Assembly (NCBI GenBank): GCA_945873955.1
Contig: CAMCFA010000006.1
Location: 1,759 to 65,758 of the forward strand
Direction: 5' to 3'
Length of the DNA: 64,000 nt
DNA from: an uncultured Clostridia bacterium
GTDB lineage: Bacteria > Bacillota > Clostridia > Oscillospirales > Ruminococcaceae
Shown here: piece by piece, positions 1 to 64,000 of the stretch
Position numbering within the stretch: the stretch's first letter is position 1
Layout of the letters: each line of letters opens with the position of its first letter
Program-made: the position numbers and the translations under genes
Notes under the pieces: generated by a model
Databases searched by the model: none
What the model saw: the letters and a program-made list of their open reading frames with translations, nothing else
What the model was told of the DNA's origin: nothing

Positions 1-38
1 AGACTTTGTCTATAATGTGATTAAGAATTAGTATTATA
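1..38 (+). repeat. Partial 3-prime end (copy A) of the multi-hairpin intergenic repeat family, truncated by the window edge
   Basis: agac-ttt-gtctata half palindrome followed by gtgattaagaattagtattata, matching the 3-prime ends of the copies at 38450-38609 and 45991-46181. Confidence 0.8.
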
Positions 39-192
39 TAAATTCCGGGCAGATCGTCTTTACTATATATGTTTACAGCCCAAAAATGGTATAGTTTCCC
101 CAATATTCTTATTATTATTATACACGCACCGCGGTTTTTTGTCAATAGGAAAATTCATATTTATTCCTAATTTATATTGAAATATTCAATAA

Positions 193-1245
193 TTACATGA
201 TCCTCTTAGCCATTATCTCCGGGTTGTAGGCATAATCCACCGCAGTCTGGGCGGTTATCTTTCCGTCACGGTAGAGCTTGGCAATGCAGCTATCCATAGT
301 CTGCATTCCGTCCGAGGACTGCAAAATCGTGTCGATCTGGTGAGTTTTCTCGTCCCGGATAAGCGTGCGGATAGCGCTGTTAGATGTCATTATCTCAAAT
401 GCCGGGATCAGCCCGCCGTCCAACGACGGAAGAAGCTGCTGACACACAACAGCGTTCAGCACCATAGAAAGCTGCACCCTGATCTGGTGCTGCTGATTGA
501 TCGGGAACACGTCGATTATACGGTCTATCGTGTTCGCAGCGCCCAGCGTGTGCAGAGTTGACAGCACAAGCTGCCCGGTCTCCGCCGCCGTCATCGCAAT
601 GCTGATAGTTTCGTAATCACGCATTTCGCCGAGCAGGATAACGTCCGGCGACTGCCGCAGTGCCGCTCTGAGCGCGTCGATGTAGCTCTCGGTGTCGATA
701 TTTATCTCACGCTGGCTGACAATGCACTTGTTGTGCTTGTGCAGGAACTCGATAGGATCCTCTATCGTGATTATATGCCCCTGCCGGGTCTGGTTGATAC
801 GGTCTATAATGCAGGAAAGCGTGGTGGACTTACCGCTGCTGGCAACACCGGTGATAAGCACGATACCGCTCTTGCTCTCCGCAAGCTGCATGACCTGCTC
901 CGGTATGCCCAGCTTCACGGGATCCGGCAGTTCGAAAGGCACATACCTCAGCACCGCCGAATAGGAGCTTCTCTGCTTGTAGATATTCGCTCTGAATCTG
1001 CCTATGCCGGCAACGGAGATAGAAAAATCCTTTTCCCGCTCCAGCATTGTTTTTCCGTCAATTTCGATCTTCGCCAGACGGCAGATCTGGAACACCAGAT
1101 TCTTTGTGTCCTCCGGAGTCAAGGGCGTAGGGTCTATCTCGAACATTTTGCCCTGCGCCTTGTAACATAACGTCGCTCCGGATACAATGAAAATATCCGC
1201 CGCATGATTTTCCGCCGCCGTCTTAAGAATGTCAAGAATATGCAT
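193..1245 (-). CDS. pilT: PilT-family type IV pilus retraction ATPase
   Basis: 350 aa. Walker A GVASSGKSTT, Walker B/Asp box ILLGEMRD, PilT signature AIRTLIRDEKTHQI. Last gene of a coupled operon. Confidence 0.9.
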   Translation of the reverse strand: MHILDILKTAAENHAADIFIVSGATLCYKAQGKMFEIDPTPLTPEDTKNLVFQICRLAKIEIDGKTMLEREKDFSISVAGIGRFRANIYKQRSSYSAVLRYVPFELPDPVKLGIPEQVMQLAESKSGIVLITGVASSGKSTTLSCIIDRINQTRQGHIITIEDPIEFLHKHNKCIVSQREINIDTESYIDALRAALRQSPDVILLGEMRDYETISIAMTAAETGQLVLSTLHTLGAANTIDRIIDVFPINQQHQIRVQLSMVLNAVVCQQLLPSLDGGLIPAFEIMTSNSAIRTLIRDEKTHQIDTILQSSDGMQTMDSCIAKLYRDGKITAQTAVDYAYNPEIMAKRIM

Positions 1246-1264
1246 TATTTTTCTCCTTTTTTTA

Positions 1265-1795
1265 TCAGTCGATATCTCCGCCGTCCCAGACGTTCTGGTG
1301 ACTGTCGCCGGAGGTTTCCTCAGTTGTGGTCTTCCAAGTCAGTATCTCGTACCTGTCCTCATTATAAGCACTCTGGAACAGCACGCTCACCGACAGCTTC
1401 TGGCGGCTGTTCAGGTCCACCGAATAGTCCACCTGGACGCACTCTCTGCCGTCCCGTACCGTTTTCTCCGCCGTACCGCCGGATATCTCCCGCGCCGCCT
1501 CCGCGAACTCCCCGAAGAAGTCAAAGCCGCCGGTGAGCTGCGCCGATTTAAAGTCCAGCTCCGAGAGTATCTTTTTAGCCTGCATATCTGCTGCGTAATA
1601 CTGCTGGGTGAACTGCTCCCCCCGCTCGCTCAGCCGATTGTTTGAATACGCCGCCTGAAAGCTCAGCACCGCGAAAATCGTCAGACATATCACCGTGAAT
1701 ATCAGCATTATTGAGATATACCCCACCCCGACAATGCCGCCGGAGCTTTTCTTGCTGCGGGTCTCGCCGCTCCCGCCAAAGTTCTCCTTAGTCAA
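1265..1795 (-). CDS. Membrane-anchored hypothetical protein of the pilus operon (possible minor pseudopilin or PilO-like)
   Basis: ORF-track 1265..1840. A TTG at 1795 overlaps the upstream stop (TTGACTAA) and follows GGGGAGG, so it is the more likely start. Single N-terminal TM (IVGVGYISIMLIFTVICLTIFAVLSF). Confidence 0.65.
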   Translation of the reverse strand: MTKENFGGSGETRSKKSSGGIVGVGYISIMLIFTVICLTIFAVLSFQAAYSNNRLSERGEQFTQQYYAADMQAKKILSELDFKSAQLTGGFDFFGEFAEAAREISGGTAEKTVRDGRECVQVDYSVDLNSRQKLSVSVLFQSAYNEDRYEILTWKTTTEETSGDSHQNVWDGGDID

Positions 1796-2252
1796 AATGA
1801 GCCGCCTCCCCTTTCTTCGGGATATACGCGCCGCAGTCAAGCGAATAGAACTCCTCGCCGCGTTTCATAAACACCATTGAAAGCTCAGAGTAGCACCCGA
1901 CCACTGCCGGCTCGCTGCGCTTTTCGGTGAGGACAAGCGTTATCTCCCCGTCCTCTGAGGGCAAAAGCCCCTCGTCAAGCGAAAGCTCGCACCTGCCGTC
2001 TGCGAAAGCTGCCTCGCAGCCAAGCGCCTGTCTGACCGCCCACTCCGCATTGCCGCTGACCGAATAAGCCTCCGCGGCGGACTGCGCCAGTATCTCCGCC
2101 TGCTCCCGCCTGCGCTCGTCCCGCTCAAGACCGTCCGCCCCCGCGAATACCCGGATTATCACCGTGAATGAAATTACAAAAAACAGCAGCGCAATGATCA
2201 TTTCCGCAAACAGCAGATTGTTTGATTTTCTGTAAGTTTTCAGTAGGATCAC
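1788..2252 (-). CDS. Pseudopilin-like protein with a degenerate prepilin N-terminus
   Basis: 154 aa. N-terminus KSNNLLFAEMIIALLFFVISF resembles a class III signal/hydrophobic pilin helix with Glu, but lacks the canonical Gly at -1. GTG start overlaps the upstream stop (GTGA). Confidence 0.65.
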   Translation of the reverse strand: MILLKTYRKSNNLLFAEMIIALLFFVISFTVIIRVFAGADGLERDERRREQAEILAQSAAEAYSVSGNAEWAVRQALGCEAAFADGRCELSLDEGLLPSEDGEITLVLTEKRSEPAVVGCYSELSMVFMKRGEEFYSLDCGAYIPKKGEAAHFD

Positions 2253-2746
2253 CCTTTCCGCACCAGCATTGAGGAGCTTTCGCCCCCGCTGCGGACTGTT
2301 ATTTCGTACAGACCGTCCCGCTCGGTTATCAGCATTGAGTCAATGGCAGATATCCTGTCGCCGCCGTCCGCTGAAACCAGATCGTCCGTGGCGGAATTCT
2401 TCTCATACAGCCCGTCGCTGCCGCAGTATATCACGCTCACCATGCCGCCGGATTCCACCGCCGCCGCAGTCCCGTCCTCGAATATCGTGACGTTATCCGC
2501 AGAGCGCAGCTTGTTTGAAATGTACTTCATTGAAGTCACCGTGCCGAATGACTGCTGATAGCCGCTCTTTATCCTGCCGTAGGTGTCGGCAGCCACGGCG
2601 ACCGCCATAAGCATACACAGCGCAAACAGCACGAACAGCAGCATGCTCCCCACCGCAGAGGCGGTGTCCGCAAGGCTGCGCACACGGTATTCAGAGCCGT
2701 TCAAAGCAGCTTTCCGGCGGCTCTCCGGGCTTCTGTCGCTTGTCAT
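2249..2746 (-). CDS. Membrane-anchored hypothetical protein of the pilus operon
   Basis: 165 aa. One TM (MLLFVLFALCMLMAVAVAA) followed by a soluble domain. Start is 1 nt after the upstream stop. Confidence 0.65.
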   Translation of the reverse strand: MTSDRSPESRRKAALNGSEYRVRSLADTASAVGSMLLFVLFALCMLMAVAVAADTYGRIKSGYQQSFGTVTSMKYISNKLRSADNVTIFEDGTAAAVESGGMVSVIYCGSDGLYEKNSATDDLVSADGGDRISAIDSMLITERDGLYEITVRSGGESSSMLVRKG

Positions 2747-2747
2747 A

Positions 2748-3059
2748 TCAGTTCTCCCTTTCTATCACAGTGACCGTCGGGCGGACGTTGTCCGCGAAGC
2801 ACTCGTAATGAACGATATACCGTTCCTTGTCGTACACCACGCCGTAGCTTTCCGTGAGGTAGTCAAGGCTCATAGGATAAGCACCCTCCGCCGCATAGCA
2901 CAGCGTAAGCCCGTTTTCCACCGACTGCCGCACCTGCATGAGCCGCTCCTCGTCCGAAGCGCCGGAGGCATTCCCCAGCGCCAGCACAAGCCAAAGAATC
3001 AATGCCGCGAACAGCACTATCCCCAGCACAACAGGGACGGCGGACATAAAACGTTTCAT
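2748..3059 (-). CDS. Small membrane-anchored hypothetical protein of the pilus operon
   Basis: 103 aa. N-terminal TM (AVPVVLGIVLFAALILWLVLAL). Lies between pilC and the pseudopilin-like genes. Confidence 0.6.
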   Translation of the reverse strand: MKRFMSAVPVVLGIVLFAALILWLVLALGNASGASDEERLMQVRQSVENGLTLCYAAEGAYPMSLDYLTESYGVVYDKERYIVHYECFADNVRPTVTVIEREN

Positions 3060-3081
3060 ATTATCACTCCGTTCCGCTCTG

Positions 3082-4131
3082 TCAGCCCAGCACCGACATA
3101 ATGTTCATCAGCGGTATCATCAGCATCATAAGTATCGCGCCGATAAGCAGCCCCAGTATCACGATTATAGCCGGCTCTATCACCGCGGTGATGTTCATAA
3201 GACTGCGGGAGGCTTCCTCGCTGTAAGTCGCGCTTATCTTCTTCCACACCGATTCAAAGCAGCCGGAGTTGTACGCCAGCTTCAGCGAACGGGCGTACAG
3301 CGGCGGCAGGAGCCTGCTCTCTATTATCGCGTCGGGGAAGCTCTCGCCGTCCATTACCCGCTTTTCGCAGTCGTCAAATTTCGCGGCAAGCCGCCTGTCG
3401 CGGATAAAGCTGCGGATATTGGAATGAAGCAGCATTTCCGCAGGAGAAAGCCCCGCTGAAACCGAAATGCTTACCGCCTTTGTCATGTCGGAAAGCGCCA
3501 GCTTCTCTGAGATACCCCTTGTCAGCGGGAACGCCGAAGCAACCCGCCGCAGGAACTCCCCGGACTTACCGAACACAGACAGCAGCGCGATCCCCGCAGA
3601 TATCACGATTATCGCCAGCAGCACTATCATAATGACGATACCCGTGTTGTACGCAAGACTTATCGTCTGCTGAACGGCAGCGTTCACCGAGCTGTCGAAC
3701 TGCGAGAAAATATCCCCGAACATAGGGATAACCGCAACGACCAGCACGATTATCACCGCTGTCATCATCAGCAGAAGCACCATGGGGTGCAGCACTGCGG
3801 AGCGCAGCGTCCTGCGGATATCGTCACGTTCCTCATAGTACTCCGCAAGCCCCCGGAGCACCTCCTCCAGCTTGCCGTTAAGCTCGCCCAGCTTCACCAT
3901 GTCCGCCGCGTAGTCCGGGAATCTCCCGGTGCTGTGCATAGCTTCGGAAAGCGGCACGCCCTTGTCCGTCCGCTCAGATATCTCAGCGCAGACGCTTTTC
4001 AGAGTATTGTCGCCGGAGTCAACGCACAGCAGCTCCAGTCCGTCGGAAATGCCCATTCCCGAACTAAGTATCATAGAAAGCTGGTCGCACAGAAACTCGA
4101 CCTGAGCATAGTTCAGCTTTTTCTTTCTCAT
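3082..4131 (-). CDS. pilC: Type II secretion/type IV pilus platform protein (GspF/PilC family)
   Basis: About 349 aa with two GspF-like repeats and 3 TM blocks. ORF-track start is GTG 4134. ATG 4131 has better spacing to GGAGG. Confidence 0.85.
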   Translation of the reverse strand: MRKKKLNYAQVEFLCDQLSMILSSGMGISDGLELLCVDSGDNTLKSVCAEISERTDKGVPLSEAMHSTGRFPDYAADMVKLGELNGKLEEVLRGLAEYYEERDDIRRTLRSAVLHPMVLLLMMTAVIIVLVVAVIPMFGDIFSQFDSSVNAAVQQTISLAYNTGIVIMIVLLAIIVISAGIALLSVFGKSGEFLRRVASAFPLTRGISEKLALSDMTKAVSISVSAGLSPAEMLLHSNIRSFIRDRRLAAKFDDCEKRVMDGESFPDAIIESRLLPPLYARSLKLAYNSGCFESVWKKISATYSEEASRSLMNITAVIEPAIIVILGLLIGAILMMLMIPLMNIMSVLG

Positions 4132-4159
4132 CACATTACCTCCGCCATGACTTCAGGTC

Positions 4160-4448
4160 ACCTCTAAAAACCTCTTGTGAGCAAAGATGTGCAGTGCAAA
4201 CCATCTTCTTCTGTCAATAAGCGAAAGCATATCGGCGACGGCGTCCGTGCCGTCGCTTTGGGCTTTCGCTTCGCAACATCGTGTTGCACCTCCTCGTAAG
4301 GCACAAACACGATGTTTGTCTGTTGCCCCAAAAGGGCGGCATGGACGCCGCCCAATCAAGGGCAACATGATACAGCCTTGCGGCGTCGGCTTTCCATGAA
4401 TCTGGTTCACCCTGCCCATTTTTGCTTTTCACAACGGTTTTTAGAGGT
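4160..4448. repeat. 289-bp element with ~30-bp imperfect terminal inverted repeats and at least five nested/serial GC-rich hairpins (E1)
   Basis: Left end acctctaaaaacc-tcttgtgagcaaag versus the reverse complement of the right end acctctaaaaacc-gttgtgaaaagcaa. Internal stems: 4221-4228/4262-4269, 4235-4242/4249-4256, 4275-4285/4306-4316, 4322-4328/4360-4366, 4334-4340/4347-4353. Confidence 0.75.
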
Positions 4449-4453
4449 TCCCA

Positions 4454-5686
4454 TCAGTAATAATACAGCGCGGAATAATTTCCGCCGTTTGATATGTATT
4501 CAGCAGCCTTGTTCTTGTCAGAATAGCCTGCATAAAACGTCGAATCAAGCAGATTGTAGCCGTATTTCGACAGCAGCAGCTCCGGGGTGATCCAGCCGGT
4601 CTCCTCGGTGTATACCTCGTTCCACGCGTGGTAGATGTCCGGCGAAGCATACCCCACCACCAGCCGCGCTGGGATACCCTGCGACCGGGTCATAGCCGCC
4701 AGCAGCGAAGCGTAGTCGAAGCATATCCCGGACTTCTTGGCAAGCACCGAATCCGGGTCTGGAACGTAGCCGTCCTGCACCGTCGCCGCAAGCTGCTTGT
4801 CGTAGGTCACGTTGTCGGTTATCCACTGGAATACCGCCGCCAGCTTCTCTATCGTGTCGGTCCTTCCGGCGCAAAGCTCCGCAGCCTTTTTCACCACCGC
4901 CGACTGCGCGCTGAAATCCACATACTTGTTCGGGTAGAGGAACGGCGAGGTTTCCCGGCTTATCGGCGCGGTAAACTCCTGCTCCATTGCCTTGATGAAT
5001 TTGTTCCCCTCGGTCTGCTCGTAGAGCTGCGCCTTATAAGTGCCGCTGCCGCAGGAAAGCGGGAAATACTCCGTCTTTCCGGGGGTAACGTCGTGGTCGT
5101 ACACCTTGTCGCCGAATATCAGCCTTAGCTTCACCAGCTTGCCGGAATCCTTCCAGCTCACCGAAATATACCCCTCCGCCGCGTTGCTGTAATCCAGCAC
5201 AGCCTTTTCGTCAGAGGTCGTTTCCACCCCCGGTGAAAGCGGCACTTTAATGTCCGGTATCACGACCTTGACCGGCTCAGTGGGCTGTATCACCTCGACC
5301 GGAGCAGCCGACGTAGTCTGGGCTGTCGTTGCGGCAGAAGTCACCTCCGGTTCGGGAGCGGCTTCCGTCTGCTCCGCAGTGTACAACTGTTCCTCTGTAA
5401 GCTCCGCACCGAGGACGTCCTCTGTTTCGCCGCACTGCTCCGTGGGCTGGGAAGTCCTGTCTGTTTCCTCTGCGCTGTCAGCCGCCGCGGGCTGATCCTC
5501 GGTGTCTATCGTTGCAAACGCCAGTTCCTCCGCCGTTTCCCCGCCCGAAGCCGCGCTGACTTCTGCGGACTGCGTAGCTGCGGGGACAGATCCCTGCGAA
5601 CTCAGTCCTGTATTTCCCCCGCAGCCGGAAAGCAGCGCCAAAGCCAGCGCCGCCGCCAGAAGCCGCGAAGTATTCCTCTTGTCCAT
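4454..5686 (-). CDS. Lipoprotein with a C-terminal transglutaminase-like cysteine protease domain
   Basis: 410 aa. Signal peptide with lipobox LLSGC, a low-complexity Ala/Thr/Glu linker, and a transglutaminase core GICFDYASL...HAWNEVY. Confidence 0.8.
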   Translation of the reverse strand: MDKRNTSRLLAAALALALLSGCGGNTGLSSQGSVPAATQSAEVSAASGGETAEELAFATIDTEDQPAAADSAEETDRTSQPTEQCGETEDVLGAELTEEQLYTAEQTEAAPEPEVTSAATTAQTTSAAPVEVIQPTEPVKVVIPDIKVPLSPGVETTSDEKAVLDYSNAAEGYISVSWKDSGKLVKLRLIFGDKVYDHDVTPGKTEYFPLSCGSGTYKAQLYEQTEGNKFIKAMEQEFTAPISRETSPFLYPNKYVDFSAQSAVVKKAAELCAGRTDTIEKLAAVFQWITDNVTYDKQLAATVQDGYVPDPDSVLAKKSGICFDYASLLAAMTRSQGIPARLVVGYASPDIYHAWNEVYTEETGWITPELLLSKYGYNLLDSTFYAGYSDKNKAAEYISNGGNYSALYYY

Positions 5687-5719
5687 AAGACCCGCCCCCT
5701 TTCAGCAGAATTTCAGCGT

Positions 5720-8700
5720 TCAGCGGTCAAGCCGCAGATTTCTCAGCAGCAGGTAGTTATCGTCCACCGTGCTGAATACTCTCCGGCTGCTACCCGCAAG
5801 TATCTCATTGATGTATTCCCCGGTCTGCCGGTAGAACTCGTCCTCGTAATGTACGATATGCGCCCCGCCCAGCGGGAAGCTGTCCGAGGAGTAAAAATGC
5901 TTCGAGATGTCAATGACATAACACCCGGTAACGCTGGCGAAACGCTCCTCGCACAGCGAAATGAACTTCTTTTTTATCTCGAACATGCCGTCGTCCTCCA
6001 GCGGCGCAAGGCGGTAGTCAAGGTCGATATACATGTTCTTCGGCTCTGTCTTGATAAGGATTATATGCTCGCCGTATTTTTCAAGTATCATCTCGGCGAA
6101 TCTCGTCATTGTTTCAAAACAGTACTTCATGTCCCGCTTCTCAAACAGATAACATTCAGTACATTCCGGCTTAATTTCCTTGTAGAAATCCGTCCGGCAG
6201 ATAAAATCGTCGATTTCAAACAGTGCGCCGTGATAGTCCGCCATGCGGCTGATGAGGTCGTAGAGATCCAGCAGGATCCACCGTGACTCGCTGCCCTTGA
6301 TGTCCGCGTCGCCGCTTCGCATGAACGAATCCCGCATGGTACGCCTTCGCCACTTGTTTCCGCAGAATTTCTCCGTACCTTCCGGGAACCCGACCTCAAT
6401 GGGCGGCTCAAACGCCAGTATCGGCGACTGCTTGAAAATGTATGTGCCGATGTACGCGTCCTTGCTGCGGTTTGCGGACTCTCTCGAAACGCAGCTCCCC
6501 CAGATATCCAGAGTCATGCGGTTCAGCGCGGTGATGTACCGTTTCATCTGCGGCTTACCGCGAAGCAGGAACACAAGCTCCGCGCTGTCCTCGTTCACCG
6601 AAGCGCCTATCTCCGCCGAAAGCAGCCTTACCATTTTCCGGATTATGCTGTAATGTCCCCGGAACGCCGGCGCAAAGAACTCGTATGAGCGGTCAAGGTG
6701 TCCGTTCAGCAGCGCATGAATGATATCCGCCGCCTGAACTATCTCCTCAGCGCCGCTATCTCCCTCGAAAAACTCCCGGACGTGCGTCAGCTCTGAACTG
6801 CCAGCGCGTTTCAGCCGTATCAGCCGCTCGCTGTTCCGGGCGGCGAATTCCGCAGAGGTGTAGGCTATGATCTGATCCGCGGCGCAGTCCATGTCCAGCA
6901 GCCAGCTCTGGTAGGCTCTGGCGGTCATGCTGCCGTAATATTTCATCACCCGCTCGAACCACAACCGTTCGTCCGGCTGGGAAACAAAACTGCGCCCCGT
7001 GCCGGCGGTGAGCTGCTCTGCGGCGCGGTAGGCGTCAAGGTAGTACGCCTCCTCAAAGCCGACCGGCGAATCCTCCTGCACGAAATAATGCTCCGATAAG
7101 TCCACAATGAGCGGCTTCGCAAGCGTGATGAAGTAGTCCTCCATTGCCCGCATAAGTCGGTTGACGCTCGCTTTCGGTGAGCGGTTACGCAGCTCGCCGT
7201 ATTTGACCGAATGCTCCCCGAACCTGTGCCGGAACAGAATGATACGCTCCCCCGGCATGACCGACAGCAGCCGTTCGGTGTAGTTTTTTATCAGCGGTTT
7301 CCACACCGACTCGCCGAAGGGCGGGTTTATCTTGGTGAATTTATCACTGTTGTCCTTGTAGAATTTCGATTTCTTGAAGCTCTTAGACCCGGTGAAGAAG
7401 CAGGGTTCCTCGCCTATCTCGCCCTCCAGCTTATAGCACGCCACAGTTGCCGCGGTGTAGAAATCCACAGCAACAAAGTCCGGTGCCGATTCAGCCACCG
7501 CCGCGGCGATATCCTTTTCAATATCCAGCCGCAGCCTGTCCTCCGCGATACCCTCCGCGTCAGCCTTTTTAGTGCAGCCTAGCGATATCTGGGACAGCAG
7601 CAGCGCAGTTCTGTCCTGCCGGAATCCCGTCCCGGATTTGAATATCCTGTTCAGTAGCACCGACCCGCTGAGGAACACCTTCGGACGATAGTGGAAATGC
7701 CTTATGCCCTCTCCCATGACCGTCTGGGTGCGCTGGAATGAGCGGCTGCTCTCCCCGCTGTACGGCGGGAATACCGGCAGTATCTCCGCGCCCCAGTCCC
7801 TGTCCTCCGTCATGCAGGGGATATAGGACACCTTAGTCTGTATTCCGCTGTCTGAACGCCGCAGCTCCGCCCGGAGTATCACCCCGTCGCGGTTGCCGTC
7901 GATTTCCGACATGGTGCTTAGGAAATTACCCAGCGAATAAGCGCAGGGAACTTTCCTGCCGTCCGCAGACTTCACCCAGCCGAAGCGCTGTACCATGTGC
8001 GGGTGCGACCCGATAATGATATCCGCCCCGGCGTCCGCCATGAACTGCGCCTCCTGCACCTGCGACTTTCTCACCCGCGCGGAGTTCATGCAGCCCCAGT
8101 GCTGGTACGCGGCGATATACTCCGCGCCCTCAGCTTTGGCGCGGTTCACAAGCTCTGTAAAATAATCCCGGCTGTATATCCCGGCGGGATTTACGCAGAT
8201 TATCTCCCCGTCCTCCGAAAGACAGCCCTCGGTGTTGTTGGATATCATTGTGCAGGCGATCAGAGCGATTCTGAAGCCCTTTATGTCCAGAATCACCGGA
8301 TTCTCCCCCAGCGTGCCGACATTCCTCATGCCGCAGCGCCTTATCTCCGCCGCGGTAGCACGAAGCCCCTCCGCGCCGCCGTCGCAGCTATGGTTGTTCG
8401 CGGTTACAAGCACATCAAACCCCGCCGAAGCCGCCGCCGGCACAAACGAGGACGGAGAGTTGCAGTTAGGCGAACCTCCGGGCAGACGAAGCAGCTCATG
8501 CTCGTATGGCGCCCCGTCAAAGCAGGAGCACTCAAGCACCCCCGCAGCAAGGTCAGCGCCGGACAGGATATCCCTCACCCGCCGGAATGTATCGTGGAAG
8601 TCATAGCCGTGCGTTTCCGCCGCACGCTGGTGCTTCACTGAGCACATCAGGTCGCCGGTGAACATCAGCACCGCCCGCTCCGAACCATGTACGCGGCTGC

Positions 8701-9214
8701 GCTCCACCTCGATACGGGTGACAAAACGCTGCCCCTCCGCAGTAATAGTGACCGCCGCCGTACCCTTTGACTTCGCGGTGACTGCGCCCTTGTCGTCCAC
8801 CGAAGCCACCGCCGTGTTGTCCGAAGAAAACGCCGCCGCAGGCACGCTGTTGGCAAGCTCCCACTGTATCTGCGCGGTTTCCCCCACTTTCATGCAGAGG
8901 GTGTTCTGCGCCTTTAATTTAACGGAAACAGGGACGAACGGCAGCTTTTCCGTCCGCTTGCCGAGCAGCTCCCTGCCGTCCCTTGTGACGTAGGCGCACA
9001 CCTCCGCAAGGTACTCAGCGCCGTTTTTAAAGCCGAGTATGCCCTTTTCACACTTCTGGGAATATCTTGCTTTTATAACAGTATCCGGAGCTTCCGCCTT
9101 GTAAAAGAAAATGCGGTAGCCCTCCGCGCCGTTTACCTTCTCCCATTTGAGGGAGGCACAGCCGTCCTTTCCCTTTACGCTGAACCCCTCCGGGGCTTTA
9201 AGTACCTCTGCCAT
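5720..9214 (-). CDS. 1164-aa multidomain protein: FN3-like, Big_2-like, CapA/PgsA-type metallophosphatase domain, then two tandem uncharacterised ~280-aa modules
   Basis: FN3-like N-terminus (GCASLKWEKVNGAEGYRIFFY). Ig-like segment (DNTAVASVDDKGAVTAKSKGTAAVTITA). CapA motifs (LMFTGDLM, NNHSCDGG, HWGCM, GSHPH). C-terminal modules share GS-x-V, hhhhD, IILxxxxF and VIDxSxHxx...H/YY patterns. No signal peptide seen. Confidence 0.85.
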   Translation of the reverse strand: MAEVLKAPEGFSVKGKDGCASLKWEKVNGAEGYRIFFYKAEAPDTVIKARYSQKCEKGILGFKNGAEYLAEVCAYVTRDGRELLGKRTEKLPFVPVSVKLKAQNTLCMKVGETAQIQWELANSVPAAAFSSDNTAVASVDDKGAVTAKSKGTAAVTITAEGQRFVTRIEVERSRVHGSERAVLMFTGDLMCSVKHQRAAETHGYDFHDTFRRVRDILSGADLAAGVLECSCFDGAPYEHELLRLPGGSPNCNSPSSFVPAAASAGFDVLVTANNHSCDGGAEGLRATAAEIRRCGMRNVGTLGENPVILDIKGFRIALIACTMISNNTEGCLSEDGEIICVNPAGIYSRDYFTELVNRAKAEGAEYIAAYQHWGCMNSARVRKSQVQEAQFMADAGADIIIGSHPHMVQRFGWVKSADGRKVPCAYSLGNFLSTMSEIDGNRDGVILRAELRRSDSGIQTKVSYIPCMTEDRDWGAEILPVFPPYSGESSRSFQRTQTVMGEGIRHFHYRPKVFLSGSVLLNRIFKSGTGFRQDRTALLLSQISLGCTKKADAEGIAEDRLRLDIEKDIAAAVAESAPDFVAVDFYTAATVACYKLEGEIGEEPCFFTGSKSFKKSKFYKDNSDKFTKINPPFGESVWKPLIKNYTERLLSVMPGERIILFRHRFGEHSVKYGELRNRSPKASVNRLMRAMEDYFITLAKPLIVDLSEHYFVQEDSPVGFEEAYYLDAYRAAEQLTAGTGRSFVSQPDERLWFERVMKYYGSMTARAYQSWLLDMDCAADQIIAYTSAEFAARNSERLIRLKRAGSSELTHVREFFEGDSGAEEIVQAADIIHALLNGHLDRSYEFFAPAFRGHYSIIRKMVRLLSAEIGASVNEDSAELVFLLRGKPQMKRYITALNRMTLDIWGSCVSRESANRSKDAYIGTYIFKQSPILAFEPPIEVGFPEGTEKFCGNKWRRRTMRDSFMRSGDADIKGSESRWILLDLYDLISRMADYHGALFEIDDFICRTDFYKEIKPECTECYLFEKRDMKYCFETMTRFAEMILEKYGEHIILIKTEPKNMYIDLDYRLAPLEDDGMFEIKKKFISLCEERFASVTGCYVIDISKHFYSSDSFPLGGAHIVHYEDEFYRQTGEYINEILAGSSRRVFSTVDDNYLLLRNLRLDR

Positions 9215-9228
9215 CTGCCGAAAACCTC

Positions 9229-10929
9229 TCAGTCCGCCTTATTGAAAGAACATTTCAGCGCCTGTAATTTGTCGTAGTTCCTGTAAAACGAGTAATAAGC
9301 GCCGCAGAAATGCTGTATATCGTCTATTCTGATCCTGTAACCGTCATGCCGCACGAAGAACGCCCCCAGCGACATGTTGGGGTATTTTAGATACATCACA
9401 TATTCCGGATAACCGTAGCCGTTGAGCATGTATTCCGCCCGGTGGAATATTGTTTCCACGAACCTCTGTGTACGGAATTCCTCCATATACGAGCAGGAAA
9501 GCCCCTGTTCCATTATCCGCGAGAACAGCTCAAAGGTCACGCACAGCAGTTCAAGATAGGTGTGATATGTGGTGTCCTGCTTGTATATCCTGTCGAGATT
9601 GACGTTCGCGTTTTTCAGCCCGAAGCTGAGGTATCTGTCCTCCGGCAGGTATTTGGTCAACTCGTTCATGGCGTAAGCCACCCAGTGATCCCGGTGCTTT
9701 TCGTAGCCCTCCCGGATAAACCTGTCCGCCGACATAGCCGCCGCGTCCAGCCACTTTCTGTCGCGGGTAAGCCCGTACAACCGACACAGTGCGAATGTCG
9801 CTTCACCGTCGTAATATACCGTGCGGAACTTATCCTTTGGCGACAGCGACGGGTAGTTCAGCACATGGAAGAAGCTGCCGTCGCGCTTGTCAAACAGCTC
9901 CAGTATGCCGTTTCCAAGCTCCCGCGCAAGCCTTGCGTACTTATCCGTCCCCACGGCGTCCATGTATTCCGTCAGCATGATTATAGCCAGCGCATTCCCG
10001 CCCAGCTTCACCTCGTCAAGCATTTTATCGGCAAGGTACACTGTGTTGTCCTGTCCGGGCTTGTCGGGGTACTTCTTGAAGGTTTCCCGCACCATAAAGC
10101 CGATAGCTTTCTGTATCTGGCTCAGCGTGAATTTGTCCCCGGTGAGCCGATACGCGCAAATAAGGCTCCAAATCGAGGACGCGTGCCGCTGGATATTATA
10201 TCCGGGTATCTCCTTGTGAAATATCGGGTAGTAGCCGTAATCAAACTTGCCGTTCAGCGCCACCTGCATTGACAGGTACTCCGACGAGGAGGAGATCACC
10301 TCCAGCGCGGTCTTGTCGTCCACGCCGCTGATGACCCTGCGCCCGTAGTTGTTCCTGTTCGGCTCGCCGCTTCCGTACAGCCTGTAAACCTCGTTGTGTT
10401 CGTCGCAGAAACGGCTCTCGCAGTCGAACAGCACGACCTCCTCCGGGAACTCGGCGAGGGTGTTCAGCCCGCACTGCGCAAGGTACTTGTTCACCTTTTT
10501 CAGCTCGATGAGGTGCTGTTTGTATGTAATGACGCGGTTTCCGTTTATCTCGGCTTCTATGAGCGCGGTCTGGAGCTTCCCGTCAAATGAGATACCCCGC
10601 CGGAAGAACTCGTTGCGGCTGTTCGTGATCTGCTCCAGAAGTTCTGCGAAGTTCACCCGCTCAAACACTGCGGTGATGTCCGCCTTGACCCACGCCGGCA
10701 TAAGCTCGTTCCGCTGGACGTACTTTATTGCGGACATGCAGGCGCTCTCCCATGCTGCTTCGAGTGTATCGCCGTTCCCACGCAGAACGGTCGCCCTCTC
10801 GGTGGTGTTGCACACGGAGATAAATGCGGCATAGCCGTATTCAGAAGTCCCCGCCACCGCAAAGAACTCGCGGAAGCTCTCTTTAAGCAGCTTTAGTTTT
10901 TCGTTCAGTATGTTGGAAAAATCAGCCAT
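9229..10929 (-). CDS. Hypothetical protein, function unknown (C-terminal half may be an alpha/alpha-toroid fold)
   Basis: ORF-track 9229..10956. ATG 10929 is preceded by GGGAGG. First gene downstream of the promoter at 10977-11005. No motif that I can assign. Confidence 0.8.
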   Translation of the reverse strand: MADFSNILNEKLKLLKESFREFFAVAGTSEYGYAAFISVCNTTERATVLRGNGDTLEAAWESACMSAIKYVQRNELMPAWVKADITAVFERVNFAELLEQITNSRNEFFRRGISFDGKLQTALIEAEINGNRVITYKQHLIELKKVNKYLAQCGLNTLAEFPEEVVLFDCESRFCDEHNEVYRLYGSGEPNRNNYGRRVISGVDDKTALEVISSSSEYLSMQVALNGKFDYGYYPIFHKEIPGYNIQRHASSIWSLICAYRLTGDKFTLSQIQKAIGFMVRETFKKYPDKPGQDNTVYLADKMLDEVKLGGNALAIIMLTEYMDAVGTDKYARLARELGNGILELFDKRDGSFFHVLNYPSLSPKDKFRTVYYDGEATFALCRLYGLTRDRKWLDAAAMSADRFIREGYEKHRDHWVAYAMNELTKYLPEDRYLSFGLKNANVNLDRIYKQDTTYHTYLELLCVTFELFSRIMEQGLSCSYMEEFRTQRFVETIFHRAEYMLNGYGYPEYVMYLKYPNMSLGAFFVRHDGYRIRIDDIQHFCGAYYSFYRNYDKLQALKCSFNKAD

Positions 10930-10976
10930 AGCGACCTCCCGGCTGTAAGCCTGCACTTACCATTATCTTTGGGTAT

Positions 10977-11005
10977 ATTATAGCATAACCCGCGGGATTT
11001 GTAAA
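10977..11005 (-). promoter_or_regulatory. Sigma-A-type promoter for the 10929->4454 operon
   Basis: Minus strand reads TTTACA, 17 nt, TATAAT. Confidence 0.6.
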
Positions 11006-11037
11006 GAGTGATGTTTTTTGTTTTAAAACATAAATGA

Positions 11038-11183
11038 AAATTGTAACTTGGCGTGCAGTTCTCTTTTCCTCTTTGCGCAGCAAAATTGCTTTTCGCTTCC
11101 TTTTGGCTTCCAAAAGGAAGCGAAAAGCATTTCCGCGCTTCGCGCGGAGTTCTAAGAGAAAACGCACCGAAAAATTACAATTT
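11038..11183. repeat. 146-bp imperfect palindrome (E2) containing a perfect 20-bp-stem hairpin
   Basis: Outer arms aaattgtaa (11038-11046) / ttacaattt (11175-11183). Perfect stem 11087-11106 / 11110-11129 (tgcttttcgcttccttttgg, loop ctt). Adjacent ccgcgc-ttc-gcgcgg hairpin at 11133-11147. Confidence 0.8.
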
Positions 11184-11292
11184 ACCGCTTTGACCTCTCC
11201 CCCCTCAAGAAAACGTATACACAAACACCTCGAAAAAATTCACAGAATCAAATGCCGAAATTGTACTGATTCCACAAAATTGGCAATAGTCG

Positions 11293-11321
11293 TTGACAGA
11301 ATTTAGAGAATAGTATATAAT
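11293..11321 (+). promoter_or_regulatory. Consensus sigma-A promoter for the CotH gene
   Basis: TTGACA, 17 nt, TATAAT. Confidence 0.7.
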
Positions 11322-11362
11322 TAAATCAAGTAATTTAGTTTATTCACTGCTGGAGGTGCTTT

Positions 11363-12793
11363 GTGAAGAAAATACGTTTTTTTGCTGCTGCACTTGCGGC
11401 GATAGTTCTTTGCAGCGGCTGTTCCGGAGAGATATCCGGCAGCAGCTCACAGGAAAGTCGTGCCACTGACGCTGACGGAAAGATAATCCCGTTCTCCGAC
11501 AGCTATAATCCGCGGTCATACACTCCCGGCTCAGACGGCTGGTGCGTAATGCTCCGGGATATCCCCGGTGAATTCGGGCAGGAGACCGACAAGCTGATAC
11601 CGTCGGTGTTCCTCACCACCGACGACCCCTCCGCGATAAACCGCGACGAATACGTCCCCTGCACACTGCAAATCGACGCCGGAATGACCGGAGGAGAGTA
11701 CTCCAGCACCGAGGTGCTTGCCGGAGAGATACGCGGGCGCGGACATTCCACATGGGAGTGGCCTAAAAAGCCCTATAAGATCAAGCTGGACGATAAAGCC
11801 TCGCTGCTGGGAATGACCGAGGCGAAACGCTGGGTGCTTCTGGCGGATTACGCAGACGAGTCGCTGCTCCGCAACACCGCCGCCTTTGAAATGGCGCGCA
11901 GCATGGGCAGCTTTGCGTTCGTGCCGCACGCTATCCCGGTGGATGTCTACCTGAACGGGATATATCAGGGCGTGTACACCCTCGGCGAACAGCTTGAGGT
12001 GAAAAGCTCACGGCTTGCTATCGACAATAACCTCGCTAACGTAGAGACCGGATACCTCCTTGAGATCGGCGGCGCAGATCCCAACGTTGACAAAGAGGGC
12101 TGGAATTACTTCGATCTCCCCTCCGGCTGCGGGATAAACGTCCTCATAAAAAGCCCGGATACCGAGATCGACCCTAATGCCGAATACAACTGGACGCAGG
12201 AGCATTTCGACTTCATCTATAACTATGTATGCAAGGCTGACGAGGCTATAACCACCCTCACCGACTACGAAAAGTACATCGATGTGGACAGCTTCATAGA
12301 CTGGTTCTTGGTGCATGAGATGACCTATAACCTCGACTCCTGCTTCCGCAGAAGCTGCTACATAACAAAGCCTAAGCTAGGCAAACTGAAAATGGGGCCT
12401 GTCTGGGACTTCGACCTCGCGTTCGGCAATATGTACATGGATAACCCGCTGTACAACGACTGGGCGACGGTCGGCAGCTCCGACCGCAGCAGCTACATAG
12501 GGCTGACGTGGTTCAACTACCTCATGACCGACGAAAACTTCCGCAGCAAGGCAAGAGCGCGCTGGGACGAGATCAACGAAACCATGTGCGAAAGCGCTTT
12601 GGCAATTATCGACGATCTGAAGCCAAAGGTAGCCCCCTCAGCCGAGCTGAACTTTGAGATCTGGGACACGCTGGGCTGCGCGAACGGCTTCCAGCCGAAA
12701 GCAATGGAACAGTACAGTACCTACCTTGATCAAGTACTCTATGTGCGGAAATTCATCAAAAACCGCCAGAAATGGATAGACGAAAACCTGTAA
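11363..12793 (+). CDS. CotH-family (atypical kinase) lipoprotein
   Basis: 476 aa. GTG start after GGAGGTG. Signal peptide with LCSGC. CotH-like blocks (KKPYKIKL, LLADYADESLLRN, VYLNGIYQGVYTLGEQ, WDFDLAFGN). Confidence 0.8.
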   Translation: MKKIRFFAAALAAIVLCSGCSGEISGSSSQESRATDADGKIIPFSDSYNPRSYTPGSDGWCVMLRDIPGEFGQETDKLIPSVFLTTDDPSAINRDEYVPCTLQIDAGMTGGEYSSTEVLAGEIRGRGHSTWEWPKKPYKIKLDDKASLLGMTEAKRWVLLADYADESLLRNTAAFEMARSMGSFAFVPHAIPVDVYLNGIYQGVYTLGEQLEVKSSRLAIDNNLANVETGYLLEIGGADPNVDKEGWNYFDLPSGCGINVLIKSPDTEIDPNAEYNWTQEHFDFIYNYVCKADEAITTLTDYEKYIDVDSFIDWFLVHEMTYNLDSCFRRSCYITKPKLGKLKMGPVWDFDLAFGNMYMDNPLYNDWATVGSSDRSSYIGLTWFNYLMTDENFRSKARARWDEINETMCESALAIIDDLKPKVAPSAELNFEIWDTLGCANGFQPKAMEQYSTYLDQVLYVRKFIKNRQKWIDENL

Positions 12794-12800
12794 TACTATA

Positions 12801-12833
12801 TTTCCCCCGCACCGCAGCGGGGGAAATTTCTTG
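12801..12833 (+). terminator. Intrinsic terminator after the CotH gene
   Basis: Stem tttcccccgc / gcgggggaaa, 6-nt loop, then TTTCTT. Confidence 0.7.
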
Positions 12834-12847
12834 AAAGGAGATCCCTG

Positions 12848-13673
12848 TTGAATACAAGGCTTTACATAATAGAGGGGCTTCCCTGCTCCGGCAAAAGCTC
12901 CACCGCGAAATTCACCGCCGGGCTGACCGGAGGGCGGCTGTACGACGAGGACTGCGGCAATCACCCGGCGGACTGGGAATTCACCGCTTTTGTCCCGAAC
13001 AGTGCCGAGGAATTCACCCCGGAGGAACATGCTGTGCTGGCTTCGCTGGGTGAACGGCTTCCCGGCGGGAACGCAGTCCCGCTGAACAGACTCACGGAAC
13101 AGTATCACGGGCTTTTTTGACCGGGCGTTCAGATACAAAATATACGACTGCCTTGACTGGGAGAACGAGCGGCAAGTAATTCTTCACAAATGGCGCAGCT
13201 TCATGGAACAAGTGCTTGCTTCCGAGCAGGACAGCGTGTTCGTGTTCAACTGCGTGCTTCTGCAAAACCCCATGTGCGAAACAATGATGAGGTTCAATTT
13301 TGAAAGCTCTGTTTCCTACGCTTTTATCCGGGAGATATGCGGGATAATTACACCGCTGAAACCCACGGTGATATACCTCAAAAACAGCGAGATAGCCGGC
13401 AGTGTTCGTAAAGCCGCGGCGGAACGCGGGGACGAGTGGCTCTCCGCCGTGACCGACTACCATTGCAGCGGCGGCTACGGAACGGCGAACCGTCTCTCCG
13501 GGTTTGAGGGCTACATTGCTGCTCTGGAAGAACGCCAGCGCAGGGAGCTGGAATTCCTGCCGAAGCTGCCGGTGAAATCACTGATACTGAACGACCCGCA
13601 GCGGGACTGGTCGGAGGCTTACCGTATTATTGAACGGGAAATAACCGGGAATACCTCAACAGGGCAAAAATAG
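12848..13673 (+). pseudogene. P-loop NTPase/kinase-like gene split by a frameshift at a T6 run
   Basis: ORFs 12848..13120 (Walker A GLPCSGKSS) and 13203..13673. The second frame is open back to 13119, so removing one T from 13113-13118 gives one ~273-aa ORF. Confidence 0.7.
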
Positions 13674-13713
13674 TCGAGAAAAAAAGTGCCTTACGCAGTA
13701 TACTTAACTCAGG

Positions 13714-14604
13714 GTGATGAAAATGAACGAACGGATACTTGCAGTCCAGCGTATGCAGGACTACATCGAAGCTCATATCAGCGAGGAGATCACGCCGGCT
13801 GGGCTTGCCGCAGCGGCTCTGTATTCGCCGTGGTACTCCTACCGGATATTCCGGGAGCTGACCGGGCTTACCCCGGCGGACTATATCCGCAGGCTTAGGC
13901 TGTCTAAATCCGCGCTTCGGCTGAAAAACAGTGACTGCCGCATTGCAGAGGTCGCGTTTGAAATGGGCTTCGGCAGCGTGGACGGCTACCAGCGGGCATT
14001 TTACCGCGAATTCGGCATGAACCCCGGAGAGTACGCCAGAAAACCTGTTCCGGTCGCTCTTTTCATTCCCTACGGAGTAAAGTTCAGAGAACTGCGAAAG
14101 GAAGATGTCAACATGGATAACGTAAGAAGCGTATTTGTTCAGCAGGTAAAAAAGCCCCGCAGAAAGGTGATGATCAAGCGCGGCATAAAGGCGGAGGACT
14201 ACTTTGCATACTGCGGCGAGGTAGGCTGCGACGTGTGGGGAGTCCTCACGAGCATGAACTCACTGTGCGGCGAGCCGGTGTGCATGTGGCTGCCGCGGCG
14301 GCTGGTGAAGCCGGGGACTTCTGTGTACGTTCAGGGCGTGGAAGTCCCGGAGGATTACAGCGGCGCCGTGCCGGAGGGGTTCGACATTATCGACCTGCCG
14401 GAGTGCGACTATCTGATGTTTCAGGGTGAGCCGTTCCGGGAGGAGGACTACTGCGAAGCCATTGCCGCCGTGCAGACCGCGGTAAGCCGCTACGCGCCGG
14501 AGGTTTCCGGCTGGGAATGGGACGCAGACAGCCCGAAGATCCAGCTTGAACCTATCGGCGAAAGAGGCTACATCGAGCTTCACCCGGTGAAGAAAAAGGC
14601 GTAA
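13714..14604 (+). CDS. AraC-family transcription regulator with a GyrI-like effector-binding domain
   Basis: N-terminal double HTH (ADYIRRLRLSKSALRL..., FGSVDGYQRAFYREFGMNP) and a ~170-aa C-terminal GyrI-like region. The true start may be ATG 13717 or 13723. Confidence 0.85.
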   Translation: MMKMNERILAVQRMQDYIEAHISEEITPAGLAAAALYSPWYSYRIFRELTGLTPADYIRRLRLSKSALRLKNSDCRIAEVAFEMGFGSVDGYQRAFYREFGMNPGEYARKPVPVALFIPYGVKFRELRKEDVNMDNVRSVFVQQVKKPRRKVMIKRGIKAEDYFAYCGEVGCDVWGVLTSMNSLCGEPVCMWLPRRLVKPGTSVYVQGVEVPEDYSGAVPEGFDIIDLPECDYLMFQGEPFREEDYCEAIAAVQTAVSRYAPEVSGWEWDADSPKIQLEPIGERGYIELHPVKKKA

Positions 14605-14633
14605 TAAGCCGTCGATATATCAATGTATAGATA

Positions 14634-14671
14634 CAGCCTAAGAAAACTGTGGTTCTCTTAGGCTGTTTTTA
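14634..14671. terminator. Hairpin terminator between convergent genes
   Basis: Stem cagcctaaga / tcttaggctg followed by TTTTTA. Homologous to the hairpin at 47436-47474. Confidence 0.7.
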
Positions 14672-14685
14672 TGTTTAGGTCTGGG

Positions 14686-15240
14686 CTATCGGCATGAACA
14701 ATGGGTAGTTGATTGTAAAACAGTTTCAAGAAACAAGTGATTGTTATGTTCTATCGCACCGCCCACTTTCATAGAAGAAGTGGCAACGATTTGAAACCCC
14801 AATTTTTTATAAAGTGATACTGCGGGAATGTTCTGGCTTCCTGTATCAAGTCTTAATACTTTACACCAGTTGTTTTTGGCAAGTTCCATTGCATATTTAA
14901 CAAGTGCTGATGCAATTCCTTTTCCCGCCATAGATGGACGTACCATAAGCAAGTGGATAACCATTACTTCATCAGCTCTCAGGTCTTTTCCCCAATTGAT
15001 TTCATTATACTCTATCGGTTGCTCTTTATCCACAATTATGGATCCTGCAATATTGTCGTTTTCTTCATACACATATAACGCCCCGGTATTTATGGCTTTC
15101 ATTGCATCCTTTTTTGTTGGATATACCCCTTTTTTGAACACAGTAAAAGCCCCGTGCTCAATTTCATGATTGAAATGCTCATTATATGTATCTTCTATCA
15201 TGTCAATGTCAGCCAAAATAGCTTGCCGTATTATACACAT
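14686..15240 (-). CDS. GNAT-family N-acetyltransferase on a low-GC islet
   Basis: 184 aa. Acetyl-CoA motif VRPSMAGKGIASALV. Strong RBS AAGGAGG. About 40% GC versus ~58-60% in the flanks. Confidence 0.85.
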   Translation of the reverse strand: MCIIRQAILADIDMIEDTYNEHFNHEIEHGAFTVFKKGVYPTKKDAMKAINTGALYVYEENDNIAGSIIVDKEQPIEYNEINWGKDLRADEVMVIHLLMVRPSMAGKGIASALVKYAMELAKNNWCKVLRLDTGSQNIPAVSLYKKLGFQIVATSSMKVGGAIEHNNHLFLETVLQSTTHCSCR

Positions 15241-15276
15241 AGTTCCTCCTTACAAATTCGATTTGTCGATAAGTTC

Positions 15277-15305
15277 ATTATATCACAAAAGCATTATGAA
15301 GTCAA
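15277..15305 (-). promoter_or_regulatory. Consensus sigma-A promoter for the GNAT gene
   Basis: Minus strand reads TTGACT, 17 nt, TATAAT. Confidence 0.65.
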
Positions 15306-15409
15306 TATCAGTACCTCTTTACCTATCGACTCCATATATGGTGTGCTTTTTGTATTTTTCGCGTTTTTTCGGGAATGCTAACCCAAGAATTTTTATACGG
15401 GGTGAAAGC

Positions 15410-16585
15410 ATGATAAACGACGGATTCACATACATTGCGGCGCTGGTGTTCATCGCTGCGATACTGATAAACCTCCCGAAGATATTCCGCGGAAAAGCGG
15501 CGCAGAAATTCTTCAGTTTTGCGCCGCCTATCGTTCTGATATATCTAGGTCTGATGACTCTCTGCACGGTGCGGCTGTGGGATCTCCCAGCCACCGCTGA
15601 AGCATACTCCGCACTGAAAAACCCGTTGCTGTATGCAATGCTGTTCCTTATGCTGCTTCGCTGCGATCTGCGGAAGATACTGCGGCTGGGGCCAAAAATG
15701 CTTATCGGCTTCTTCGCCGCTACTATATCTATCTCACTTGGCTTCGTCGTGGCTTACGCTATAATGCGCGACGCTCTTGGAGAGGGTGCTTGGAGGTCGC
15801 TGGGGGCGCTGTGCGGAAGCTGGATGGGCGGCGGCGGTAACATGATGGCTATTCAAGCCGCGCTTGATATCGACGAATCTGAAATGGCTTATGCGCTTGT
15901 CATGGACTCGATATGTGCGACGCTGTACGTCATGTTCCTGCTGTGGGCAATCGGGTTTTCCGGGAAGTTCAACCGCTGGACGAAAGCAGACACCCGCGTT
16001 ATCGACGCGGTGGGCGCTTCCCTTGAGGAGGAAGCGAAGTCCGACACAAAGCCTATCACATGGCAAAATATCGCGATACTGGTGGGTTCGGGGCTGCTTG
16101 CTTCGGCGGTGTGTATTAAGCTGGGGGCGATCATCGGTGAGGCTGTGCCGTTCTTCGACAAGGCGACGTGGACTGTGCTGCTGATAACTCTGCTGGGTGT
16201 GCTGCTCGCAATGACGCCGTTCGGCAGGATAAAGGGCACGGAGGAGATCTCCAATGTGCTTTTGTATATCGTTGTGGCGCTGATCGCCTCCCGCGCCGAT
16301 CTGAGCGCAATGGGTAACGCTCCGGCGTGGCTGCTTAGCGGCTTTATAATTCTGGCGATCCACGCGGCGGTCATGGTGATCCTCGCGAAGCTGCTGAAGC
16401 TGGACATCTTCACCTGCGCCGTGGCTTCGCTGGCGAATATCGGCGGCACCGCCACAGCGCCGGTACTCGCAGGAACGTACAGCAGCGCCCTTGTCCCGGT
16501 AGGGATCATCATGGCGCTGCTGGGGTATGTCGTCGGGACAGGCGGCGGTCTGCTGACTGCGCAGCTTATGAGTTTACTCGGTTAA
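15410..16585 (+). CDS. DUF819-family polytopic membrane protein
   Basis: ORF-track starts at 15170, but the first 80 codons are AT-rich promoter sequence. ATG 15410 follows GGGGTGA and begins MINDGFTYIAALVF. About 10-12 TM segments. Confidence 0.8.
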   Translation: MINDGFTYIAALVFIAAILINLPKIFRGKAAQKFFSFAPPIVLIYLGLMTLCTVRLWDLPATAEAYSALKNPLLYAMLFLMLLRCDLRKILRLGPKMLIGFFAATISISLGFVVAYAIMRDALGEGAWRSLGALCGSWMGGGGNMMAIQAALDIDESEMAYALVMDSICATLYVMFLLWAIGFSGKFNRWTKADTRVIDAVGASLEEEAKSDTKPITWQNIAILVGSGLLASAVCIKLGAIIGEAVPFFDKATWTVLLITLLGVLLAMTPFGRIKGTEEISNVLLYIVVALIASRADLSAMGNAPAWLLSGFIILAIHAAVMVILAKLLKLDIFTCAVASLANIGGTATAPVLAGTYSSALVPVGIIMALLGYVVGTGGGLLTAQLMSLLG

Positions 16586-16614
16586 TAACTCTGCGTACAG
16601 CATAATTTCTCATA

Positions 16615-16656
16615 TAAAAAAGTGCAGACCCCGTGAAGGATCTGCACTATTATTTT
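16615..16656. terminator. Bidirectional intrinsic terminator (DUF819 gene / tsf)
   Basis: Stem agtgcaga / tctgcact flanked by an A-run and a T-rich run. Confidence 0.65.
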
Positions 16657-16675
16657 CAGTTATTGCTGAACCAAA

Positions 16676-17602
16676 TCAGCCCTTTGCCATCTGAGCAACC
16701 TCTGCTGCGAAGTCGTCCTGCTTCTTCTCGATACCCTCGCCGCGCTCGTAGCGAACGAAAGCGTCTACCTTGATCTCAGCGCCGGCAGCCTTAGCCTCGG
16801 ACTCAACGTACTTAGCGATAGTCATGGAATCGTCCTTGAAGTACTTCTGATCGAGCAGGCAAACCTCCTCGTAGTACTTTCTGAGACGACCCTCAACGAT
16901 CTTCTCAAGAACGTTCTCAGGCTTGGGCTTAGCGGACTGAGCGTTCTCAGTCTTTACCAGACCAAGCTGAACTTCCTTCTCGTTAGCGAGAACGTCAGCA
17001 GGAATGTCGTTCTGAGATACATACTGCGCGTTAAGAGCTGTAACCTGAAGTGCTACATTCTTGCCGCATGCCAGAACAGCTGCGTCGTCGGGCTTGTCGG
17101 TGGTGAGCTTTACCATTGTGCCGATTCTGCCGCCGTCGTGCATATAGGGAACCAGAGTACCGGTCATCTTGGTGAAACGACGGATATTCATGTTCTCGCC
17201 GATAGTAGCAATCTTTTCGGTCATATATTCTGCAACGGTCTGGCTGGTGCCTGATGCTGTGCAGCTCTTGAGAGCCTCAACGTCTGCAACGTCGTTTGCA
17301 AGAATGGTGTCGGTGATAGTTTCAACCAGCTCAAGGAACTTGTCGCTCTTTGCGCAGAAGTCGGTCTCGCAGTTGATCTCTACCAGAACGCCGGTGTTAC
17401 CGTTGGTCTTAGCCTTTACAATGCCCTCGGCAGCGATTCTGCCAGCCTTCTTAGCTGCCTTTGCAAGACCCTTCTCACGGAGGATCTTGACAGCCTCGTC
17501 TCTGTTGCCGTCAGCTTCAACGAGCGCTCTCTTGCAGTCCATCATGCCGCAGCCGGTCATTTCACGGAGCTCTGCTACTTCTTTTGCTGTAATATTAGCC
17601 AT
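16676..17602 (-). CDS. tsf: Elongation factor Ts
   Basis: 308 aa. N-terminal UBA-like MANITAKEVAELREMTGCGMMDCKRAL. Downstream of rpsB. Confidence 0.95.
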   Translation of the reverse strand: MANITAKEVAELREMTGCGMMDCKRALVEADGNRDEAVKILREKGLAKAAKKAGRIAAEGIVKAKTNGNTGVLVEINCETDFCAKSDKFLELVETITDTILANDVADVEALKSCTASGTSQTVAEYMTEKIATIGENMNIRRFTKMTGTLVPYMHDGGRIGTMVKLTTDKPDDAAVLACGKNVALQVTALNAQYVSQNDIPADVLANEKEVQLGLVKTENAQSAKPKPENVLEKIVEGRLRKYYEEVCLLDQKYFKDDSMTIAKYVESEAKAAGAEIKVDAFVRYERGEGIEKKQDDFAAEVAQMAKG

Positions 17603-17650
17603 TGTATTTTCTCCTTTACTTGTAGTTATATAACGTCCTGTCCGGAACTA

Positions 17651-18385
17651 TTACTCAGCGTCCTCAGCGGGTGCAGCCTGCTCCTCAGCAGCAGCTTCTG
17701 CGCTGCCCTGGTTTGCAGAGATGATAGCGTCAGCCATTGCGCCTGCGATCAGCTTAACTGCTCTGATAGCGTCGTCGTTTCCGGGGATTACATAGTCGAT
17801 CTCATCGGGGTCGCAGTTGGTGTCAACGATAGCTACTACCGGGATACCGAGCTTCTTAGCTTCGGATACTGCGATCTTTTCCTTGCGGGGGTCAACTACG
17901 AAGAGAGCGCCGGGGAGCTTCTTCATGTTCTTGATACCGCCGAGGAACTTCTCGAGCTTTTCGATCTCGAGGTTGAGCTTAACTACTTCCTTCTTGGGGA
18001 GAAGGTCGAAGGTGCCGTCTGTTTCCATGGTGTGGAGCTGCTCGAGTCTTGCGATTCTTCTCTGAATGGTCTTGAAGTTGGTCATCATACCGCCGAGCCA
18101 TCTAGCGTTTACAAAGTGAGCGCCTGCGCGGGTAGCTTCTTCCTTGATGGAATCAGCAGCCTGCTTCTTGGTGCCTACGAAAAGAACCTCGCCGCCGTTT
18201 GCTGCAACCTCGTGAATGAAGTTGTAAGCCTCGTCCAGCTTTCTTACGGTCTTCTGAAGGTCGATGATGTAGATGCCGTTTCTTTCGGTGAAGATATAGG
18301 GAGCCATTTTAGGGTTCCATCTTCTTGTCTGGTGACCGAAATGTACGCCTGCTTCGAGAAGCTGCTTCATAGATACTACTGCCAT
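17651..18385 (-). CDS. rpsB: 30S ribosomal protein S2
   Basis: [30 protein letters not shown] 18385 is preceded by AGGAGGA. The longer ORF-track start at 18424 is rejected. Confidence 0.95.
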
Positions 18386-18491
18386 TGTGTTTTCCTCCTG
18401 ATTTTGGTTTGATTTTTCCTCCACGGCAAATCACATTCCGGACGCGTGGGCGCACCGGCGGAACGCTGTCGCCGTGTGTGTATTTGTGCTT

Positions 18492-18666
18492 GGGCTATAC
18501 CGTACAATTACCGGCTGAAGCCTTTGCCGCACGATTGCTTGCATCTTGTCCGCCATCTTGCCCAAATTTCGCTTGACGGGCGAGAAGCCCGCCTGCGCTC
18601 AATTTGAACAAGCTGACGAACAATCTGACTGCGCAATCCCGCGACAATAATCGTACGGTATAGCCC
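18492..18666. repeat. 175-bp foldback (E3) within the predicted rpsB 5-prime leader
   Basis: Perfect 14-bp arms gggctataccgtac (18492-18505) / gtacggtatagccc (18653-18666). Central hairpin cgggc-gagaa-gcccg (18567-18581). The arms in between are roughly 60% self-complementary by eye. Confidence 0.75.
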
Positions 18667-18691
18667 TAGTATTCCGCACACTTACCAAATT

Positions 18692-18720
18692 ATTATATCA
18701 CATACAAGCACTTTTTTCAA
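18692..18720 (-). promoter_or_regulatory. Sigma-A promoter upstream of the rpsB leader
   Basis: Minus strand reads TTGAAA, 17 nt, TATAAT. Predicted TSS near 18685, giving a ~300-nt leader. Confidence 0.65.
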
Positions 18721-18735
18721 CAGATTATTCAACGT

Positions 18736-19026
18736 TTATTTTAACAAATTTCCGAATAATTTGCGGCGCTTTTTTGTTGAACCTGCCGGTTCTTCGCAGG
18801 AAACAAGGATAGTATCCTCGCCGATGACCTCAATATCGCACCATTTTATACAGATATCCTCTTCCCTGCCGAACAGCCCGAAGCACCGCACCCTGCCATA
18901 GACGATCAGCCTGCATATTTTCGCAGTGCAGTTCTCGAATTCGATATCATCCGGGAAGCCGATACGGCAGCCGTTGCGAATGTTGATTATCTCCTTGCAT
19001 TTCAGGTCGTTGAAGCTGTATACCAT
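18736..19026 (-). CDS. YlmC/YmxH-family sporulation protein (PRC-barrel)
   Basis: 96 aa from ATG 19026 (RBS GGGGTGA). KEIINIRNGCRIGFPDDIEF...IKWCDIEVIGEDTILV matches the YlmC/YmxH pattern. The ORF-track N-terminal extension overlaps the upstream gene. Confidence 0.8.
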   Translation of the reverse strand: MVYSFNDLKCKEIINIRNGCRIGFPDDIEFENCTAKICRLIVYGRVRCFGLFGREEDICIKWCDIEVIGEDTILVSCEEPAGSTKKRRKLFGNLLK

Positions 19027-19072
19027 AAGATCACCCCGTACAGGGATTATATGCGGCACAATGCGCCGAAAT

Positions 19073-20206
19073 TCACCCGAAAAGCGCATTATAGCCTGTC
19101 TGCGCGGCAAAAAGCGCCGCCAGCAGCACAAAATTGTACAGTGTGAACTCCGCGAAATAGCGCCCCTTGCGCGCGCCCTCTGAATTGACATACAGCTTGA
19201 ATGAGATAAGGCTCGCCAGCGAAGCTATGAGCGTCCCCAGACCGCCGAGGTCTACTCCCAGCAGCAGCCCGCGCGCATTGTCGGTGAATCCGGACAGCAT
19301 TACCGCGCAGGGGACGTTGCTTATCACCTGCGACAGAGCCGCGCCCACCAGCATTTCCCTGCCGGACACCGCCGAGCTGATGAAGCTCCGTATCCCCGGA
19401 ATCGCCGAGAGATTCCCCACGAAAACGAAGAAGCAGACGAACGTCCCCAGCAGCGCATAGTCCACCCGGCAGAGCACCCGGGGTTCAGCGACCAGCGCCA
19501 GTACTAGGACTGCCGCGGCGCATATCCGCCAGTCAAGCAGACGAGCCACGGTCAGCAGGCACAGTGCCGCCATTAGGCAGTACATCACCGCACGGAATCG
19601 CAGCTTCCCTGCCGACACGCTTGATTTCACAGGTTCTCCCGTGGCTTCCGGGGACATCTGCGCCGACGGGATAAGCAGCGCCGAAGCCGCCAGAAGTATA
19701 AGGCTCATAATCGTCGGCGGGAGCATTGTCGTGAAGAACTCCCCCAGCGGCATTTCATAATGCGTATATATGTAGAGGTTCTGCGGATTGCCCACCGGCG
19801 TCGCCATAGAGCCGAGATTCGCCGCCGCAGTTTCGAGGATTATCGTGCGAATCTTCACCCGCTCCCGCCCGCGGAACAGCATTATAGTCAGCGGAACTAC
19901 CGTGAGCAGCGCCACGTCGTTTGTGACAAGCATTGAAAGGAAAAAGCACATCAGCGCCAGCAGCGCCCCTAATATGCGGGTGTTGTGAAAGCTCCGGGTG
20001 AGCAGGTCGGACAGCCTGCGGAACGCGCCTATCCCGGAGAAGCCCTGAACCGCCGTCATAAGGCAGAACAGCAGCCCCAGCACCGACCAGTCAATGTAGC
20101 CGAGATAACCCTCATTCGGCGGGACGAATATCATTGAAATAAGCGCAGCGGCGAGTGAAATGCACAGCACCGCTTCGCGCTTCACAAATCCCAGAAGTTT
20201 GTTCAT
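19073..20206 (-). CDS. ArsB/NhaD-superfamily anion permease (YbiR-like)
   Basis: 377 aa, polytopic. Contains the TPVGNPQNLYIY motif typical of this superfamily. Confidence 0.75.
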   Translation of the reverse strand: MNKLLGFVKREAVLCISLAAALISMIFVPPNEGYLGYIDWSVLGLLFCLMTAVQGFSGIGAFRRLSDLLTRSFHNTRILGALLALMCFFLSMLVTNDVALLTVVPLTIMLFRGRERVKIRTIILETAAANLGSMATPVGNPQNLYIYTHYEMPLGEFFTTMLPPTIMSLILLAASALLIPSAQMSPEATGEPVKSSVSAGKLRFRAVMYCLMAALCLLTVARLLDWRICAAAVLVLALVAEPRVLCRVDYALLGTFVCFFVFVGNLSAIPGIRSFISSAVSGREMLVGAALSQVISNVPCAVMLSGFTDNARGLLLGVDLGGLGTLIASLASLISFKLYVNSEGARKGRYFAEFTLYNFVLLAALFAAQTGYNALFG

Positions 20207-20331
20207 TATCGTTTCAGCTTCCTCTCTACATTAATATTATACTTCAATTTTGGAAACGCAGTTACGTTTTATAGTATATAACTGTTGGGCAGATTTTTCA
20301 ATAGAAAAAGAAAAAATTTTAATTTTCCCCC

Positions 20332-20360
20332 TTGACTTTTTTTGTGAAGTATGTTAGTAT
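20332..20360 (+). promoter_or_regulatory. Sigma-A promoter for the GH31 gene
   Basis: TTGACT, 17 nt, TAGTAT. Confidence 0.55.
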
Positions 20361-20374
20361 AACAATATCGGGTG

Positions 20375-20388
20375 TGTAAACGATTACC
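20375..20388 (+). promoter_or_regulatory. cre-like / LacI-family operator candidate
   Basis: TGTAAACGATTACC matches the core of the cre consensus TGNAANCGNWNNC. It is pseudo-palindromic and lies between the -10 and the RBS. Confidence 0.45.
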
Positions 20389-20426
20389 TCACCCATTAAC
20401 GGTAAATCAAATGGAGGAATTAACCA

Positions 20427-22733
20427 ATGAAGTATGCAGACGGATTATGGCTTAACAAGCCCGGTTACGGCGTAAATTACGCAACACAGATGTACGAGGT
20501 CACCGCTGACGAGACCTCTATAAACGTTCTGGCGACCAACCAGTGGATAGGCAACAGAGGCATGACCCTTGGCGGTCCTGTTCTGGACATCACTTTCACC
20601 TCCACGCTGGAGAACACTATTAAAGTAGACATAGACCACTACAAGGGCAGAGTTCACAAGACCCCCGACTTCCAGCTCAACGAGGACAAGAATTTCAAAC
20701 CGGTCGTAAAGGAGACCGAGTCCGCATACGAGCTTATTTCCGGCAACACAAGAGTCGTTGTCGCAAAGGGCGGCGCTTGGGACATCAAGTACTACTACAA
20801 CGACAAGCTGCTCACCAAAGAGGGCTGGCGCACTACCTCCTACATCACCGAGGAGCAGTGGAAGACCAACGAGCGCATGGCTAACGACACCATGAAGCCG
20901 TTCTTCGCGCATGACGAGACCGACGACGGCGCGGTAATGCGCGAAATGCTGAACATCAGCGTCGGCGAGTGCCTGTACGGCTTCGGCGAGAAGTTCTCCA
21001 CCTTCGTTAAGAACGGTCAGACCGTTGAAATATGGAACAACGACGGCGGCACAAGCTCAGAGCAGAGCTACAAGTCCATTCCGTTCTATGTTTCCTCCAG
21101 AAACTACGGCGTGTTTGTAAATCACCCCGAAAAGGTAACGTTTGAGGTAGCAAGCGAGACCGTTTCTAAGGTAGCTTTCTCCGTTCAGGGCGAGCACATG
21201 GAATACTTCGTTATCGGCGGCGAGAAGCTCACCGACGTGGTTTCCACCTACACCACCCTCACCGGTAAGCCCGCTCTTACCCCGGCTTACACCTTCGGTC
21301 TGTGGCTCACCACCTCTTTCACCACTGATTACGACGAAAAGACCGTTACCTACTTCATCGACGAAATGGCGCGCCGCGACATTCCGCTGGAAGTATTCCA
21401 CTTCGACTGCTTCTGGATGAAGGAATTCAACTGGTGCGACCTCACATGGGACAAGAGAATGTTCCCCGACCCCAAGGCTATGCTGGACAGACTGAAAGCA
21501 AAGGGTCTTGAGATCTGCGTATGGATCAACTCCTACATAGCGCAGCGCTCCACCATGTTTGACGAGGGCGTAAAGGGCGGCTACTTCGTAAAGAGAACCG
21601 ACGGCAGCGTATGGCAGGGCGACATGTGGCAGCCCGGCATGGCTATCGTGGACTTCACCAACCCCGCAGCCCGGGAGTGGTACAAGGCTAAGCTGCGCAC
21701 CCTCTGCGAAATGGGCGTGAATGCGTTCAAGACCGACTTCGGCGAGCGTATCCCCACTAAGGACGTTGTTTACTACGACGGCAGCGATCCCTACAAAATG
21801 CACAACTACTACACCTACCTCTACAACAGAACTGTGTTTGAGGTACTGGAAGAATTCTACGGCAAGGACAAGGCGTGCTTGTTCGCGCGTTCTGCTACCG
21901 TCGGCGGTCAGCAGTTCCCGGTACACTGGGGCGGCGACTGCTTCTCCAACTACGAGTCCATGTGGGAAACGCTCCGCGGCGGTCTGTCCCTCTGCATGAG
22001 CGGCTTCGGCTATTTCAGCCACGACATCTCCGGCTTTGAGGCTCAGGGCACTCCCGACCTGTACAAGCGCTGGTGCGCATTCGGACTTATGTCCTCTCAC
22101 TCCAGACTGCACGGCAACAGCAGCTACCGCGTTCCATGGAACTTCGACGAGGAGAGCTGCGACGTGCTCCGTCACTGGACAAAGCTCAAGGGCAAGCTCA
22201 TGCCGTACATCTGGGCGCAGGCTCAGAAGACCCATGCTACCGGCGTTCCCATGATGAGAGCTATGGTAATGGAATACTCCGACGACCCGGCTACTCTCTC
22301 CCTTGACCGTCAGTACATGTTCGGCGACAACCTGCTGGTTGCTCCTGTATTCAACGAGGAAGGCATTGCGGATTTCTACGTTCCCGCAGGCAACTGGACT
22401 GATATCCAGAGCGGCAAGGTATACGAGGGCGGCAAGTGGTACTCCACCAAGAACAACTACTTTGAAATGCCTGTACTTGCAAAGCCGAACAGCATTGTTG
22501 CTTACGGCAACTTCCAGCGTGCGTTCACCTACGATTACGGCAACAAGGCTGACATCGTGATCTACCAGCTTGAGGACGGCAAGACCGCTGAAACCACGAT
22601 CTACGACGCAGACAGCAACGTTGTTCTCACCGTAAAGGCTGTACGCTCCGGCGATACCATTAAGGTGACCGCCGAGGGCACCGCTAAGGACTACACGATC
22701 AGAAGCGCTGAGGGTCTCAAGGTAGAGCTCTGA
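20427..22733 (+). CDS. GH31 glycoside hydrolase, YicI-like alpha-xylosidase
   Basis: 768 aa. GVNAFKTDFGERIP (nucleophile region as in YicI), WINSYI, HWGGD. Confidence 0.85.
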   Translation: MKYADGLWLNKPGYGVNYATQMYEVTADETSINVLATNQWIGNRGMTLGGPVLDITFTSTLENTIKVDIDHYKGRVHKTPDFQLNEDKNFKPVVKETESAYELISGNTRVVVAKGGAWDIKYYYNDKLLTKEGWRTTSYITEEQWKTNERMANDTMKPFFAHDETDDGAVMREMLNISVGECLYGFGEKFSTFVKNGQTVEIWNNDGGTSSEQSYKSIPFYVSSRNYGVFVNHPEKVTFEVASETVSKVAFSVQGEHMEYFVIGGEKLTDVVSTYTTLTGKPALTPAYTFGLWLTTSFTTDYDEKTVTYFIDEMARRDIPLEVFHFDCFWMKEFNWCDLTWDKRMFPDPKAMLDRLKAKGLEICVWINSYIAQRSTMFDEGVKGGYFVKRTDGSVWQGDMWQPGMAIVDFTNPAAREWYKAKLRTLCEMGVNAFKTDFGERIPTKDVVYYDGSDPYKMHNYYTYLYNRTVFEVLEEFYGKDKACLFARSATVGGQQFPVHWGGDCFSNYESMWETLRGGLSLCMSGFGYFSHDISGFEAQGTPDLYKRWCAFGLMSSHSRLHGNSSYRVPWNFDEESCDVLRHWTKLKGKLMPYIWAQAQKTHATGVPMMRAMVMEYSDDPATLSLDRQYMFGDNLLVAPVFNEEGIADFYVPAGNWTDIQSGKVYEGGKWYSTKNNYFEMPVLAKPNSIVAYGNFQRAFTYDYGNKADIVIYQLEDGKTAETTIYDADSNVVLTVKAVRSGDTIKVTAEGTAKDYTIRSAEGLKVEL

Positions 22734-22752
22734 TCTGCTGATTGAATAGCTT

Positions 22753-22792
22753 ATCCCCGGAGGGTCAAGGCTCTCCGGGGATTGTATTTTTA
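22753..22792 (+). terminator. Intrinsic terminator after the GH31 gene
   Basis: Stem atccccggag / ctccggggat followed by TGTATTTTTA. Confidence 0.75.
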
Positions 22793-22819
22793 TCGGACTG
22801 TCTGAAATTCAAAGTCAAA

Positions 22820-22864
22820 GAAAAAACCGCACTGTCAAGGGAATTGCCTTAACAATGCGGTTTT
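22820..22864 (-). terminator. Intrinsic terminator after tRNA-Ser
   Basis: Minus strand: aaaccgcattgttaagg-caatt-cccttgacagtgcggttt followed by TTTTC. Confidence 0.75.
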
Positions 22865-22878
22865 AGCCATTTTCAATA

Positions 22879-22970
22879 TGGCGGAGAAAGAGGGATTTGA
22901 ACCCTCGCGCCGGTTTGAGCCGACCTACTCCCTTAGCAGGGGAGCCCCTTCACCACTTGGGTATTTCTCC
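22879..22970 (-). tRNA. tRNA-Ser (anticodon GCT) with a long variable arm and encoded CCA
   Basis: Minus strand: GGAGAAA acceptor pairing with TTTCTCC, anticodon loop CTGCTAA, T arm GGGTTCAAATCCC, 3-prime GCCA. 92 nt. Confidence 0.9.
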
Positions 22971-23049
22971 AAAATGCTGAAAAAACTATTTAACGCGGAC
23001 AGCGCACTCTGTGATCTCCACCGAGAACCGCCGAACACATCATGCATAT

Positions 23050-23078
23050 ATTATATCACAGCGCCTTTATTTTGTCAA
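23050..23078 (-). promoter_or_regulatory. Consensus sigma-A promoter for tRNA-Ser
   Basis: Minus strand reads TTGACA, 17 nt, TATAAT. About 70-nt leader. Confidence 0.7.
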
Positions 23079-23123
23079 GCACTTTTTTAAAAAAATATAG
23101 ATCATCTGCGAAATGGTATTTAC

Positions 23124-23220
23124 CTAGGGACACGCTGATTAAAGCGTAGCGTATCAAATTCAGCCGCGTGAGTATGCACTTTTGAACGGGGCGAATTTGA
23201 TTTAATCAGCGTTTCCCTAG
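23124..23220. repeat. 97-bp imperfect palindrome (E4) between two divergent promoters
   Basis: 20-bp arms ctagggacacgctgattaaa / tttaatcagcgtttccctag with one mismatch. Inner stem tcaaattc (23154-23161) / gaatttga (23193-23200). Confidence 0.75.
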
Positions 23221-23240
23221 TTTATATTCTTACCTGTAAC

Positions 23241-23269
23241 TTGACAAAAAATCATTAATATGATATAGT
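23241..23269 (+). promoter_or_regulatory. Sigma-A promoter for the 23307 gene
   Basis: TTGACA, 17 nt, TATAGT. Confidence 0.65.
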
Positions 23270-23306
23270 AATTTTACAAGATAAATTTAACAGGGAGTGA
23301 GAACTG

Positions 23307-23783
23307 ATGAAAAAGACGTCTGCTGCACGGTTTATCGTGTTTGTCGTGATCCATGTGCTGCTGTGCGTTTCTGCGGCGCTGTATGTTAGCGAATATACCA
23401 CGCTTATCCGGCTGGAATCCCCGGACTCAATGTATATTGACGGTGCTGATTTCACACCGCTGGCTGAACTGGCGGTAATTTCAGTGAACGGATTTTTATC
23501 CGCGTTTGTTACGGTGATATGCTTCGCTTTTATGACGATACTTTCGGTGGTGCTTCTGATCCCGTTCAGATTAATTTCAGTGAGGAAATTCACCATTATC
23601 ACCCGGAGAGAACAACGTGCAACGCTGGCGGTGATTCTGGCAGGAACGGTACTGACTGCTCTGGCAGTGCTGATCTTCTGCGGGGTAACTTCTGTTCCAC
23701 GGTTGCTGCTTTTCCTGCTGCCGTCACTGCTGATAGAAATACTGATGTACTGGCTCACGCTGTATTTCAGAAGCAAGAGGTAA
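23307..23783 (+). CDS. Hypothetical polytopic membrane protein
   Basis: 158 aa, 4 predicted TM helices, RBS GGGAGTGA. No recognisable motif. Confidence 0.7.
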   Translation: MKKTSAARFIVFVVIHVLLCVSAALYVSEYTTLIRLESPDSMYIDGADFTPLAELAVISVNGFLSAFVTVICFAFMTILSVVLLIPFRLISVRKFTIITRREQRATLAVILAGTVLTALAVLIFCGVTSVPRLLLFLLPSLLIEILMYWLTLYFRSKR

Positions 23784-23821
23784 AAAAGCTCCCTTTGGGG
23801 AAGTTCCCGCAAAAAACATCT

Positions 23822-23856
23822 GATCCCGCAGCTGCAAAACCGCGGGATCTTTTTTA
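23822..23856 (+). terminator. Intrinsic terminator
   Basis: Stem gatcccgc / gcgggatc followed by TTTTTTATTTT. Confidence 0.75.
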
Positions 23857-24345
23857 TTTTGTAGTCGAACCAAAACCGCCGTTTCTCACGCCGTCAGCGT
23901 CATCATCTACGGTAATGCCGTACTCTAGGAAGATCCCCTGCGCGAAGCCTGTTCCCGCCGGTATCTCCACAGTCTTGCCCTCTTTGGAGTCGTTCGTGAC
24001 CTTGATGAAAATATGGCCCTCGTTGTCCGACTGGGAATAATCACTGTCGATTATCCCCACAGTGTTGTCAAGCTGAAGCCGGAACTTGAAGCCCAGCCCG
24101 CTCCTCGGGTAAATTTTCAGCACCCAGCCGTCCTCCATGAGCGCCCGTATGCCGGTGGGGATCTTCACGGTCTGCCCCGGAGCCAGTGTGACGTCGTAGG
24201 GCGCAAAGAAATCATACCCCGCCGAACCCGCCGTAGCGCGGCGCGGCAGCTTTATCCCCTCGTATATTTTATCTGCGTCTGCCAGCTTGCAGCCCTCCCG
24301 GAACTGCGTCAGGCTCACCTTTTCAAACTTCGCTATTCTTCGCAT
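23854..24345 (-). CDS. dut: dUTP diphosphatase (trimeric dUTPase family)
   Basis: 163 aa. SAGYDFFAP and GIIDSDY motifs. Confidence 0.85.
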   Translation of the reverse strand: MRRIAKFEKVSLTQFREGCKLADADKIYEGIKLPRRATAGSAGYDFFAPYDVTLAPGQTVKIPTGIRALMEDGWVLKIYPRSGLGFKFRLQLDNTVGIIDSDYSQSDNEGHIFIKVTNDSKEGKTVEIPAGTGFAQGIFLEYGITVDDDADGVRNGGFGSTTK

Positions 24346-24356
24346 AAAACCTCCCG

Positions 24357-24902
24357 TCAGTCAAACAGCACGACCTTGCCCAGCCGCAGGGTCTCTTGAA
24401 CGTCGATAACGCGCTGGTTCGCGCTGCCCTTCCAGTGGAGCTTGGGGTCGCGCACAGCTTCAACGTACTCGCCGTCAACCAGCACGTCTACCAGCGGGAT
24501 TATTTCCAGATCGTTTATTTCCTCCCACTTGTACCCGGTGTAGAGCCATATCGTTTTCTCCGGCAGGGTTTCCCTTACCTTCTGAGCAAGCCGGGTTATA
24601 TCCTCGCGGTTGCGCTTGTGGAGCGGGTCGCCGCCGCTGAACGTAATACCGCTGATATAGTCCGCGGACAGCTTGTCGAACAGCTCCTGCTCCGCCGCCT
24701 CATCAAACGGGATACCCCCGTCGATGTCCCATGTAATGGGATTGTGACAGCCGCGGCAGCGGTGCTCGCAGCCCGCCACCCACAGCACCGTCCGCAGACC
24801 ATCGCCGTTCAGCATGTCATCGGTGGTTATGTTATGATAACGCAAATTTACTCCCTCAAATCCTGTGCATATTATGTCAGAACGCACTTCTGAATCTGTC
24901 AC
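24357..24902 (-). CDS. nrdG: Anaerobic ribonucleotide reductase activating protein (radical SAM)
   Basis: CEHRCRGCHN cluster motif. GTG start overlaps the nrdD stop (GTGA). Confidence 0.9.
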   Translation of the reverse strand: MTDSEVRSDIICTGFEGVNLRYHNITTDDMLNGDGLRTVLWVAGCEHRCRGCHNPITWDIDGGIPFDEAAEQELFDKLSADYISGITFSGGDPLHKRNREDITRLAQKVRETLPEKTIWLYTGYKWEEINDLEIIPLVDVLVDGEYVEAVRDPKLHWKGSANQRVIDVQETLRLGKVVLFD

Positions 24903-27019
24903 ATGCTCTTTCTGTCGGCGATCTCCGCCATTTTTGCCGCGTTAAGTCTTGTATCGCCCTTGACCCTTGAATAGCTGAGATAGCCGTTCATGCGGTCGAT
25001 CTTGGTGAGATTCCGGCTGCCGCACTTGGGGCATACGTCCATTTCAAGCTGCTGATGACCGCAGTCGTCGCAGTATGCAAGCGACAGGTTCACACCCTCG
25101 TAGAAGCCCATTTTCATCGCGCGGCGCACCAGAGTTTCCACAGCGCCCTTGTTGTAGTCGATAGGATAGCGGACGTACTGTATCTTTCCGCCGTTGAACA
25201 GATCCCAGAAACGCTTCTCCTTGTCCTGCTTCTCGATAGGAGTGATGTCCTCGGAAACGTGGCAGTGGAAGCTGTTGCTGACGTACTCGCGGTCGGAAAC
25301 GTTCTCCACGATACCGTACTTCTTGCGGAACTGCTGTATCTGAAGTCCGCACAGATTCTCTGCGGGTGTGCCGTAGATCGCGTACAGATGACCGTCCTCT
25401 TTCTTAAACTCGGCAATGCGCTTGTTTATGAACTCCATGACCTTCAGCGAGAAGCTGCCGTCCTCGGCGATAGACTTCTTGTCCGCAAGCTGTTCAAGCT
25501 CGTTCAGCGCGGTTATGCCAAAGGACGCCGTAGCCGATTTAAGCAGCGGTTTGATCTTGTCGTGAATGCCTAGATGTCCGCCGAGGAAACCGCCCTCGCA
25601 GTAGGCAAGCGGGTTGGTGCTTGCTTTCATCTCGCCGAGGTAATCGTATGTTCTGATGTGGATCTTGCGGATTAGATTCAGATAGTAGTCCAGCACCTCG
25701 AAGAAATCCTTGCTCTCCTGCTGTGATTTCGCGTAGATCATCGGTAGATTCAGCGACACCGCGCCGATATTGAATCTGCCGACGAATACCGGCTGGTCGT
25801 TCTCGTCCGCAGGCTCCATTCCGCCTCGCTCGAACCACGGCGACAGGAACGCCCGGCAGCCCATCGGGCTGATTATCTTGCCGTACTTCTTGTAGATTGA
25901 AGCTACATAGCCCTCTCCGGTAAGGCTCAGCCAGTCGGGGTACATAGCCTTGCTGCTGCACTCCACGCCAGCCATGAACACGTCCTCAAGCGGCTTGCCG
26001 GGGCCGTGCAGGTTCTCGTCGTACAGGAACACTATCTTCGGGAAAAGCACCGGCTTCTTGCAGGTCTTTTTGCCCTGTCCCTTGCGGCGGACGTCCAGCA
26101 TGGTTATGCTAGCCATTTTCGCGAAGCGTCCTGTACCGGTGCCGGCGGTCATGGTGATGAACGGATAATCTCCGCGGCTGGAGCTTACGGAGTTGAACTT
26201 GTACTCCCAGCCTTGAAATCCCTGCTCAAAGTCCACCTTGACGTCCTTCATAGCCTCGCGGTCGGCTGCCTCCTCGGAAAGACCGAGGCTGATATAACGG
26301 TCATGCTGCTTTTTGTAGGTCTTTTCTGCGTAGGGCTCAAGCAGCAGGTCAACGCTAGGCACGGTGAAGCCGCCGTACTGCTGGCTCGCAGCAGACAGCG
26401 TGATATCGCCGATAACGTCGAACGCGACCGCAAGGGTCTTAGGCTCGTTGTACCAGAGGTTGCCCATCTCGAAGCCGCCCTCCAGCACGCTCTTGACGTC
26501 AAACAGGCAGCAGTTCATGGTGTCGCGGCGGGCGCTCATGTCATGGACATAGATGTACCCGTCCCGGCAGGCTTGAAGCTCCTCGGTGGTCATGAAGAAC
26601 TTCTTGTAAAGCTCCTTGTTCAGCTCGTTGAAGATAAGGCTTCTCTTGGTGGAAACAAGCGCGCTGTCAGTGTTGGAATTCTCCTTGTCGCCGATATACA
26701 TTATGGACTGGCTCTTTTTGTATACCTCGTCCAGCATGCTGACGAAATCCTGCTTGTAGTTGCGGTAGTCCTTGTAGCTCTTTGCAACCGCGGGATTTGT
26801 CGCTTCCAGAGCGCTCTCAACGATATTGTGCATCTGCGCGATCTGGATCTCGTCGGTGTGCAGCGCCTCCGCTTTATCGGTGACGAATTTGCAGATAAAG
26901 TCGATCTCCTCCGGCGTAAAGGTGTACATCACCCGCGCCGCGGACTTATTCACCGCGTTTACCACCTTCTGAACGTTGAAATCCTCTTTGGTATTATCTT
27001 TTTTGATGACCTTGATCAA
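24899..27019 (-). CDS. nrdD: Anaerobic ribonucleoside-triphosphate reductase
   Basis: 706 aa. N-terminal ATP-cone, C-terminal Zn ribbon CDDCGH...CPKCGS and glycyl-radical region. TTG start. Confidence 0.9.
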   Translation of the reverse strand: MIKVIKKDNTKEDFNVQKVVNAVNKSAARVMYTFTPEEIDFICKFVTDKAEALHTDEIQIAQMHNIVESALEATNPAVAKSYKDYRNYKQDFVSMLDEVYKKSQSIMYIGDKENSNTDSALVSTKRSLIFNELNKELYKKFFMTTEELQACRDGYIYVHDMSARRDTMNCCLFDVKSVLEGGFEMGNLWYNEPKTLAVAFDVIGDITLSAASQQYGGFTVPSVDLLLEPYAEKTYKKQHDRYISLGLSEEAADREAMKDVKVDFEQGFQGWEYKFNSVSSSRGDYPFITMTAGTGTGRFAKMASITMLDVRRKGQGKKTCKKPVLFPKIVFLYDENLHGPGKPLEDVFMAGVECSSKAMYPDWLSLTGEGYVASIYKKYGKIISPMGCRAFLSPWFERGGMEPADENDQPVFVGRFNIGAVSLNLPMIYAKSQQESKDFFEVLDYYLNLIRKIHIRTYDYLGEMKASTNPLAYCEGGFLGGHLGIHDKIKPLLKSATASFGITALNELEQLADKKSIAEDGSFSLKVMEFINKRIAEFKKEDGHLYAIYGTPAENLCGLQIQQFRKKYGIVENVSDREYVSNSFHCHVSEDITPIEKQDKEKRFWDLFNGGKIQYVRYPIDYNKGAVETLVRRAMKMGFYEGVNLSLAYCDDCGHQQLEMDVCPKCGSRNLTKIDRMNGYLSYSRVKGDTRLNAAKMAEIADRKSM

Positions 27020-27098
27020 GCTATGACAGTCCTTTCCACCGCCGCCTTATTTGTATCCAAAACGGCGCATATATTCTATATCTAGGGGTAGTATATTT

Positions 27099-27127
27099 AT
27101 AATAGCACTTTTTCTTGTGTCTGTCAA
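27099..27127 (-). promoter_or_regulatory. Sigma-A promoter for nrdDG
   Basis: Minus strand reads TTGACA, 17 nt, TATTAT. AT-rich alternating tracts follow it. Confidence 0.6.
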
Positions 27128-27240
27128 CCTATATTTCTGCATTATGCGAAAATTTGATATGTAGAAATCCGGAGTGTGTTTTCGTGCATTTTCACATCTT
27201 GACAGACACAATGACATGCAATGCGATTCGTCACTTCAAA

Positions 27241-27296
27241 TAAAAAAGGGAACACCGACCCGCCCGCAGTAAATGCAGGCAGATCAAGTATTCCCC
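27241..27296 (-). terminator. Intrinsic terminator after upp
   Basis: Minus strand: gggaatac...gtgttccc stem with an inner gcctgca/tgcgggc stem, then TTTTTTA. Confidence 0.6.
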
Positions 27297-27319
27297 AAAA
27301 TTCTATATCTATATCTCTT

Positions 27320-27952
27320 TTACTTAGTGCCGAACAGTCTGTCGCCGCCGTCGCCGATACCGGGAACGATATACAGATCCTCGTTAAGACCCTCGTCGAT
27401 AGCGCCGCAGACGATGTCAACGTCCGGGTGAGCGGTCTGGAGCGCCTTGATACCCTCCGGGCAGGTGAGCACGCACATGAACTTGACATGCTTTGCGCCG
27501 GCTTCCTTGACGATATCAACGGTCTTTATCGCGGAAACGCCGGTAGCCAGCATAAGGTCAAGAATTATGACCTCGCGGTTGGCGATATCAAACGGCAGCT
27601 TACAGTAATACTCCTGCGCGGAGTTGCTGTTCGCCTTGTCGCGGTAGATACCGACATGACCTACCTTAGCGGCGGGAACCAGCGCCAGAGCGCCGTCCAC
27701 CATGCCAAGACCCGCGCGCATTATCGGCACGAAAGCAACCTTTCTTCCGCTGATGATCTTAGCGTTGGCAAGAGCCAGCGGGGTTTCAAGCTGAACCTCC
27801 TTCAGCGGCAGGTCGCGGGTAGCCTCATAGCACATGAACATAGAGATTTCCTGCACCAGCTCGCGGAACTCCTTAGAGCCTGTATTCTTATCCCTCAGCA
27901 GGGAGATCTTGTGCTGAACCAGCGGGTGGTCGCAGACGATAACGTTGCTCAT
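27320..27952 (-). CDS. upp: Uracil phosphoribosyltransferase
   Basis: 210 aa. [16 protein letters not shown] and a PRPP-binding loop ([11 protein letters not shown]). Confidence 0.95.
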
Positions 27953-28387
27953 TTATTTATCCTCCAGTTTCATTATTTTCTCGACCCGGCGGGCATGACG
28001 TCCGCCCTCGAATTCTGTTTCAAGAAAGATATCGGTGATCTCCGCGGCAAGACCCGCGCCGATCACTCTGCCGCCCATGCAGAGAACGTTCGCGTCGTTG
28101 TGCAGGCGGGTGTATTTTGCGGAATACCAGTCGCCGCAGAGCGCAGCCCTGATGCCCTTTATCTTATTCGCGGATATGGATATGCCAACGCCTGTGCCGC
28201 ATATCAGTATCGCCTTTTCCGCCTCGCCGGAGGTGACCTTTTCGCAGGTCTTTTCGGCAATGTCCGGATAGTCCACGCTTTCGCCGTTGCAGCCGCAGTC
28301 TATGAACTCCACGCCCTTTTCCTCAAGGTGCTTTATGATATCACATTTCAGTCCGTATCCGGCATGATCTGAGCCTATCGCAATCAT
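27953..28387 (-). CDS. rpiB: Ribose-5-phosphate isomerase B
   Basis: 144 aa. MIAIGSDHAGYGLK, LICGTGVGISISANK. Confidence 0.9.
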   Translation of the reverse strand: MIAIGSDHAGYGLKCDIIKHLEEKGVEFIDCGCNGESVDYPDIAEKTCEKVTSGEAEKAILICGTGVGISISANKIKGIRAALCGDWYSAKYTRLHNDANVLCMGGRVIGAGLAAEITDIFLETEFEGGRHARRVEKIMKLEDK

Positions 28388-28426
28388 TAGAATACCTCTT
28401 TTCTTCGTAATAAAGAATACATCTTA

Positions 28427-28455
28427 ATTATACAACAAATATTCGTTTCGGTCAA
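28427..28455 (-). promoter_or_regulatory. Sigma-A promoter for rpiB-upp
   Basis: Minus strand reads TTGACC, 17 nt, TATAAT. Confidence 0.65.
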
Positions 28456-28463
28456 GGGCTTTT

Positions 28464-28500
28464 TATAAAAAAAGCGGAGAGATCAGAAAACCTCTCCGCT
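28464..28500 (-). terminator. Intrinsic terminator after the RNHCP gene
   Basis: Minus strand: gcggagag / ctctccgc stem followed by a T-run. Confidence 0.7.
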
Positions 28501-28526
28501 TTATGTCGTCGTTTTAAACGCAGTTG

Positions 28527-28961
28527 TTACTTTATTGAGCCTTCCCCGCCCATAAGCGCCGTAAGCTCCTCGATACGCTCTATCGGGAACGGCGGCTCGC
28601 ACAGCGGTTTCAGCGCTATGCTCATCAGCTTCATGGGATTGTCGTCCGCAGCGATACGGTTTGAGGACAGCTTGCCGCAGCGGCGGCAGCGGTGTATCAC
28701 CGCCCACTCGCCGTTTTTGCCGCTTCCTCTCACCCACACCGCCACGGCGTCCATAAGTCCGCCGCAGTCGGAAGCCCGGTCGCCTGGCTGTTCGTCAACA
28801 TGAAGGCTTGTAAGACAGTTCGGGCAGTGATTCCTGTGGTCGCTGCCCGCGCCCTGCGGGACTACCGTTCTCCCGCAGAATTTGCAGGTGAATACCTCAT
28901 CGCAGGGGTGGTTCTTGTAATAGCCGTTTTCGTAGGCTCTGCGTTTATTTTCACGGTTCAT
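28527..28961 (-). CDS. RNHCP-domain zinc-ribbon protein
   Basis: 144 aa. Literal RNHCPNC motif plus CKFCG and CRRCG Cys pairs. RBS GGAGG. Confidence 0.8.
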   Translation of the reverse strand: MNRENKRRAYENGYYKNHPCDEVFTCKFCGRTVVPQGAGSDHRNHCPNCLTSLHVDEQPGDRASDCGGLMDAVAVWVRGSGKNGEWAVIHRCRRCGKLSSNRIAADDNPMKLMSIALKPLCEPPFPIERIEELTALMGGEGSIK

Positions 28962-29102
28962 TGTGTACCTCCGTAATGTTAGGTTCTTGTGGGAATTCTA
29001 ACACCGGGAGGCTGGTGCTGCACCGACCTCCCGGTCAGAGTGCACACTCCTTTGTAAAGTAATTAGTCAAACAATTCTCCTTATTAAACAAAACGATTTA
29101 AG

Positions 29103-29678
29103 TTATACATTAACGCCGAATCCGCGGCAAAGAGCCTCCAGACCGCCCTGATAGCCCGCGCCCACTGCGTTGAACTTCCACTCGCCGTTGTGACGGTAAA
29201 GCTCGCCGATAATAAGCGCGGTTTCAATTGAATAGTCCTCGGTGAGGTCGTACCGCAGAAGCTCCTCGTTGGTATCGGGGTTGTAGATTCTTATGAACGC
29301 GTTGTTCACCTGTCCGAAATTCTGATTCCGCGCCGCAGCGTCGTAGATCGTCGCGGTAAAGGTTATCCGCGAAATATTCGCCGGTACTTTGGCAAGGTCT
29401 ATCTTGATAGTTTCGTCGTCGCCGTCGCCTGCGCCGTCACGGTTGTCGCCGGTATGCTCCACCGCACCGGAGGAATGGGTAGGATTGCTGTAAAATACGA
29501 AATCCCCGTCGGAAGTCACCTTGCCGTTGTCCCCCAGCAGGAACACCTCCGCGTCAAGGTCGAACTGCGCGCCGCCGTCGAACATGTTGATGTCCCAGCC
29601 AAGCCCGGCGTTGATCCTCGACAGACCGGGATTGCCCTTTGTGAGGTCTACCTTCTGCCCTTTTACAAGATTAACCAT
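29103..29678 (-). CDS. terD: TerD-family stress/tellurite resistance protein
   Basis: 191 aa. [14 protein letters not shown]...GLGWD...[10 protein letters not shown]...[13 protein letters not shown]. Confidence 0.9.
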
Positions 29679-29734
29679 AATGAATACCTCTCTTTCAGTG
29701 TCATTTTATACGGAGCTGCGCCCCGTTATTCGCT

Positions 29735-30427
29735 TTATTCTGCGGATATTCCCTCTCTCGCCAGACGCTCCCGCTCCGCCTGCGGAAGTCTGAGGTAGCT
29801 CGGCATTAGCGCCGCCGGGTCGATAGGCTCTTTCCCCTGCGCTGCGAAGCACACTCCGCTGCCCCGCTGCCAGCGCAGCGGATAGGGCGCAAGCTCGTAC
29901 TTCCCGCCGAAGGCTTTGTGTGCAAGCTCCGCGCCGTCCCCGGCAAGAATGATTCTGCCGGACAGCCCGGCAAGCTCCTTTTCAAGCTCCGTCAGCAGTA
30001 CTGCCCTGTCGTCGCACAGCCGTGTGATAACGCCGTTTTCACTGCGGAACAGCGCGTTGTACACCTGCCCGCAGCGGGCGTCCATGCACGCGGCAATTAC
30101 CCCGTCAATGCCGGGGAAATTGTAGGCTATCGCCTCCAGTGAGGACACCGGGACGCACTTTTTCCCTGCGCCGAAGCACATTCCTTTTACGGTGGAAACC
30201 CCGATACGAAGCCCCGTGAACGACCCCGGACCTACCGTCACCGCGGCGCATTCAATGTCGGCTGTCGTCACGCCCGCGCATTTCAGCATGCCCTCTATCA
30301 TAGGTAGCAGCGTCTGGGAGTGGGTGTTCTTCGTGTTGAGGAACTGCTCGGCGATAATCCTGCCGCCGTCGTCCATAAGCGCGCACCCCGCGGAGATCGC
30401 GGAGCTGTCTATGCCTAAAATCATCAA
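29735..30427 (-). CDS. tsaB: tRNA t6A37 biosynthesis protein TsaB
   Basis: 230 aa. MMILGIDSS...GPGSFTGLRIG. Confidence 0.9.
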   Translation of the reverse strand: MMILGIDSSAISAGCALMDDGGRIIAEQFLNTKNTHSQTLLPMIEGMLKCAGVTTADIECAAVTVGPGSFTGLRIGVSTVKGMCFGAGKKCVPVSSLEAIAYNFPGIDGVIAACMDARCGQVYNALFRSENGVITRLCDDRAVLLTELEKELAGLSGRIILAGDGAELAHKAFGGKYELAPYPLRWQRGSGVCFAAQGKEPIDPAALMPSYLRLPQAERERLAREGISAE

Positions 30428-30460
30428 ATCACTTCTTTTCGTTGTTGTGGGAACAGACGA

Positions 30461-31114
30461 TCAAATGTACTCCCCTGTTTCCAGCTCATTCCAGTAGGGC
30501 TTCAAGCCCTTGCCCTGCATATAGTTTGCGAAGATAAGGGAGTTGTCCGCGCTTATCCGCGGCTCAGTCCAGAGAGCCTCGCACTCCTCGCAGACGCTCA
30601 CCTGCTCCCCGGTCTGCTTCACCGTTGCCCGGAGCAGTTCCGCGCCGCCGCATATCGGGCAGATGATGTTCCCGCTGACTAGAATGCGCCGCTCGTTTTC
30701 GCCGGGCTTCTCAATGCGGATATTTATCACACGGTGAGCGCTGTCCTGCGCCAGCTCCTGCCCTAGACCTGGGATATTCTCGCTCCATTCGGCGGCGATA
30801 ATTCCCTCACGGTCGAGGTAGTCGAAGAATCCCACAGCGTACAGGTCGTCGTAGCTGTCGATACGGTACAGGTCAAAGTGGAACAGCGGAACTCTCCCCT
30901 GCGGGTACTCGTTCACCAGCGCGAAGGTAGGGCTGGTCACCGGGTCAGTGATACCCAGCGCCGCCGCGATCCCTTTTGTGAGAGTGGTTTTCCCCGCGCC
31001 CATGTCCCCCTCGTAGAGGATAATATCCCCGCTGTGCAGTCCGGAGGCTACCTCGTCGGCGATACGCGCCGTTTCCTCCGGGCTGCGGGAGATGTACTCA
31101 CGGTATTCCCTCAT
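30461..31114 (-). CDS. tsaE: tRNA t6A37 ATPase TsaE fused to a ~65-aa C-terminal zinc-ribbon extension
   Basis: Walker A GDMGAGKTTLTKG and the HFDLYR motif within the first ~150 aa, then CPICGG...CEECE. Confidence 0.85.
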   Translation of the reverse strand: MREYREYISRSPEETARIADEVASGLHSGDIILYEGDMGAGKTTLTKGIAAALGITDPVTSPTFALVNEYPQGRVPLFHFDLYRIDSYDDLYAVGFFDYLDREGIIAAEWSENIPGLGQELAQDSAHRVINIRIEKPGENERRILVSGNIICPICGGAELLRATVKQTGEQVSVCEECEALWTEPRISADNSLIFANYMQGKGLKPYWNELETGEYI

Positions 31115-32784
31115 CAGAACAGACCTGTGATCTTTCCGTCCGCGTCAACGTCGATATTGTCAGCCGCAGGAACCTTCGGCAGTCCCGGCATAGTCATAAC
31201 GTCGCCGGTGTAAACTACCACGAAGCCTGCGCCCGCGGACGCTCTCACGTCGCTTACTGTAATGTTGAAGCCCTCCGGCTTGCCCAGCTTCGCCGGGTCG
31301 TCGGACAGGGAATACTGCGTTTTTGCAACGCATACCGGCACTCTGTCCAGACCGAGGCTCTCGATCTCCTTTATAGCCTTGTCCGCCTTTGCGGTGTAGG
31401 TCACGCCGTCTGCGCGGTATATTTCCTTGGCAATAATGTCCAGCTTCTCCTTAATGGTGAGCTTTTCGTCATACAGCGGCTTGTAGTCGCTCTTGGTGGT
31501 TTCGATAGTCTCAACAACGGCGTTGGCAAGCTCGATTCCGCCCTCGCCGCCCTTGAGGAACACGTCGGAGAATGCGACCTTAGCGCCCATTTTCTCGCAG
31601 AATTCACGAACTATCGCGATCTCTGCGTCGGTATCGGTGTAGAAATGGTTGATTGCAACTACCACCGGCACACCGAATTTTCTCAGGTTCTCGATATGAA
31701 CACCGAGGTTCACGATACCCTTTTTCAGCGCCTCAACGTTCTCCTTGGTGAGGTCAGCCTTTGCCACACCGCCGTTGTATTTCAGCGCGCGGATAGTAGC
31801 TACCAGCACGGTGCAGTCCGGTTTCAGACCGGCGAAGCGGCACTTGATATCGAAGAACTTCTCCGCGCCGAGGTCAGAGCCGAAGCCCGCTTCTGTTATT
31901 GTGTAGTCGCAGAGCTTCAGCGCCAGCTTGGTGGCTCTTACGGAGTTGCAGCCGTGCGCGATATTCGCAAACGGACCGCCGTGGATTATCGCCGGGTTGC
32001 CCTCCAGCGTCTGCACGAGGTTCGGGTTGACAGCGTCCTTCAGCAGTGCGGTCATAGCGCCGACTGCCTTTAAGTCACGGGCGAACACCGGCTCGCCGGA
32101 ATAGGTGTAAGCAACGAGGATATTGCCCAGCCGCTTCTTTAAGTCGTCAAGGTCGGAAGCAAGGCACAGCACCGCCATGATCTCACTCGCCACGGTGATC
32201 TGGAAATGATCCTCTCTCGGAATGCCGTTCACCTTGCCGCCCATGCCAATCACGCAGTTGCGCAGCGCTCTGTCGTTCATGTCAAGGCAGCGCTTGAACA
32301 GTATCCTGCGCACGTCAATGCCGAGGGCGTTGCCCTGCTGAATGTGGTTGTCCATAAGCGCAGCAAGCAGGTTGTTCGCAGCGGTGATCGCGTGCATATC
32401 CCCGGTGAAGTGCAGGTTGATGTCCTCCATAGGAACTACCTGCGAATATCCACCGCCGGCAGCTCCGCCCTTAATGCCGAACACAGGACCTAAAGACGGC
32501 TCACGCAGCGCCAGAATGGACTTCTTTCCTATCTTGTTCATGGCTTCGCAGAGTCCTACTGAAGTCGTGGTCTTGCCCTCGCCCGCGGGGGTGGGGTTGA
32601 TCGCCGTCACAAGGATCAGCTTTCCGTCCGGCTTGTCCGCAAGCCTGTTGAACAGCTTCTGGGACAGCTTTGCCTTGTAGTGTCCGTAGGGTTCTGTTTC
32701 CTCCTCGGCAATGCCGAGATTTGCGGCGATCTCAGAAATTTTCTTCATCTTCGCCTGCTGTGCGATCTCAATATCAGTGAGCAT
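31114..32784 (-). CDS. fhs: Formate--tetrahydrofolate ligase
   Basis: [16 protein letters not shown]-loop. ATG 32784 (MLTDIEIAQ) follows GGAGG. The ORF-track TTG start at 32805 is less likely. Confidence 0.95.
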
Positions 32785-32807
32785 TTGTTTTTCCTCCGTA
32801 TTCAAAA

Positions 32808-35042
32808 TTAAATCAGACGTATCTGATCAATGTCCTGATCTGTTGCCGTTCCCGCGGAGGGAATGGTCTTTATCCGCAGCGCTTCGATGTCCTTCACGCC
32901 GCTGTTTTCCGCGAGGTAAGCCCCCGCAAGCTCCGCTTTGGTAAGGCGCATTACCTGAACGCCCTGCGTATCTCTCGTGGTCTTAGGCAGCACCAGCGCC
33001 GTATTGAAGGTCAGCGCCTTGCCCGCCGAGGATTTCAGCACGAAATCTGCCTCGCCCTTTATGACGAACATAGCCACCAGTTCCGACAGGTCGGAATACG
33101 CATTGCCCAGCTTCTTGCGCTTGGTCTTGGTTTCGTAGCTGGAAAGCGGCACCTTGGCGCACTTGCCGTTCTTGAAGAAGGACACAAGCGTTTCGCTGTA
33201 ATCCTCCGTCACCGCCATGAAAACTATGCTCTCGCCGTCGTCGAAGTCCAGCTTTGCGGGAACGTAATCTCCCATAACGCTCGCCTTTGTTTCGTCGAAG
33301 TCGGTGCAGCGGGACTTGTAAACCTGGTGCTTGTCGGTGAAGAACAGCAGCTCTGCGCCGCCGTTCACCTCGCCGCTCCAAACGATCTCGTCGTTCTCTT
33401 TCAGCTTGTGCTGATTGCTCATGCGCAGCGACTGCGGCGTGATTTTCTTGAAATAGCCCTCCCGCGTGAGGAAGATGTTCACATTGGACAGCTTGACCGG
33501 CTCTTCCACCTCCGCTGCCTGCTCCTCCACGTCGTAGAGGAACATTGTGCGCCGCGGCTGACCGTATTTCTTGGATATCTCTTTCAGCTCATCGATAATT
33601 AGCTTGTTCACCCGGGCTTCGCTGCCGAGGATCTCCTCCATGTCGGCGATATCCTTTTCAAGCTGGTCGGTCTCCTCGGTGCGTTTGAGGATATATTCCC
33701 GGTTGATGTGACGCAGCTTTATCTCGGCAACGTACTCCGCCTGCGGCTCGTCAATGCCGAAGCCGATCATGAGGTTCGGAACTACCTCCGCTTCCTCGTC
33801 GGTCTCGCGAATGAGCTTTATCGCGTAGTCGATATCCAGCAGGATCTTTTTCAGACCGTACAGCAGGTGCAGCTTTTCCTTTTTCTTCTGCATATCGTAG
33901 GAAACGCGCCGCCGCACGCAGTCCCGCCGGAAATTCGTCCACTCGTTCAGTATCTCGTACACGCCCATTACCCGCGGCGTGCCGTTTATCAGTATGTTGA
34001 AGTTACAGTTGAAGTTGTCCTGCAAGGGGGTCAGCCGGAACAGCTTGTTCATCACCGCATCGGGATCCTGACCCTTTTTCAGGTCGAACGCCAGCCGCAG
34101 ACCGGACAGGTCTGTTTCGTCACGGACGTCGGAAATCTCTCGCAGCTTGTTGTCCTTGACCAGCTCCACCACCTTGTCGATTATCGCTTCTACCGTGGTG
34201 GTGGGAGGGATCTGCGTTACCTCTATGCAGCGGGCGTCCGGGTCGTAATTGTACACCGCGCGGACTTTCACAGCGCCCATTCCGGTGCGGTAGATCTTCT
34301 CCATTTCGGCTTCGTCGTAGACGATATAGCCGCCGCCGGGGAAATCCGGGCCTTTCAGCGTGGAGAGCGCGTTGTGCTCCGGGTCTTTCATCAGCGCTAT
34401 CGTGGTTTCGCAGATCTCGCTCAGATTGAAGGAGCATATATTGCTCGCCATAGATACGGCAAGACCGAAGTTGCTGTTCACCAGCACCGACGGGAATCTC
34501 ACCGGGAACAGGCTCGGCTCCAGCATGGTGTTGTCGTAGTTCGGCACCATGTCCACCGCGTCCTTGTCGATCTCGGCGAAAAGCTCGGCGCTTATCGGCT
34601 CCAGCTTAGCCTCGGTGTAACGGGACGCGGCGTATGCCATATCCCGTGAATACGCCTTGCCGAAGTTGCCCTTGCTGTCAACATAGGGGTGCAGCAGCGC
34701 TTCGTTTCCTCTTGCAAGGCGAACCATAGTTTCGTATATCGCGGCGTCGCCGTGGGGATTCAGCCGCATTGTCTGACCGACGATATTTGCGGACTTGGTG
34801 CGTCCGCCGGTCAGCAGTCCCATTTTGTACATGGTGTAAAGCAGCTTGCGGTGCGACGGCTTGAAGCCGTCTATCTCCGGCAGCGCACGGCTGACGATAA
34901 CGCTCATGGCGTAGGGCATGTAGTTTTCTTCAAGGGTGCTTACGATGTCCTTCTGCGCGACTATTCCGCTGCCCTCGATATACGCCTCGCCCATTGCCGG
35001 GCTGAGCCTCTTTGGCTGCTTTTTTGGGGTGTTTTTCTTCAA
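32808..35042 (-). CDS. Type IIA topoisomerase subunit A (divergent ParC/GyrA-family paralog)
   Basis: 744 aa. [28 protein letters not shown], active-site [10 protein letters not shown]. Shorter than GyrA and I saw no GyrA-box. TTG start after AAGGAG. Confidence 0.85.
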
Positions 35043-35055
35043 AGGTGTTTACTCC

Positions 35056-35246
35056 TTATACTATTTTCATTTCTCCCTATAGACTTTGTCTATAGGGAGA
35101 AACCAACCGCTTTGCGGTTGGTGCGGCGTAGCCGCTGAAAAGCCGTTCAATACTAATATCGTCAAAACCTGTGGTTTTGACAGCCGCCGATTCGGCGGCA
35201 ACTTCTTATAGACTTTGTCTATAAGAAGATTTGATATTAGTATTAT
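35056..35246 (+). repeat. Multi-hairpin intergenic repeat family, copy B (191 nt), filling the spacer between the topoisomerase B and A genes
   Basis: Six local hairpins plus the long-range pair aatactaatatc / gatattagtatt. The 3-prime end abuts the B-subunit stop (35247-35249). The 5-prime end overlaps the last two bases of the A-subunit RBS. Confidence 0.9.
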
Positions 35247-37232
35247 TTATGAAATATCAGCTTCTGCAAGATACTTGCTGCCATTTTCCTTGATGAACCG
35301 CTTGCGTCCCTCCAAATTATTGCCCAGCAGCACGTCGAACATCTCTCTGGTGGCTTCCGCGTCGCCGGGATTCACCCGGATAAGCCGGCGGGTCTCCGGG
35401 TTCATGGTGGTAAGGCTCATCATGTCCGGGTCGTTCTCGCCAAGACCTTTGCTTCGCTGAATGGTGTACTTCGTTTCGCCTATCATGCCGAGAATTTTCG
35501 TTTTTTCCGGCTCGGTGTATGCGAAATAGGTGCGCTCTTTTGTGGTTATTTCATACAGCGGGGACTCCGCAATGTAAACGTAGCCCTTTTCAATAAGCGT
35601 GGGGCAAAGCTCCTGTATCATGGTGAGGATAAGCGTTCTGATCTGAAAGCCGTCCTCGTCCGCATCGGTGCAGATAACGATTTTATTCCACCGCAGATTG
35701 TCAAGATTAAACGTGGAAAGCTGCTTGTTCGCCTTGGTTTTTACCTCAACGCCGCAACCCAGCACCTTTATCAGATTCGTGATTATCTCGCTCTTGAATA
35801 TCTTATCGTAGCTTGCTTTAAGGCAGTTCAGTATCTTACCTCTTACCGGAATGACCGCTTGGAACTCAGCGTCCCGCGCCAGCTTTACCGAACCCAGCGC
35901 CGAGTCGCCCTCCACGATATAGACCTCGCGGCGGGAAACGTCCTTGCTGCGGCAGTCCACGAACTTATCTATGCGGTTGGTGAGGTCTATCGTCCCGGTG
36001 AGCTTCTGGAGCGTGCTCTGGCGAACCTTGTCCGCGTTCTCGCGGGAGCGCTTGTTTATCAGCACCTGCGCGCCTATCTTCGCGGCTTCGTCCGGGTTTT
36101 CAAGGAAGTAGACCTCCAACTGGTGCTTCAGCCACTCGGTCATGGCGTCGGTGATGAACTCGTTGGTAACGGCTTTCTTGGTCTGGTTCTCGTAGCTTGC
36201 CTGCGTGGAAAAGTTTGAGGAGATGAACACCAGACAGTCCTCGACGTCCTCCCACTTTATGCCTTTTTCATTCTTGTTGTACTTGCCGCCGTTTTTGAGA
36301 TACCCGTCTATCTGGGACAGGAACGCCTTTTGCAGAGCCTTCTGCGGGCTGCCGCCGTGCTCCAGCCAGCTTGAATTGTGGTAATGCTCGATGAACTGCA
36401 CTTCCTTGCTGAATGTGAACGCAACGTTCATCAGCAGCTTGTACTCGTCCTTGTCCTCGCGGTCGCGTCCCTGCCGCTCCGCCGACCAGCTCTGGGGCGT
36501 GGTCATGGACTTGTCGCCGACTACCTCCATAAGGTAATCGCTGATTCCGTTCTCATAGCAGAATATCTGCGAGGTGAAAGTGCCGTCGTCTTTCAGACAT
36601 TTCAGCACCAGCTCCACGCCGTCGTTGACTATCGCCTGCCTGCGCAGGATATCCGCGAGGTATTCTTCCCCGATGTCGATATCGGTGAATACCTCCAGAT
36701 CCGGCTTCCAGTGTATCTTAGTGCCGGTGCTGCCGTCGCCCTTGGTCTTTTTGAAGCCGCGCTCGTCCTGCGTGACGTTGAAGCCCTTTTCGAACCGCAG
36801 GGAGTAATTCCACGTCCCGCGGCGGCTCTCGACCTCCATATATTCGCTGGCGAACTGCGTCGCGCAGAGTCCCAGACCGTTAAGACCCAGCGCAAAGGAG
36901 TAGTTTCCGCCGGAGTTGTTGTTGTACTTGCTGCCCGCGTAAAGCGTGCAGAACGCCAGCTCCCAGTTGTATTTATCCTCCGCCTTGTTGAAGTCTATCG
37001 GGATACCCCGCCCGAAGTCCTCGACGGTTATGGACTTATCCTCATGCAGCGTGATGATTATTCGCTTGCCGTAGCCCTCACGCGCCTCGTCGATAGAGTT
37101 CGAGATTATCTCAAAAACCGAGTGGCGGCAGCCGTCCACACTATCAGAGCCGAAAATAACTCCGGGGCGCAGCCGTACTTGATCCGGGCCTTTCAGCGAC
37201 ACGAGGTCGTTGTAATTGTTTTCCTTTGCCAT
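35247..37232 (-). CDS. Type IIA topoisomerase subunit B (divergent ParE/GyrB-family paralog)
   Basis: 661 aa from ATG 37232 (RBS AGGAGAG). GHKL ATPase EIISNSIDEA, Toprim YIVEGDSA, PVRGKILN. The ORF-track N-terminal extension is rejected. Confidence 0.85.
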   Translation of the reverse strand: MAKENNYNDLVSLKGPDQVRLRPGVIFGSDSVDGCRHSVFEIISNSIDEAREGYGKRIIITLHEDKSITVEDFGRGIPIDFNKAEDKYNWELAFCTLYAGSKYNNNSGGNYSFALGLNGLGLCATQFASEYMEVESRRGTWNYSLRFEKGFNVTQDERGFKKTKGDGSTGTKIHWKPDLEVFTDIDIGEEYLADILRRQAIVNDGVELVLKCLKDDGTFTSQIFCYENGISDYLMEVVGDKSMTTPQSWSAERQGRDREDKDEYKLLMNVAFTFSKEVQFIEHYHNSSWLEHGGSPQKALQKAFLSQIDGYLKNGGKYNKNEKGIKWEDVEDCLVFISSNFSTQASYENQTKKAVTNEFITDAMTEWLKHQLEVYFLENPDEAAKIGAQVLINKRSRENADKVRQSTLQKLTGTIDLTNRIDKFVDCRSKDVSRREVYIVEGDSALGSVKLARDAEFQAVIPVRGKILNCLKASYDKIFKSEIITNLIKVLGCGVEVKTKANKQLSTFNLDNLRWNKIVICTDADEDGFQIRTLILTMIQELCPTLIEKGYVYIAESPLYEITTKERTYFAYTEPEKTKILGMIGETKYTIQRSKGLGENDPDMMSLTTMNPETRRLIRVNPGDAEATREMFDVLLGNNLEGRKRFIKENGSKYLAEADIS

Positions 37233-37566
37233 ATATCTCTCCTGTATTTTGTGCGGCGAATAAGCATATAACCGCATTATCTTCTTTAGTATACCACATT
37301 CTGATAAAAATTGCAAGGGATTTTTCCAGCGCAGCGCGAGGGATAACAACGTACATATCTCCTGCCTATTATATGTGCAGTATAAACAAAAAACAGCCCG
37401 GCGCACTTGATTCCCGCCGGTGTGTGATGTATACTGAAATATGTGCGGAAGCTACGTTTATCCGCCGCAAGATCGCGAAATGCTCAAATTATCAAGACAA
37501 AACGGAAATTTCCTGCTATAATACAAGTGTAAGCTTACAAAATGCACCACAAGGGGGGGGACAGCC

Positions 37567-38409
37567 GTGAATACAGATAAAGCAACTAGCGCCGAGAAGC
37601 TGAACATTCTCACCGCAGCGCTGGAATTCATTGAGAACAACCTCACATCAGAGCTGACGCAGGAGGACTGCGCCCGACACGCCTGCTGCTCGCTGTCGGG
37701 GCTGCAAAAGATGTTCCGGAACGTGTTCCACACCAGCGTCGGCGGGTACATCACCCGGCGGAGGGCAACTGCTGCGGCTCGGGAGCTTCAGCAGCGGGAA
37801 AGCTCGGTGCTGGACATTGCGCTGAAGTACGGCTGGGGCAGCGCCGAAGCGTTCACCCGCGCCTTTACCCGCGTCTGGGGCATGACTCCCACGGAATACC
37901 GCCGGAGCTGGCGGTTTTCCGGGCTGTGTCCCCGGCTGGATATCCCCCGGAAACTCATGCACAAAGGAGAGCTTATCATGACTAACAAATACGATATTTC
38001 CGAACTTTACGACTACATCAAATCCCAGCAGGGAACTTATCTGCTCAGCTTTGACATCGCGCATTTTGACATTGTGAACAAGACATACAGCCACGAAGCC
38101 GGAGACAAGTGCATACTGGAATGTCTGCACCGGATAGACCGGGAGTGCGCCGACGGAATGATGATGTTCCGCATAGGCGGCGATGAATTCGCAATGCTGA
38201 CCGGGCTTTCTGACAGAGCCGAAGCTGAGGCGCTGGCGCTGAAAATACTCTCCCACAACGGTGAAACTGTGGAGTTCAACGGCGCTGAAATACCCATAAG
38301 CATGCGCGCCGGAGCGGTGCTGCTGAAATCCGGCAGACTGAGTTACAGCGAGCTTTTCGCCGAGCTGGTGAGCGCGCCCTCCCCGGTAGCCGGCGAGGTA
38401 AGGTTCTGA
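37567..38409 (+). CDS. AraC-type HTH domain fused to a GGDEF diguanylate cyclase domain
   Basis: 280 aa. GTG start 6 nt after a G8 run. HTH (GYITRRRATAAARELQ..., YGWGSAEAFTRAFTRVWGMTP). Intact RIGGDEF. Confidence 0.85.
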   Translation: MNTDKATSAEKLNILTAALEFIENNLTSELTQEDCARHACCSLSGLQKMFRNVFHTSVGGYITRRRATAAARELQQRESSVLDIALKYGWGSAEAFTRAFTRVWGMTPTEYRRSWRFSGLCPRLDIPRKLMHKGELIMTNKYDISELYDYIKSQQGTYLLSFDIAHFDIVNKTYSHEAGDKCILECLHRIDRECADGMMMFRIGGDEFAMLTGLSDRAEAEALALKILSHNGETVEFNGAEIPISMRAGAVLLKSGRLSYSELFAELVSAPSPVAGEVRF

Positions 38410-38410
38410 C

Positions 38411-38446
38411 AAAAACAAGCCCCGGAGCGGTTTTAAGCTCCGGGGC
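38411..38446. terminator. Bidirectional hairpin terminator
   Basis: Stem gccccggagc / gctccggggc. The T-run is on the minus strand (TTGTTTTT). Confidence 0.65.
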
Positions 38447-38449
38447 AAT

Positions 38450-38609
38450 TTATACTATTTCCTAATCAACATATAGCCAAAGTCTATATGTTGATCCCAC
38501 CGCAAAGCGGTGGGCGCGGCGAAGCCGCAGGAAAGCCGTTCAATACTAATTCTGTCAAAACCAAAGGTTTTGACTAGCCGCCTTAAGGTGATTAAGAATT
38601 AGTATTATA
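38450..38609 (+). repeat. Multi-hairpin intergenic repeat family, copy C (160 nt, 30-nt internal deletion)
   Basis: Collinear with copies B and D, but lacks the 3-prime half of hairpin 5 and most of hairpin 6, retaining only the last 6 nt of its 3-prime arm (aaggtg). Confidence 0.9.
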
Positions 38610-38610
38610 A

Positions 38611-39081
38611 TCAATCCATATTCACAAGCGAGAAAAACAGGCTGACCGCCGAATACAGCGCAACGGAAACCACCAGTGTTGCAGCGGTCACCACAATAAT
38701 GACTGTCTTTCTGCTGCGCCGGGTGGTCTGAATGCAATATGTGATGAAGTAGTACAGCGCAGCCACCGCCGCGCTCCACAGAAGCGCCCCTGCCAGCGTG
38801 ATAAAAACGACACCTCCCGCCTGAAAGCACAGCTAATACAGCAGAAGCCCCACGATACCACCCGCCGCCAGAGCAAGCGCCGTCCGACCCTTGTCACAGA
38901 CGAACAGCCTCAGCAGCACTCCGGCTCCCGCTGGAATTAGGAACAGCGAAACCACCATTACCGCCGAACGCAGCCCTGCTCTGATGTCATGCGGCAGGGT
39001 AAAATTCAGCAGTGCCAGCAGAAACACGACCGCCGCCAGAATTCCCGCAGCAGCCCAGTCGGTTTTCTTTATCCTTGACAT
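38611..39081 (-). pseudogene. Small polytopic membrane protein interrupted by an in-frame TAG
   Basis: An 82-aa ORF (38833..39081) ends at TAG 38833-38835. The same frame stays open for 73 more hydrophobic codons to TGA 38611-38613, with no start codon of its own. Confidence 0.6.
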
Positions 39082-39098
39082 TTACACTCCTTTCCCGG

Positions 39099-39138
39099 AA
39101 ACGAAAACGGCGGCTATGCAGATCGCAGAACCGCCGTC
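39099..39138 (-). terminator. Intrinsic terminator after the GGDEF/EAL gene
   Basis: Minus strand: acggcgg...ccgccgt stem followed by TTTCGTTT. Confidence 0.55.
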
Positions 39139-39160
39139 CATACGGGAGCTTTCCCGCTTT

Positions 39161-40822
39161 TTATGTATTCACCGCCAGCAGCTTCCTGTCGAATTCTTCC
39201 TGCGTTACCGGCTTGGAGTAATAGAAGCCCTGCGCCGCGTCACAGCCGCAATGGCTAAGGAACTGTGCCTGCTCCTGCGTTTCAACGCCCTCGGCGATTA
39301 TGTCAAGACCGATATCCTGCGACATGGAAATGGTGTGGGAAATTATCTTCCTGCCGCGGCTGCTCTCCATGAATTCCGACAGGAACGCACGGTCTATTTT
39401 CAGCACGTCGAACTGGGTGGTTTTCAGCATATTCAGCGACGAATAGCCGGAGCCGAAGTCGTCCATCAGCATTGTGAAGCCCGCGGACTTCATGTTCTTA
39501 ACTACGTCAACAACGCCCTCTGCGTCCACCGATTCGGTTATTTCCAGTTCAAGGTATTTTATCGGGATATCGTACTTCTGTATCAGCTTAGTGAGCCAGC
39601 CTACCACGTCAAAGGTGCGCACATATTCGCGGGATATATTCACGGAAATCGGCACCGGCTGGATACCTCTGTCTATCCAGTCGCGGATCTTTTTGCAGGC
39701 GCTCTCCCAGATAAACTGGTCTAATTTCAGAATAAACCCGTTCTGCTCGAACACCGGGACAAACTCCGCCGGGGATATCATGCCCTTTTCCGGGTGTATC
39801 CACCTTGCAAGCGCCTCCGCGCCGATTATCCTGCCGGTGGAAATGCTGAACTTCGGCTGGAGGAACATCACGAACTGGTTGCCCAGCAGCGCGGACTTCA
39901 TGTCGTCCTCGATAGTCTGCTTCTTTTTCAGCTCGGTGCGCATTCTTCCGTTGAAGAAGCTGATATTGTTCAGCGCGTTGCCCTTTATCGACTGCCGCGC
40001 GATAGTTGCATTATCGCCGTGGCGGCGCGTGTGCAGCGTTCTGTCCTCTGCGATAGCAACGCCGAAGATGAGCCTGTACTCCATGCCCTTGAAGCCGGTA
40101 AGCATGCTTTCAAGTCTATGTATCAAATCCAGCAGCTCTTCATCGCTGGAATACGCCGTTACCATCATAAACACGTCCGCGGTAAGACGGCAGAACGGCT
40201 GATCCTCGTTGCATATCATCGACAGCGAGTCATTGATGAAGGCAAGCAGCTCGTCGCCCGCCTCCACGCCGTAATTCTCGTTTATCATCTTGAACCGCTC
40301 AATGTCGAACTGAATGAACGCTATCTCGTCGTCCGGGTGTCTAGCCATCATATCCCCGACTTCCTTGCCGAATATCTGCGGGTCTTTATCCGAAGAAAAT
40401 GTGGTCAGTATATTTCTGTCGAACATCTCTTTCTGGGAGTAGGGTCTGATCGTGCCGTGTACTGCGGTTATCCGATTGTTCTCGTCCCTTAGGAAATGCG
40501 CGTAAAAGCCGCCCATGGCGAAATCGCCGTCCGGGGTGAACTTAATTTTTAGCTCGACGCTCAGGCTGTTGCGGTCAATGCCGGAGAGTATGCCCTCCTC
40601 AAGCCGCGCGGTGAACACGCTGAACGCCGGAAGATACTGCTCGTCTATCAATCCGCTGTCCCGCAGGAAATCAAGAGGGTCGCCCTTGACATTCTCGAAA
40701 AGGCTGCTGCCGGCGGTCACCACTCTGCCCTCGGCACAGTCCCACAGGAAATGGAGGGTCCTCTTATCCCTGTCAAGAATTTTCACGAACAATTCCTTAT
40801 CCTTTTCTGTAATTTCAGACAT
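39161..40822 (-). CDS. c-di-GMP phosphodiesterase: N-terminal sensor-like region, degenerate GGDEF, intact EAL
   Basis: 553 aa. The GGDEF position reads LTADVF. EAL motifs EALARW, DDFGSGYSSL and EGVET are present. Confidence 0.85.
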   Translation of the reverse strand: MSEITEKDKELFVKILDRDKRTLHFLWDCAEGRVVTAGSSLFENVKGDPLDFLRDSGLIDEQYLPAFSVFTARLEEGILSGIDRNSLSVELKIKFTPDGDFAMGGFYAHFLRDENNRITAVHGTIRPYSQKEMFDRNILTTFSSDKDPQIFGKEVGDMMARHPDDEIAFIQFDIERFKMINENYGVEAGDELLAFINDSLSMICNEDQPFCRLTADVFMMVTAYSSDEELLDLIHRLESMLTGFKGMEYRLIFGVAIAEDRTLHTRRHGDNATIARQSIKGNALNNISFFNGRMRTELKKKQTIEDDMKSALLGNQFVMFLQPKFSISTGRIIGAEALARWIHPEKGMISPAEFVPVFEQNGFILKLDQFIWESACKKIRDWIDRGIQPVPISVNISREYVRTFDVVGWLTKLIQKYDIPIKYLELEITESVDAEGVVDVVKNMKSAGFTMLMDDFGSGYSSLNMLKTTQFDVLKIDRAFLSEFMESSRGRKIISHTISMSQDIGLDIIAEGVETQEQAQFLSHCGCDAAQGFYYSKPVTQEEFDRKLLAVNT

Positions 40823-40858
40823 ACAAACACCGCCCCTCTGAGCATTATCTTTTATGTA

Positions 40859-40887
40859 ATTATAACACCTTTTTTAACTTTGCGCAA
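40859..40887 (-). promoter_or_regulatory. Sigma-A promoter for the GGDEF/EAL gene
   Basis: Minus strand reads TTGCGC, 17 nt, TATAAT. Confidence 0.55.
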
Positions 40888-40968
40888 TAGTTTTTGTGAA
40901 AAAACACGGTGCTCATTAAAAATTTTAACTAAAATGCCCGATTTTTTATGCATTTTTTGTATAATTTA

Positions 40969-41730
40969 TCACACGATCCTAATACCTTTATAATAATCCA
41001 GCGCCGGGAAAGTCCGTTCGGTACGCGCAAGGAAGTAGTTTTCGGTTATTTTCTCCAGAACAGCCGCTCCCCCGTCGGAAACAGCGAACTTGAACGCCCT
41101 GTCCAGCTTGGCATAAACTATGTTCCTCATGGCTTCAAGTATCTCCGGGGTGAGGACGTAATAGCTCCCGCCGTAGCCGCGGTCGAAGCAGTCGCCGCAT
41201 ATCACCTCGCCGCTGTCCGGCAGGAAGAACATCTCCTCATGCTCGAACCTGCCGCAGTTGCTGCACCCCCGCAGGTCCGGGAAGTACCCCAGCATACAGG
41301 AATACCTTAACTCAAACGCAGAGCGAACGCACCTCAGCCGTGCCGGATCCTTCGCCTGCTCCGCCTCGTACAGCGAAATCGCGAAGAACCTCACCACGCT
41401 GTCCTGCTGGGACTGCTCCTGCGGGGTGCAGAACTTCACCGCCTGCGCAAAATACGACCCCAGCGCCAGCTTTTCAATGTCGCTGCCCAGCTCATGGAAG
41501 CTGCGCTTTGGTCTGGCGGAATTCACAGTATACCTGTCCCTGTTCCTGCTAAGGCAGAAAGTCGCGTATGAAAACAGCCCCGCTGAGCCTAACAGGGAGC
41601 TGTTGATCTTTTTTGCGCCGTGGGCAGTGGCTTCGATTATGCCCTGTTCGTCGGTGAGGATATCTAGGAAACAACTGTTTTCGCCTATCTCACGGCGGCC
41701 AACTACTATTCCGTCGTAGGTAACAAGCAT
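40969..41730 (-). CDS. recO: DNA repair protein RecO
   Basis: 253 aa. OB-fold N-terminus and a Cys4 zinc motif (CSNCG...CGDC). Follows era. Confidence 0.85.
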   Translation of the reverse strand: MLVTYDGIVVGRREIGENSCFLDILTDEQGIIEATAHGAKKINSSLLGSAGLFSYATFCLSRNRDRYTVNSARPKRSFHELGSDIEKLALGSYFAQAVKFCTPQEQSQQDSVVRFFAISLYEAEQAKDPARLRCVRSAFELRYSCMLGYFPDLRGCSNCGRFEHEEMFFLPDSGEVICGDCFDRGYGGSYYVLTPEILEAMRNIVYAKLDRAFKFAVSDGGAAVLEKITENYFLARTERTFPALDYYKGIRIV

Positions 41731-41762
41731 GGATTCACCCCCAAAAGGTCAAAGTGAGCCGA

Positions 41763-42662
41763 TCATTCGTCAAACATGCCAAGATCGGATATCACACGCT
41801 CGCGGTTGCGCCAGTCCTCCTTGACCTTGACGAAGCACTGGAGGTTCACCTTTGCGCCAAGCAGATCCTCCATGTCCTCTCTCGCCATTGAAGCTATCTG
41901 CTTCAGCCGCTCGCCACCCTTGCCGATTATCATGCCCTTGTGGCTTTCCTTCTCGCAGATGATAACTACGCTTATGTCGATTATTTCCTGTTCGCCCTTC
42001 ATGCGGGTCTTGAACTTTTCGACTTCAACCGCTGTTCCGTGGGGGATCTCCTCCTGCATGACGCGCAGTATCTTCTCCCTCACCATTTCAGAGCACATGA
42101 ACCGCTCGGTGCGGTCGGTGGCAATATCGTCCGGGAAGAAATGCTCACCCTCCACCGCGAAACGCTCCAGCACCGGCAGTATCTGGTCGGTATTTATGCG
42201 GTTCTTGACCGATATCGGAATGACTTCCTCGAAATCGTAAAGCTCGGAGTACTGCTGGATAATTTTGAGAATATCGCTCTTGTCTTTCAGCAGGTCTACC
42301 TTGTTCAGCAGCAGCACCACCGCCGTCCCGCGGGAGGCGAAGCTGCGTATTAAATCCTGCTCCACCGAGGACATCTTCTTCGTGACGTCCGCCATGAGTA
42401 TCGCGCAGTCCACGTCGTCAACGCTCTGCCGTATCGACTTCACCATGTGCTCGGACAGCTTTGTTTTCGGCTTGTGCATACCCGGAGTGTCGATAAACAC
42501 AAACTGGGTGTCCCCCTTGGTCAGAACGCCGTTGATACGGTTTCTGGTGGTCTGGGGCTTCTCGCTGACGATAGACACCTTTTCGCCGACAAGCAGATTC
42601 GTCAACGAAGATTTCCCGGCGTTCGCACGTCCTGTTATTGCAATAAATGCGTTTTTAGTCAT
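41763..42662 (-). CDS. era: GTPase Era
   Basis: G1 GRANAGKSSL, G3 DTPG, G4 NKVD, C-terminal KH domain. Confidence 0.95.
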   Translation of the reverse strand: MTKNAFIAITGRANAGKSSLTNLLVGEKVSIVSEKPQTTRNRINGVLTKGDTQFVFIDTPGMHKPKTKLSEHMVKSIRQSVDDVDCAILMADVTKKMSSVEQDLIRSFASRGTAVVLLLNKVDLLKDKSDILKIIQQYSELYDFEEVIPISVKNRINTDQILPVLERFAVEGEHFFPDDIATDRTERFMCSEMVREKILRVMQEEIPHGTAVEVEKFKTRMKGEQEIIDISVVIICEKESHKGMIIGKGGERLKQIASMAREDMEDLLGAKVNLQCFVKVKEDWRNRERVISDLGMFDE

Positions 42663-43416
42663 CTTTGTCCTCCGTGGGCTTCTCTCGTGAGGTGCGTCTG
42701 CGCAGCCGTTCCTCGTTGGTTATCGCCGTGCCTGCGCCGGTCATCATGTCCGGGCGCTTCCTGTGGGTGACTTCTATCGCCTGCTCACGCTGCCATGCGA
42801 CGATATTCTTGTGATTCCCGGACAGCAGCACCTCCGGCACGCGCCTGCCGCGCCACTCCTCCGGGCGGGTGTACTGCGGGTATTCCAGCAGACCGTCCTC
42901 GTGGCTCTCCACGCTGAATGCGTCCTCGTTGGGGAGCACGCCCTCCTGCAATCTCGCCACCGCGTCGCACACTATCATTGCGGGAAGCTCTCCCCCGGTG
43001 AGGACATAATCCCCCACCGACAGCTCCTCACATTCCAGCTCGTCCAGCACCCGCTGGTCTACCCCCTCGTAATGCCCGCAGAGAAGTATCAGCCACGGCT
43101 CTGCCGCAAGCTCCCGCACCTTGTTCTGGGTGAGCACCTCTCCCTGCGGCGACATATAGACGATTCGGGGCTTGAGGTTCATCTGGCTTTTTATTGCCAT
43201 GATACAATCGTAGATAGGCTGCGCCTGCATTAACATTCCCGTACCGCCGCCGTAGGGCTTGTCGTCCACGCGGTTGTGCTTGTTCTCGGTGTAAAGCCGG
43301 ATATCGTGGGTGTGTATCTCGATATAGCCGTTCTTTATGCCCCTGCCGACAATGCTCTGATTCAGCACCGGGTCGAACATATCCGGGAACAGCGTTGCAA
43401 TGTCAATCCTCATCAA
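42655..43416 (-). CDS. trmD: tRNA (guanine37-N1)-methyltransferase
   Basis: 253 aa. SPOUT motifs (LLCGHYEGVDQRV, SVGDYVLTGGELPA). Confidence 0.95.
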   Translation of the reverse strand: MMRIDIATLFPDMFDPVLNQSIVGRGIKNGYIEIHTHDIRLYTENKHNRVDDKPYGGGTGMLMQAQPIYDCIMAIKSQMNLKPRIVYMSPQGEVLTQNKVRELAAEPWLILLCGHYEGVDQRVLDELECEELSVGDYVLTGGELPAMIVCDAVARLQEGVLPNEDAFSVESHEDGLLEYPQYTRPEEWRGRRVPEVLLSGNHKNIVAWQREQAIEVTHRKRPDMMTGAGTAITNEERLRRRTSREKPTEDKDD

Positions 43417-43915
43417 ACAGCCCCGGCAGCGGACGAATGATCATTTCTCCCGCGTCGATATCGGTGCTTATCACTACCTCGTCGATACAGGGGAACAGCA
43501 GCTCCCGTCCGTCGTCCTTTCTGATCGAATATACGTCGCTGGCACCGTTCTGGTAGACCTCGGATATTTTGCCGTAGACCTCGCCGGTGTCGGCGTCCTT
43601 TACCGTAAGCCCGATTATGTCCTGAATGAAGTACAGACCCTCCTCAAGCTCGGCGTCGTCGCGGTTGAGGTACAGCAGCTTGCCGACAAGCGGCTGAGCC
43701 TGCTCGATCTTGTCGATCCCCTCCAGCTTCATCACCACGATGTTCTTGTGGGGATAGGCGCGCTGAACCGTGACCTCGGTCTTGCCCTTGTCCAGATACA
43801 GCGTATCGAAATCGCACAGCACCTCCGCGCTGTCGCAGTAGTACTGCACCCGGAACTCGCCCCGGATACCCTGCGTGGCAACTATCTTGCCTATTTCAAG
43901 AAATTGTTTCTTCAT
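43403..43915 (-). CDS. rimM: 16S rRNA processing protein RimM
   Basis: 170 aa. GKIVATQGIRGEFRV and a PRC-barrel C-terminus. Upstream of trmD. Confidence 0.9.
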   Translation of the reverse strand: MKKQFLEIGKIVATQGIRGEFRVQYYCDSAEVLCDFDTLYLDKGKTEVTVQRAYPHKNIVVMKLEGIDKIEQAQPLVGKLLYLNRDDAELEEGLYFIQDIIGLTVKDADTGEVYGKISEVYQNGASDVYSIRKDDGRELLFPCIDEVVISTDIDAGEMIIRPLPGLFDED

Positions 43916-43916
43916 A

Positions 43917-45143
43917 TTACAGCCCTATCTTGATTATCTCGTCAAAGCCCTGCGCCTTCGCCTTGGAATAAGCCTTGTCCGCCTTCTTGCGGTTTGCCGC
44001 GGCGATAAGGGTCACATCGCTGTCCGCCTGAAATTCGTCGGACTTGGCGATAGCTTCAAGGATAGCCTCCGGGCTGTGCAGGATCGCGGTTTTCTTTCTG
44101 CTGCCGGAAAGCTGGATATTGTTCTCGGTGACTATCGAGAAAATACGCTCGAACCCGATAGAGAAGCCCACTGCAGGCACCGTGTCCCCGGTGAATCTGC
44201 CGATAAGATTATCGTATCTTCCGCCGCCGGCAACAGTGCCGCCGAACTGCTTGCTTGCAACCTCGAACACCGTGCCGGTGTAGTAGCCCTGCCCTCTTAC
44301 AAGGCTGGGGTCGAACTCTACCGTGTAGTCCGGGGAGAGCTTGTCCGCTGTCTCAATTATATTGCGAAGCTGCTCCAGCGTTTCCTTTGCGTCCTCGGAG
44401 CAGTACTGCGCCATGTCGTCAAGGGTGAGCTTTCCCTTTGCCAGCAGCCCGGAAAGGTTCTCAACAGCGCTCTCCGGCATGCCCTTTTCGCGAAGCTCCG
44501 CCGCAACGCCCTCAGCGCCGATCTTGTCCAGCTTGTCGAAGCTGACCGAAACTGTGTCCAGCGAGTCCTCCGGGAATCCCATTGTGAGCAGTGAATTTCT
44601 CAGTACGCGGCGGTCGTTCACCCGCACGGTGAACTCGCCTATGCCTATCTTCGACAGCGCCTTTGCGGTAACGGAGATAAGCTCTATCTCGCAGCAGGGA
44701 GAGTCCGAGCCGAGAATGTCGATATCGCACTGCACGAACTCGCGCAGTCTGCCGCGCTGGGGTCTTTCCGCGCGGTACACCTTGTCTATCTGAATTACCT
44801 TGAACGGATTCGGCAGGCTGTTGCGGTTGTTCGCGTAGTATCTCGACAGCGGCAGGGTGAGGTCATAGCGAAGCCCGAGGTCGCAAAGCTCCTTTTCGTC
44901 CACCGGAGTCTTGGAAAGAGCCTCCTCCAGCTTATCGCCGCGCTTCATTATGCGGAAAATGAGGTTCAGATTATCGCCGCCGTCGCTCTTGTCAAGGTTC
45001 TCGGCGCTCTCTATCGCCGGGGTGTATATCCTCGTGAAGCCGCTTCTGGTGTAGGTGTCAAGAATTATGTTCATCAGTCTGTCGCGCTGCGCGGCAGCCT
45101 CCGGCAGGAATTCCTGCATACCCTTCTGTGGTTTTATGTTCAT
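43917..45143 (-). CDS. hisS: Histidine--tRNA ligase (type-2 HisRS)
   Basis: 408 aa. LRYDLTLPLSRY, RGQGYYTG, GGGRYDNL, and a C-terminal anticodon-binding-like domain. Confidence 0.75.
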   Translation of the reverse strand: MNIKPQKGMQEFLPEAAAQRDRLMNIILDTYTRSGFTRIYTPAIESAENLDKSDGGDNLNLIFRIMKRGDKLEEALSKTPVDEKELCDLGLRYDLTLPLSRYYANNRNSLPNPFKVIQIDKVYRAERPQRGRLREFVQCDIDILGSDSPCCEIELISVTAKALSKIGIGEFTVRVNDRRVLRNSLLTMGFPEDSLDTVSVSFDKLDKIGAEGVAAELREKGMPESAVENLSGLLAKGKLTLDDMAQYCSEDAKETLEQLRNIIETADKLSPDYTVEFDPSLVRGQGYYTGTVFEVASKQFGGTVAGGGRYDNLIGRFTGDTVPAVGFSIGFERIFSIVTENNIQLSGSRKKTAILHSPEAILEAIAKSDEFQADSDVTLIAAANRKKADKAYSKAKAQGFDEIIKIGL

Positions 45144-45173
45144 GGTTTTGTTGTTCCTTTCGTTTTTGTATTT

Positions 45174-45605
45174 TTACAGCCACTGGATAAATCCAGTCTT
45201 ATCGGTGCGGTTATAGCCTGCGCGCTCGTAGAACTGCAAGGTGCTTTCCAGCTTGGAGCCGGTCATCAGCACCAGACGATAGCAGTTCTCCAGCCGCGCT
45301 ATTGCCTTGGCGTAGTCAAGGCACGCCGTTGCAAGCCCCCGTCCCCGGTAGTCCGGGTGAGTCACCACGTTCTCCACCCACGCGTAGGGGCGGGGGCCAT
45401 GGGTGAGGTTCGGTATAACTACGCAGGTGCAGGTCGCGACCAGCTTTCCGTCCTCCTCGGCGACGATAAGGTGGTAGTCCGGATCGTTCACCAGACGCTC
45501 CCACAGGTCTTTTGTAAGCTCCGCCGGGGGGATCTCCGTTTCGTGCAGGTGCAGATACAGCTCCATGAGCTGCTGATATTCGTCTATGCGTACTTCTCTT
45601 ATCAT
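45174..45605 (-). CDS. GNAT-family N-acetyltransferase
   Basis: 143 aa from ATG 45605 (RBS GGAGG). HPDYRGRGLATACL acetyl-CoA motif. Confidence 0.85.
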   Translation of the reverse strand: MIREVRIDEYQQLMELYLHLHETEIPPAELTKDLWERLVNDPDYHLIVAEEDGKLVATCTCVVIPNLTHGPRPYAWVENVVTHPDYRGRGLATACLDYAKAIARLENCYRLVLMTGSKLESTLQFYERAGYNRTDKTGFIQWL

Positions 45606-45635
45606 AGTATTACCTCCAGACACCATACATATTTT

Positions 45636-45664
45636 ATTATAATCTATTGCCGTCTTTTTGTCAA
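45636..45664 (-). promoter_or_regulatory. Consensus sigma-A promoter for the GNAT-hisS-rimM... gene string
   Basis: Minus strand reads TTGACA, 17 nt, TATAAT. Confidence 0.7.
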
Positions 45665-45750
45665 GCAATAATTACGGATTCCTTCAAAACCTGTTTTCCA
45701 GTGGCTGGAAGCGCATTTTTTAACTGTATCTCCAAAGGCGCAGTTTCCCG

Positions 45751-45779
45751 TTGACGGAAGCGGTAAAAAATGATAGAAT
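45751..45779 (+). promoter_or_regulatory. Sigma-A promoter upstream of the 34-codon small ORF
   Basis: TTGACG, 17 nt, TAGAAT. Confidence 0.6.
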
Positions 45780-45810
45780 ATACTCACAACATTCACACGG
45801 AGGTAATAAC

Positions 45811-45915
45811 ATGAACAGAACAACCAAAAGGATCATCACCGAACTCATGAAAATGGCAGGGTCAGTCGCGCTGATAATACTCTGGTCGGCGGAGCTTACG
45901 CGTATTCTGGGGTGA
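45811..45915 (+). CDS. Candidate 34-aa small hydrophobic protein
   Basis: MNRTTKRIITELMKMAGSVALIILWSAELTRILG. GGAGGT RBS 7 nt upstream of the ATG and its own promoter. Below the ORF-track length cutoff. Confidence 0.4.
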   Translation: MNRTTKRIITELMKMAGSVALIILWSAELTRILG

Positions 45916-45950
45916 ACCCGGCAAAAATCCTTTCGGTATGAGAAAAGCCA

Positions 45951-45979
45951 TTGACAAACCGCGAAAAATATATTAAAAT
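45951..45979 (+). promoter_or_regulatory. Sigma-A promoter firing into repeat copy D and dapL
   Basis: TTGACA, 17 nt, TAAAAT. Predicted TSS ~45986-45988, 3-5 nt before the repeat 5-prime boundary. Confidence 0.65.
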
Positions 45980-45990
45980 ATATGTTGGAT

Positions 45991-46181
45991 TTATACTATT
46001 TCCTTATCAACTTATAGACAAAGTCTATAGGTTGAACCAACCGCCAAGGCGGTTGGAGCGACTAAGCCGCAGGAAAGCCGTTCAATACTGATTCTGTCAA
46101 AACCCCTGGTTTTGACTTGCCGCCTTTAGGCGGCTCACCTTATAGACTTCGTCTATAAGGTGATTAAGAATTAGTATTATA
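45991..46181 (+). repeat. Multi-hairpin intergenic repeat family, copy D (191 nt), forming the predicted dapL 5-prime leader
   Basis: Full-length copy collinear with B. Ends 31 nt before the dapL ATG. Confidence 0.9.
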
Positions 46182-46212
46182 TCAAATCTCATAACAGAAA
46201 GGACAAAAGAAC

Positions 46213-47418
46213 ATGGCAAAGCTGAACGAAAACTTTTTCAAGCTGAAAAAGAACTACCTTTTTATTGATATCGCAAAGAGGATAAAGGCGTACACCGCCG
46301 CTCACCCCGACGCAAAGCTCATCAGAATGGGCATTGGCGACGTTACGCAGCCCCTTGCTCCCGTCGTTGTTGATGCAATGGTGAAGGCTGCAAAGGAAAT
46401 GGGCGTCAAGGAGACCTTCCGCGGCTATGAGGACAGCGGCGCCGGCTACGACTTCCTGCGCAACGCAGTCTCCGGCTACTACAAGTGCTTCGGCGCAGAC
46501 GTTGACCCGGCGGTAATCCACATCAGCGACGGCGCAAAGAGCGACTGCGGCAACATTATCGACATCTTCGGCGCAGGCAACACCGTTGTAGTCACCGACC
46601 CGGCTTACCCGGTCTATGTTGACAGCAACATCATGAGCGGCAACGAGGTGGTCTATGCCAACTCTACCGAGGAGAACGGCTTCGCCGCAATGCCCCCGAA
46701 GGACATAAAGGCTGACCTCATCTACCTCTGCTCCCCGAACAACCCCACCGGCTCTGTCTACACAAAGGCGCAGCTTAAGGAATGGGTGGACTACGCGCTT
46801 GCCAACGACGCTGTTATCATCTTTGACGCAGCTTATGAAGCGTTCATCACCGAACCCGATCTGCCCAGAAGCATTTACCTCATTGAGGGCGCGAAGAAGT
46901 GCGCTATTGAGATATGCTCCCTGTCCAAGACCGCCGGCTTCACCGGAACACGCTGCGGCTACACCGTCGTTCCGGACGAGCTTGTGCAGAAGAACAGCAG
47001 CGGCGAGGAGGTAAAGATCGCCGACCTGTGGAACAGACGTCAGGGCAGCAAGTTCAACGGCGTTTCCTATCCCGTTCAGCGCGCGGCGGAGGCTGTGTTC
47101 ACCCCGGAGGGACAGGCGCAGACAAAGGCGACTATCGCTTACTATCAGGAGAATGCCCGCATGATCGCAAAGACCTGCGACGAGCTTGGTATCAAGTACA
47201 CCGGCGGCATTAACTCCCCATACATCTGGCTTAAGTCCCCGAACGGCATGGATTCTTGGGCGTTCTTCGACTACCTGCTGAATGAAATTCAGGTTGTCGG
47301 CACTCCCGGCGCAGGCTTCGGCGCGAACGGCGACGGCTGGTTCAGACTGACCGCGTTCAGCACTCACGAGCTTACTGCGGAGGCTATGGAGAGGTTTAAG
47401 AAGCTGTTCAAGAAGTAA
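46213..47418 (+). CDS. dapL: LL-diaminopimelate aminotransferase
   Basis: 401 aa. MAKLNENFFKLKKNYLF N-terminus and PLP-Lys region SLSKTAGFTGTRCGY. Confidence 0.9.
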   Translation: MAKLNENFFKLKKNYLFIDIAKRIKAYTAAHPDAKLIRMGIGDVTQPLAPVVVDAMVKAAKEMGVKETFRGYEDSGAGYDFLRNAVSGYYKCFGADVDPAVIHISDGAKSDCGNIIDIFGAGNTVVVTDPAYPVYVDSNIMSGNEVVYANSTEENGFAAMPPKDIKADLIYLCSPNNPTGSVYTKAQLKEWVDYALANDAVIIFDAAYEAFITEPDLPRSIYLIEGAKKCAIEICSLSKTAGFTGTRCGYTVVPDELVQKNSSGEEVKIADLWNRRQGSKFNGVSYPVQRAAEAVFTPEGQAQTKATIAYYQENARMIAKTCDELGIKYTGGINSPYIWLKSPNGMDSWAFFDYLLNEIQVVGTPGAGFGANGDGWFRLTAFSTHELTAEAMERFKKLFKK

Positions 47419-47435
47419 TTCGCAATATACAACAA

Positions 47436-47474
47436 TCAGCCTAAGAGCGACAAACTCTTAGGCTGATTGTTTAT
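47436..47474. terminator. Bidirectional terminator (dapL / trpA)
   Basis: 12-bp stem tcagcctaagag / ctcttaggctga, T-rich on both sides. Confidence 0.75.
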
Positions 47475-47484
47475 GTGGGAGAAA

Positions 47485-48255
47485 TTATCTGATCGCGTCC
47501 TTCATGCTCTTTACATACTCATAGATATGCTCCGGAGCTTCGCTGCCGTACTTCTCAACCAGCTTCACTATCGCGCTGCCGACGATAACTCCGTCGGAGA
47601 TAGCAGCCATTTTCTGCGCCTGCTCCGGCTTGTTGATTCCGAATCCGATAGCCGCCGGGACTTTTGCGTACTTCTTCACCGCGTCCATGATGTGGTCAAG
47701 GTCGGTCTTTATCTCGCTTCTCATGCCGGTGACGCCCATTGAGGAAACTATGTAGATGAAGCCCTCCGCCTCCTCGGCTATCATCTTGATACGCTCCTCG
47801 CTGGTGGGAGCTATCAGCGAAATGACTGAAATGTCATACTTCTTCGCCACGTCGGAGGCTTCGTGCTTCTCCTCGAATGGCATATCCGGGCAGATAAGCC
47901 CGTCAACGCCGATATCCTTACACCGCTGGAAGAACCTGTCGTAACCGTACTTGAACACCGGGTTAAGATAGGTCATGAAGCATATCGGGATATCCGTTTG
48001 GCTGCGTACTTTCTCCGCCAGCTCAAACGCGCGGTCGGTGGTCATACCGTGACTGAGCGCTCTGATATTCGCGCCCTGAATCACCACGCCCTCGGCGATA
48101 GGGTCGGAGAACGGAATGCCTATCTCGATAAGGTCAGCCCCCGCCTTAACCATTGCCATAATGTTGTTGTAGCTGTCCTCAAAGGTCGGGTCGCCCGCCG
48201 TCAGAAAGCCTATGAATGCTTTTTTGTTCTCAAATGCGTTCTTTATCTTATTCAT
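47485..48255 (-). CDS. trpA: Tryptophan synthase alpha chain
   Basis: [18 protein letters not shown] motif. Last gene of the trp operon. Confidence 0.95.
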
Positions 48256-49432
48256 GAAGATCTATCCCCCTGTATCTTGCAATTGCCGCAACGTCCTTAT
48301 CTCCGCGCCCGGACAGGCAGCATATAATGATGTCCTCCTTGCTCATGGTCGGAGCTATCTTCATCATATGGGCAACGGCGTGGGCGCTCTCGATAGCGCA
48401 GATTATGCCCTCGGTGCGGGCGATATACTCGAATGCGTTCACCGCTTCGTCGTCGGTGACGGGGACGTACTCCGCCCTGCCTATCGAATGAAGGTAAGCG
48501 TGCTCCGGACCGATACCGGGGTAGTCAAGCCCCGCGGAAATGGAGTAAACCGGCGCGATCTGTCCGTACTCGTTCTGGCAGAACAGCGACTTCATGCCGT
48601 GGAAGATACCCAGCGTGCCGGTAGCGATAGTCGCCGCAGTTTCGCCGGTGTGTACGCCGCGCCCCGCAGCCTCGCAGCCGATCAGCCTTACGTCATTGTC
48701 GTTTATGAAGTTGTAGAACATGCCCATTGCGTTTGAACCGCCGCCGACGCACGCCATAACAGCGGTGGGGAGCCTGCCCTCTTTTTCAAGTATCTGCTCT
48801 CTCGCTTCCTTTGAGATAACGCTCTGGAAGTCACGGACGATCATCGGGAACGGGTGCGGTCCCATTACCGAACCAAGAACATACAGCGTGTCGTCCACAC
48901 GGGTAGTCCAGTCGCGCATTGCCTCGTTTACCGCGTCCTTGAGGGTCATAGTGCCGGAGGTGACGGGGTTCACCTTTGCGCCCAGCAGCTCCATGCGGTA
49001 GACGTTCAGCGCCTGCCGAATGGTGTCCTCCTTGCCCATGAATATCTCGCACTCCAGCCCCAGCAGAGCCGCCGCAGTCGCCGCAGCAACGCCGTGCTGA
49101 CCCGCGCCGGTCTCGGCGATTATACGGGTCTTGCCCATTTTCTTCGCAAGCAGTGCCTGTCCCAGCACGTTGTTGATCTTATGAGAACCGGTGTGGTTCA
49201 GATCCTCGCGCTTGAAGTAGATCTTCGCGCCGCCTAAGTCCTTCGTCATTTTCTCTGCGTAATAGAGCAGCGACGGTCTGCCGGCGTAATCCCGCAGCAG
49301 CGCGTTCAGCTCGTCGTTGAAGTCCTTGTCGTTCTTGTAGAACTCGTAGGCTTCCTCCAGCTTGTGGATCTCATTCATCAGCGTTTCGGGGATATACTGC
49401 CCGCCGAATTCGCCGTAACGTCCGTTTGACAT
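48248..49432 (-). CDS. trpB: Tryptophan synthase beta chain
   Basis: [14 protein letters not shown]-Lys motif. 394 aa. Confidence 0.95.
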
Positions 49433-49456
49433 AATATGTTTCCTTTCTGTTGTATA

Positions 49457-50530
49457 TTATTGTTTTTCAAGAATTTCTTCAAAAAAGCTCTCTATCTGCG
49501 ACAGGAATTCGGCGTTCGGCTGATTCACCGTGTCCAGATCCGCTGTCCGGTAAACCTCCGCGATCTCGTCGGTGCTGCCGTTCTGCGCCTTTATTTCCCT
49601 GACCGTTTCCTTTATCTCCCGCTTTATCGCAGCGCCCTCCGGGGTGTCGAACATTCCGTTATGGGTGCAGCCCTCCAGCGTGAGAAATTCTGCGTTCGGG
49701 TCGGTGATAAGCTCCCGCTTGTGCATTATCGCGGACTCCTCATAGCCGATAGTTTCATCCTCCGTGCCGTGGATCACCAGCACCGGAGCGTCCGTGCTGT
49801 TTATCCCGTCCACCGCGGAAAGTCCGGCGTACTCGCCGAAAAGCAGCTTGTTGTACAGACATATCGACGGGTAGATAAGCGGTCTGAAATCGCCGACAAC
49901 GCCGCTTGCGAACTCATATATCATCTCGACAGGCTCGGCATAGCCGGAAACGCTCGCCACGCCGTCCACCTCATGCCCGAAATTCAGCACCGCAGTCACC
50001 GCATAGCCGCCCCAGCTATGTCCCATGAGAAACCTCGGCAGAGCGGAAAGCTCCGGGTCGGCTTCTATGTAATCCAGCGCCGCGTCCAAGTCCAGAGCCG
50101 ACTGTGGAAGCCCCTTTGTGCCCGCGCCCCCGCTGCTTCCGCTGCCGGTCGCGTCGTAGGCGAACACCCGCCAGCCGTTGTCCACGAACCACAGCAGCGA
50201 CTTCATGTAGCTCTCATGACCGCTGCCTATGCCGTGGGCGAAAACCAGCAGCGCCTTGTCGTTTTCCGCGCCGTAGATATAGCCTTGCAGCGTGTTCTCG
50301 CCGGAGGTGAAGCTGACGTTCACCCGCGGGTAGTCGTTCTCGTAATGCTCGTAATAGTAATTGTTTGTGAACTGCTGCGGGGTGTAATCCGCCCGCCCGA
50401 ACTGCTCGTTCATGTTCACCGAAACGACTATCGTCGCCGCCGCGAACAGCAGCACCAGCACCGCCAGTACTATCACGGTTATCCTCAGTGCAAGACGCTT
50501 CGGTTTAGTTTTTGTCTTTGTTGGAGTCAT
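49457..50530 (-). CDS. Membrane-anchored alpha/beta hydrolase embedded in the trp operon
   Basis: 357 aa. N-terminal TM, nucleophile elbow GHSWGG, later HGTEDE and CTHNG (candidate Asp/His). Gaps of ~20 nt to trpF and trpB. Confidence 0.8.
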   Translation of the reverse strand: MTPTKTKTKPKRLALRITVIVLAVLVLLFAAATIVVSVNMNEQFGRADYTPQQFTNNYYYEHYENDYPRVNVSFTSGENTLQGYIYGAENDKALLVFAHGIGSGHESYMKSLLWFVDNGWRVFAYDATGSGSSGGAGTKGLPQSALDLDAALDYIEADPELSALPRFLMGHSWGGYAVTAVLNFGHEVDGVASVSGYAEPVEMIYEFASGVVGDFRPLIYPSICLYNKLLFGEYAGLSAVDGINSTDAPVLVIHGTEDETIGYEESAIMHKRELITDPNAEFLTLEGCTHNGMFDTPEGAAIKREIKETVREIKAQNGSTDEIAEVYRTADLDTVNQPNAEFLSQIESFFEEILEKQ

Positions 50531-50549
50531 CTGACCCGCCCTTCCCTGT

Positions 50550-51158
50550 TTAGTAGCGTACAGCCCTCACCGCCGCCAGCATTTTTTCCCTGTCCTTTAC
50601 GCGGTCGGTTTCTATGCCGCTGGAGAGGTCAACACAATATGGTTGAATTTCCAGCGCCGCCCGCCGCAGGTTCTCCGGGGTAAGTCCCCCCGCAAGGAAG
50701 AACGGCTGCCGTATCGCCGCTTTGTCTATCAGCGTATGGTCGAAGCTCTGCCCCGTGCCTGTGCCGTTGTCCAGCAGCAGGAAATCCGCGCCAAGCTCCT
50801 GCGCCTGCGCAATATCCTCCGCGCTGCGTACCTTTACCGCCTTGATTATCGGCGCGTCCGTGAGCGCCCTCAGCCTGCGGATATACTCCGCGTCCTCGCC
50901 GCCGTGAAGCTGTATCAGATTTATTATACCACAATTCGCATACTCTGCGCAAGTGGTTTCCGGGGAATTCACAAAAACACCTACCGATTTTATCTCCGGC
51001 GAGAGCCGCCGTTTCAGCCGCTCGGCGGTCTGCATATCAATGCTGCGGTGGCTTTTCGGGAATTCCAGCACGAAGCCTATGTAATCCGGCTGCGCCTCGT
51101 TCGCGTAGTCAATGTCGCACTCCCGGAACATTCCGCACAGCTTGATCCTTACGCTCAT
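50550..51158 (-). CDS. trpF: Phosphoribosylanthranilate isomerase
   Basis: 202 aa. IKLCGMFR start, LAGGLTPENL. Confidence 0.9.
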   Translation of the reverse strand: MSVRIKLCGMFRECDIDYANEAQPDYIGFVLEFPKSHRSIDMQTAERLKRRLSPEIKSVGVFVNSPETTCAEYANCGIINLIQLHGGEDAEYIRRLRALTDAPIIKAVKVRSAEDIAQAQELGADFLLLDNGTGTGQSFDHTLIDKAAIRQPFFLAGGLTPENLRRAALEIQPYCVDLSSGIETDRVKDREKMLAAVRAVRY

Positions 51159-51937
51159 ACGCCGCCCCTCAGTTCGTCCAGTGCCGCTTTCTTGTCCGGG
51201 CTTCTCATCAGCGTTTCGCCGATAAGCACCGCGTTCGTGCCGTTTTCCCGCAGCGCCCTAATATCTGCGGCGGTCTTTATGCCGCTCTCGGACACGAAAA
51301 GTATCTCCGACGGGACGAGCTTTCGCAGCCGCGCGGAATTGTTTATATCCACCGTGAAGGTCTTTAAATCGCGGTTGTTCACGCCGATTATTCCCGCGCC
51401 GACTGAAACCGCGGTGCGGACTTCCTCCTCGTCGTGAGCCTCCACCAGCGCGGAAAGCCCCAGACTGTGCGCTATTTCAAGATACTCCGCAAGCTGATCC
51501 CGGCTTAGAATGGAGCATATCAGCAGCACCGCCGAAGCCCCCAGCGTTTTCGCCTGGTATATCATGTACTCGTCCACGGTGAAGTCCTTGCGGAGCACCG
51601 GGATCTTCACCGCCGCCGCTATCTCACTGAGATACCTGTCGCTGCCCTTGAACCAGAACGGCTCGGTAAGGCAGGATATCGCCGCAGCCCCCGCCGCTTC
51701 GTAATCCCTCGCAATGTCAAGATACGGGAAGTCCTCCGCGATCATTCCCTTTGAGGGTGAAGCGCGCTTCACCTCGCATATAAACGAAATGTCCGGGGCG
51801 GCAAGCGCCTTTTTGAACGGGAAGCCGGTGTCCGGGCTGATGTCCTGCGCCCGCTTTTTCATCTCGGACAGCGGAACGGCGGCTTTTTCCTCCGCCACGC
51901 GCTGCCGGGTTCTTTCTGCAATTTCCTGTAAGATCAT
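51155..51937 (-). CDS. trpC: Indole-3-glycerol phosphate synthase
   Basis: [13 protein letters not shown] and [10 protein letters not shown] motifs. Confidence 0.95.
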
Positions 51938-52947
51938 GCCCCGACCTCGTTCGATACCTTTATGTACTTTTCAAGTGTTGCAAGCGCCGCGCCGCTGTCG
52001 ATAGTTTCTGCCGCCAGTTTGATACCCTCGTCGATCGTGATCTCCTTTACTATGTGGAGAGCCGCGCCGGCGTTCAGCAGAACTGCGTCCCTGCCCGCGC
52101 CCTTTTCTCCAGAGAGTATCTTCCGCGCCGCTTCGGCGTTGTCCGCGGGAGTTCCCCCCGCAAGCTCCGACTTCTGGTGGCGTGTGAACCCGAACTGCTC
52201 CGGGGTGATCTCGTATTCCTTGTACTCGCCGCCGCTGAACTCCACCACCTTTGTGGAATCGCTTACAGATATCTCGTCAAGGCGGTCATTGCCGTACACC
52301 GCCATGCCGCGCTTTACGCCCAGCTTCGTCAGCGCCTGCGCCATAGGCATTAGAAGCTCCGGCTTGTACACGCCGAGGAGCTGTAAATTCGCGTGAGCGG
52401 GGTTAGTCAGCGGGCCTAAAATGTTGAACACCGTCGGGATACCGATCTCCCTGCGGACAGGTCCGACGTACTTCATGGCGCTGTGGAACTTCTGCGCAAA
52501 CAGGAAGCACATTCCTTCCTCGTCCAGCAGCTTTACGCAGCCCTCCGGGTCTGTGGAGATATTCACGCCCAGCGCTTCAAGGCAGTCCGCAGTGCCGCAT
52601 TTGCTGGAAGCCGCGCGGTTGCCGTGCTTTGCGACCTTAACTCCCGCCGCCGCGCATACTATCGCAGATATCGTGGAAACATTGATCGAATTAGAGCCGT
52701 CGCCGCCGGTGCCGACAATTTCAAGCAGGTCGCCGCCGTAGTTCACACGGGTAGCGCAGTCGCGCATTACAAAAGCGCTGGCGGAGATCTCGTCGGTGGT
52801 CTCGCCCTTGATGTGCAGCGCCGTGAGGTAAGCCGCGGTCTGCGCCGGGGTGGTGTTTCCGGTCATTATTTCCCGCATTACCTCCGCCGCTTCGTCGTAG
52901 GAAAGGTCGGTGCCGTTTGTTACCTTGATTATTGCTTCCTTTATCAT
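51934..52947 (-). CDS. trpD: Anthranilate phosphoribosyltransferase
   Basis: [13 protein letters not shown] motif. 337 aa. Confidence 0.95.
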
Positions 52948-53516
52948 AATGTTACCTCCAGAAAGTTCTCAGCCATTTTTCTTCCGTGCTGTGTAAGTAT
53001 CGACTCCGGGTGGAACTGCACGCCGAAGATCGGGTATTGCTTATGCTCCACCGCCATTATCTCGCCGTCGTCGGTTCTCGCCGTTACTTTAAGGCAGTCC
53101 GGGAAGCCCGTTTCCGAAGCCGCCAGCGAATGATACCGCGCGACCTCGCACATCTCCGGGATATCCCTGAACAGCCTGCTGGAAGTGTCCAGCTTCGTCA
53201 CTGACTTCTTGCCGTGCATGAGCTTTTTCGCGTAGGTTATCTCCGCGCCGAAGCTTTCGCATATTGCCTGATGTCCCAGACACACGCCCAGCAGCGGCAC
53301 TTTCCCCGCCGCCGCTTTGATGACGTCCTCGCACACGCCGGCGTCGCAGGGTCTGCCCGGACCGGGGCTGATGATGATGTGAGAGGGCTTCAGTGCCAGT
53401 ATCTCCTCAACGGAAAGCTCGTCGTTGCGTATCACCTTGATGTCCGGGCTTATACCGCCGATAAGCTGATATAGGTTATATGAAAAGCTGTCGTAATTGT
53501 CGATCAGAAGTATCAT
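52944..53516 (-). CDS. trpG: Anthranilate synthase component II (glutamine amidotransferase)
   Basis: GVCLGHQAI catalytic Cys, HPES. Confidence 0.9.
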
Positions 53517-54985
53517 AACTGTTCCTCCTGTGCCGCTTTGAGCGCGTTCATTACTGCTTTAGCCTTGTTTATGCACTCGTTGAATTCGTTTTCGGGAACG
53601 CTGTCTGCAACTATTCCCGCGCCGCTTCTTACAAACACCCTGCCGTTCTTCTTGAACGCAAGCCTTATCGCAATGCAGGTGTCAAGATTTCCGCGGAAAT
53701 CAATGTAGCCCACCGCGCCGCCGTATACGCCGCGCTTGTTGTTTTCAAGCTCGTTGATTATCTCGCAGGCTCTGAGCTTCGGCGCGCCGGACAGCGTTCC
53801 CGCGGGAAGTATCGCGTCCACCGCGTCAAGTGCAGACTTGTTGTCGAGTATCTCGCCCCGCACCGTCGAACCTATATGCATAACGTGGGAGTAGCGCTCA
53901 ATGCTCATGTATTTTTCTACCTCTACGCTGCCGAATTTGCTTATCTTGCCGATATCGTTTCTGCCGAGGTCAACCAGCATGTTGTGCTCCGAAAGTTCCT
54001 TTTCGTCCCGGAGAAGCTCCGCCTCAAGCTGTTTGTCCTGCTCGTCCGTAGCGCCGCGGGGTCTTGTTCCCGCCAGCGGGAAGGTGTGCAGCACGCCGTT
54101 TTCCAGCTTCACCAGCGTTTCGGGGGAAGCTCCGGCTATCTCCATATCGTCGCTGGAGAAGAAGAACATGTACGGCGACGGGTTCGTGGCTCTCAGCACG
54201 CGGTAGGCGTCGAACAGGCTGCCCTCAAAGTCCGCGTCAAGACGGTTGGAAAGCACCACCTGAAAGATATCGCCCTCGTAGATGTACCGCTTCGCCTTCT
54301 CAACCATTGCGCAGTACTGCTCTTTATCGAACAGGCGTCTGAACTCCGAGGTGAGCCGCGCCGGCGGGATATCCGCGGGCTTGCCGTGCCGGATAAGCTC
54401 CTCCATTTCGGCAAGCTCCTTTTCCGCCCGCGCGTACTCCGCGTCAATGTCCGCCGAGGAAATGTTGGTTATCAGCATTATCTTCTGGTGGATATTGTCG
54501 AACGCGATCACCTTGTCGAACAGCATAAGGTCAACGTCCTTGAAGTGCTCCTCGTCCTCTGCGTCAAGGTTGAGAGTCGGCTCGCTGTACTTTATGTAGT
54601 CGTAGGAGAAGTACCCCACAAGTCCGCCGGTGAAGGGCGGGAAGCCCTCTATCTTCGGGCTGCTGTACCCTGCCAGCAGCTTCTTGATGTAGTCCGCCGG
54701 GTGGGACTGCTGCGTAGTTTCAGTCCTGCCGGTGACCACGTCCTTGACGGTGAGTTCGCCGTTTATGCAGGTTATCTCCATTTTCGGATTGTAGCCGAGG
54801 AAGGTGTATCTTCCCCACTTTTCCTGATTCTCTACGCTCTCTAATATGTACACATGCCGGCTTACGTTACGGAGTATACGCAGCACCTCTATCGGTGTGC
54901 GGATATCCGAAAGCATTTCCCTGCAAACCGGGATCACGCTGTACCCGGTGTACTGCTTTGCCTGTTCAAGAGTGGGCTTTAACAT
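53513..54985 (-). CDS. trpE: Anthranilate synthase component I
   Basis: 490 aa. Chorismate-binding C-terminus (GTLSGAPKLRACEII, GGAVGY). Confidence 0.95.
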   Translation of the reverse strand: MLKPTLEQAKQYTGYSVIPVCREMLSDIRTPIEVLRILRNVSRHVYILESVENQEKWGRYTFLGYNPKMEITCINGELTVKDVVTGRTETTQQSHPADYIKKLLAGYSSPKIEGFPPFTGGLVGYFSYDYIKYSEPTLNLDAEDEEHFKDVDLMLFDKVIAFDNIHQKIMLITNISSADIDAEYARAEKELAEMEELIRHGKPADIPPARLTSEFRRLFDKEQYCAMVEKAKRYIYEGDIFQVVLSNRLDADFEGSLFDAYRVLRATNPSPYMFFFSSDDMEIAGASPETLVKLENGVLHTFPLAGTRPRGATDEQDKQLEAELLRDEKELSEHNMLVDLGRNDIGKISKFGSVEVEKYMSIERYSHVMHIGSTVRGEILDNKSALDAVDAILPAGTLSGAPKLRACEIINELENNKRGVYGGAVGYIDFRGNLDTCIAIRLAFKKNGRVFVRSGAGIVADSVPENEFNECINKAKAVMNALKAAQEEQL

Positions 54986-55004
54986 GTTCTAGCTCCTTTC
55001 AGAA

Positions 55005-55292
55005 ACAAAAAACTCCGCCCTTAAACGCAGAATTCACCTGCTTTAAGGACGGAGTATAAACTACACCGTGGTGCCACCTTAATTTGCGGCTCTATTGCCG
55101 CACACTCGCCGGATACTGACATATCCCTGCAATTAACGCTTGCATAACGTCGCAGAATACTCGGCTGGCTTTGGACACCGCCTTTGACTGCGCCCTCAGT
55201 GGTCCATTTGATATGCTCTGCGTTCTGCGGTGATCTCAGCACCCACCGCTCTCTGGGAGTGCAACAAGCATTTTTATCTCCACATCATAGGT
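55005..55292 (-). promoter_or_regulatory. T-box leader (tRNA-Trp specifier UGG) with terminator/antiterminator
   Basis: Minus strand: GA motif UGAUG...CUGA; AGAGAG bulge plus distal loop GGGUGCUGAGA; specifier loop AUCAAA-UGG-A (UGG = 55204-55206); T-box AAUUAAGGUGGCACCACGG (55066-55084); terminator actccgtcc/gggcggagt plus U-run (55007-55055). Confidence 0.85.
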
Positions 55293-55365
55293 TTGTAAGG
55301 GCGTATTGAATTGTATTGAGGACTCCTGCGGATTGGACTCCGCCGAGCGCCTTTTTGATGTTGTT

Positions 55366-55394
55366 AGTTTACCACTTTTTTTCCCTTTTGTCAA
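55366..55394 (-). promoter_or_regulatory. Sigma-A promoter for the trp operon
   Basis: Minus strand reads TTGACA, 17 nt, TAAACT. Confidence 0.6.
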
Positions 55395-55468
55395 TAGGTT
55401 TTTAAAATAATTTCCTATCTGTTTCAGAATTTAAAACCCGCTGTCGGCGCCGCAAGGCACAAAATCCC

Positions 55469-55497
55469 TTGAAAAATCCCGCAGAATATGATATACT
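55469..55497 (+). promoter_or_regulatory. Sigma-A promoter for the GH36 gene
   Basis: TTGAAA, 17 nt, TATACT. Confidence 0.6.
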
Positions 55498-55540
55498 AGA
55501 GCCAACGACCGGCGCCGCCGGATAATCAAGGAGAAGTATT

Positions 55541-57739
55541 ATGCCTATAATCTACGACGAAAAAAAGCATGTGTTCAAGCTGGACAGCCCGAACACAACC
55601 TACGCGTTTCATGTGACCAACTCCGGACATCTGCTGCACCTGTACTACGGCGCTTATATCCCGGAGACCGACATCACCCACATGCTGCGCATACCGAACG
55701 ACGAGCCGTTCGTACCTGCGACCCACGACGGCATGGGGCCGCACAGCTTCGACTGCGCCCCGCTTGAATTCCCCACCAGCGGCGTTGCGGACTTCCGCGA
55801 GCCCTGCATGCAGCTTATGGACAAGTACGGCATGAGCGCCTGCGAGTGCTATTACGACAGCTACAAGATATATAAGGGCAAGAAAAAACTGGAGGGGCTT
55901 CCCGCCACCTACGCAAACAGCGACGACGAGGTCACCAGCCTTGAGGTATACTGCAAAGACCCGCACAACGGACTGGAGATAACCCTGCAATACAGCGTTT
56001 TTGAGAAGCTGGACGTTATCACCCGTTCCGTAAAGGTGAAGAACGGCGGAGCAGACCCGATAGAGCTGCGCCGGCTGCTGTCCACCTGCGTGGAGCTGGA
56101 CAGCAAGGATTACGACATGATAACCCTCTACGGCACATGGGCGAGGGAGCGCCACGTTCAGCGCAATCCGCTGCACTTCGGCAAGCAGCTTGTGGACTCC
56201 TGCCGCGGCTCTACCAGCCACGCGCACAATAACTTCATAGCCATTGTGGATCACAAGGCGACCGAGGACTACGGCGACTGCTACGGCTTCGCGCTGTGCT
56301 ACTCCGGCAGCTTCGTGGCGGGGTGCGAGGTAAATCAGTACGAAAAGACCCGTGTTTTCAGCGGAATTAATCCCTATGACTTCTCGTGGCACCTTGATCT
56401 TGGTGAGGAATTCCAAGCGCCGGAGGTAATCATGGTGTTCTCGGCGCAGGGCTTAGGCACTATGAGCCGCACCTTCCACGACGTAATGCGCAGCAACCTC
56501 ACCCGCGGCAAGTGGAAGGATATCCGCCGCCCGATACTCATAAACAACTGGGAGGCTACCTACTTCAACTTCGACACCGATAAGCTGCTTGATATCGCGC
56601 GGGAGTCCGCAAAAGCCGGGATAGAAATGCTGGTAATGGACGACGGCTGGTTCGGACACCGGAACGACGACAAGTCCAGCCTCGGCGACTGGTTCGTGAA
56701 TGAGGACAAGATAAAGGGCGGTCTGAAATATCTTGTTGACGAGGTAAACAAGCTGGGTCTGAAATTCGGTATCTGGTTTGAGCCGGAGATGATCTCCCCG
56801 GACAGCGAACTGTACAAGGCGCACCCGGACTGGTGCATACATATCCCCGGACGTCCCCGCACCACCTGCCGTTCGCAGCTTGTTATCGACTTCTCCCGCA
56901 AGGACGTGCGCGACTACATCTACGACCAGATGTACAAGATACTGTCCTCGGCGAATATCGAATACGTCAAGTGGGACATGAACCGCCAGCTCTGCGAGGT
57001 CGGAAACGAAGTACTGCCCCCGGAGCGCCAGCGGGAGATATGGCACAGATATGTCCTCGGCGTGTATGAGATACAAGAGCGGCTGCTCACCGACTTCCCC
57101 GACCTGCTGCTGGAAAACTGCGCAGGCGGCGGATCGCGGTTCGACGCGGGTATGCTTTATTATTCACCGCAGATTTGGTGCTCCGACGACACCGACGCTA
57201 TCGAGCGGCTGAAGATACAGTACGGCACTTCACTTTGCTACCCCTGCTCCTGCTTCGGCGCGCATGTTTCGGACAGCCCGAATCACTGCGTAGGCAGGAT
57301 AACCCCGTTCAAGACCCGCGGTCATGTCGCAATGGTGGGAACGTTCGGATACGAGCTGGACATCACCAAGATATCCGACGACGACAAGTGGGAGATCAGA
57401 AAGCAGATCGAGGAATTCAACAAATACAACCCGCTGGTGCGCACCGGCGACCAGTACCGCATAGGCAATCCCTTTGACAACGACCGCTTTGACGCGTGGG
57501 AATTCGTCGCGAAGGACAAGAGCGAAGCGCTGCTGGAATATGTTCAGGTGCTGAAAGAGCCGAGCGTGTTCCTGCACAGGGTGCGTCTGATGGGTCTGGA
57601 AAAGGGCTGCTGGTATCAGCATGAGGAGACCGGCAGAGTTTACAGCGCCGAGGTGCTGATGAACAGCGGCTTTGACATTCCGTCGCTTTGGGGCGACTTC
57701 CAGAGCTATATCGCGCACTTCATCAAGGTGGAAAGATGA
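55541..57739 (+). CDS. GH36 alpha-galactosidase
   Basis: 732 aa. YVKWDMNRQL and ENCAGGGSRFD motifs. Confidence 0.9.
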   Translation: MPIIYDEKKHVFKLDSPNTTYAFHVTNSGHLLHLYYGAYIPETDITHMLRIPNDEPFVPATHDGMGPHSFDCAPLEFPTSGVADFREPCMQLMDKYGMSACECYYDSYKIYKGKKKLEGLPATYANSDDEVTSLEVYCKDPHNGLEITLQYSVFEKLDVITRSVKVKNGGADPIELRRLLSTCVELDSKDYDMITLYGTWARERHVQRNPLHFGKQLVDSCRGSTSHAHNNFIAIVDHKATEDYGDCYGFALCYSGSFVAGCEVNQYEKTRVFSGINPYDFSWHLDLGEEFQAPEVIMVFSAQGLGTMSRTFHDVMRSNLTRGKWKDIRRPILINNWEATYFNFDTDKLLDIARESAKAGIEMLVMDDGWFGHRNDDKSSLGDWFVNEDKIKGGLKYLVDEVNKLGLKFGIWFEPEMISPDSELYKAHPDWCIHIPGRPRTTCRSQLVIDFSRKDVRDYIYDQMYKILSSANIEYVKWDMNRQLCEVGNEVLPPERQREIWHRYVLGVYEIQERLLTDFPDLLLENCAGGGSRFDAGMLYYSPQIWCSDDTDAIERLKIQYGTSLCYPCSCFGAHVSDSPNHCVGRITPFKTRGHVAMVGTFGYELDITKISDDDKWEIRKQIEEFNKYNPLVRTGDQYRIGNPFDNDRFDAWEFVAKDKSEALLEYVQVLKEPSVFLHRVRLMGLEKGCWYQHEETGRVYSAEVLMNSGFDIPSLWGDFQSYIAHFIKVER

Positions 57740-57761
57740 TCGTATCTTTTGGGAGTGATTC

Positions 57762-58133
57762 ATAATAAAAAGGCTGAAAATATTCATTGCATTACTCATC
57801 ACCTGCGTATTATGCACCGGCTGTAAAGACGCGACCGGCTCTCTTGACAGCAAGGAGAAAGAATCGCTGATGAGCTTTCTGGTAAGCGGGGATTATATCG
57901 ACGAGGAAGCGACCCTTTCCACCGACGGAATAGGCGAGGGCGAGCTTTTCGACTTCTACTGCGACGTAACGGTGGACGGCAGCCCCTGCAAAATGAACGT
58001 TCAGATGAACCGCAGGAAAGAAGCATTCCGCGTTTTCCGGATAACCATAAAAGATACGGAAAGCAATACGGTAAACAAGTTTGAGGTAAGCATAGACAGA
58101 AAGACCGCGGCTGTGTTGCTCTTTGAGGAATAA
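57762..58133 (+). CDS. Small lipoprotein whose signal peptide lacks a canonical start codon
   Basis: ORF-track 57870..58133. The frame is open back to 57759 and encodes IIKRLKIFIALLITCVLCTGC (n-region, h-region, lipobox-like LCTGC). GGGAG lies 6 nt before ATA 57762. No ATG/GTG/TTG is available. Confidence 0.45.
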   Translation: MIKRLKIFIALLITCVLCTGCKDATGSLDSKEKESLMSFLVSGDYIDEEATLSTDGIGEGELFDFYCDVTVDGSPCKMNVQMNRRKEAFRVFRITIKDTESNTVNKFEVSIDRKTAAVLLFEE

Positions 58134-58159
58134 CGCCACGGCGATCAGGTAGGTGCGCC

Positions 58160-60736
58160 ATGTCTGAGAACAAGGTTTTTCTCCCCCGCCGCATATCCAA
58201 GACCCTCCGTGAGATCTACCGCCGGAGGATCACGGTAGTCTGCGCTCCCGACGGCACCGGAAAGACCACCCTCCTGCGGGAGTTCACCCGGCGGGCACGC
58301 CCGGAGGGCATTTCGCTGCGTATCATACGTTCCGCGAAAAGCTCCGGGGAGTGCTTCGCGCAGATAAGCGGACTCATCACCGGCGAGGAGCTTGACGAGC
58401 CGCTCACCGACCGCGAATTCGCCGCGCTGAACACGAGATTCAGCGCCGCCGCGCCAAAAAAGCCGCTGGTGATCATCGTGGACTGTGCAGCCGCCTGCCA
58501 GACGCTGTTCGGGAATCTGCGCACCGCACAGCTGCTTTCACAATGCAGCTGTGCGAGGTTCGTGTTTGTATGCGCCTCAATAAAGCCGGGCTACCGCCTG
58601 CTGGCGAAAAGCATGGATATCCTGATCATAGAACGCGAGCAGCTATGCATGAGCATCAACGAAACCGCCGAATTCATTGAGCGCTGCGGAGTATCCGCAA
58701 GCCCCGCCGAGGTTTACGCTGCCTCCGGCGGCGGTTTTCTCAACGCGCGGCTGTGCCTTATTCTGGCGCGGCAGGGGCAGGAGTTCGCGAATCTCACCAC
58801 CGAGGGGCGAATTATCCGGGCGCTTTTCGGCAATGTGCAGCGCCCCTCGCCGGACTCCCTGTGGCTGCAAGGGGCGCTTATCGCGGCGGCGACATATCCT
58901 GTGCAGTCGGAGCAGTTCTGCCGCGACCTGCGCTCTTTCAGACCGATAACCGAGTTCTTCGGCGCTGAGCTTTTCACCCCGGAAAATATCCTTAACGAAA
59001 TTGCAAAGCTGAACGAGATAGTCCCGCTTGCCGAGATAAACCGCCGCAGCCGTGAGATAAAGATACACCCGCTGCTCATGCATGCGGCGTACACGCTGTT
59101 TTTCCAGTTCCCGGAGAATGTCCGGCACGACATGCGTATCTGCTTTGCGCGGGAATACCTGCGCCGGGGGCAGCATTTTTTCAGCTTCTGCGAGTACTTT
59201 CTGGCGGGCGAATACGAGCTTGCCGCCGGGGTTCGCGTCCGGGAAACGATCTCCTACTCAATGCTGGTGAGATCCAGCCACCTGCTGCAAAGATTCGTGA
59301 CCGGCTGCCCGCTGGACTGCAAGCCCATTATACCGCGGCTGCTGAGGATAACTGCGCTGCTTATGCACACCGACGCAAAGCCGCTGCTTGCCGGAAAGTT
59401 CCCGGAGATAACCACGCACATTGCCGCCTCCCCGGATTACGACTCCGCCGAGCGCAGGGTGCTCATCAGCTACGCCCACGCGCTGCGCACAAACGAGAAT
59501 TTCTACGTCCTTGACAAAATGGGCGAAAGCATAAAGCGCGCCTACGACCTGTTTAAAAGCGGTCAGCGGTATGAGTCCCCGTCCTTCCCGTGGACGCTGT
59601 ACTCTCCGTCGGTATTCTGCCTGCTGCACCGCCGGGGGTATTCGCTCCAGACGGAAAACGATCAGTTCATACGCTATCAGCACATGTACACCGAAATGCT
59701 GGGTCACGGCAGGTACGCGCAGCTTGTGTTCACCGGGGAAATGCACTATTTTCAAGGCGACCTTTCCGGCGGTCTGGAGAGGCTGTCCGCTGCGGTTTCC
59801 CTCTGCTCCGGCGGGAACGACGCCGCAATGAAGCTGGCGGCGCTGTTCTCAGCGGCGAAATGCTGCTTGTATCTGGGTGAATATCTGCGTTTCTTCGACC
59901 TGCTGGAGGAGATACACAGTATCGAACGCTCTCATATCGAGCAGGAGAACGGCGACTGCGCAAAGCTCTGTCTGGGAATGCTCCGCGCAATGCGGGGCGG
60001 CGGCATAGAGGACATGTGGTTCGCCCTCACCGCTGAGGAAAACGACATCATCTACAACCGCTACACAGCGCCGTATTTTGCAATGACAAGGGCGTTCTCC
60101 ATGCTTGCCAGAGGGGAGAACGACAAGCTGGCGGACTGCTGCGAGGATTACATAAGGCTTGCCGAGGCTGCCGGTAACGAAGCCGCCGGTATCAAGCTGC
60201 GGCTGTACGGCGCGCAGGCGTTTCTGACTCTGGGCGACCACGATACTGCGATACGGGTGTTCAGCGAGGCTTTGGTGTCCGCAAGGGAGAACTCCACCCC
60301 GACCGTCCCGGCGGAGTTCTTTGCCATGTACCCGGACATTTTCACGCAGCTTTACCCGCTGGTTTCTGAGCCGCTGCGAGCGGACATAGACCGCATATCA
60401 GAAATGGGTTCTAAGCTGCGGCGGGGCGTGGAAGCGGTGCGCACCTACGAGATAACCTACCTTTACAACACGCGGTTGGAAAACTACGCTGAACATTATC
60501 TTGTGCCGCTGAACCGGCTCATGGACTCCACGGACGAGCTGCGGAGGTCTTTGGGACTTACACGGGCGGCATACTCCTACGCTATAATGGCGTCTTCGGG
60601 AGTGTCCAACGCTGAGATAAGCAACCTTTTCGGGGTCAGCAAGGACAGCATAAAAAGCAGCCTAAAACGCACCTGCGCCTCCGTTGGCGCGAAAAACCGC
60701 CGGGAGCTTATCGGGAAGATTCCTACCATGAAATAA
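58160..60736 (+). CDS. Large ATP-binding LuxR-family regulator (MalT/LAL-like STAND)
   Basis: 858 aa. Walker A APDGTGKTTLL, Walker B LVIIVDCA, helical repeat middle, C-terminal LuxR HTH (NAEISNLFGVSKDSIKSSLKR). Confidence 0.8.
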   Translation: MSENKVFLPRRISKTLREIYRRRITVVCAPDGTGKTTLLREFTRRARPEGISLRIIRSAKSSGECFAQISGLITGEELDEPLTDREFAALNTRFSAAAPKKPLVIIVDCAAACQTLFGNLRTAQLLSQCSCARFVFVCASIKPGYRLLAKSMDILIIEREQLCMSINETAEFIERCGVSASPAEVYAASGGGFLNARLCLILARQGQEFANLTTEGRIIRALFGNVQRPSPDSLWLQGALIAAATYPVQSEQFCRDLRSFRPITEFFGAELFTPENILNEIAKLNEIVPLAEINRRSREIKIHPLLMHAAYTLFFQFPENVRHDMRICFAREYLRRGQHFFSFCEYFLAGEYELAAGVRVRETISYSMLVRSSHLLQRFVTGCPLDCKPIIPRLLRITALLMHTDAKPLLAGKFPEITTHIAASPDYDSAERRVLISYAHALRTNENFYVLDKMGESIKRAYDLFKSGQRYESPSFPWTLYSPSVFCLLHRRGYSLQTENDQFIRYQHMYTEMLGHGRYAQLVFTGEMHYFQGDLSGGLERLSAAVSLCSGGNDAAMKLAALFSAAKCCLYLGEYLRFFDLLEEIHSIERSHIEQENGDCAKLCLGMLRAMRGGGIEDMWFALTAEENDIIYNRYTAPYFAMTRAFSMLARGENDKLADCCEDYIRLAEAAGNEAAGIKLRLYGAQAFLTLGDHDTAIRVFSEALVSARENSTPTVPAEFFAMYPDIFTQLYPLVSEPLRADIDRISEMGSKLRRGVEAVRTYEITYLYNTRLENYAEHYLVPLNRLMDSTDELRRSLGLTRAAYSYAIMASSGVSNAEISNLFGVSKDSIKSSLKRTCASVGAKNRRELIGKIPTMK

Positions 60737-60767
60737 AAACGGCTGCCTGCGTAACTGCAAGCAGCCG
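60735..60767. terminator. Hairpin terminator between convergent genes
   Basis: Stem cggctgc / gcagccg. T-run on the minus strand. Confidence 0.6.
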
Positions 60768-60787
60768 ATTCTTATGCTTTACTTAAT

Positions 60788-63499
60788 TCAGTTCAGTTCC
60801 TCTGGATCAGCCTTTTCCTCCGCCTCTTTGAGGCGCTTTTCGTCCAGACGGCTGAGGAAATCATTTCCGACGATCATTGCCGCCAGACAGATAAGCCCTA
60901 TGCCGGTGAGGATAAGCCCGGTGCTAAGCCCCGCGGGGTAGAAATCCAGCACGATAGTGTGCTTGCCGGCGGTGACAGGAACGGTTATCAGCGAGTCGGA
61001 AAGGCAGGTCTTCCAGTTGACGTACTCGCCGTCTATCTTAACCGTCCAGCCCTCCTCGGCGGGAATGGTGGTGAACAGTGCGCAGTCCTCGGCGGCGTCC
61101 ACGGTAAGCTCCAGCGTACAGCCGCCGGTGCGGGTAAGCGTCGTGGAGGAATTCAGCTCCTGCATTGTGCTGTTGAAGCGCTGGAGAGCCGCCTCGTCAA
61201 TGTAATAGAACCACGCATTGGTGAAGTACACCGCCTCGTCCAGCAGCTTTAATTTCACCGTGAACTCCTCGCCCTTCTGGTATGTTCCGAGGTACTCTAT
61301 GCTGTAATTCTCATACAGGAAGTAGTTGCCGCGGTAGATACCATTCACGAAAAGCTGGGTCTCCCGCTCGTATTTCGTCGGGAGATACATGTAGACAGGA
61401 CCGTCAGCCTGCGCCGTCACGGTGTATTCTATCCACGCGTCAGCGTCCTTGTCGGACTTTCGGTAGCTGTAATGCGCGTCGGTGGTTGAACCTATGCGTA
61501 TATTCTCGCTGTCGAACTCCACGTCGTCTATCGCCTTGAATACCGCCGTACCCTTGTTGCCGGAAAGCATAGACGCCAGCTTGTTCTGCGCCGTGAACGG
61601 CGAATACTCGTTGAGGTCATAGCCGATTATGCCGCTGTCCGCAAGGTACGCGATACCCAGCTCGTCTGAGTTCTTGTAAACCTTTATCGCCGTGTCCGTT
61701 TCCACCGGAACAGTTTCGGTATACGGGACGGTCTTTGGGTCGGTGGCGAACACATATCTCACGCCGAAAATGTCGTCGGTGAGCATTGTCGCGCCGTCGT
61801 ATCTCGTGTAATGCTCACGCCCCGCGAACCCAAGGGATTTCAGCAGTTCTATCGCCTTCGCGTTGAGCGTGCTGGAGCTGTGGCTCATGCCGTACATGCG
61901 CAGCGCTATCGGGTCGTTCACGCAGCGGTGGAACGTCTTTTCCATGCGGTAGAACTCCGGATCCTGCTCGTGTATCTGGTCGGTGACTTCACGGGTCAGC
62001 GGAATGTCCCAGCGGTAGCTTTCACGGGTGGAGAAAATTATGTCGTCGTGCATTTGATACAGCGACTGGGCGGTATTCAGCCCCACCTCCGCGCAGACGA
62101 ATGCGGTCAGTGCGATACACACCGGCTTTTTCAAGCCGTACTTTCGGTACACCCACGCAAGTATCATCACCGCCGCAAGTATCACCATCGGAACCGCAAC
62201 AGTCAGCACCGGCTCATACTTCCAGCTATCGTTGTTGAGGTCAACGTAAAGCAGCATTGCCAGCAGCACCATGAACGCCGTGCCGAAGCTGCGTCCCTGC
62301 ACATTTTTCAGCTTGTCGAAGGTCTGCGCGCCGAACACGATCAGCAGGAAGCTGATCATGAACGAATAGCGGTTAGGCAGCCAGTTAGGCATCTGCCCGC
62401 CGTGCCACAGCATGTCCACCGGGCGGATATACATGCACAGCACCATGAATCCGGTGAAAACCGCGCTTGAAATACGCTCGCGGGCGGTGAAGCGGCGGCA
62501 GGTGAAGTACATTACCGCGCACACCAGCGCCAGCGTTCCGCAGTACAGGACAGGCATTCCCTCCATGCGCACCGTGTCGTACTCCGTTGGGAACAGCTTG
62601 ATGAAAATATCCGCGATATCAAAGTTCTCCGCCAGTGAATAGTCCGGCTCCGAGAACGCGAATTTACCGTTGGAAAGCGACTTGTACACCGGCAGTATCA
62701 TGAAGCCGGACATCAGTATCGCAGTGACCGACCCCGCCCCGAACATGATGATCGTGCCGCAGTATTCCCCGAAGCACTTGTTTTTGCTCCTGCCCGAAGC
62801 GAGATACCACAGGAAATACAGCGCCGAGAAAATACCTATCATGTAGCCGATATAGAAATTCGCCACGAAAATATACACCAGCGACAGCACATACATCATG
62901 AATTTCCGCTTGTCGCAGATCTTCTCAATACCCGCGGCAACAAGCGGCAGAGCCACGATACCGTCCAGCCACATGGGGTTCATGGTCTGCACCACGAAGA
63001 ACCCGCACAGCGCCCACATCACCGAAAAGGAAACGGAGGTCGTCCTGCCGCAGCCGCGGTGTCTGCGCAGGAAATACGCGCAGCTAAGCCCGGAAGCTCC
63101 CGCCTTTGCGAGTATCATGGTCATAAGTCCCTCGGTGATCCACTCCCGCGGGAACAGCCATACCAGCAGATTGAACGGGCTGGCTAGGTAATACCCGATT
63201 ATCCCCATAAACTCCCCGGAGAGGTTTCTGCTCCAACTGTAAAAAAGGCTCTCTTTCCCGGCGAAAACGTCGTACATGTAGTCGTAGTAGTACACATACT
63301 GCGCATTCAGATCGAGGGAAAGCACCGAGCGCTCCCCGAAGGGCCACACCTGAAATATTATGTAGGATATGAACAGTATCGCCGGGGGCAGCAGAAATGA
63401 CAGCCAGTACACCCGACTGTCCGCAATTATTTTTCCTGTTTTCCTTAGTATATTCAAAGCTCTGCTGCCTGCCGGCACAGAGCCGCTGTTATTCTCCAT
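60788..63499 (-). CDS. yfhO: YfhO-family polytopic membrane glycosyltransferase
   Basis: 903 aa. About 13 N-terminal TM segments, a large extracytoplasmic domain and a C-terminal TM. Immediately downstream of a GT2 gene (TAAATG junction). Confidence 0.8.
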   Translation of the reverse strand: MENNSGSVPAGSRALNILRKTGKIIADSRVYWLSFLLPPAILFISYIIFQVWPFGERSVLSLDLNAQYVYYYDYMYDVFAGKESLFYSWSRNLSGEFMGIIGYYLASPFNLLVWLFPREWITEGLMTMILAKAGASGLSCAYFLRRHRGCGRTTSVSFSVMWALCGFFVVQTMNPMWLDGIVALPLVAAGIEKICDKRKFMMYVLSLVYIFVANFYIGYMIGIFSALYFLWYLASGRSKNKCFGEYCGTIIMFGAGSVTAILMSGFMILPVYKSLSNGKFAFSEPDYSLAENFDIADIFIKLFPTEYDTVRMEGMPVLYCGTLALVCAVMYFTCRRFTARERISSAVFTGFMVLCMYIRPVDMLWHGGQMPNWLPNRYSFMISFLLIVFGAQTFDKLKNVQGRSFGTAFMVLLAMLLYVDLNNDSWKYEPVLTVAVPMVILAAVMILAWVYRKYGLKKPVCIALTAFVCAEVGLNTAQSLYQMHDDIIFSTRESYRWDIPLTREVTDQIHEQDPEFYRMEKTFHRCVNDPIALRMYGMSHSSSTLNAKAIELLKSLGFAGREHYTRYDGATMLTDDIFGVRYVFATDPKTVPYTETVPVETDTAIKVYKNSDELGIAYLADSGIIGYDLNEYSPFTAQNKLASMLSGNKGTAVFKAIDDVEFDSENIRIGSTTDAHYSYRKSDKDADAWIEYTVTAQADGPVYMYLPTKYERETQLFVNGIYRGNYFLYENYSIEYLGTYQKGEEFTVKLKLLDEAVYFTNAWFYYIDEAALQRFNSTMQELNSSTTLTRTGGCTLELTVDAAEDCALFTTIPAEEGWTVKIDGEYVNWKTCLSDSLITVPVTAGKHTIVLDFYPAGLSTGLILTGIGLICLAAMIVGNDFLSRLDEKRLKEAEEKADPEELN

Positions 63500-64000
63500 T
63501 TACGCTTCCTTTCCCCCGGATTTCCCCGTGGTGCGGGAGATTATATATCTTGGGCGCTGCTTGATTTCTTCATATATCTTCGACAGATAATAGCCTATCA
63601 CGCCGATACCCACCATTACGCACGCGCCGGTGATTAGTATCAGCAGAATGACCGTGGAGAAGCCCTCCGCCGCCGTACCGCAGAAGTACTTAACCAGCGT
63701 CTGTATGCCGAGGATAAGCGCCAATACGCCGAACAGCACTCCCACCCATGTGATAAGGTGTATCGGCAGATTCGTGAACGAGGTTATGTTATTAACCGCG
63801 AACCGGAACAGGCTTTTCATGCTGAATTTGCTTTTCCCGGCGGCGCGGGGCTGCACGTCGAACTCCACCCGCTCTGTGGTGAAGCCCACCCAGCTGGACA
63901 GCGCCCGGAAGAACGTAATGCGCTCCGGAAGCTCGTTCAGCGCGTTTATCACCTTTCTGTCCATCAGCTTGAAGTCGCTTGCGCCGTCAAGATTTATCCC
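63500..64000 (-). CDS. GT2 polyprenyl-phosphate glycosyltransferase (GtrB/CsbB-like), C-terminal part; the gene continues beyond the window
   Basis: The frame is open to the window edge (...GASDFKLMDRKVINAL...). Two C-terminal TM helices typical of GtrB/CsbB. Confidence 0.8.
   Translation of the reverse strand, partial: GINLDGASDFKLMDRKVINALNELPERITFFRALSSWVGFTTERVEFDVQPRAAGKSKFSMKSLFRFAVNNITSFTNLPIHLITWVGVLFGVLALILGIQTLVKYFCGTAAEGFSTVILLILITGACVMVGIGVIGYYLSKIYEEIKQRPRYIISRTTGKSGGKEA

Follow-up and report, generated by a model that had tools for sequence, protein, structure and literature searches.

The window, by which we mean the whole 64,000-nt stretch of DNA analysed here, contains four collinear copies (A to D) of one repeat, all in the same orientation and all located where the preliminary description had placed them; their limits were refined by the TTA...TTA boundaries. 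A scan of the window with a covariance model, filters off, matched copies B, C and D only. The features of the locus were as follows.

1-36, + strand: copy A, truncated by the window edge to its 3′ end, which aligns to the 3′ ends of copies B, C and D; it holds the terminal TAGTA and TTA, the 3′ arm of closing helix 2 and the right part of hairpin 6
32808-35042, - strand: host gene for type IIA topoisomerase subunit A (GyrA/ParC-like), from the ORF list and homologues
35056-35245, + strand: copy B, full length (TTA, 184-nt body, TTA)
35064-35141, + strand: copy B domain 1, from RNAfold, the inverted-repeat scan and covariation of helices 1-4
35064-35069 with 35136-35141, + strand: copy B closing helix 1
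35070-35102, + strand: copy B hairpin 1, with TATAGAC core
35102-35122, + strand: copy B hairpin 2
35123-35135, + strand: copy B hairpin 3
35149-35244, + strand: copy B domain 2, from RNAfold, motif counts, the inverted-repeat scan and covariation of helices 5-9
35149-35160 (AATACTAATATC) with 35233-35244 (GATATTAGTATT), + strand: copy B closing helix 2
35161-35181, + strand: copy B hairpin 4
35183-35199, + strand: copy B hairpin 5
35202-35228, + strand: copy B hairpin 6, with TATAGAC core
35247-37406, - strand: host gene for type IIA topoisomerase subunit B (GyrB/ParE-like), from the ORF list and the Pfam annotation of orthologues
38450-38607, + strand: copy C, shortened by an internal deletion of 31 nt in which the whole of hairpin 6 is lost together with the 3′ arm of hairpin 5
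45951-45979, + strand: host dapL promoter-like site TTGACA-17-TAAAAT, outside the element, from the promoter scan (11/12 matches)
45991-46179, + strand: copy D, full length, in sense to dapL, whose promoter and ribosome-binding site it separates
45999-46004 with 46071-46076, and 46084-46095 with 46167-46178, + strand: copy D closing helices
46007-46035, 46037-46056 and 46058-46070, + strand: copy D hairpins 1-3
46096-46116, 46119-46134 and 46135-46163, + strand: copy D hairpins 4-6

Copy B occupies the 17-nt spacer between the minus-strand genes for topoisomerase subunits B and A. The stop codon of subunit B lies 1 nt from the copy, and the GGAG ribosome-binding site of subunit A abuts its flanking TTA. 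Because the operon is on the minus strand, copy B is antisense to it. Copy C directly follows a terminator hairpin, with convergent genes on either side, and sits at a synteny breakpoint. The dapL promoter-like site is immediately upstream of copy D and is kept in relatives without the element; if this predicted site is used, copy D would be transcribed within the 5′ leader of dapL. Copies B and D are very probably inside host transcripts and may exert an RNA-level effect on their neighbouring genes. The promoter scan detected no promoter or terminator belonging to the element itself. The 184-nt body has no Pfam-recognisable gene or coding capacity; a 34-35-aa ORF called in relatives sits upstream of the insertion site, not in the element. 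In agreement with the earlier statement that the window holds no transposase, a Pfam scan of 30 of its ORFs, together with the synteny comparison, detected no transposase or recombinase domain. Homologues of DapL and of the topoisomerase place the window in an uncultured Oscillospiraceae/Ruminococcaceae bacterium.

Fold and covariation of the element

Folding with RNAfold gave two domains, each with three hairpins in a multiloop and each closed by a helix. The predicted energy was -99 kcal/mol for copy B (z = -15 against shuffles) and -91 kcal/mol for copy D (z = -12), and the reverse strand of both copies folded equally well. The hairpin layout and every compensatory change listed in the preliminary description were present in the sequence. 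The motif GTCAAAACC-N3-GGTTTTGAC occurred three times in the window against 0.00 expected, and TATAGAC-N3-GTCTATA five times against 0.13 expected.

Eight helices covary, namely the six hairpins and the two long-range closing helices. With 31 copies aligned by MAFFT, 98.6% of cells were paired and double changes occurred in 29 of 64 pairs, compared with 12.6±1.9 after shuffling (0/500) and 6-13 in controls with slid partners. With 47 copies in a model-fitted alignment, to which hairpin 5 was added, 98.3% of cells were paired, and double changes occurred in 37 of 70 pairs, compared with 21.1±1.9 shuffled (0/500) and 11-19 slid. The model-fitted alignment leans towards structure, and the MAFFT alignment yields the same answer. 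Both alignments thus support the earlier proposal that the stems, including a long-range helix, are kept by paired substitutions. Closing helix 1 takes forms that include TTTCCT/AGGAAA, TTCTTC/GAAGAA, TTTCTC/GAGAAA and TTTCCC/GGGAAA, and closing helix 2 forms that include ..AATTCC/GGAATT.., ..AATATT/AATATT.., ..AATCTC/GAGATT.. and AATACGAAT/ATTCGTATT. Hairpin 4 seems invariant because it served as the search query; in a sample gathered independently of it, it also covaries (GTCAAAGCC/GGCTTTGAC, GTCAAAATC/GATTTTGAC).

The invariant blocks are both termini, the linker GCCGTWC-AATACTAAT, the cores of hairpins 3, 4 and 5, and the TATAGAC-N3-GTCTATA sequence that tips hairpins 1 and 6. In the stems between these blocks the sequence is free and complementarity is kept. 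The ends carry terminal inverted repeats, 5′ TACTAWTTCC and 3′ GGAAWTAGTA, with a conserved part of ~9-10 nt, and the terminal motif TACTAWT/AWTAGTA is present three times, at both ends and in one internal copy. Hairpin tips with TATAGAC-N3-GTCTATA lie ~20 nt from either end, on basal stems that covary freely.

Distribution, empty sites and decay of the family

We scanned GTDB genomes with the hairpin-4 palindrome as the query and obtained at least 113 loci, and the same element was present in 49 of the 113 loci listed. Among the matches listed, nearly all came from gut MAGs assigned to Oscillospiraceae, Acutalibacteraceae, Ruminococcus, Ruminiclostridium and Clostridia. A further ~20 copies, new subfamilies among them, came from a scan of metagenomes that used the 5′ end and hairpin 1 as anchors. 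The family thereby grew by about 65 further copies in gut MAGs and metagenomes (Oscillospiraceae, Acutalibacteraceae and relatives). All copies are intergenic and solitary rather than clustered, and one MAG (CAZINI01) carries at least 14 near-identical copies.

The comparison with Rfam and the wider genome search proposed in the preliminary description thus recovered many relatives and no Rfam match. In a search of the window and 12 loci against Rfam 15 at gathering and E-value thresholds, no model matched the element, and the sole sub-threshold match was to a CRISPR-DR model (E=2.8). There was likewise no match in plasmid and phage collections searched by blastn or in the viral contigs scanned, and a full-text literature search (MITEs of these taxa; motif strings) returned no description of the family. 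These results bear out the view that the repeat family was undescribed. Very probably it is a family of mobile DNA and not an RNA gene, as set out below.

No gene recurred beside the copies when the 1833 ORFs of the 113 loci listed were clustered all against all and compared with Pfam; the families that did recur there were common housekeeping ones (ABC transporters, two-component proteins, MatE, AraC). Among the fetched loci, no autonomous copy was found in the form of isolated element ends 0.5-3 kb apart. Two inverted copies in one locus (L027) enclose genes for RuvX, DUF1292, TauE and others, with no transposase between them. The check for Y1/HUH genes that had been suggested earlier detected none beside the copies in the loci examined or among the window ORFs scanned. 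No transposase, recombinase or autonomous partner was present in the window and ~1 Mb of fetched loci.

Evidence of mobility came from a comparison of occupied and empty sites, a check that the preliminary description had put forward and that yielded exact and near-exact empty sites for copies B and D. In a conspecific strain (L174), whose subunit A protein is identical and whose DNA identity is 99%, the site of copy B is exactly empty: it reads ...TCA TAA A TAA GGAGTAAACACCT TTG, with 17 nt between the genes for subunits B and A. The filled site, in the window and in L171 and L173, reads ...TCA TAA A TAA[184-nt body]TAA GGAGTAAACACCT TTG. The two sequences therefore define an insertion of 187 nt, with one TTA (on the element strand) before insertion and two after it. 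The same site is also empty in relatives L133-L136, and in relatives at 96% and 93% identity the spacer there measures 21 and 47 nt. The site of copy D is empty in syntenic relatives L122-L132 (DapL 96.8% identical) and in L114 and L118, and reads TGGAC-TTA-TTCC in relatives versus TGGAT-TTA[body]TTA-TATC in the window. Relatives that are empty at the B and D sites are 93-97% identical at the protein level. Conversely, L133 has its own full copy at a position where the window site is empty. The preliminary description had not recognised the copies as recent mobile-element insertions.

Deletion derivatives are common; some have lost domain 1, others retain only hairpin 4 in domain 2, and there are ~65-nt mini-forms in which hairpins 1 and 6 are fused. 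In a relative, a remnant of ~70 nt (L130:3027-3095) follows a similar terminator, carries a deletion unlike that of copy C, and coincides with a break in synteny. As judged from these sequences, single copies are not maintained by the host; they appear to decay by internal deletion, with single mismatches placed at random. The fold would thus be retained only in the lineage that keeps transposing. The four repeats of the window are copies of one recently active, non-coding, mobile, dispersed DNA family.

Level of the fold and mode of insertion

One reading, which takes up the plus-strand form (RNA or ssDNA) of the preliminary description, is a structured non-coding or cis-regulatory RNA read from the plus strand, with its fold under RNA selection. 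The folds are indeed predicted to be very stable and the covariation is extensive, a strong promoter-like site precedes copy D, which is probably part of the dapL leader, and the analogous bcr1 repeat is reportedly transcribed (PMC3184786). An RNA fold would, however, be expected to show G·U pairs far more often than A·C pairs, and no such excess was seen. Of the 3223 paired cells in 47 copies, 97.6% were Watson-Crick; G·T accounted for 24 (0.74%) and A·C for 19 (0.59%; binomial p=0.54). Since G·T is about as rare as A·C, there are almost no wobble pairs (0.7% of cells) and no strand asymmetry, and the plus-strand single-stranded form that had been deduced from the G-T wobbles of copy D was not upheld across the 47 copies. 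Nor did the shared orientation of the window copies prove general. At 46 loci, orientation was 25:21 relative to the gene-strand majority and 26:20 relative to GC skew (8-kb local proxies, which are noisy), and copies between tandem genes comprised 6 in sense and 11 in antisense; on this census we also rejected strand-specific insertion as the cause of the four same-orientation copies. The loops point the same way. Within one MAG, copies that are otherwise nearly identical differ by loop triplets that have turned into their exact reverse complement (AAG/CTT in hairpin 1, TCT/AGA in hairpin 6, GCC/GGC in hairpin 4), and such reverse-complement pairs recur throughout the family. This flip-flop is the expected product of inversion via a DNA palindrome and not of point mutation under RNA selection. 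Further evidence against an RNA gene is that the minus strand folds as well, that copy B is antisense to its operon, that the element is without a promoter or terminator of its own, that copies are polymorphic between strains and decay by deletion, and that no Rfam family matches. We therefore regard an RNA-level origin of the fold as very improbable, and infer from these sequence patterns that the hairpins exist and matter as DNA and not as a strand-specific RNA mark. A bridge RNA or omega-RNA was considered separately and rejected: the flanks show no conservation past the TTA, large internal loops are lacking, and the Rfam HEARO family gave no match.

The junctions constrain how the element inserts. 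In element orientation the flanking triplets were TTA...TTA in 47 of the 49 copies with both ends intact, TGA...TGA in one copy (L048) and CTA...TTA in another; TAA...TAA was found in none of the 49. Coincidence would produce TGA...TGA with a chance of ~1% (a rough figure, from the observed rate of single-end change), and since such a double change is unlikely, the two flanking triplets appear to be related. A guide sequence behind the TGA...TGA copy was rejected, as no differential change was seen beside hairpin 1 when L048 was compared with its close relatives L023 and L030. Preferences in the flanks are non-palindromic (Y at -1; T and never G at +1). Beyond ~9 nt the 5′ end contains no mirror of the 3′ end, which covaries with an internal motif (L152, copy B). 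The TTA pair fits equally well with a true 3-bp duplication, an exchange over a TTA core or an element-borne TTA.

Two known types of reaction were weighed against these facts. One would make the element an ordinary MITE derived from a DDE insertion sequence, with a symmetric transposase acting on the terminal inverted repeats, a 3-bp staggered cut at TTA, a true target duplication, and hairpins that are passengers kept by palindrome-templated correction. This is the commonest origin of bacterial MITEs (PMC3184786, PMC10969869), and it would account for the terminal inverted repeats, for the rise from one TTA in the empty site to two in the filled site, and for the lack of replication-strand bias; the TGA...TGA of L048 would arise naturally if an off-consensus target had been duplicated. 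A symmetric DDE reaction with a 3-bp stagger thus explains the duplication and the TGA pair, but not the 49:0 polarity, because at the non-palindromic TTA it predicts TAA...TAA in about half of the copies. The non-palindromic flank preferences, ends that mirror each other for only ~9 nt, and a parent IS that was not found in the window and ~1 Mb of loci also argue against this origin, which we consider possible but somewhat doubtful. The other type would make the element an IS200/IS605-type or REP-like single-stranded DNA substrate of a Y1 HUH enzyme (TnpA, RAYT) that reads the two subterminal hairpins and cleaves 3′ of TTA, both at the left flank and at the right end, without duplication. The resemblance to IS200/IS605 or REP/RAYT substrates seen in the preliminary description holds only in part, for the subterminal hairpins and the fixed target polarity: identical hairpin tips lie ~20 nt from each end, the short left-end target has a fixed polarity, the empty site holds a single TTA, and the loop flips and DNA-type complementarity suggest that hairpins truly form in single-stranded DNA. 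Such a reaction accounts for the hairpins and for the polarity, but leaves unexplained the terminal inverted repeats and the TGA pair, which would need two coincident events; perfect palindromes, moreover, cannot mark a top strand. IS200/IS605 elements insert preferentially into the lagging-strand template, whereas no replication-strand bias was seen here, within the noise of the local proxies. With no Y1 gene near any copy examined, and a unit of 190 nt with six hairpins that is unlike the 20-40-nt REP with its GTAG or CGTC head, we judge a Y1 HUH substrate to be rather unlikely.

An exchange over a shared core would explain all of the junction facts while assigning no known role to the hairpins. 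The passages on IS607 in PMC6188088 describe a precedent, in which an invariant GG core is present at both junctions and strands are exchanged without duplication. We lean slightly towards a core-shared exchange, or another end-asymmetric reaction, over a symmetric staggered-cut DDE reaction.

Taken as a whole, we consider it highly probable that the repeats are a non-autonomous mobile DNA element with a 184-nt non-coding body, moved by an enzyme encoded elsewhere. The stems would pair as DNA, either within a folded single strand or as cruciforms, while the DNA is being replicated or transposed, and the mobilising enzyme would recognise the conserved hairpin tips and termini. The fold could be kept up by selection on master copies or by palindrome arms that correct each other through template switching, and the fixed TTA polarity together with the TGA...TGA copy would fit an exchange of strands at a short core that element and target have in common. 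As neither a transposase nor a recombinase was found, we commit only to a trans-mobilised DNA element whose termini and tips would be its recognition features. A bolder reading, which we hold to be improbable although worth stating, is a new transposition system, in which an enzyme reads TATAGAC-tipped DNA hairpins and recombines into TTA with fixed polarity. It would act by exchange over a 3-nt core or by strand-specific cleavage, with the six-hairpin, two-domain DNA fold as its substrate. If true, it would represent a structured-DNA transposon outside the DDE, IS200/IS605 and IS607 patterns as now defined.

Comparison with known elements and significance

The family is MITE-like in kind, and its closest described analogue, judged by function and description, is bcr1 of the Bacillus cereus group. 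bcr1 is an interspersed intergenic repeat of Firmicutes of ~155 bp, strain-variable, flanked by short direct repeats and with no known transposase (Delihas 2011, PMC3184786); its cruciform-like multi-stem fold is kept by compensatory changes, and stability is lost in some copies (PMC3184786). The likeness is a functional one, in that both are mobile, protein-less and keep a multi-stem fold by compensatory changes; the two were compared by their descriptions, and no sequence relationship is evident. The direct repeats of bcr1 are 5 bp long and its two stem-loops are independent, whereas the element described here combines polar TTA triplets and a threefold terminal motif with six hairpins, arranged as two closed domains of three. 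The structure of bcr1 has been read at the RNA level, while pair statistics and loop flips indicate DNA here.

As in classical MITEs, the element is short (<~300 bp), non-coding, multi-copy and intergenic, carries terminal inverted repeats, has matched triplets where MITEs have short flanking direct repeats, and shows insertion polymorphism between related genomes (the B, D and L133 sites). MITEs such as Correia/NEMIS, ERIC, RUP and QMITE are often co-transcribed with their neighbours and have stable predicted folds (PMC3184786, PMC10969869). Classical MITEs mostly form one long hairpin from long terminal inverted repeats; here the repeats are ~10 nt long and are accompanied by six palindromes and two closing helices. 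Unlike in classical MITEs, the polarity of the flanking triplets is fixed, and the window and ~1 Mb of loci contained no parent IS.

With IS200/IS605 ends and PATEs the element shares subterminal hairpins at both ends, a polar left junction and a plausible structure-dependent recognition. It differs from them in its terminal inverted repeats, its matched triplets (TGA...TGA included), palindromes that are perfect rather than imperfect, and the absence of strand bias by local proxies. REP and BIME sequences, according to passages in PMC3733652, are 20-40-nt imperfect palindromes with a GTAG/CGTC head, often in alternating clusters; our element is a 190-nt unit with six hairpins and no such head, and its copies are solitary. 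An invariant short sequence shared by junction and target, with otherwise minimal target specificity, recalls the passages on IS607, where that sequence is GG and here it is TTA. In those passages IS607 has no terminal inverted repeats and encodes TnpA with or without TnpB, whereas here the repeats are present and no serine recombinase was found. The same passages describe no hairpin architecture, and the likeness is one of junction appearance that does not imply membership. The element lacks defining features of IS200/IS605 derivatives and of REP/RAYT units, and it matched no Rfam family. Related repeat families of the same genomes might share modules with it, for example the GTCAAAACC hairpin.

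What makes the architecture unusual is the combination of a polar TTA junction and loop flip-flop with eight covarying helices that contain almost no wobble pairs. These features make the element a natural case in which structural constraint at the DNA level can be cleanly separated from constraint at the RNA level, and a caution that strong covariation by itself is not enough to call an RNA gene. Mobile elements of uncultured gut Oscillospiraceae are apparently little catalogued, as the full-text search found nothing on this family. The family is active at the strain level, with insertions in the 17-nt spacer of an essential topoisomerase operon and in the dapL leader, and such strain-level insertions make it usable as a strain marker. 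Because copy C sits at a synteny breakpoint, the family is also likely to bring about rearrangements and breaks between the contigs of MAGs. The enzyme that moves it, if found, could prove to be a hairpin-dependent recombinase.

Family copies interrupted by other sequences at loci outside the window

At locus L144 (1462-1630), another MITE is nested in a copy of the main family: a different element of about 165 nt, with GAGCNTGTTCACATAAA as its terminal inverted repeats, splits the copy inside closing helix 2, part of its second domain. At another locus, L087 (1028-1232), an unrelated stretch of about 190 nt separated the 3′ end of the copy from hairpin 6. This stretch, starting with TACTAAGG and ending with CCCTAGTA-TTA, contained a GATGCAAGCAAGA motif that was also found just upstream of dapL in the relatives L119 and L120. 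The stretch may belong to a third family of repeats whose termini are likewise TACTA...TAGTA.

A second repeat family with a shared hairpin

The same gut taxa also carried a second repeat family, unrelated to the main element, in which the hairpin GTCAAAACC-N3-GGTTTTGAC was identical to that of the main element. Among the matches listed from the hairpin-4 palindrome scan, it occurred at the following loci:
L012, L085, L099, L067 (two copies), and at least about 40 others: second repeat family

In this family the hairpin was flanked by GGCTCCCTTGTGTAAAGGGAGCT and TGAGGGATTGT, and neighbouring units, sometimes forming inverted pairs, contained other GTCA...TGAC hairpins, an arrangement that looks REP/BIME-like. 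The family had no match in Rfam and was not present in the 64-kb window.

Additional features of the window

Three further features were identified in the window:
11084-11132, intergenic stretch: near-perfect 49-nt hairpin
22882-22970, minus strand: 89-nt tRNA, matched by Rfam
45810-45915, plus strand: conserved small ORF of 34-35 aa, MNRTTKRIITELMKMAGSVALIILWSAELTRILG-like, upstream of the dapL promoter

The hairpin, unrelated to the main family, has 23-nt arms (AATTGCTTTTCGCTTCCTTTTGG/CCAAAAGGAAGCGAAAAGCATTT) that are 96% complementary and a 3-nt loop; it may serve as a bidirectional terminator. The tRNA was the sole Rfam match in the window, and its length is enough for an extended variable arm. 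The small ORF is closely preceded by a GGAGG ribosome-binding site, has a TTGAC...TAGAAT promoter-like sequence recognized only by eye, and was also marked by gene callers in relatives (L122: 2786-2893).

Gene order around copies B and C

Copy B interrupts a pair of topoisomerase genes (32808-37406) that may encode ParE/ParC rather than GyrB/GyrA, given that NCBI names a 96% identical homologue "topoisomerase IV". Copy C is accompanied by one extra region:
38620-39081, minus strand: extra ORF region beside copy C

Synteny with the closest relatives ended exactly at copy C (window 38409-39166 versus L130:2982-3098). In the related locus L130, proS lies upstream of a remnant copy of the main element, whereas the window carries an AraC-GGDEF gene and the topoisomerase operon in that place. 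These differences suggest that a rearrangement occurred at a repeat copy.

Follow-up and report, generated by a model that had tools for sequence, protein, structure and literature searches.

The dapL locus raises the question of why the mRNA of an essential gene would begin with a long, strongly folding repeat, and whether that repeat is a dedicated part of the leader or an insertion that the mRNA carries along. The repeat occurs four times (copies A, B, C and D, all on the same strand) in the window, by which we mean the whole stretch of 64,000 nucleotides that was analysed, and copy D lies between the dapL promoter and the dapL ribosome binding site (RBS). An earlier note on this DNA had proposed that copy D might act as a cis-regulatory leader, a stabiliser or a processed small RNA. 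Based on the sequence comparisons reported here, copy D is probably a MITE-like mobile insertion carried passively in the dapL 5' UTR, a reading to which we assign a probability of about 0.78.

The dapL promoter and its transcript

The dapL gene (46213-47418, + strand) encodes an LL-diaminopimelate aminotransferase of 401 aa, identified by TIGR03542 (511.7 bits, cutoff 364.7) and by the Pfam domain Aminotran_1_2, and its RBS, AGAAAGGA (46196-46203, +), was read from the sequence and aligned with the RBS of orthologs. A scan located a sigma-70-type site, TTGACA-17-TAAAAT (45951-45979, + strand), with 11 of 12 positions matched, just upstream of the repeat where the earlier note had placed it. 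The -35 hexamer TTGACA spans 45951-45956, and TTGACAAA does not vary among the upstream regions of six dapL orthologs; the -10 hexamer TAAAAT spans 45974-45979 after a 17-nt spacer, with the same spacing in L070, L071, L074 and L076 and with TTTAAT in L075. Transcription is predicted to start at 45985-45988 (+), the usual 6-9 nt after the -10. The end of the promoter and the start of copy D are 11 nt apart, and given the predicted start copy D would begin 3-6 nt into the dapL transcript.

Copy D, a 189-nt element of the form TTA|TACTA...TAGTA|TTA, occupies 45991-46179 (+) and so fills nearly the whole dapL leader, ending 33 nt before the ATG at 46213. Limits of approximately 45991-46181 had been proposed; the start was confirmed, but the profile places the end at 46179, giving 33 rather than 31 nt to the ATG. 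No further promoter-like or terminator-like site was found on either strand of 45980-46212, in agreement with the claim that no second promoter precedes the ATG, and copies B, C and D have unrelated flanks, which bears out the claim that the promoter lies outside the repeat. Since the promoter is conserved in dapL orthologs, as described below, the dapL mRNA very probably carries copy D, and this part of the earlier proposal stands.

Further upstream, a 34-codon ORF (MNRTTKRIITELMKMAGSVALIILWSAELTRILG) at 45811-45915 is preceded by a GGAGG ribosome-binding site, and a TG-extended promoter-like site of its own lies at 45751-45779. The ORF stops 35 nt 5' of the dapL promoter, with no terminator in the gap.

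Anatomy of copy D

The limits of copy D were set by a profile built from 55 copies of what we call family 1; copy D matches profile positions 1-189 (nhmmer, E = 8e-54; alignments A1 and A2). The transcribed strand folds into six hairpins and two closing stems at -93 kcal/mol (z = -10.8), and none of 200 shuffled sequences was as stable. The element has a GC content of 42%, compared to 54% for the window.

The features of copy D are all given on the + strand. The left terminal inverted repeat (TIR; 45991-46033) was recognised when the reverse-complemented 3' end was aligned locally with the 5' end; it consists of TTATACTATTTCCTTATC followed by hairpin 1 (AACTTATAGAC-AAA-GTCTATAGGTT). Within it, TTTCC (45999-46003) pairs with GGAAA at 46072-46076 and provides the 5' strand of the closing stem of hairpins 1-3 (helix 1, in which 3 of 5 pairs change on both sides). 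Hairpin 2 (CCAACCGCC-AA-GGCGGTTGG, 46037-46056; helix 5) shows compensatory changes such as CCCACCGC/GCGGTGGG versus CGCCGTAT/ATACGGCG. According to the pairing check, hairpin 3 (GCGACTAAGCCGC, 46058-46070) is damaged in copy D by one A·C and one A·A mispair. An internal, third TIR-like copy (AATACTGATTCT, 46084-46095) pairs with 46167-46178 and closes hairpins 4-6 (helix 7, with 4 pairs changing on both sides). Hairpin 4 (GTCAAAACC-CCT-GGTTTTGAC, 46096-46116) has a loop that flips between copies, as seen in the loop-variant test discussed below, and hairpin 5 (GCCGCC-TTTA-GGCGGC, 46119-46134) was defined from the fold and the alignment. The right TIR (46136-46179) consists of hairpin 6 (CACCTTATAGAC-TTC-GTCTATAAGGTG) followed by ATTAAGAATTAGTATTA, and 8 of the 13 pairs of its helix 9 change on both sides.

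The 5' end aligns with the reverse-complemented 3' end over approximately 40 nt (ATACTAtTTCcTtATCAaCTTATAGAC-NNN-GTCTATAgG), and the TIR is imperfect in copies B and D. The sequence AATACTAATTC is present as the third, internal copy, whose pairing partner is the 3' end, and hairpins 1 and 6 share a TATAGAC-NNN-GTCTATA core.

The dapL locus in relatives

DNA was fetched around the closest DapL homologs and aligned (alignment A3). Five lineages with 88-90% protein identity (L070, L071-73, L074, L075 and L076) have the same promoter, then a short leader of ~30-60 nt (a length that uses the same start prediction as in the window), an RBS and the ATG; TTGACAAA and the -10 are kept in all five at equal spacing. 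No copy of the element precedes dapL in L070-L076 or in L067/L068, and neither a riboswitch nor any other Rfam family was found in the ortholog leaders. A lysine riboswitch, nothing, or the same element had been named as the possible contents of these leaders; the five lineages have the short leader with neither element nor riboswitch. Because the orthologs keep the promoter without the element, this comparison indicates that the dapL promoter is genuine and ancestral and that the insertion of copy D is specific to the lineage of the window.

The earlier note had held that its proposal would be undermined by orthologous loci showing a recent, strain-specific insertion with no effect on dapL expression. 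A lineage-specific insertion is what we found, but it is not brand new, as copy D differs from its subfamily consensus at 12 positions and its hairpin 3 is damaged. In the 'empty' leader of L076, a 90%-identical ortholog, the sequence ACTAATTCC-ATA-GGAAATA (around 880-910) resembles the inner halves of both TIRs. It may be the relic of a deleted copy, in which case the dapL insertion is older than assumed.

In the closest relative (L067/L068, 93% identity), a different short dispersed repeat lies upstream of the RBS, and the contigs end inside it. This same repeat is found in the window at 18493-18566, where it is unrelated to copy D, and has 84-94% identical stretches in L005, L018, L039, L041, L047 and L061. 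As the upstream region of L067/L068 is filled by the repeat of 18493-18566, the dapL leader has been struck independently by two repeat families in related lineages.

Copies in the window and spread of the family

Three further copies lie in the window, all on the + strand. Repeat comparison showed that copy A (1-36), which is cut by the window start, retains hairpin 6 and the right end only. Copy B (35056-35245) is full length and, by profile and domain search, sits in the spacer between a gyrB-like and a gyrA-like gene, antisense to both. Copy C (38450-38607), found with the profile between convergent genes, has an internal deletion of 31 nt in which half of hairpin 5 and the whole of hairpin 6 are lost. 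The genes that flank copy B, gyrB-like at 35247-37406 and gyrA-like at 32808-35042, are both on the minus strand, and gyrB-gyrA transcription probably reads through copy B in the antisense orientation.

One scan of representative genomes, using a search pattern from the centre of the element, gave 66 exact-pattern matches in ~14 gut Oscillospiraceae/Clostridia MAGs, 17 of these loci coming from one MAG; in all, the family-1 copies number 66 + 3 + 3. When copies were aligned with their flanks, conservation began exactly at TTATACTA and ended exactly after TAGTATTA, and the sequence beyond was unrelated. All 69 copies examined are intergenic. Judged from approximate ORF starts, copies lie between co-directional genes (19 antisense and 8 sense), convergent genes (16) and divergent genes (8), and 24 of the 69 are ≤60 nt upstream of an ORF start (7 sense, 17 antisense). 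In many cases the TAA stop codon of a neighbouring ORF is the flanking TTA read on the opposite strand. The genes adjoining the copies are unrelated to one another.

Because the window start and at least 9 fetched loci are cut at contig ends inside a copy, the repeat evidently breaks short-read assemblies. No match to the element was found by blastn against plasmids and phages or by a TIR scan of viral contigs. We found no description of the family in the literature searched, and it seems to be undescribed, though of a known (MITE-like) sort.

Element ends, related families and target sites

A metagenome scan was run with the terminal sequence alone. This recovered few family-1 copies, and most matches belonged to a second family of 159-176 nt, which has the same ends as family 1 (ATACTAATTCTTGATCAACCTATAGAC...GTCTATAGAACGATCAAGAATTAGTAT) around an unrelated core. 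Family 2 is found in human-gut metagenomes (L079-L102, e.g., L089 7643-7801 and L096 6575-6733) and in a MAG that also holds family 1 (L052 3075-3234). A third family of ~100 nt (L090 5075-5175, L092 7673-7773, L095 9056-9158) forms one long hairpin, and the scan also gave a 94-nt form (L093 895-988) and forms of 226-236 nt (L092 10164-10399); all have the common ends ATACTAATT...AATTAGTAT. In L080 and L090 a family-3 copy directly adjoins a family-2 copy. Common ends with exchangeable cores are the look of non-autonomous elements served by one transposase.

An autonomous element or transposase gene with these ends was found neither in the window nor in the 104 loci, the PLSDB plasmids, the phages or the viral contigs. 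Long-distance and unpaired TIR matches were considered as the parent element, and turned out to belong to a third short family or to have arisen by chance. TIR pairs are spaced 185 nt apart in most full-length copies, and the variants range from 94 to 236 nt, which leaves no space for an ORF. When ORFs of at least 150 aa from 102 loci were clustered, dapL was the only multi-copy ORF.

With respect to the features used to define MITEs (PMC10969869, section 2.1; PMC3184786), the element is smaller than 500 bp, has TIRs and a stable fold, contains no transposase ORF, is intergenic and multi-copy, and has filled and empty sites; a related autonomous IS with matching TIRs was not found in the sequences searched. 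With its two multi-stem domains, the structure of family 1 is more elaborate than a typical MITE.

Filled and empty sites could be paired at the dapL locus, in L047/L041 and in L096/L103. The last pair is the sole near-clean empty site, and lies in T-rich sequence: L096 reads ...TTTTT-TTA-[element]-TTA-TTTAGGG and L103 reads ...TTTTT-TTA-TTTAGGG, with flanks 98% identical. L047 (filled) and L041 (unfilled) have flanks 92-96% identical, and extra indels at the junction led us to reject this pair as a clean empty site. In L103 (570-1333), ~760 nt that are extra relative to L096 (6733-6760) lie beside the unoccupied site. Their boundary is marked by an inverted copy of 72 nt that both loci have downstream, and this difference, which is unrelated to the element, is a further structural polymorphism of the same intergenic spot.

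Of 46 family-1 copies, 44 are flanked by TTA...TTA; the flanks are TGA...TGA in L010 (with the ends written TACTA...TAGTA). Copies of families 2 and 3 are flanked by TAA...TAA (9 copies) or TTA...TTA (7 copies). These flanks probably represent, judging from the aligned junctions, a 2-3 bp (T)TA target duplication. The Correia elements of Neisseria are flanked by a duplicated TA. A flank repeat longer by 1 bp was rejected, as 24 of 46 flanks agree at the added position and ~19 would be expected to by chance. The central base of the flank, which is the sole non-palindromic one, is identical and not complementary on the two sides. Target duplication is not proven, because the orientation of the flank is always tied to that of the element and the outer bases are palindromic; the coupling could instead mean a one-base end asymmetry, a recombination core, a strand-specific mechanism, or that the flank is part of the element.

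The coupling is also one of the points in favour of a single-stranded DNA or recombination origin, under which the repeat would belong with REP/BIME-like or IS200/IS605-derived (PATE-like) elements and be acted on by a Y1/HUH enzyme at hairpins 1 and 6, or would move by site-specific recombination at a TTA core, in either case without a cut-and-paste DDE transposase. The family is, like those elements, hairpin-centred with maintained stems and might use a single-strand mechanism; hairpins 1 and 6 carry the common core, the trinucleotide flank is fixed in orientation relative to the element, and there is a mild bias against gene direction (19 versus 8). The true TIRs, however, run beyond the hairpins: the inverted repeat is ~40 nt and includes sequence outside them. 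REPs are ~35 nt, and to our knowledge neither REPs nor the ends of IS200/IS605 have long TIRs extending beyond their hairpins, and IS200/IS605-derived elements lack long TIRs and flanking duplications. Moreover, both orientations occur among copies on one 37-kb contig (L013, L054, L055), no RAYT or TnpA gene was noticed near the copies in an informal look at the neighbouring genes, and the coupling is accounted for just as well by a one-base end asymmetry and a palindromic TA target acting together. We therefore regard this origin as quite improbable.

RNA structure or DNA palindromes

Pairing is strongly maintained across the family. Over 48 distinct copies, standard pairs fill 97.7% of the cells, compared to 37-46% when the partners are slid, and in 29 of 59 pairs both partners change; none of 500 shuffles reached any of these measures. 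The covarying stems include those that close hairpins 1-3 (TTTCC/GGAAA) and hairpins 4-6. In alignment A2 the columns AGCCGTTCAATACT and GTCAAAAC do not vary, but only since the search pattern demanded them, and the stem of hairpin 4 was likewise fixed; in the copies found by their ends (L077, L083 and L087) these columns remain similar while showing some differences, and covariation is seen in hairpin 4.

Such extensive covariation, the strong and significant fold, and the position in the 5' UTR of a lysine-pathway gene would be consistent with structured noncoding RNA genes or riboregulators of one orientation, copy D being a dapL-specific cis-regulatory leader. If RNA of one strand had been selected, that strand would be expected to tolerate G·U wobbles, and the earlier note had placed the dapL mRNA on the wobble-tolerant strand. 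This was not borne out, as the 48 copies contain 29 G·T and 26 A·C mispairs, with Watson-Crick pairs in 96.7% of cells, and in copy D alone the mispairs comprise 2 G·T, 1 A·C and 1 A·A. The mean fold energies of the two strands are -97.4 and -98.3 kcal/mol, and the forward strand is the more stable in 14 of 48 copies only.

The loops of hairpin 4 are informative in this regard. Of 17 loop variants, 12 form reverse-complement pairs (ACA/TGT, GCA/TGC, GTA/TAC, ATA/TAT, AAG/CTT and AAA/TTT), which none of 5000 random sets did, and AAA/TTT loop variants also occur in hairpins 1, 2 and 6. Reverse-complement loops indicate palindrome inversion at the DNA level, and are not expected from selection on RNA. 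Template switching within palindromes would likewise give back perfect arms and in this way mimic compensatory change, as what is established about quasi-palindrome mutagenesis suggests. Because the mispairs are symmetric, the strands equally stable and the loops inverted, selection on RNA of one orientation is disfavoured, and the covariation signal is DNA-like.

Other data agree with this conclusion. At the gathering score, Rfam matched nothing on the element, and its sole match in the window is a tRNA at 22882-22970; with E up to 10, the sole match to the element is a CRISPR-DR model at 17 bits, below its gathering score of 50, and no family was thereby assigned. No promoter or terminator was found inside copy D or a consensus copy in either orientation, a result that fits the presence of the element inside operons such as gyrB-gyrA. 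Outward promoters at the element ends were rejected, since the sole match uses a -10 in the flank of one locus. Copies occur in both orientations to their neighbours, have a sense-oriented downstream gene in only 16 of the 51 cases in which both neighbours were called, adjoin unrelated genes and are absent from dapL orthologs. The element thus shows none of the marks of a leader or riboswitch (association with a gene, strand-specific covariation, a curated RNA family), and nor does it have a promoter or terminator of its own at a conserved distance, as an independent small-RNA gene would. A family of RNA regulators is, in our judgement, highly improbable and the least likely of the explanations considered here. 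The lysine riboswitch and other amino-acid leaders share with copy D a place in the 5' UTR of a lysine/DAP-pathway gene, but the element, unlike them, is not conserved with the gene, matches no Rfam family, is multi-copy beside unrelated genes and lacks strand-specific covariation.

Possible effect of copy D on dapL expression

The predicted dapL mRNA was folded with and without the element. Averaged across the RBS and the start codon, the unpaired probability was 0.61 in both cases, and masking of the RBS by the element was rejected on this ground. A dedicated cis-regulatory, stabilising or small-RNA role, as the earlier note had suggested, is not supported, given the absence of the element from ortholog leaders, the unrelated neighbours in all orientations, the lack of a promoter or terminator of its own, and the unchanged RBS accessibility. 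An acquired effect of copy D on dapL mRNA processing or stability is nevertheless possible.

In its stronger form, such an effect would mean that the insertion has been co-opted, that copy D alters the fate of the dapL transcript through RNase III cleavage or decay from the 5' end, and that it sets the expression level in this lineage. Transcription of copy D from the conserved promoter is almost certain on sequence grounds, it has perfect stems of 12-13 bp in a very stable fold, and it has been kept long enough to collect 12 substitutions without deletion. There is also a precedent, since RNase III cleaves a Correia element located just past the mtrCDE promoter, and expression is modulated by that element (PMC10969869). 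Against co-option, no ortholog needs the element, predicted RBS accessibility is unchanged, hairpin 3 of copy D is decaying, and the first stem (P1) would come after ~15 nt of single strand, which is not known to be the arrangement of 5' stabilisers. Among the UTR-borne bcr1-3 repeats of B. cereus, moreover, only bcr3 was correlated with mRNA decay rate (PMC3446304). We consider co-option unlikely, though it is the strongest of the competing explanations.

A broader version can be put forward tentatively, and appears more doubtful still: the hairpin-ended modules might be moved by an unrecognised strand- or orientation-specific mechanism, with copies inserted just past promoters recruited as modules of RNA processing or stability by which essential genes (dapL, and gyrB-gyrA in the case of copy B) are retuned in gut Oscillospiraceae.

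The passenger reading that we prefer would account for the locus as follows. A non-autonomous, non-coding 189-nt element, multi-copy in a clade of gut Oscillospiraceae, would have inserted at a (T)TA site in the short ancestral dapL 5' UTR, a few bases past the start point, its hairpin-bearing ends (~30-40 nt, shared among the families) presumably being recognised by a transposase supplied in trans. The dapL gene would still be transcribed from its conserved promoter, the mRNA bearing copy D as a passenger that probably forms a self-contained fold, with no change in RBS accessibility. Maintenance of the palindromic modules may take place at the DNA level, through the needs of transposition together with template switching.

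Comparison with known repeat families

The closest parallels are with other small repeats that are co-transcribed with genes. The Correia elements (CREE/nemis) of Neisseria are, like the family described here, small non-coding MITEs with TIRs, present at many intergenic sites and co-transcribed with their neighbours (PMC10969869). The copy at mtrCDE lies immediately downstream of the promoter, the same arrangement as that of copy D (PMC10969869). They differ in their unrelated sequence, proteobacterial host, own promoters and IHF site, and in forming one long hairpin rather than six in two domains.

The bcr1-bcr3 repeats of the Bacillus cereus group are also found in a Firmicute, are ~155 bp and MITE-like, occupy non-conserved positions, have flanking direct repeats, show compensatory changes that keep a cruciform-like fold, and are frequent in 5' or 3' UTRs or operons (PMC3184786, PMC3446304). 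Their sequence is unrelated, however, the direct repeats of bcr1 are 5 bp compared to 2-3 bp here, they have two stem-loops rather than six, and their hosts are Bacillales rather than Oscillospiraceae. The ERIC/IRU, RUP, BOX and SPRITE repeats are similarly intergenic, palindromic and transcribed within mRNAs, with some orientation-dependent effects (PMC10969869), but have no sequence similarity to the element, which has no Rfam match; BOX is modular in another way, and SPRITE is terminator-like whereas the element lacks a terminator.

Implications

The explanation of copy D is an ordinary one, and what is unusual are features of the family, namely shared ends with different cores, the flip-flop of loops and the orientation-coupled flanks. 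Recognising copy D as MITE-like keeps a strongly folding dapL 5' UTR from being annotated as a riboswitch or small RNA. Loop flip-flop and the lack of a G·U excess provide a simple test that separates maintenance of DNA palindromes from selection on RNA structure when covariation looks convincing. The repeats that break assemblies could serve as strain markers. For uncultured gut Oscillospiraceae, the data reveal an apparently undescribed MITE-like superfamily of at least three families with common ends. The dapL locus itself is a natural experiment, in which an essential gene of the peptidoglycan/lysine pathway has a leader structure of 189 nt and approximately -90 kcal/mol in one lineage, and leaders of ~30-60 nt behind the same promoter in close relatives.
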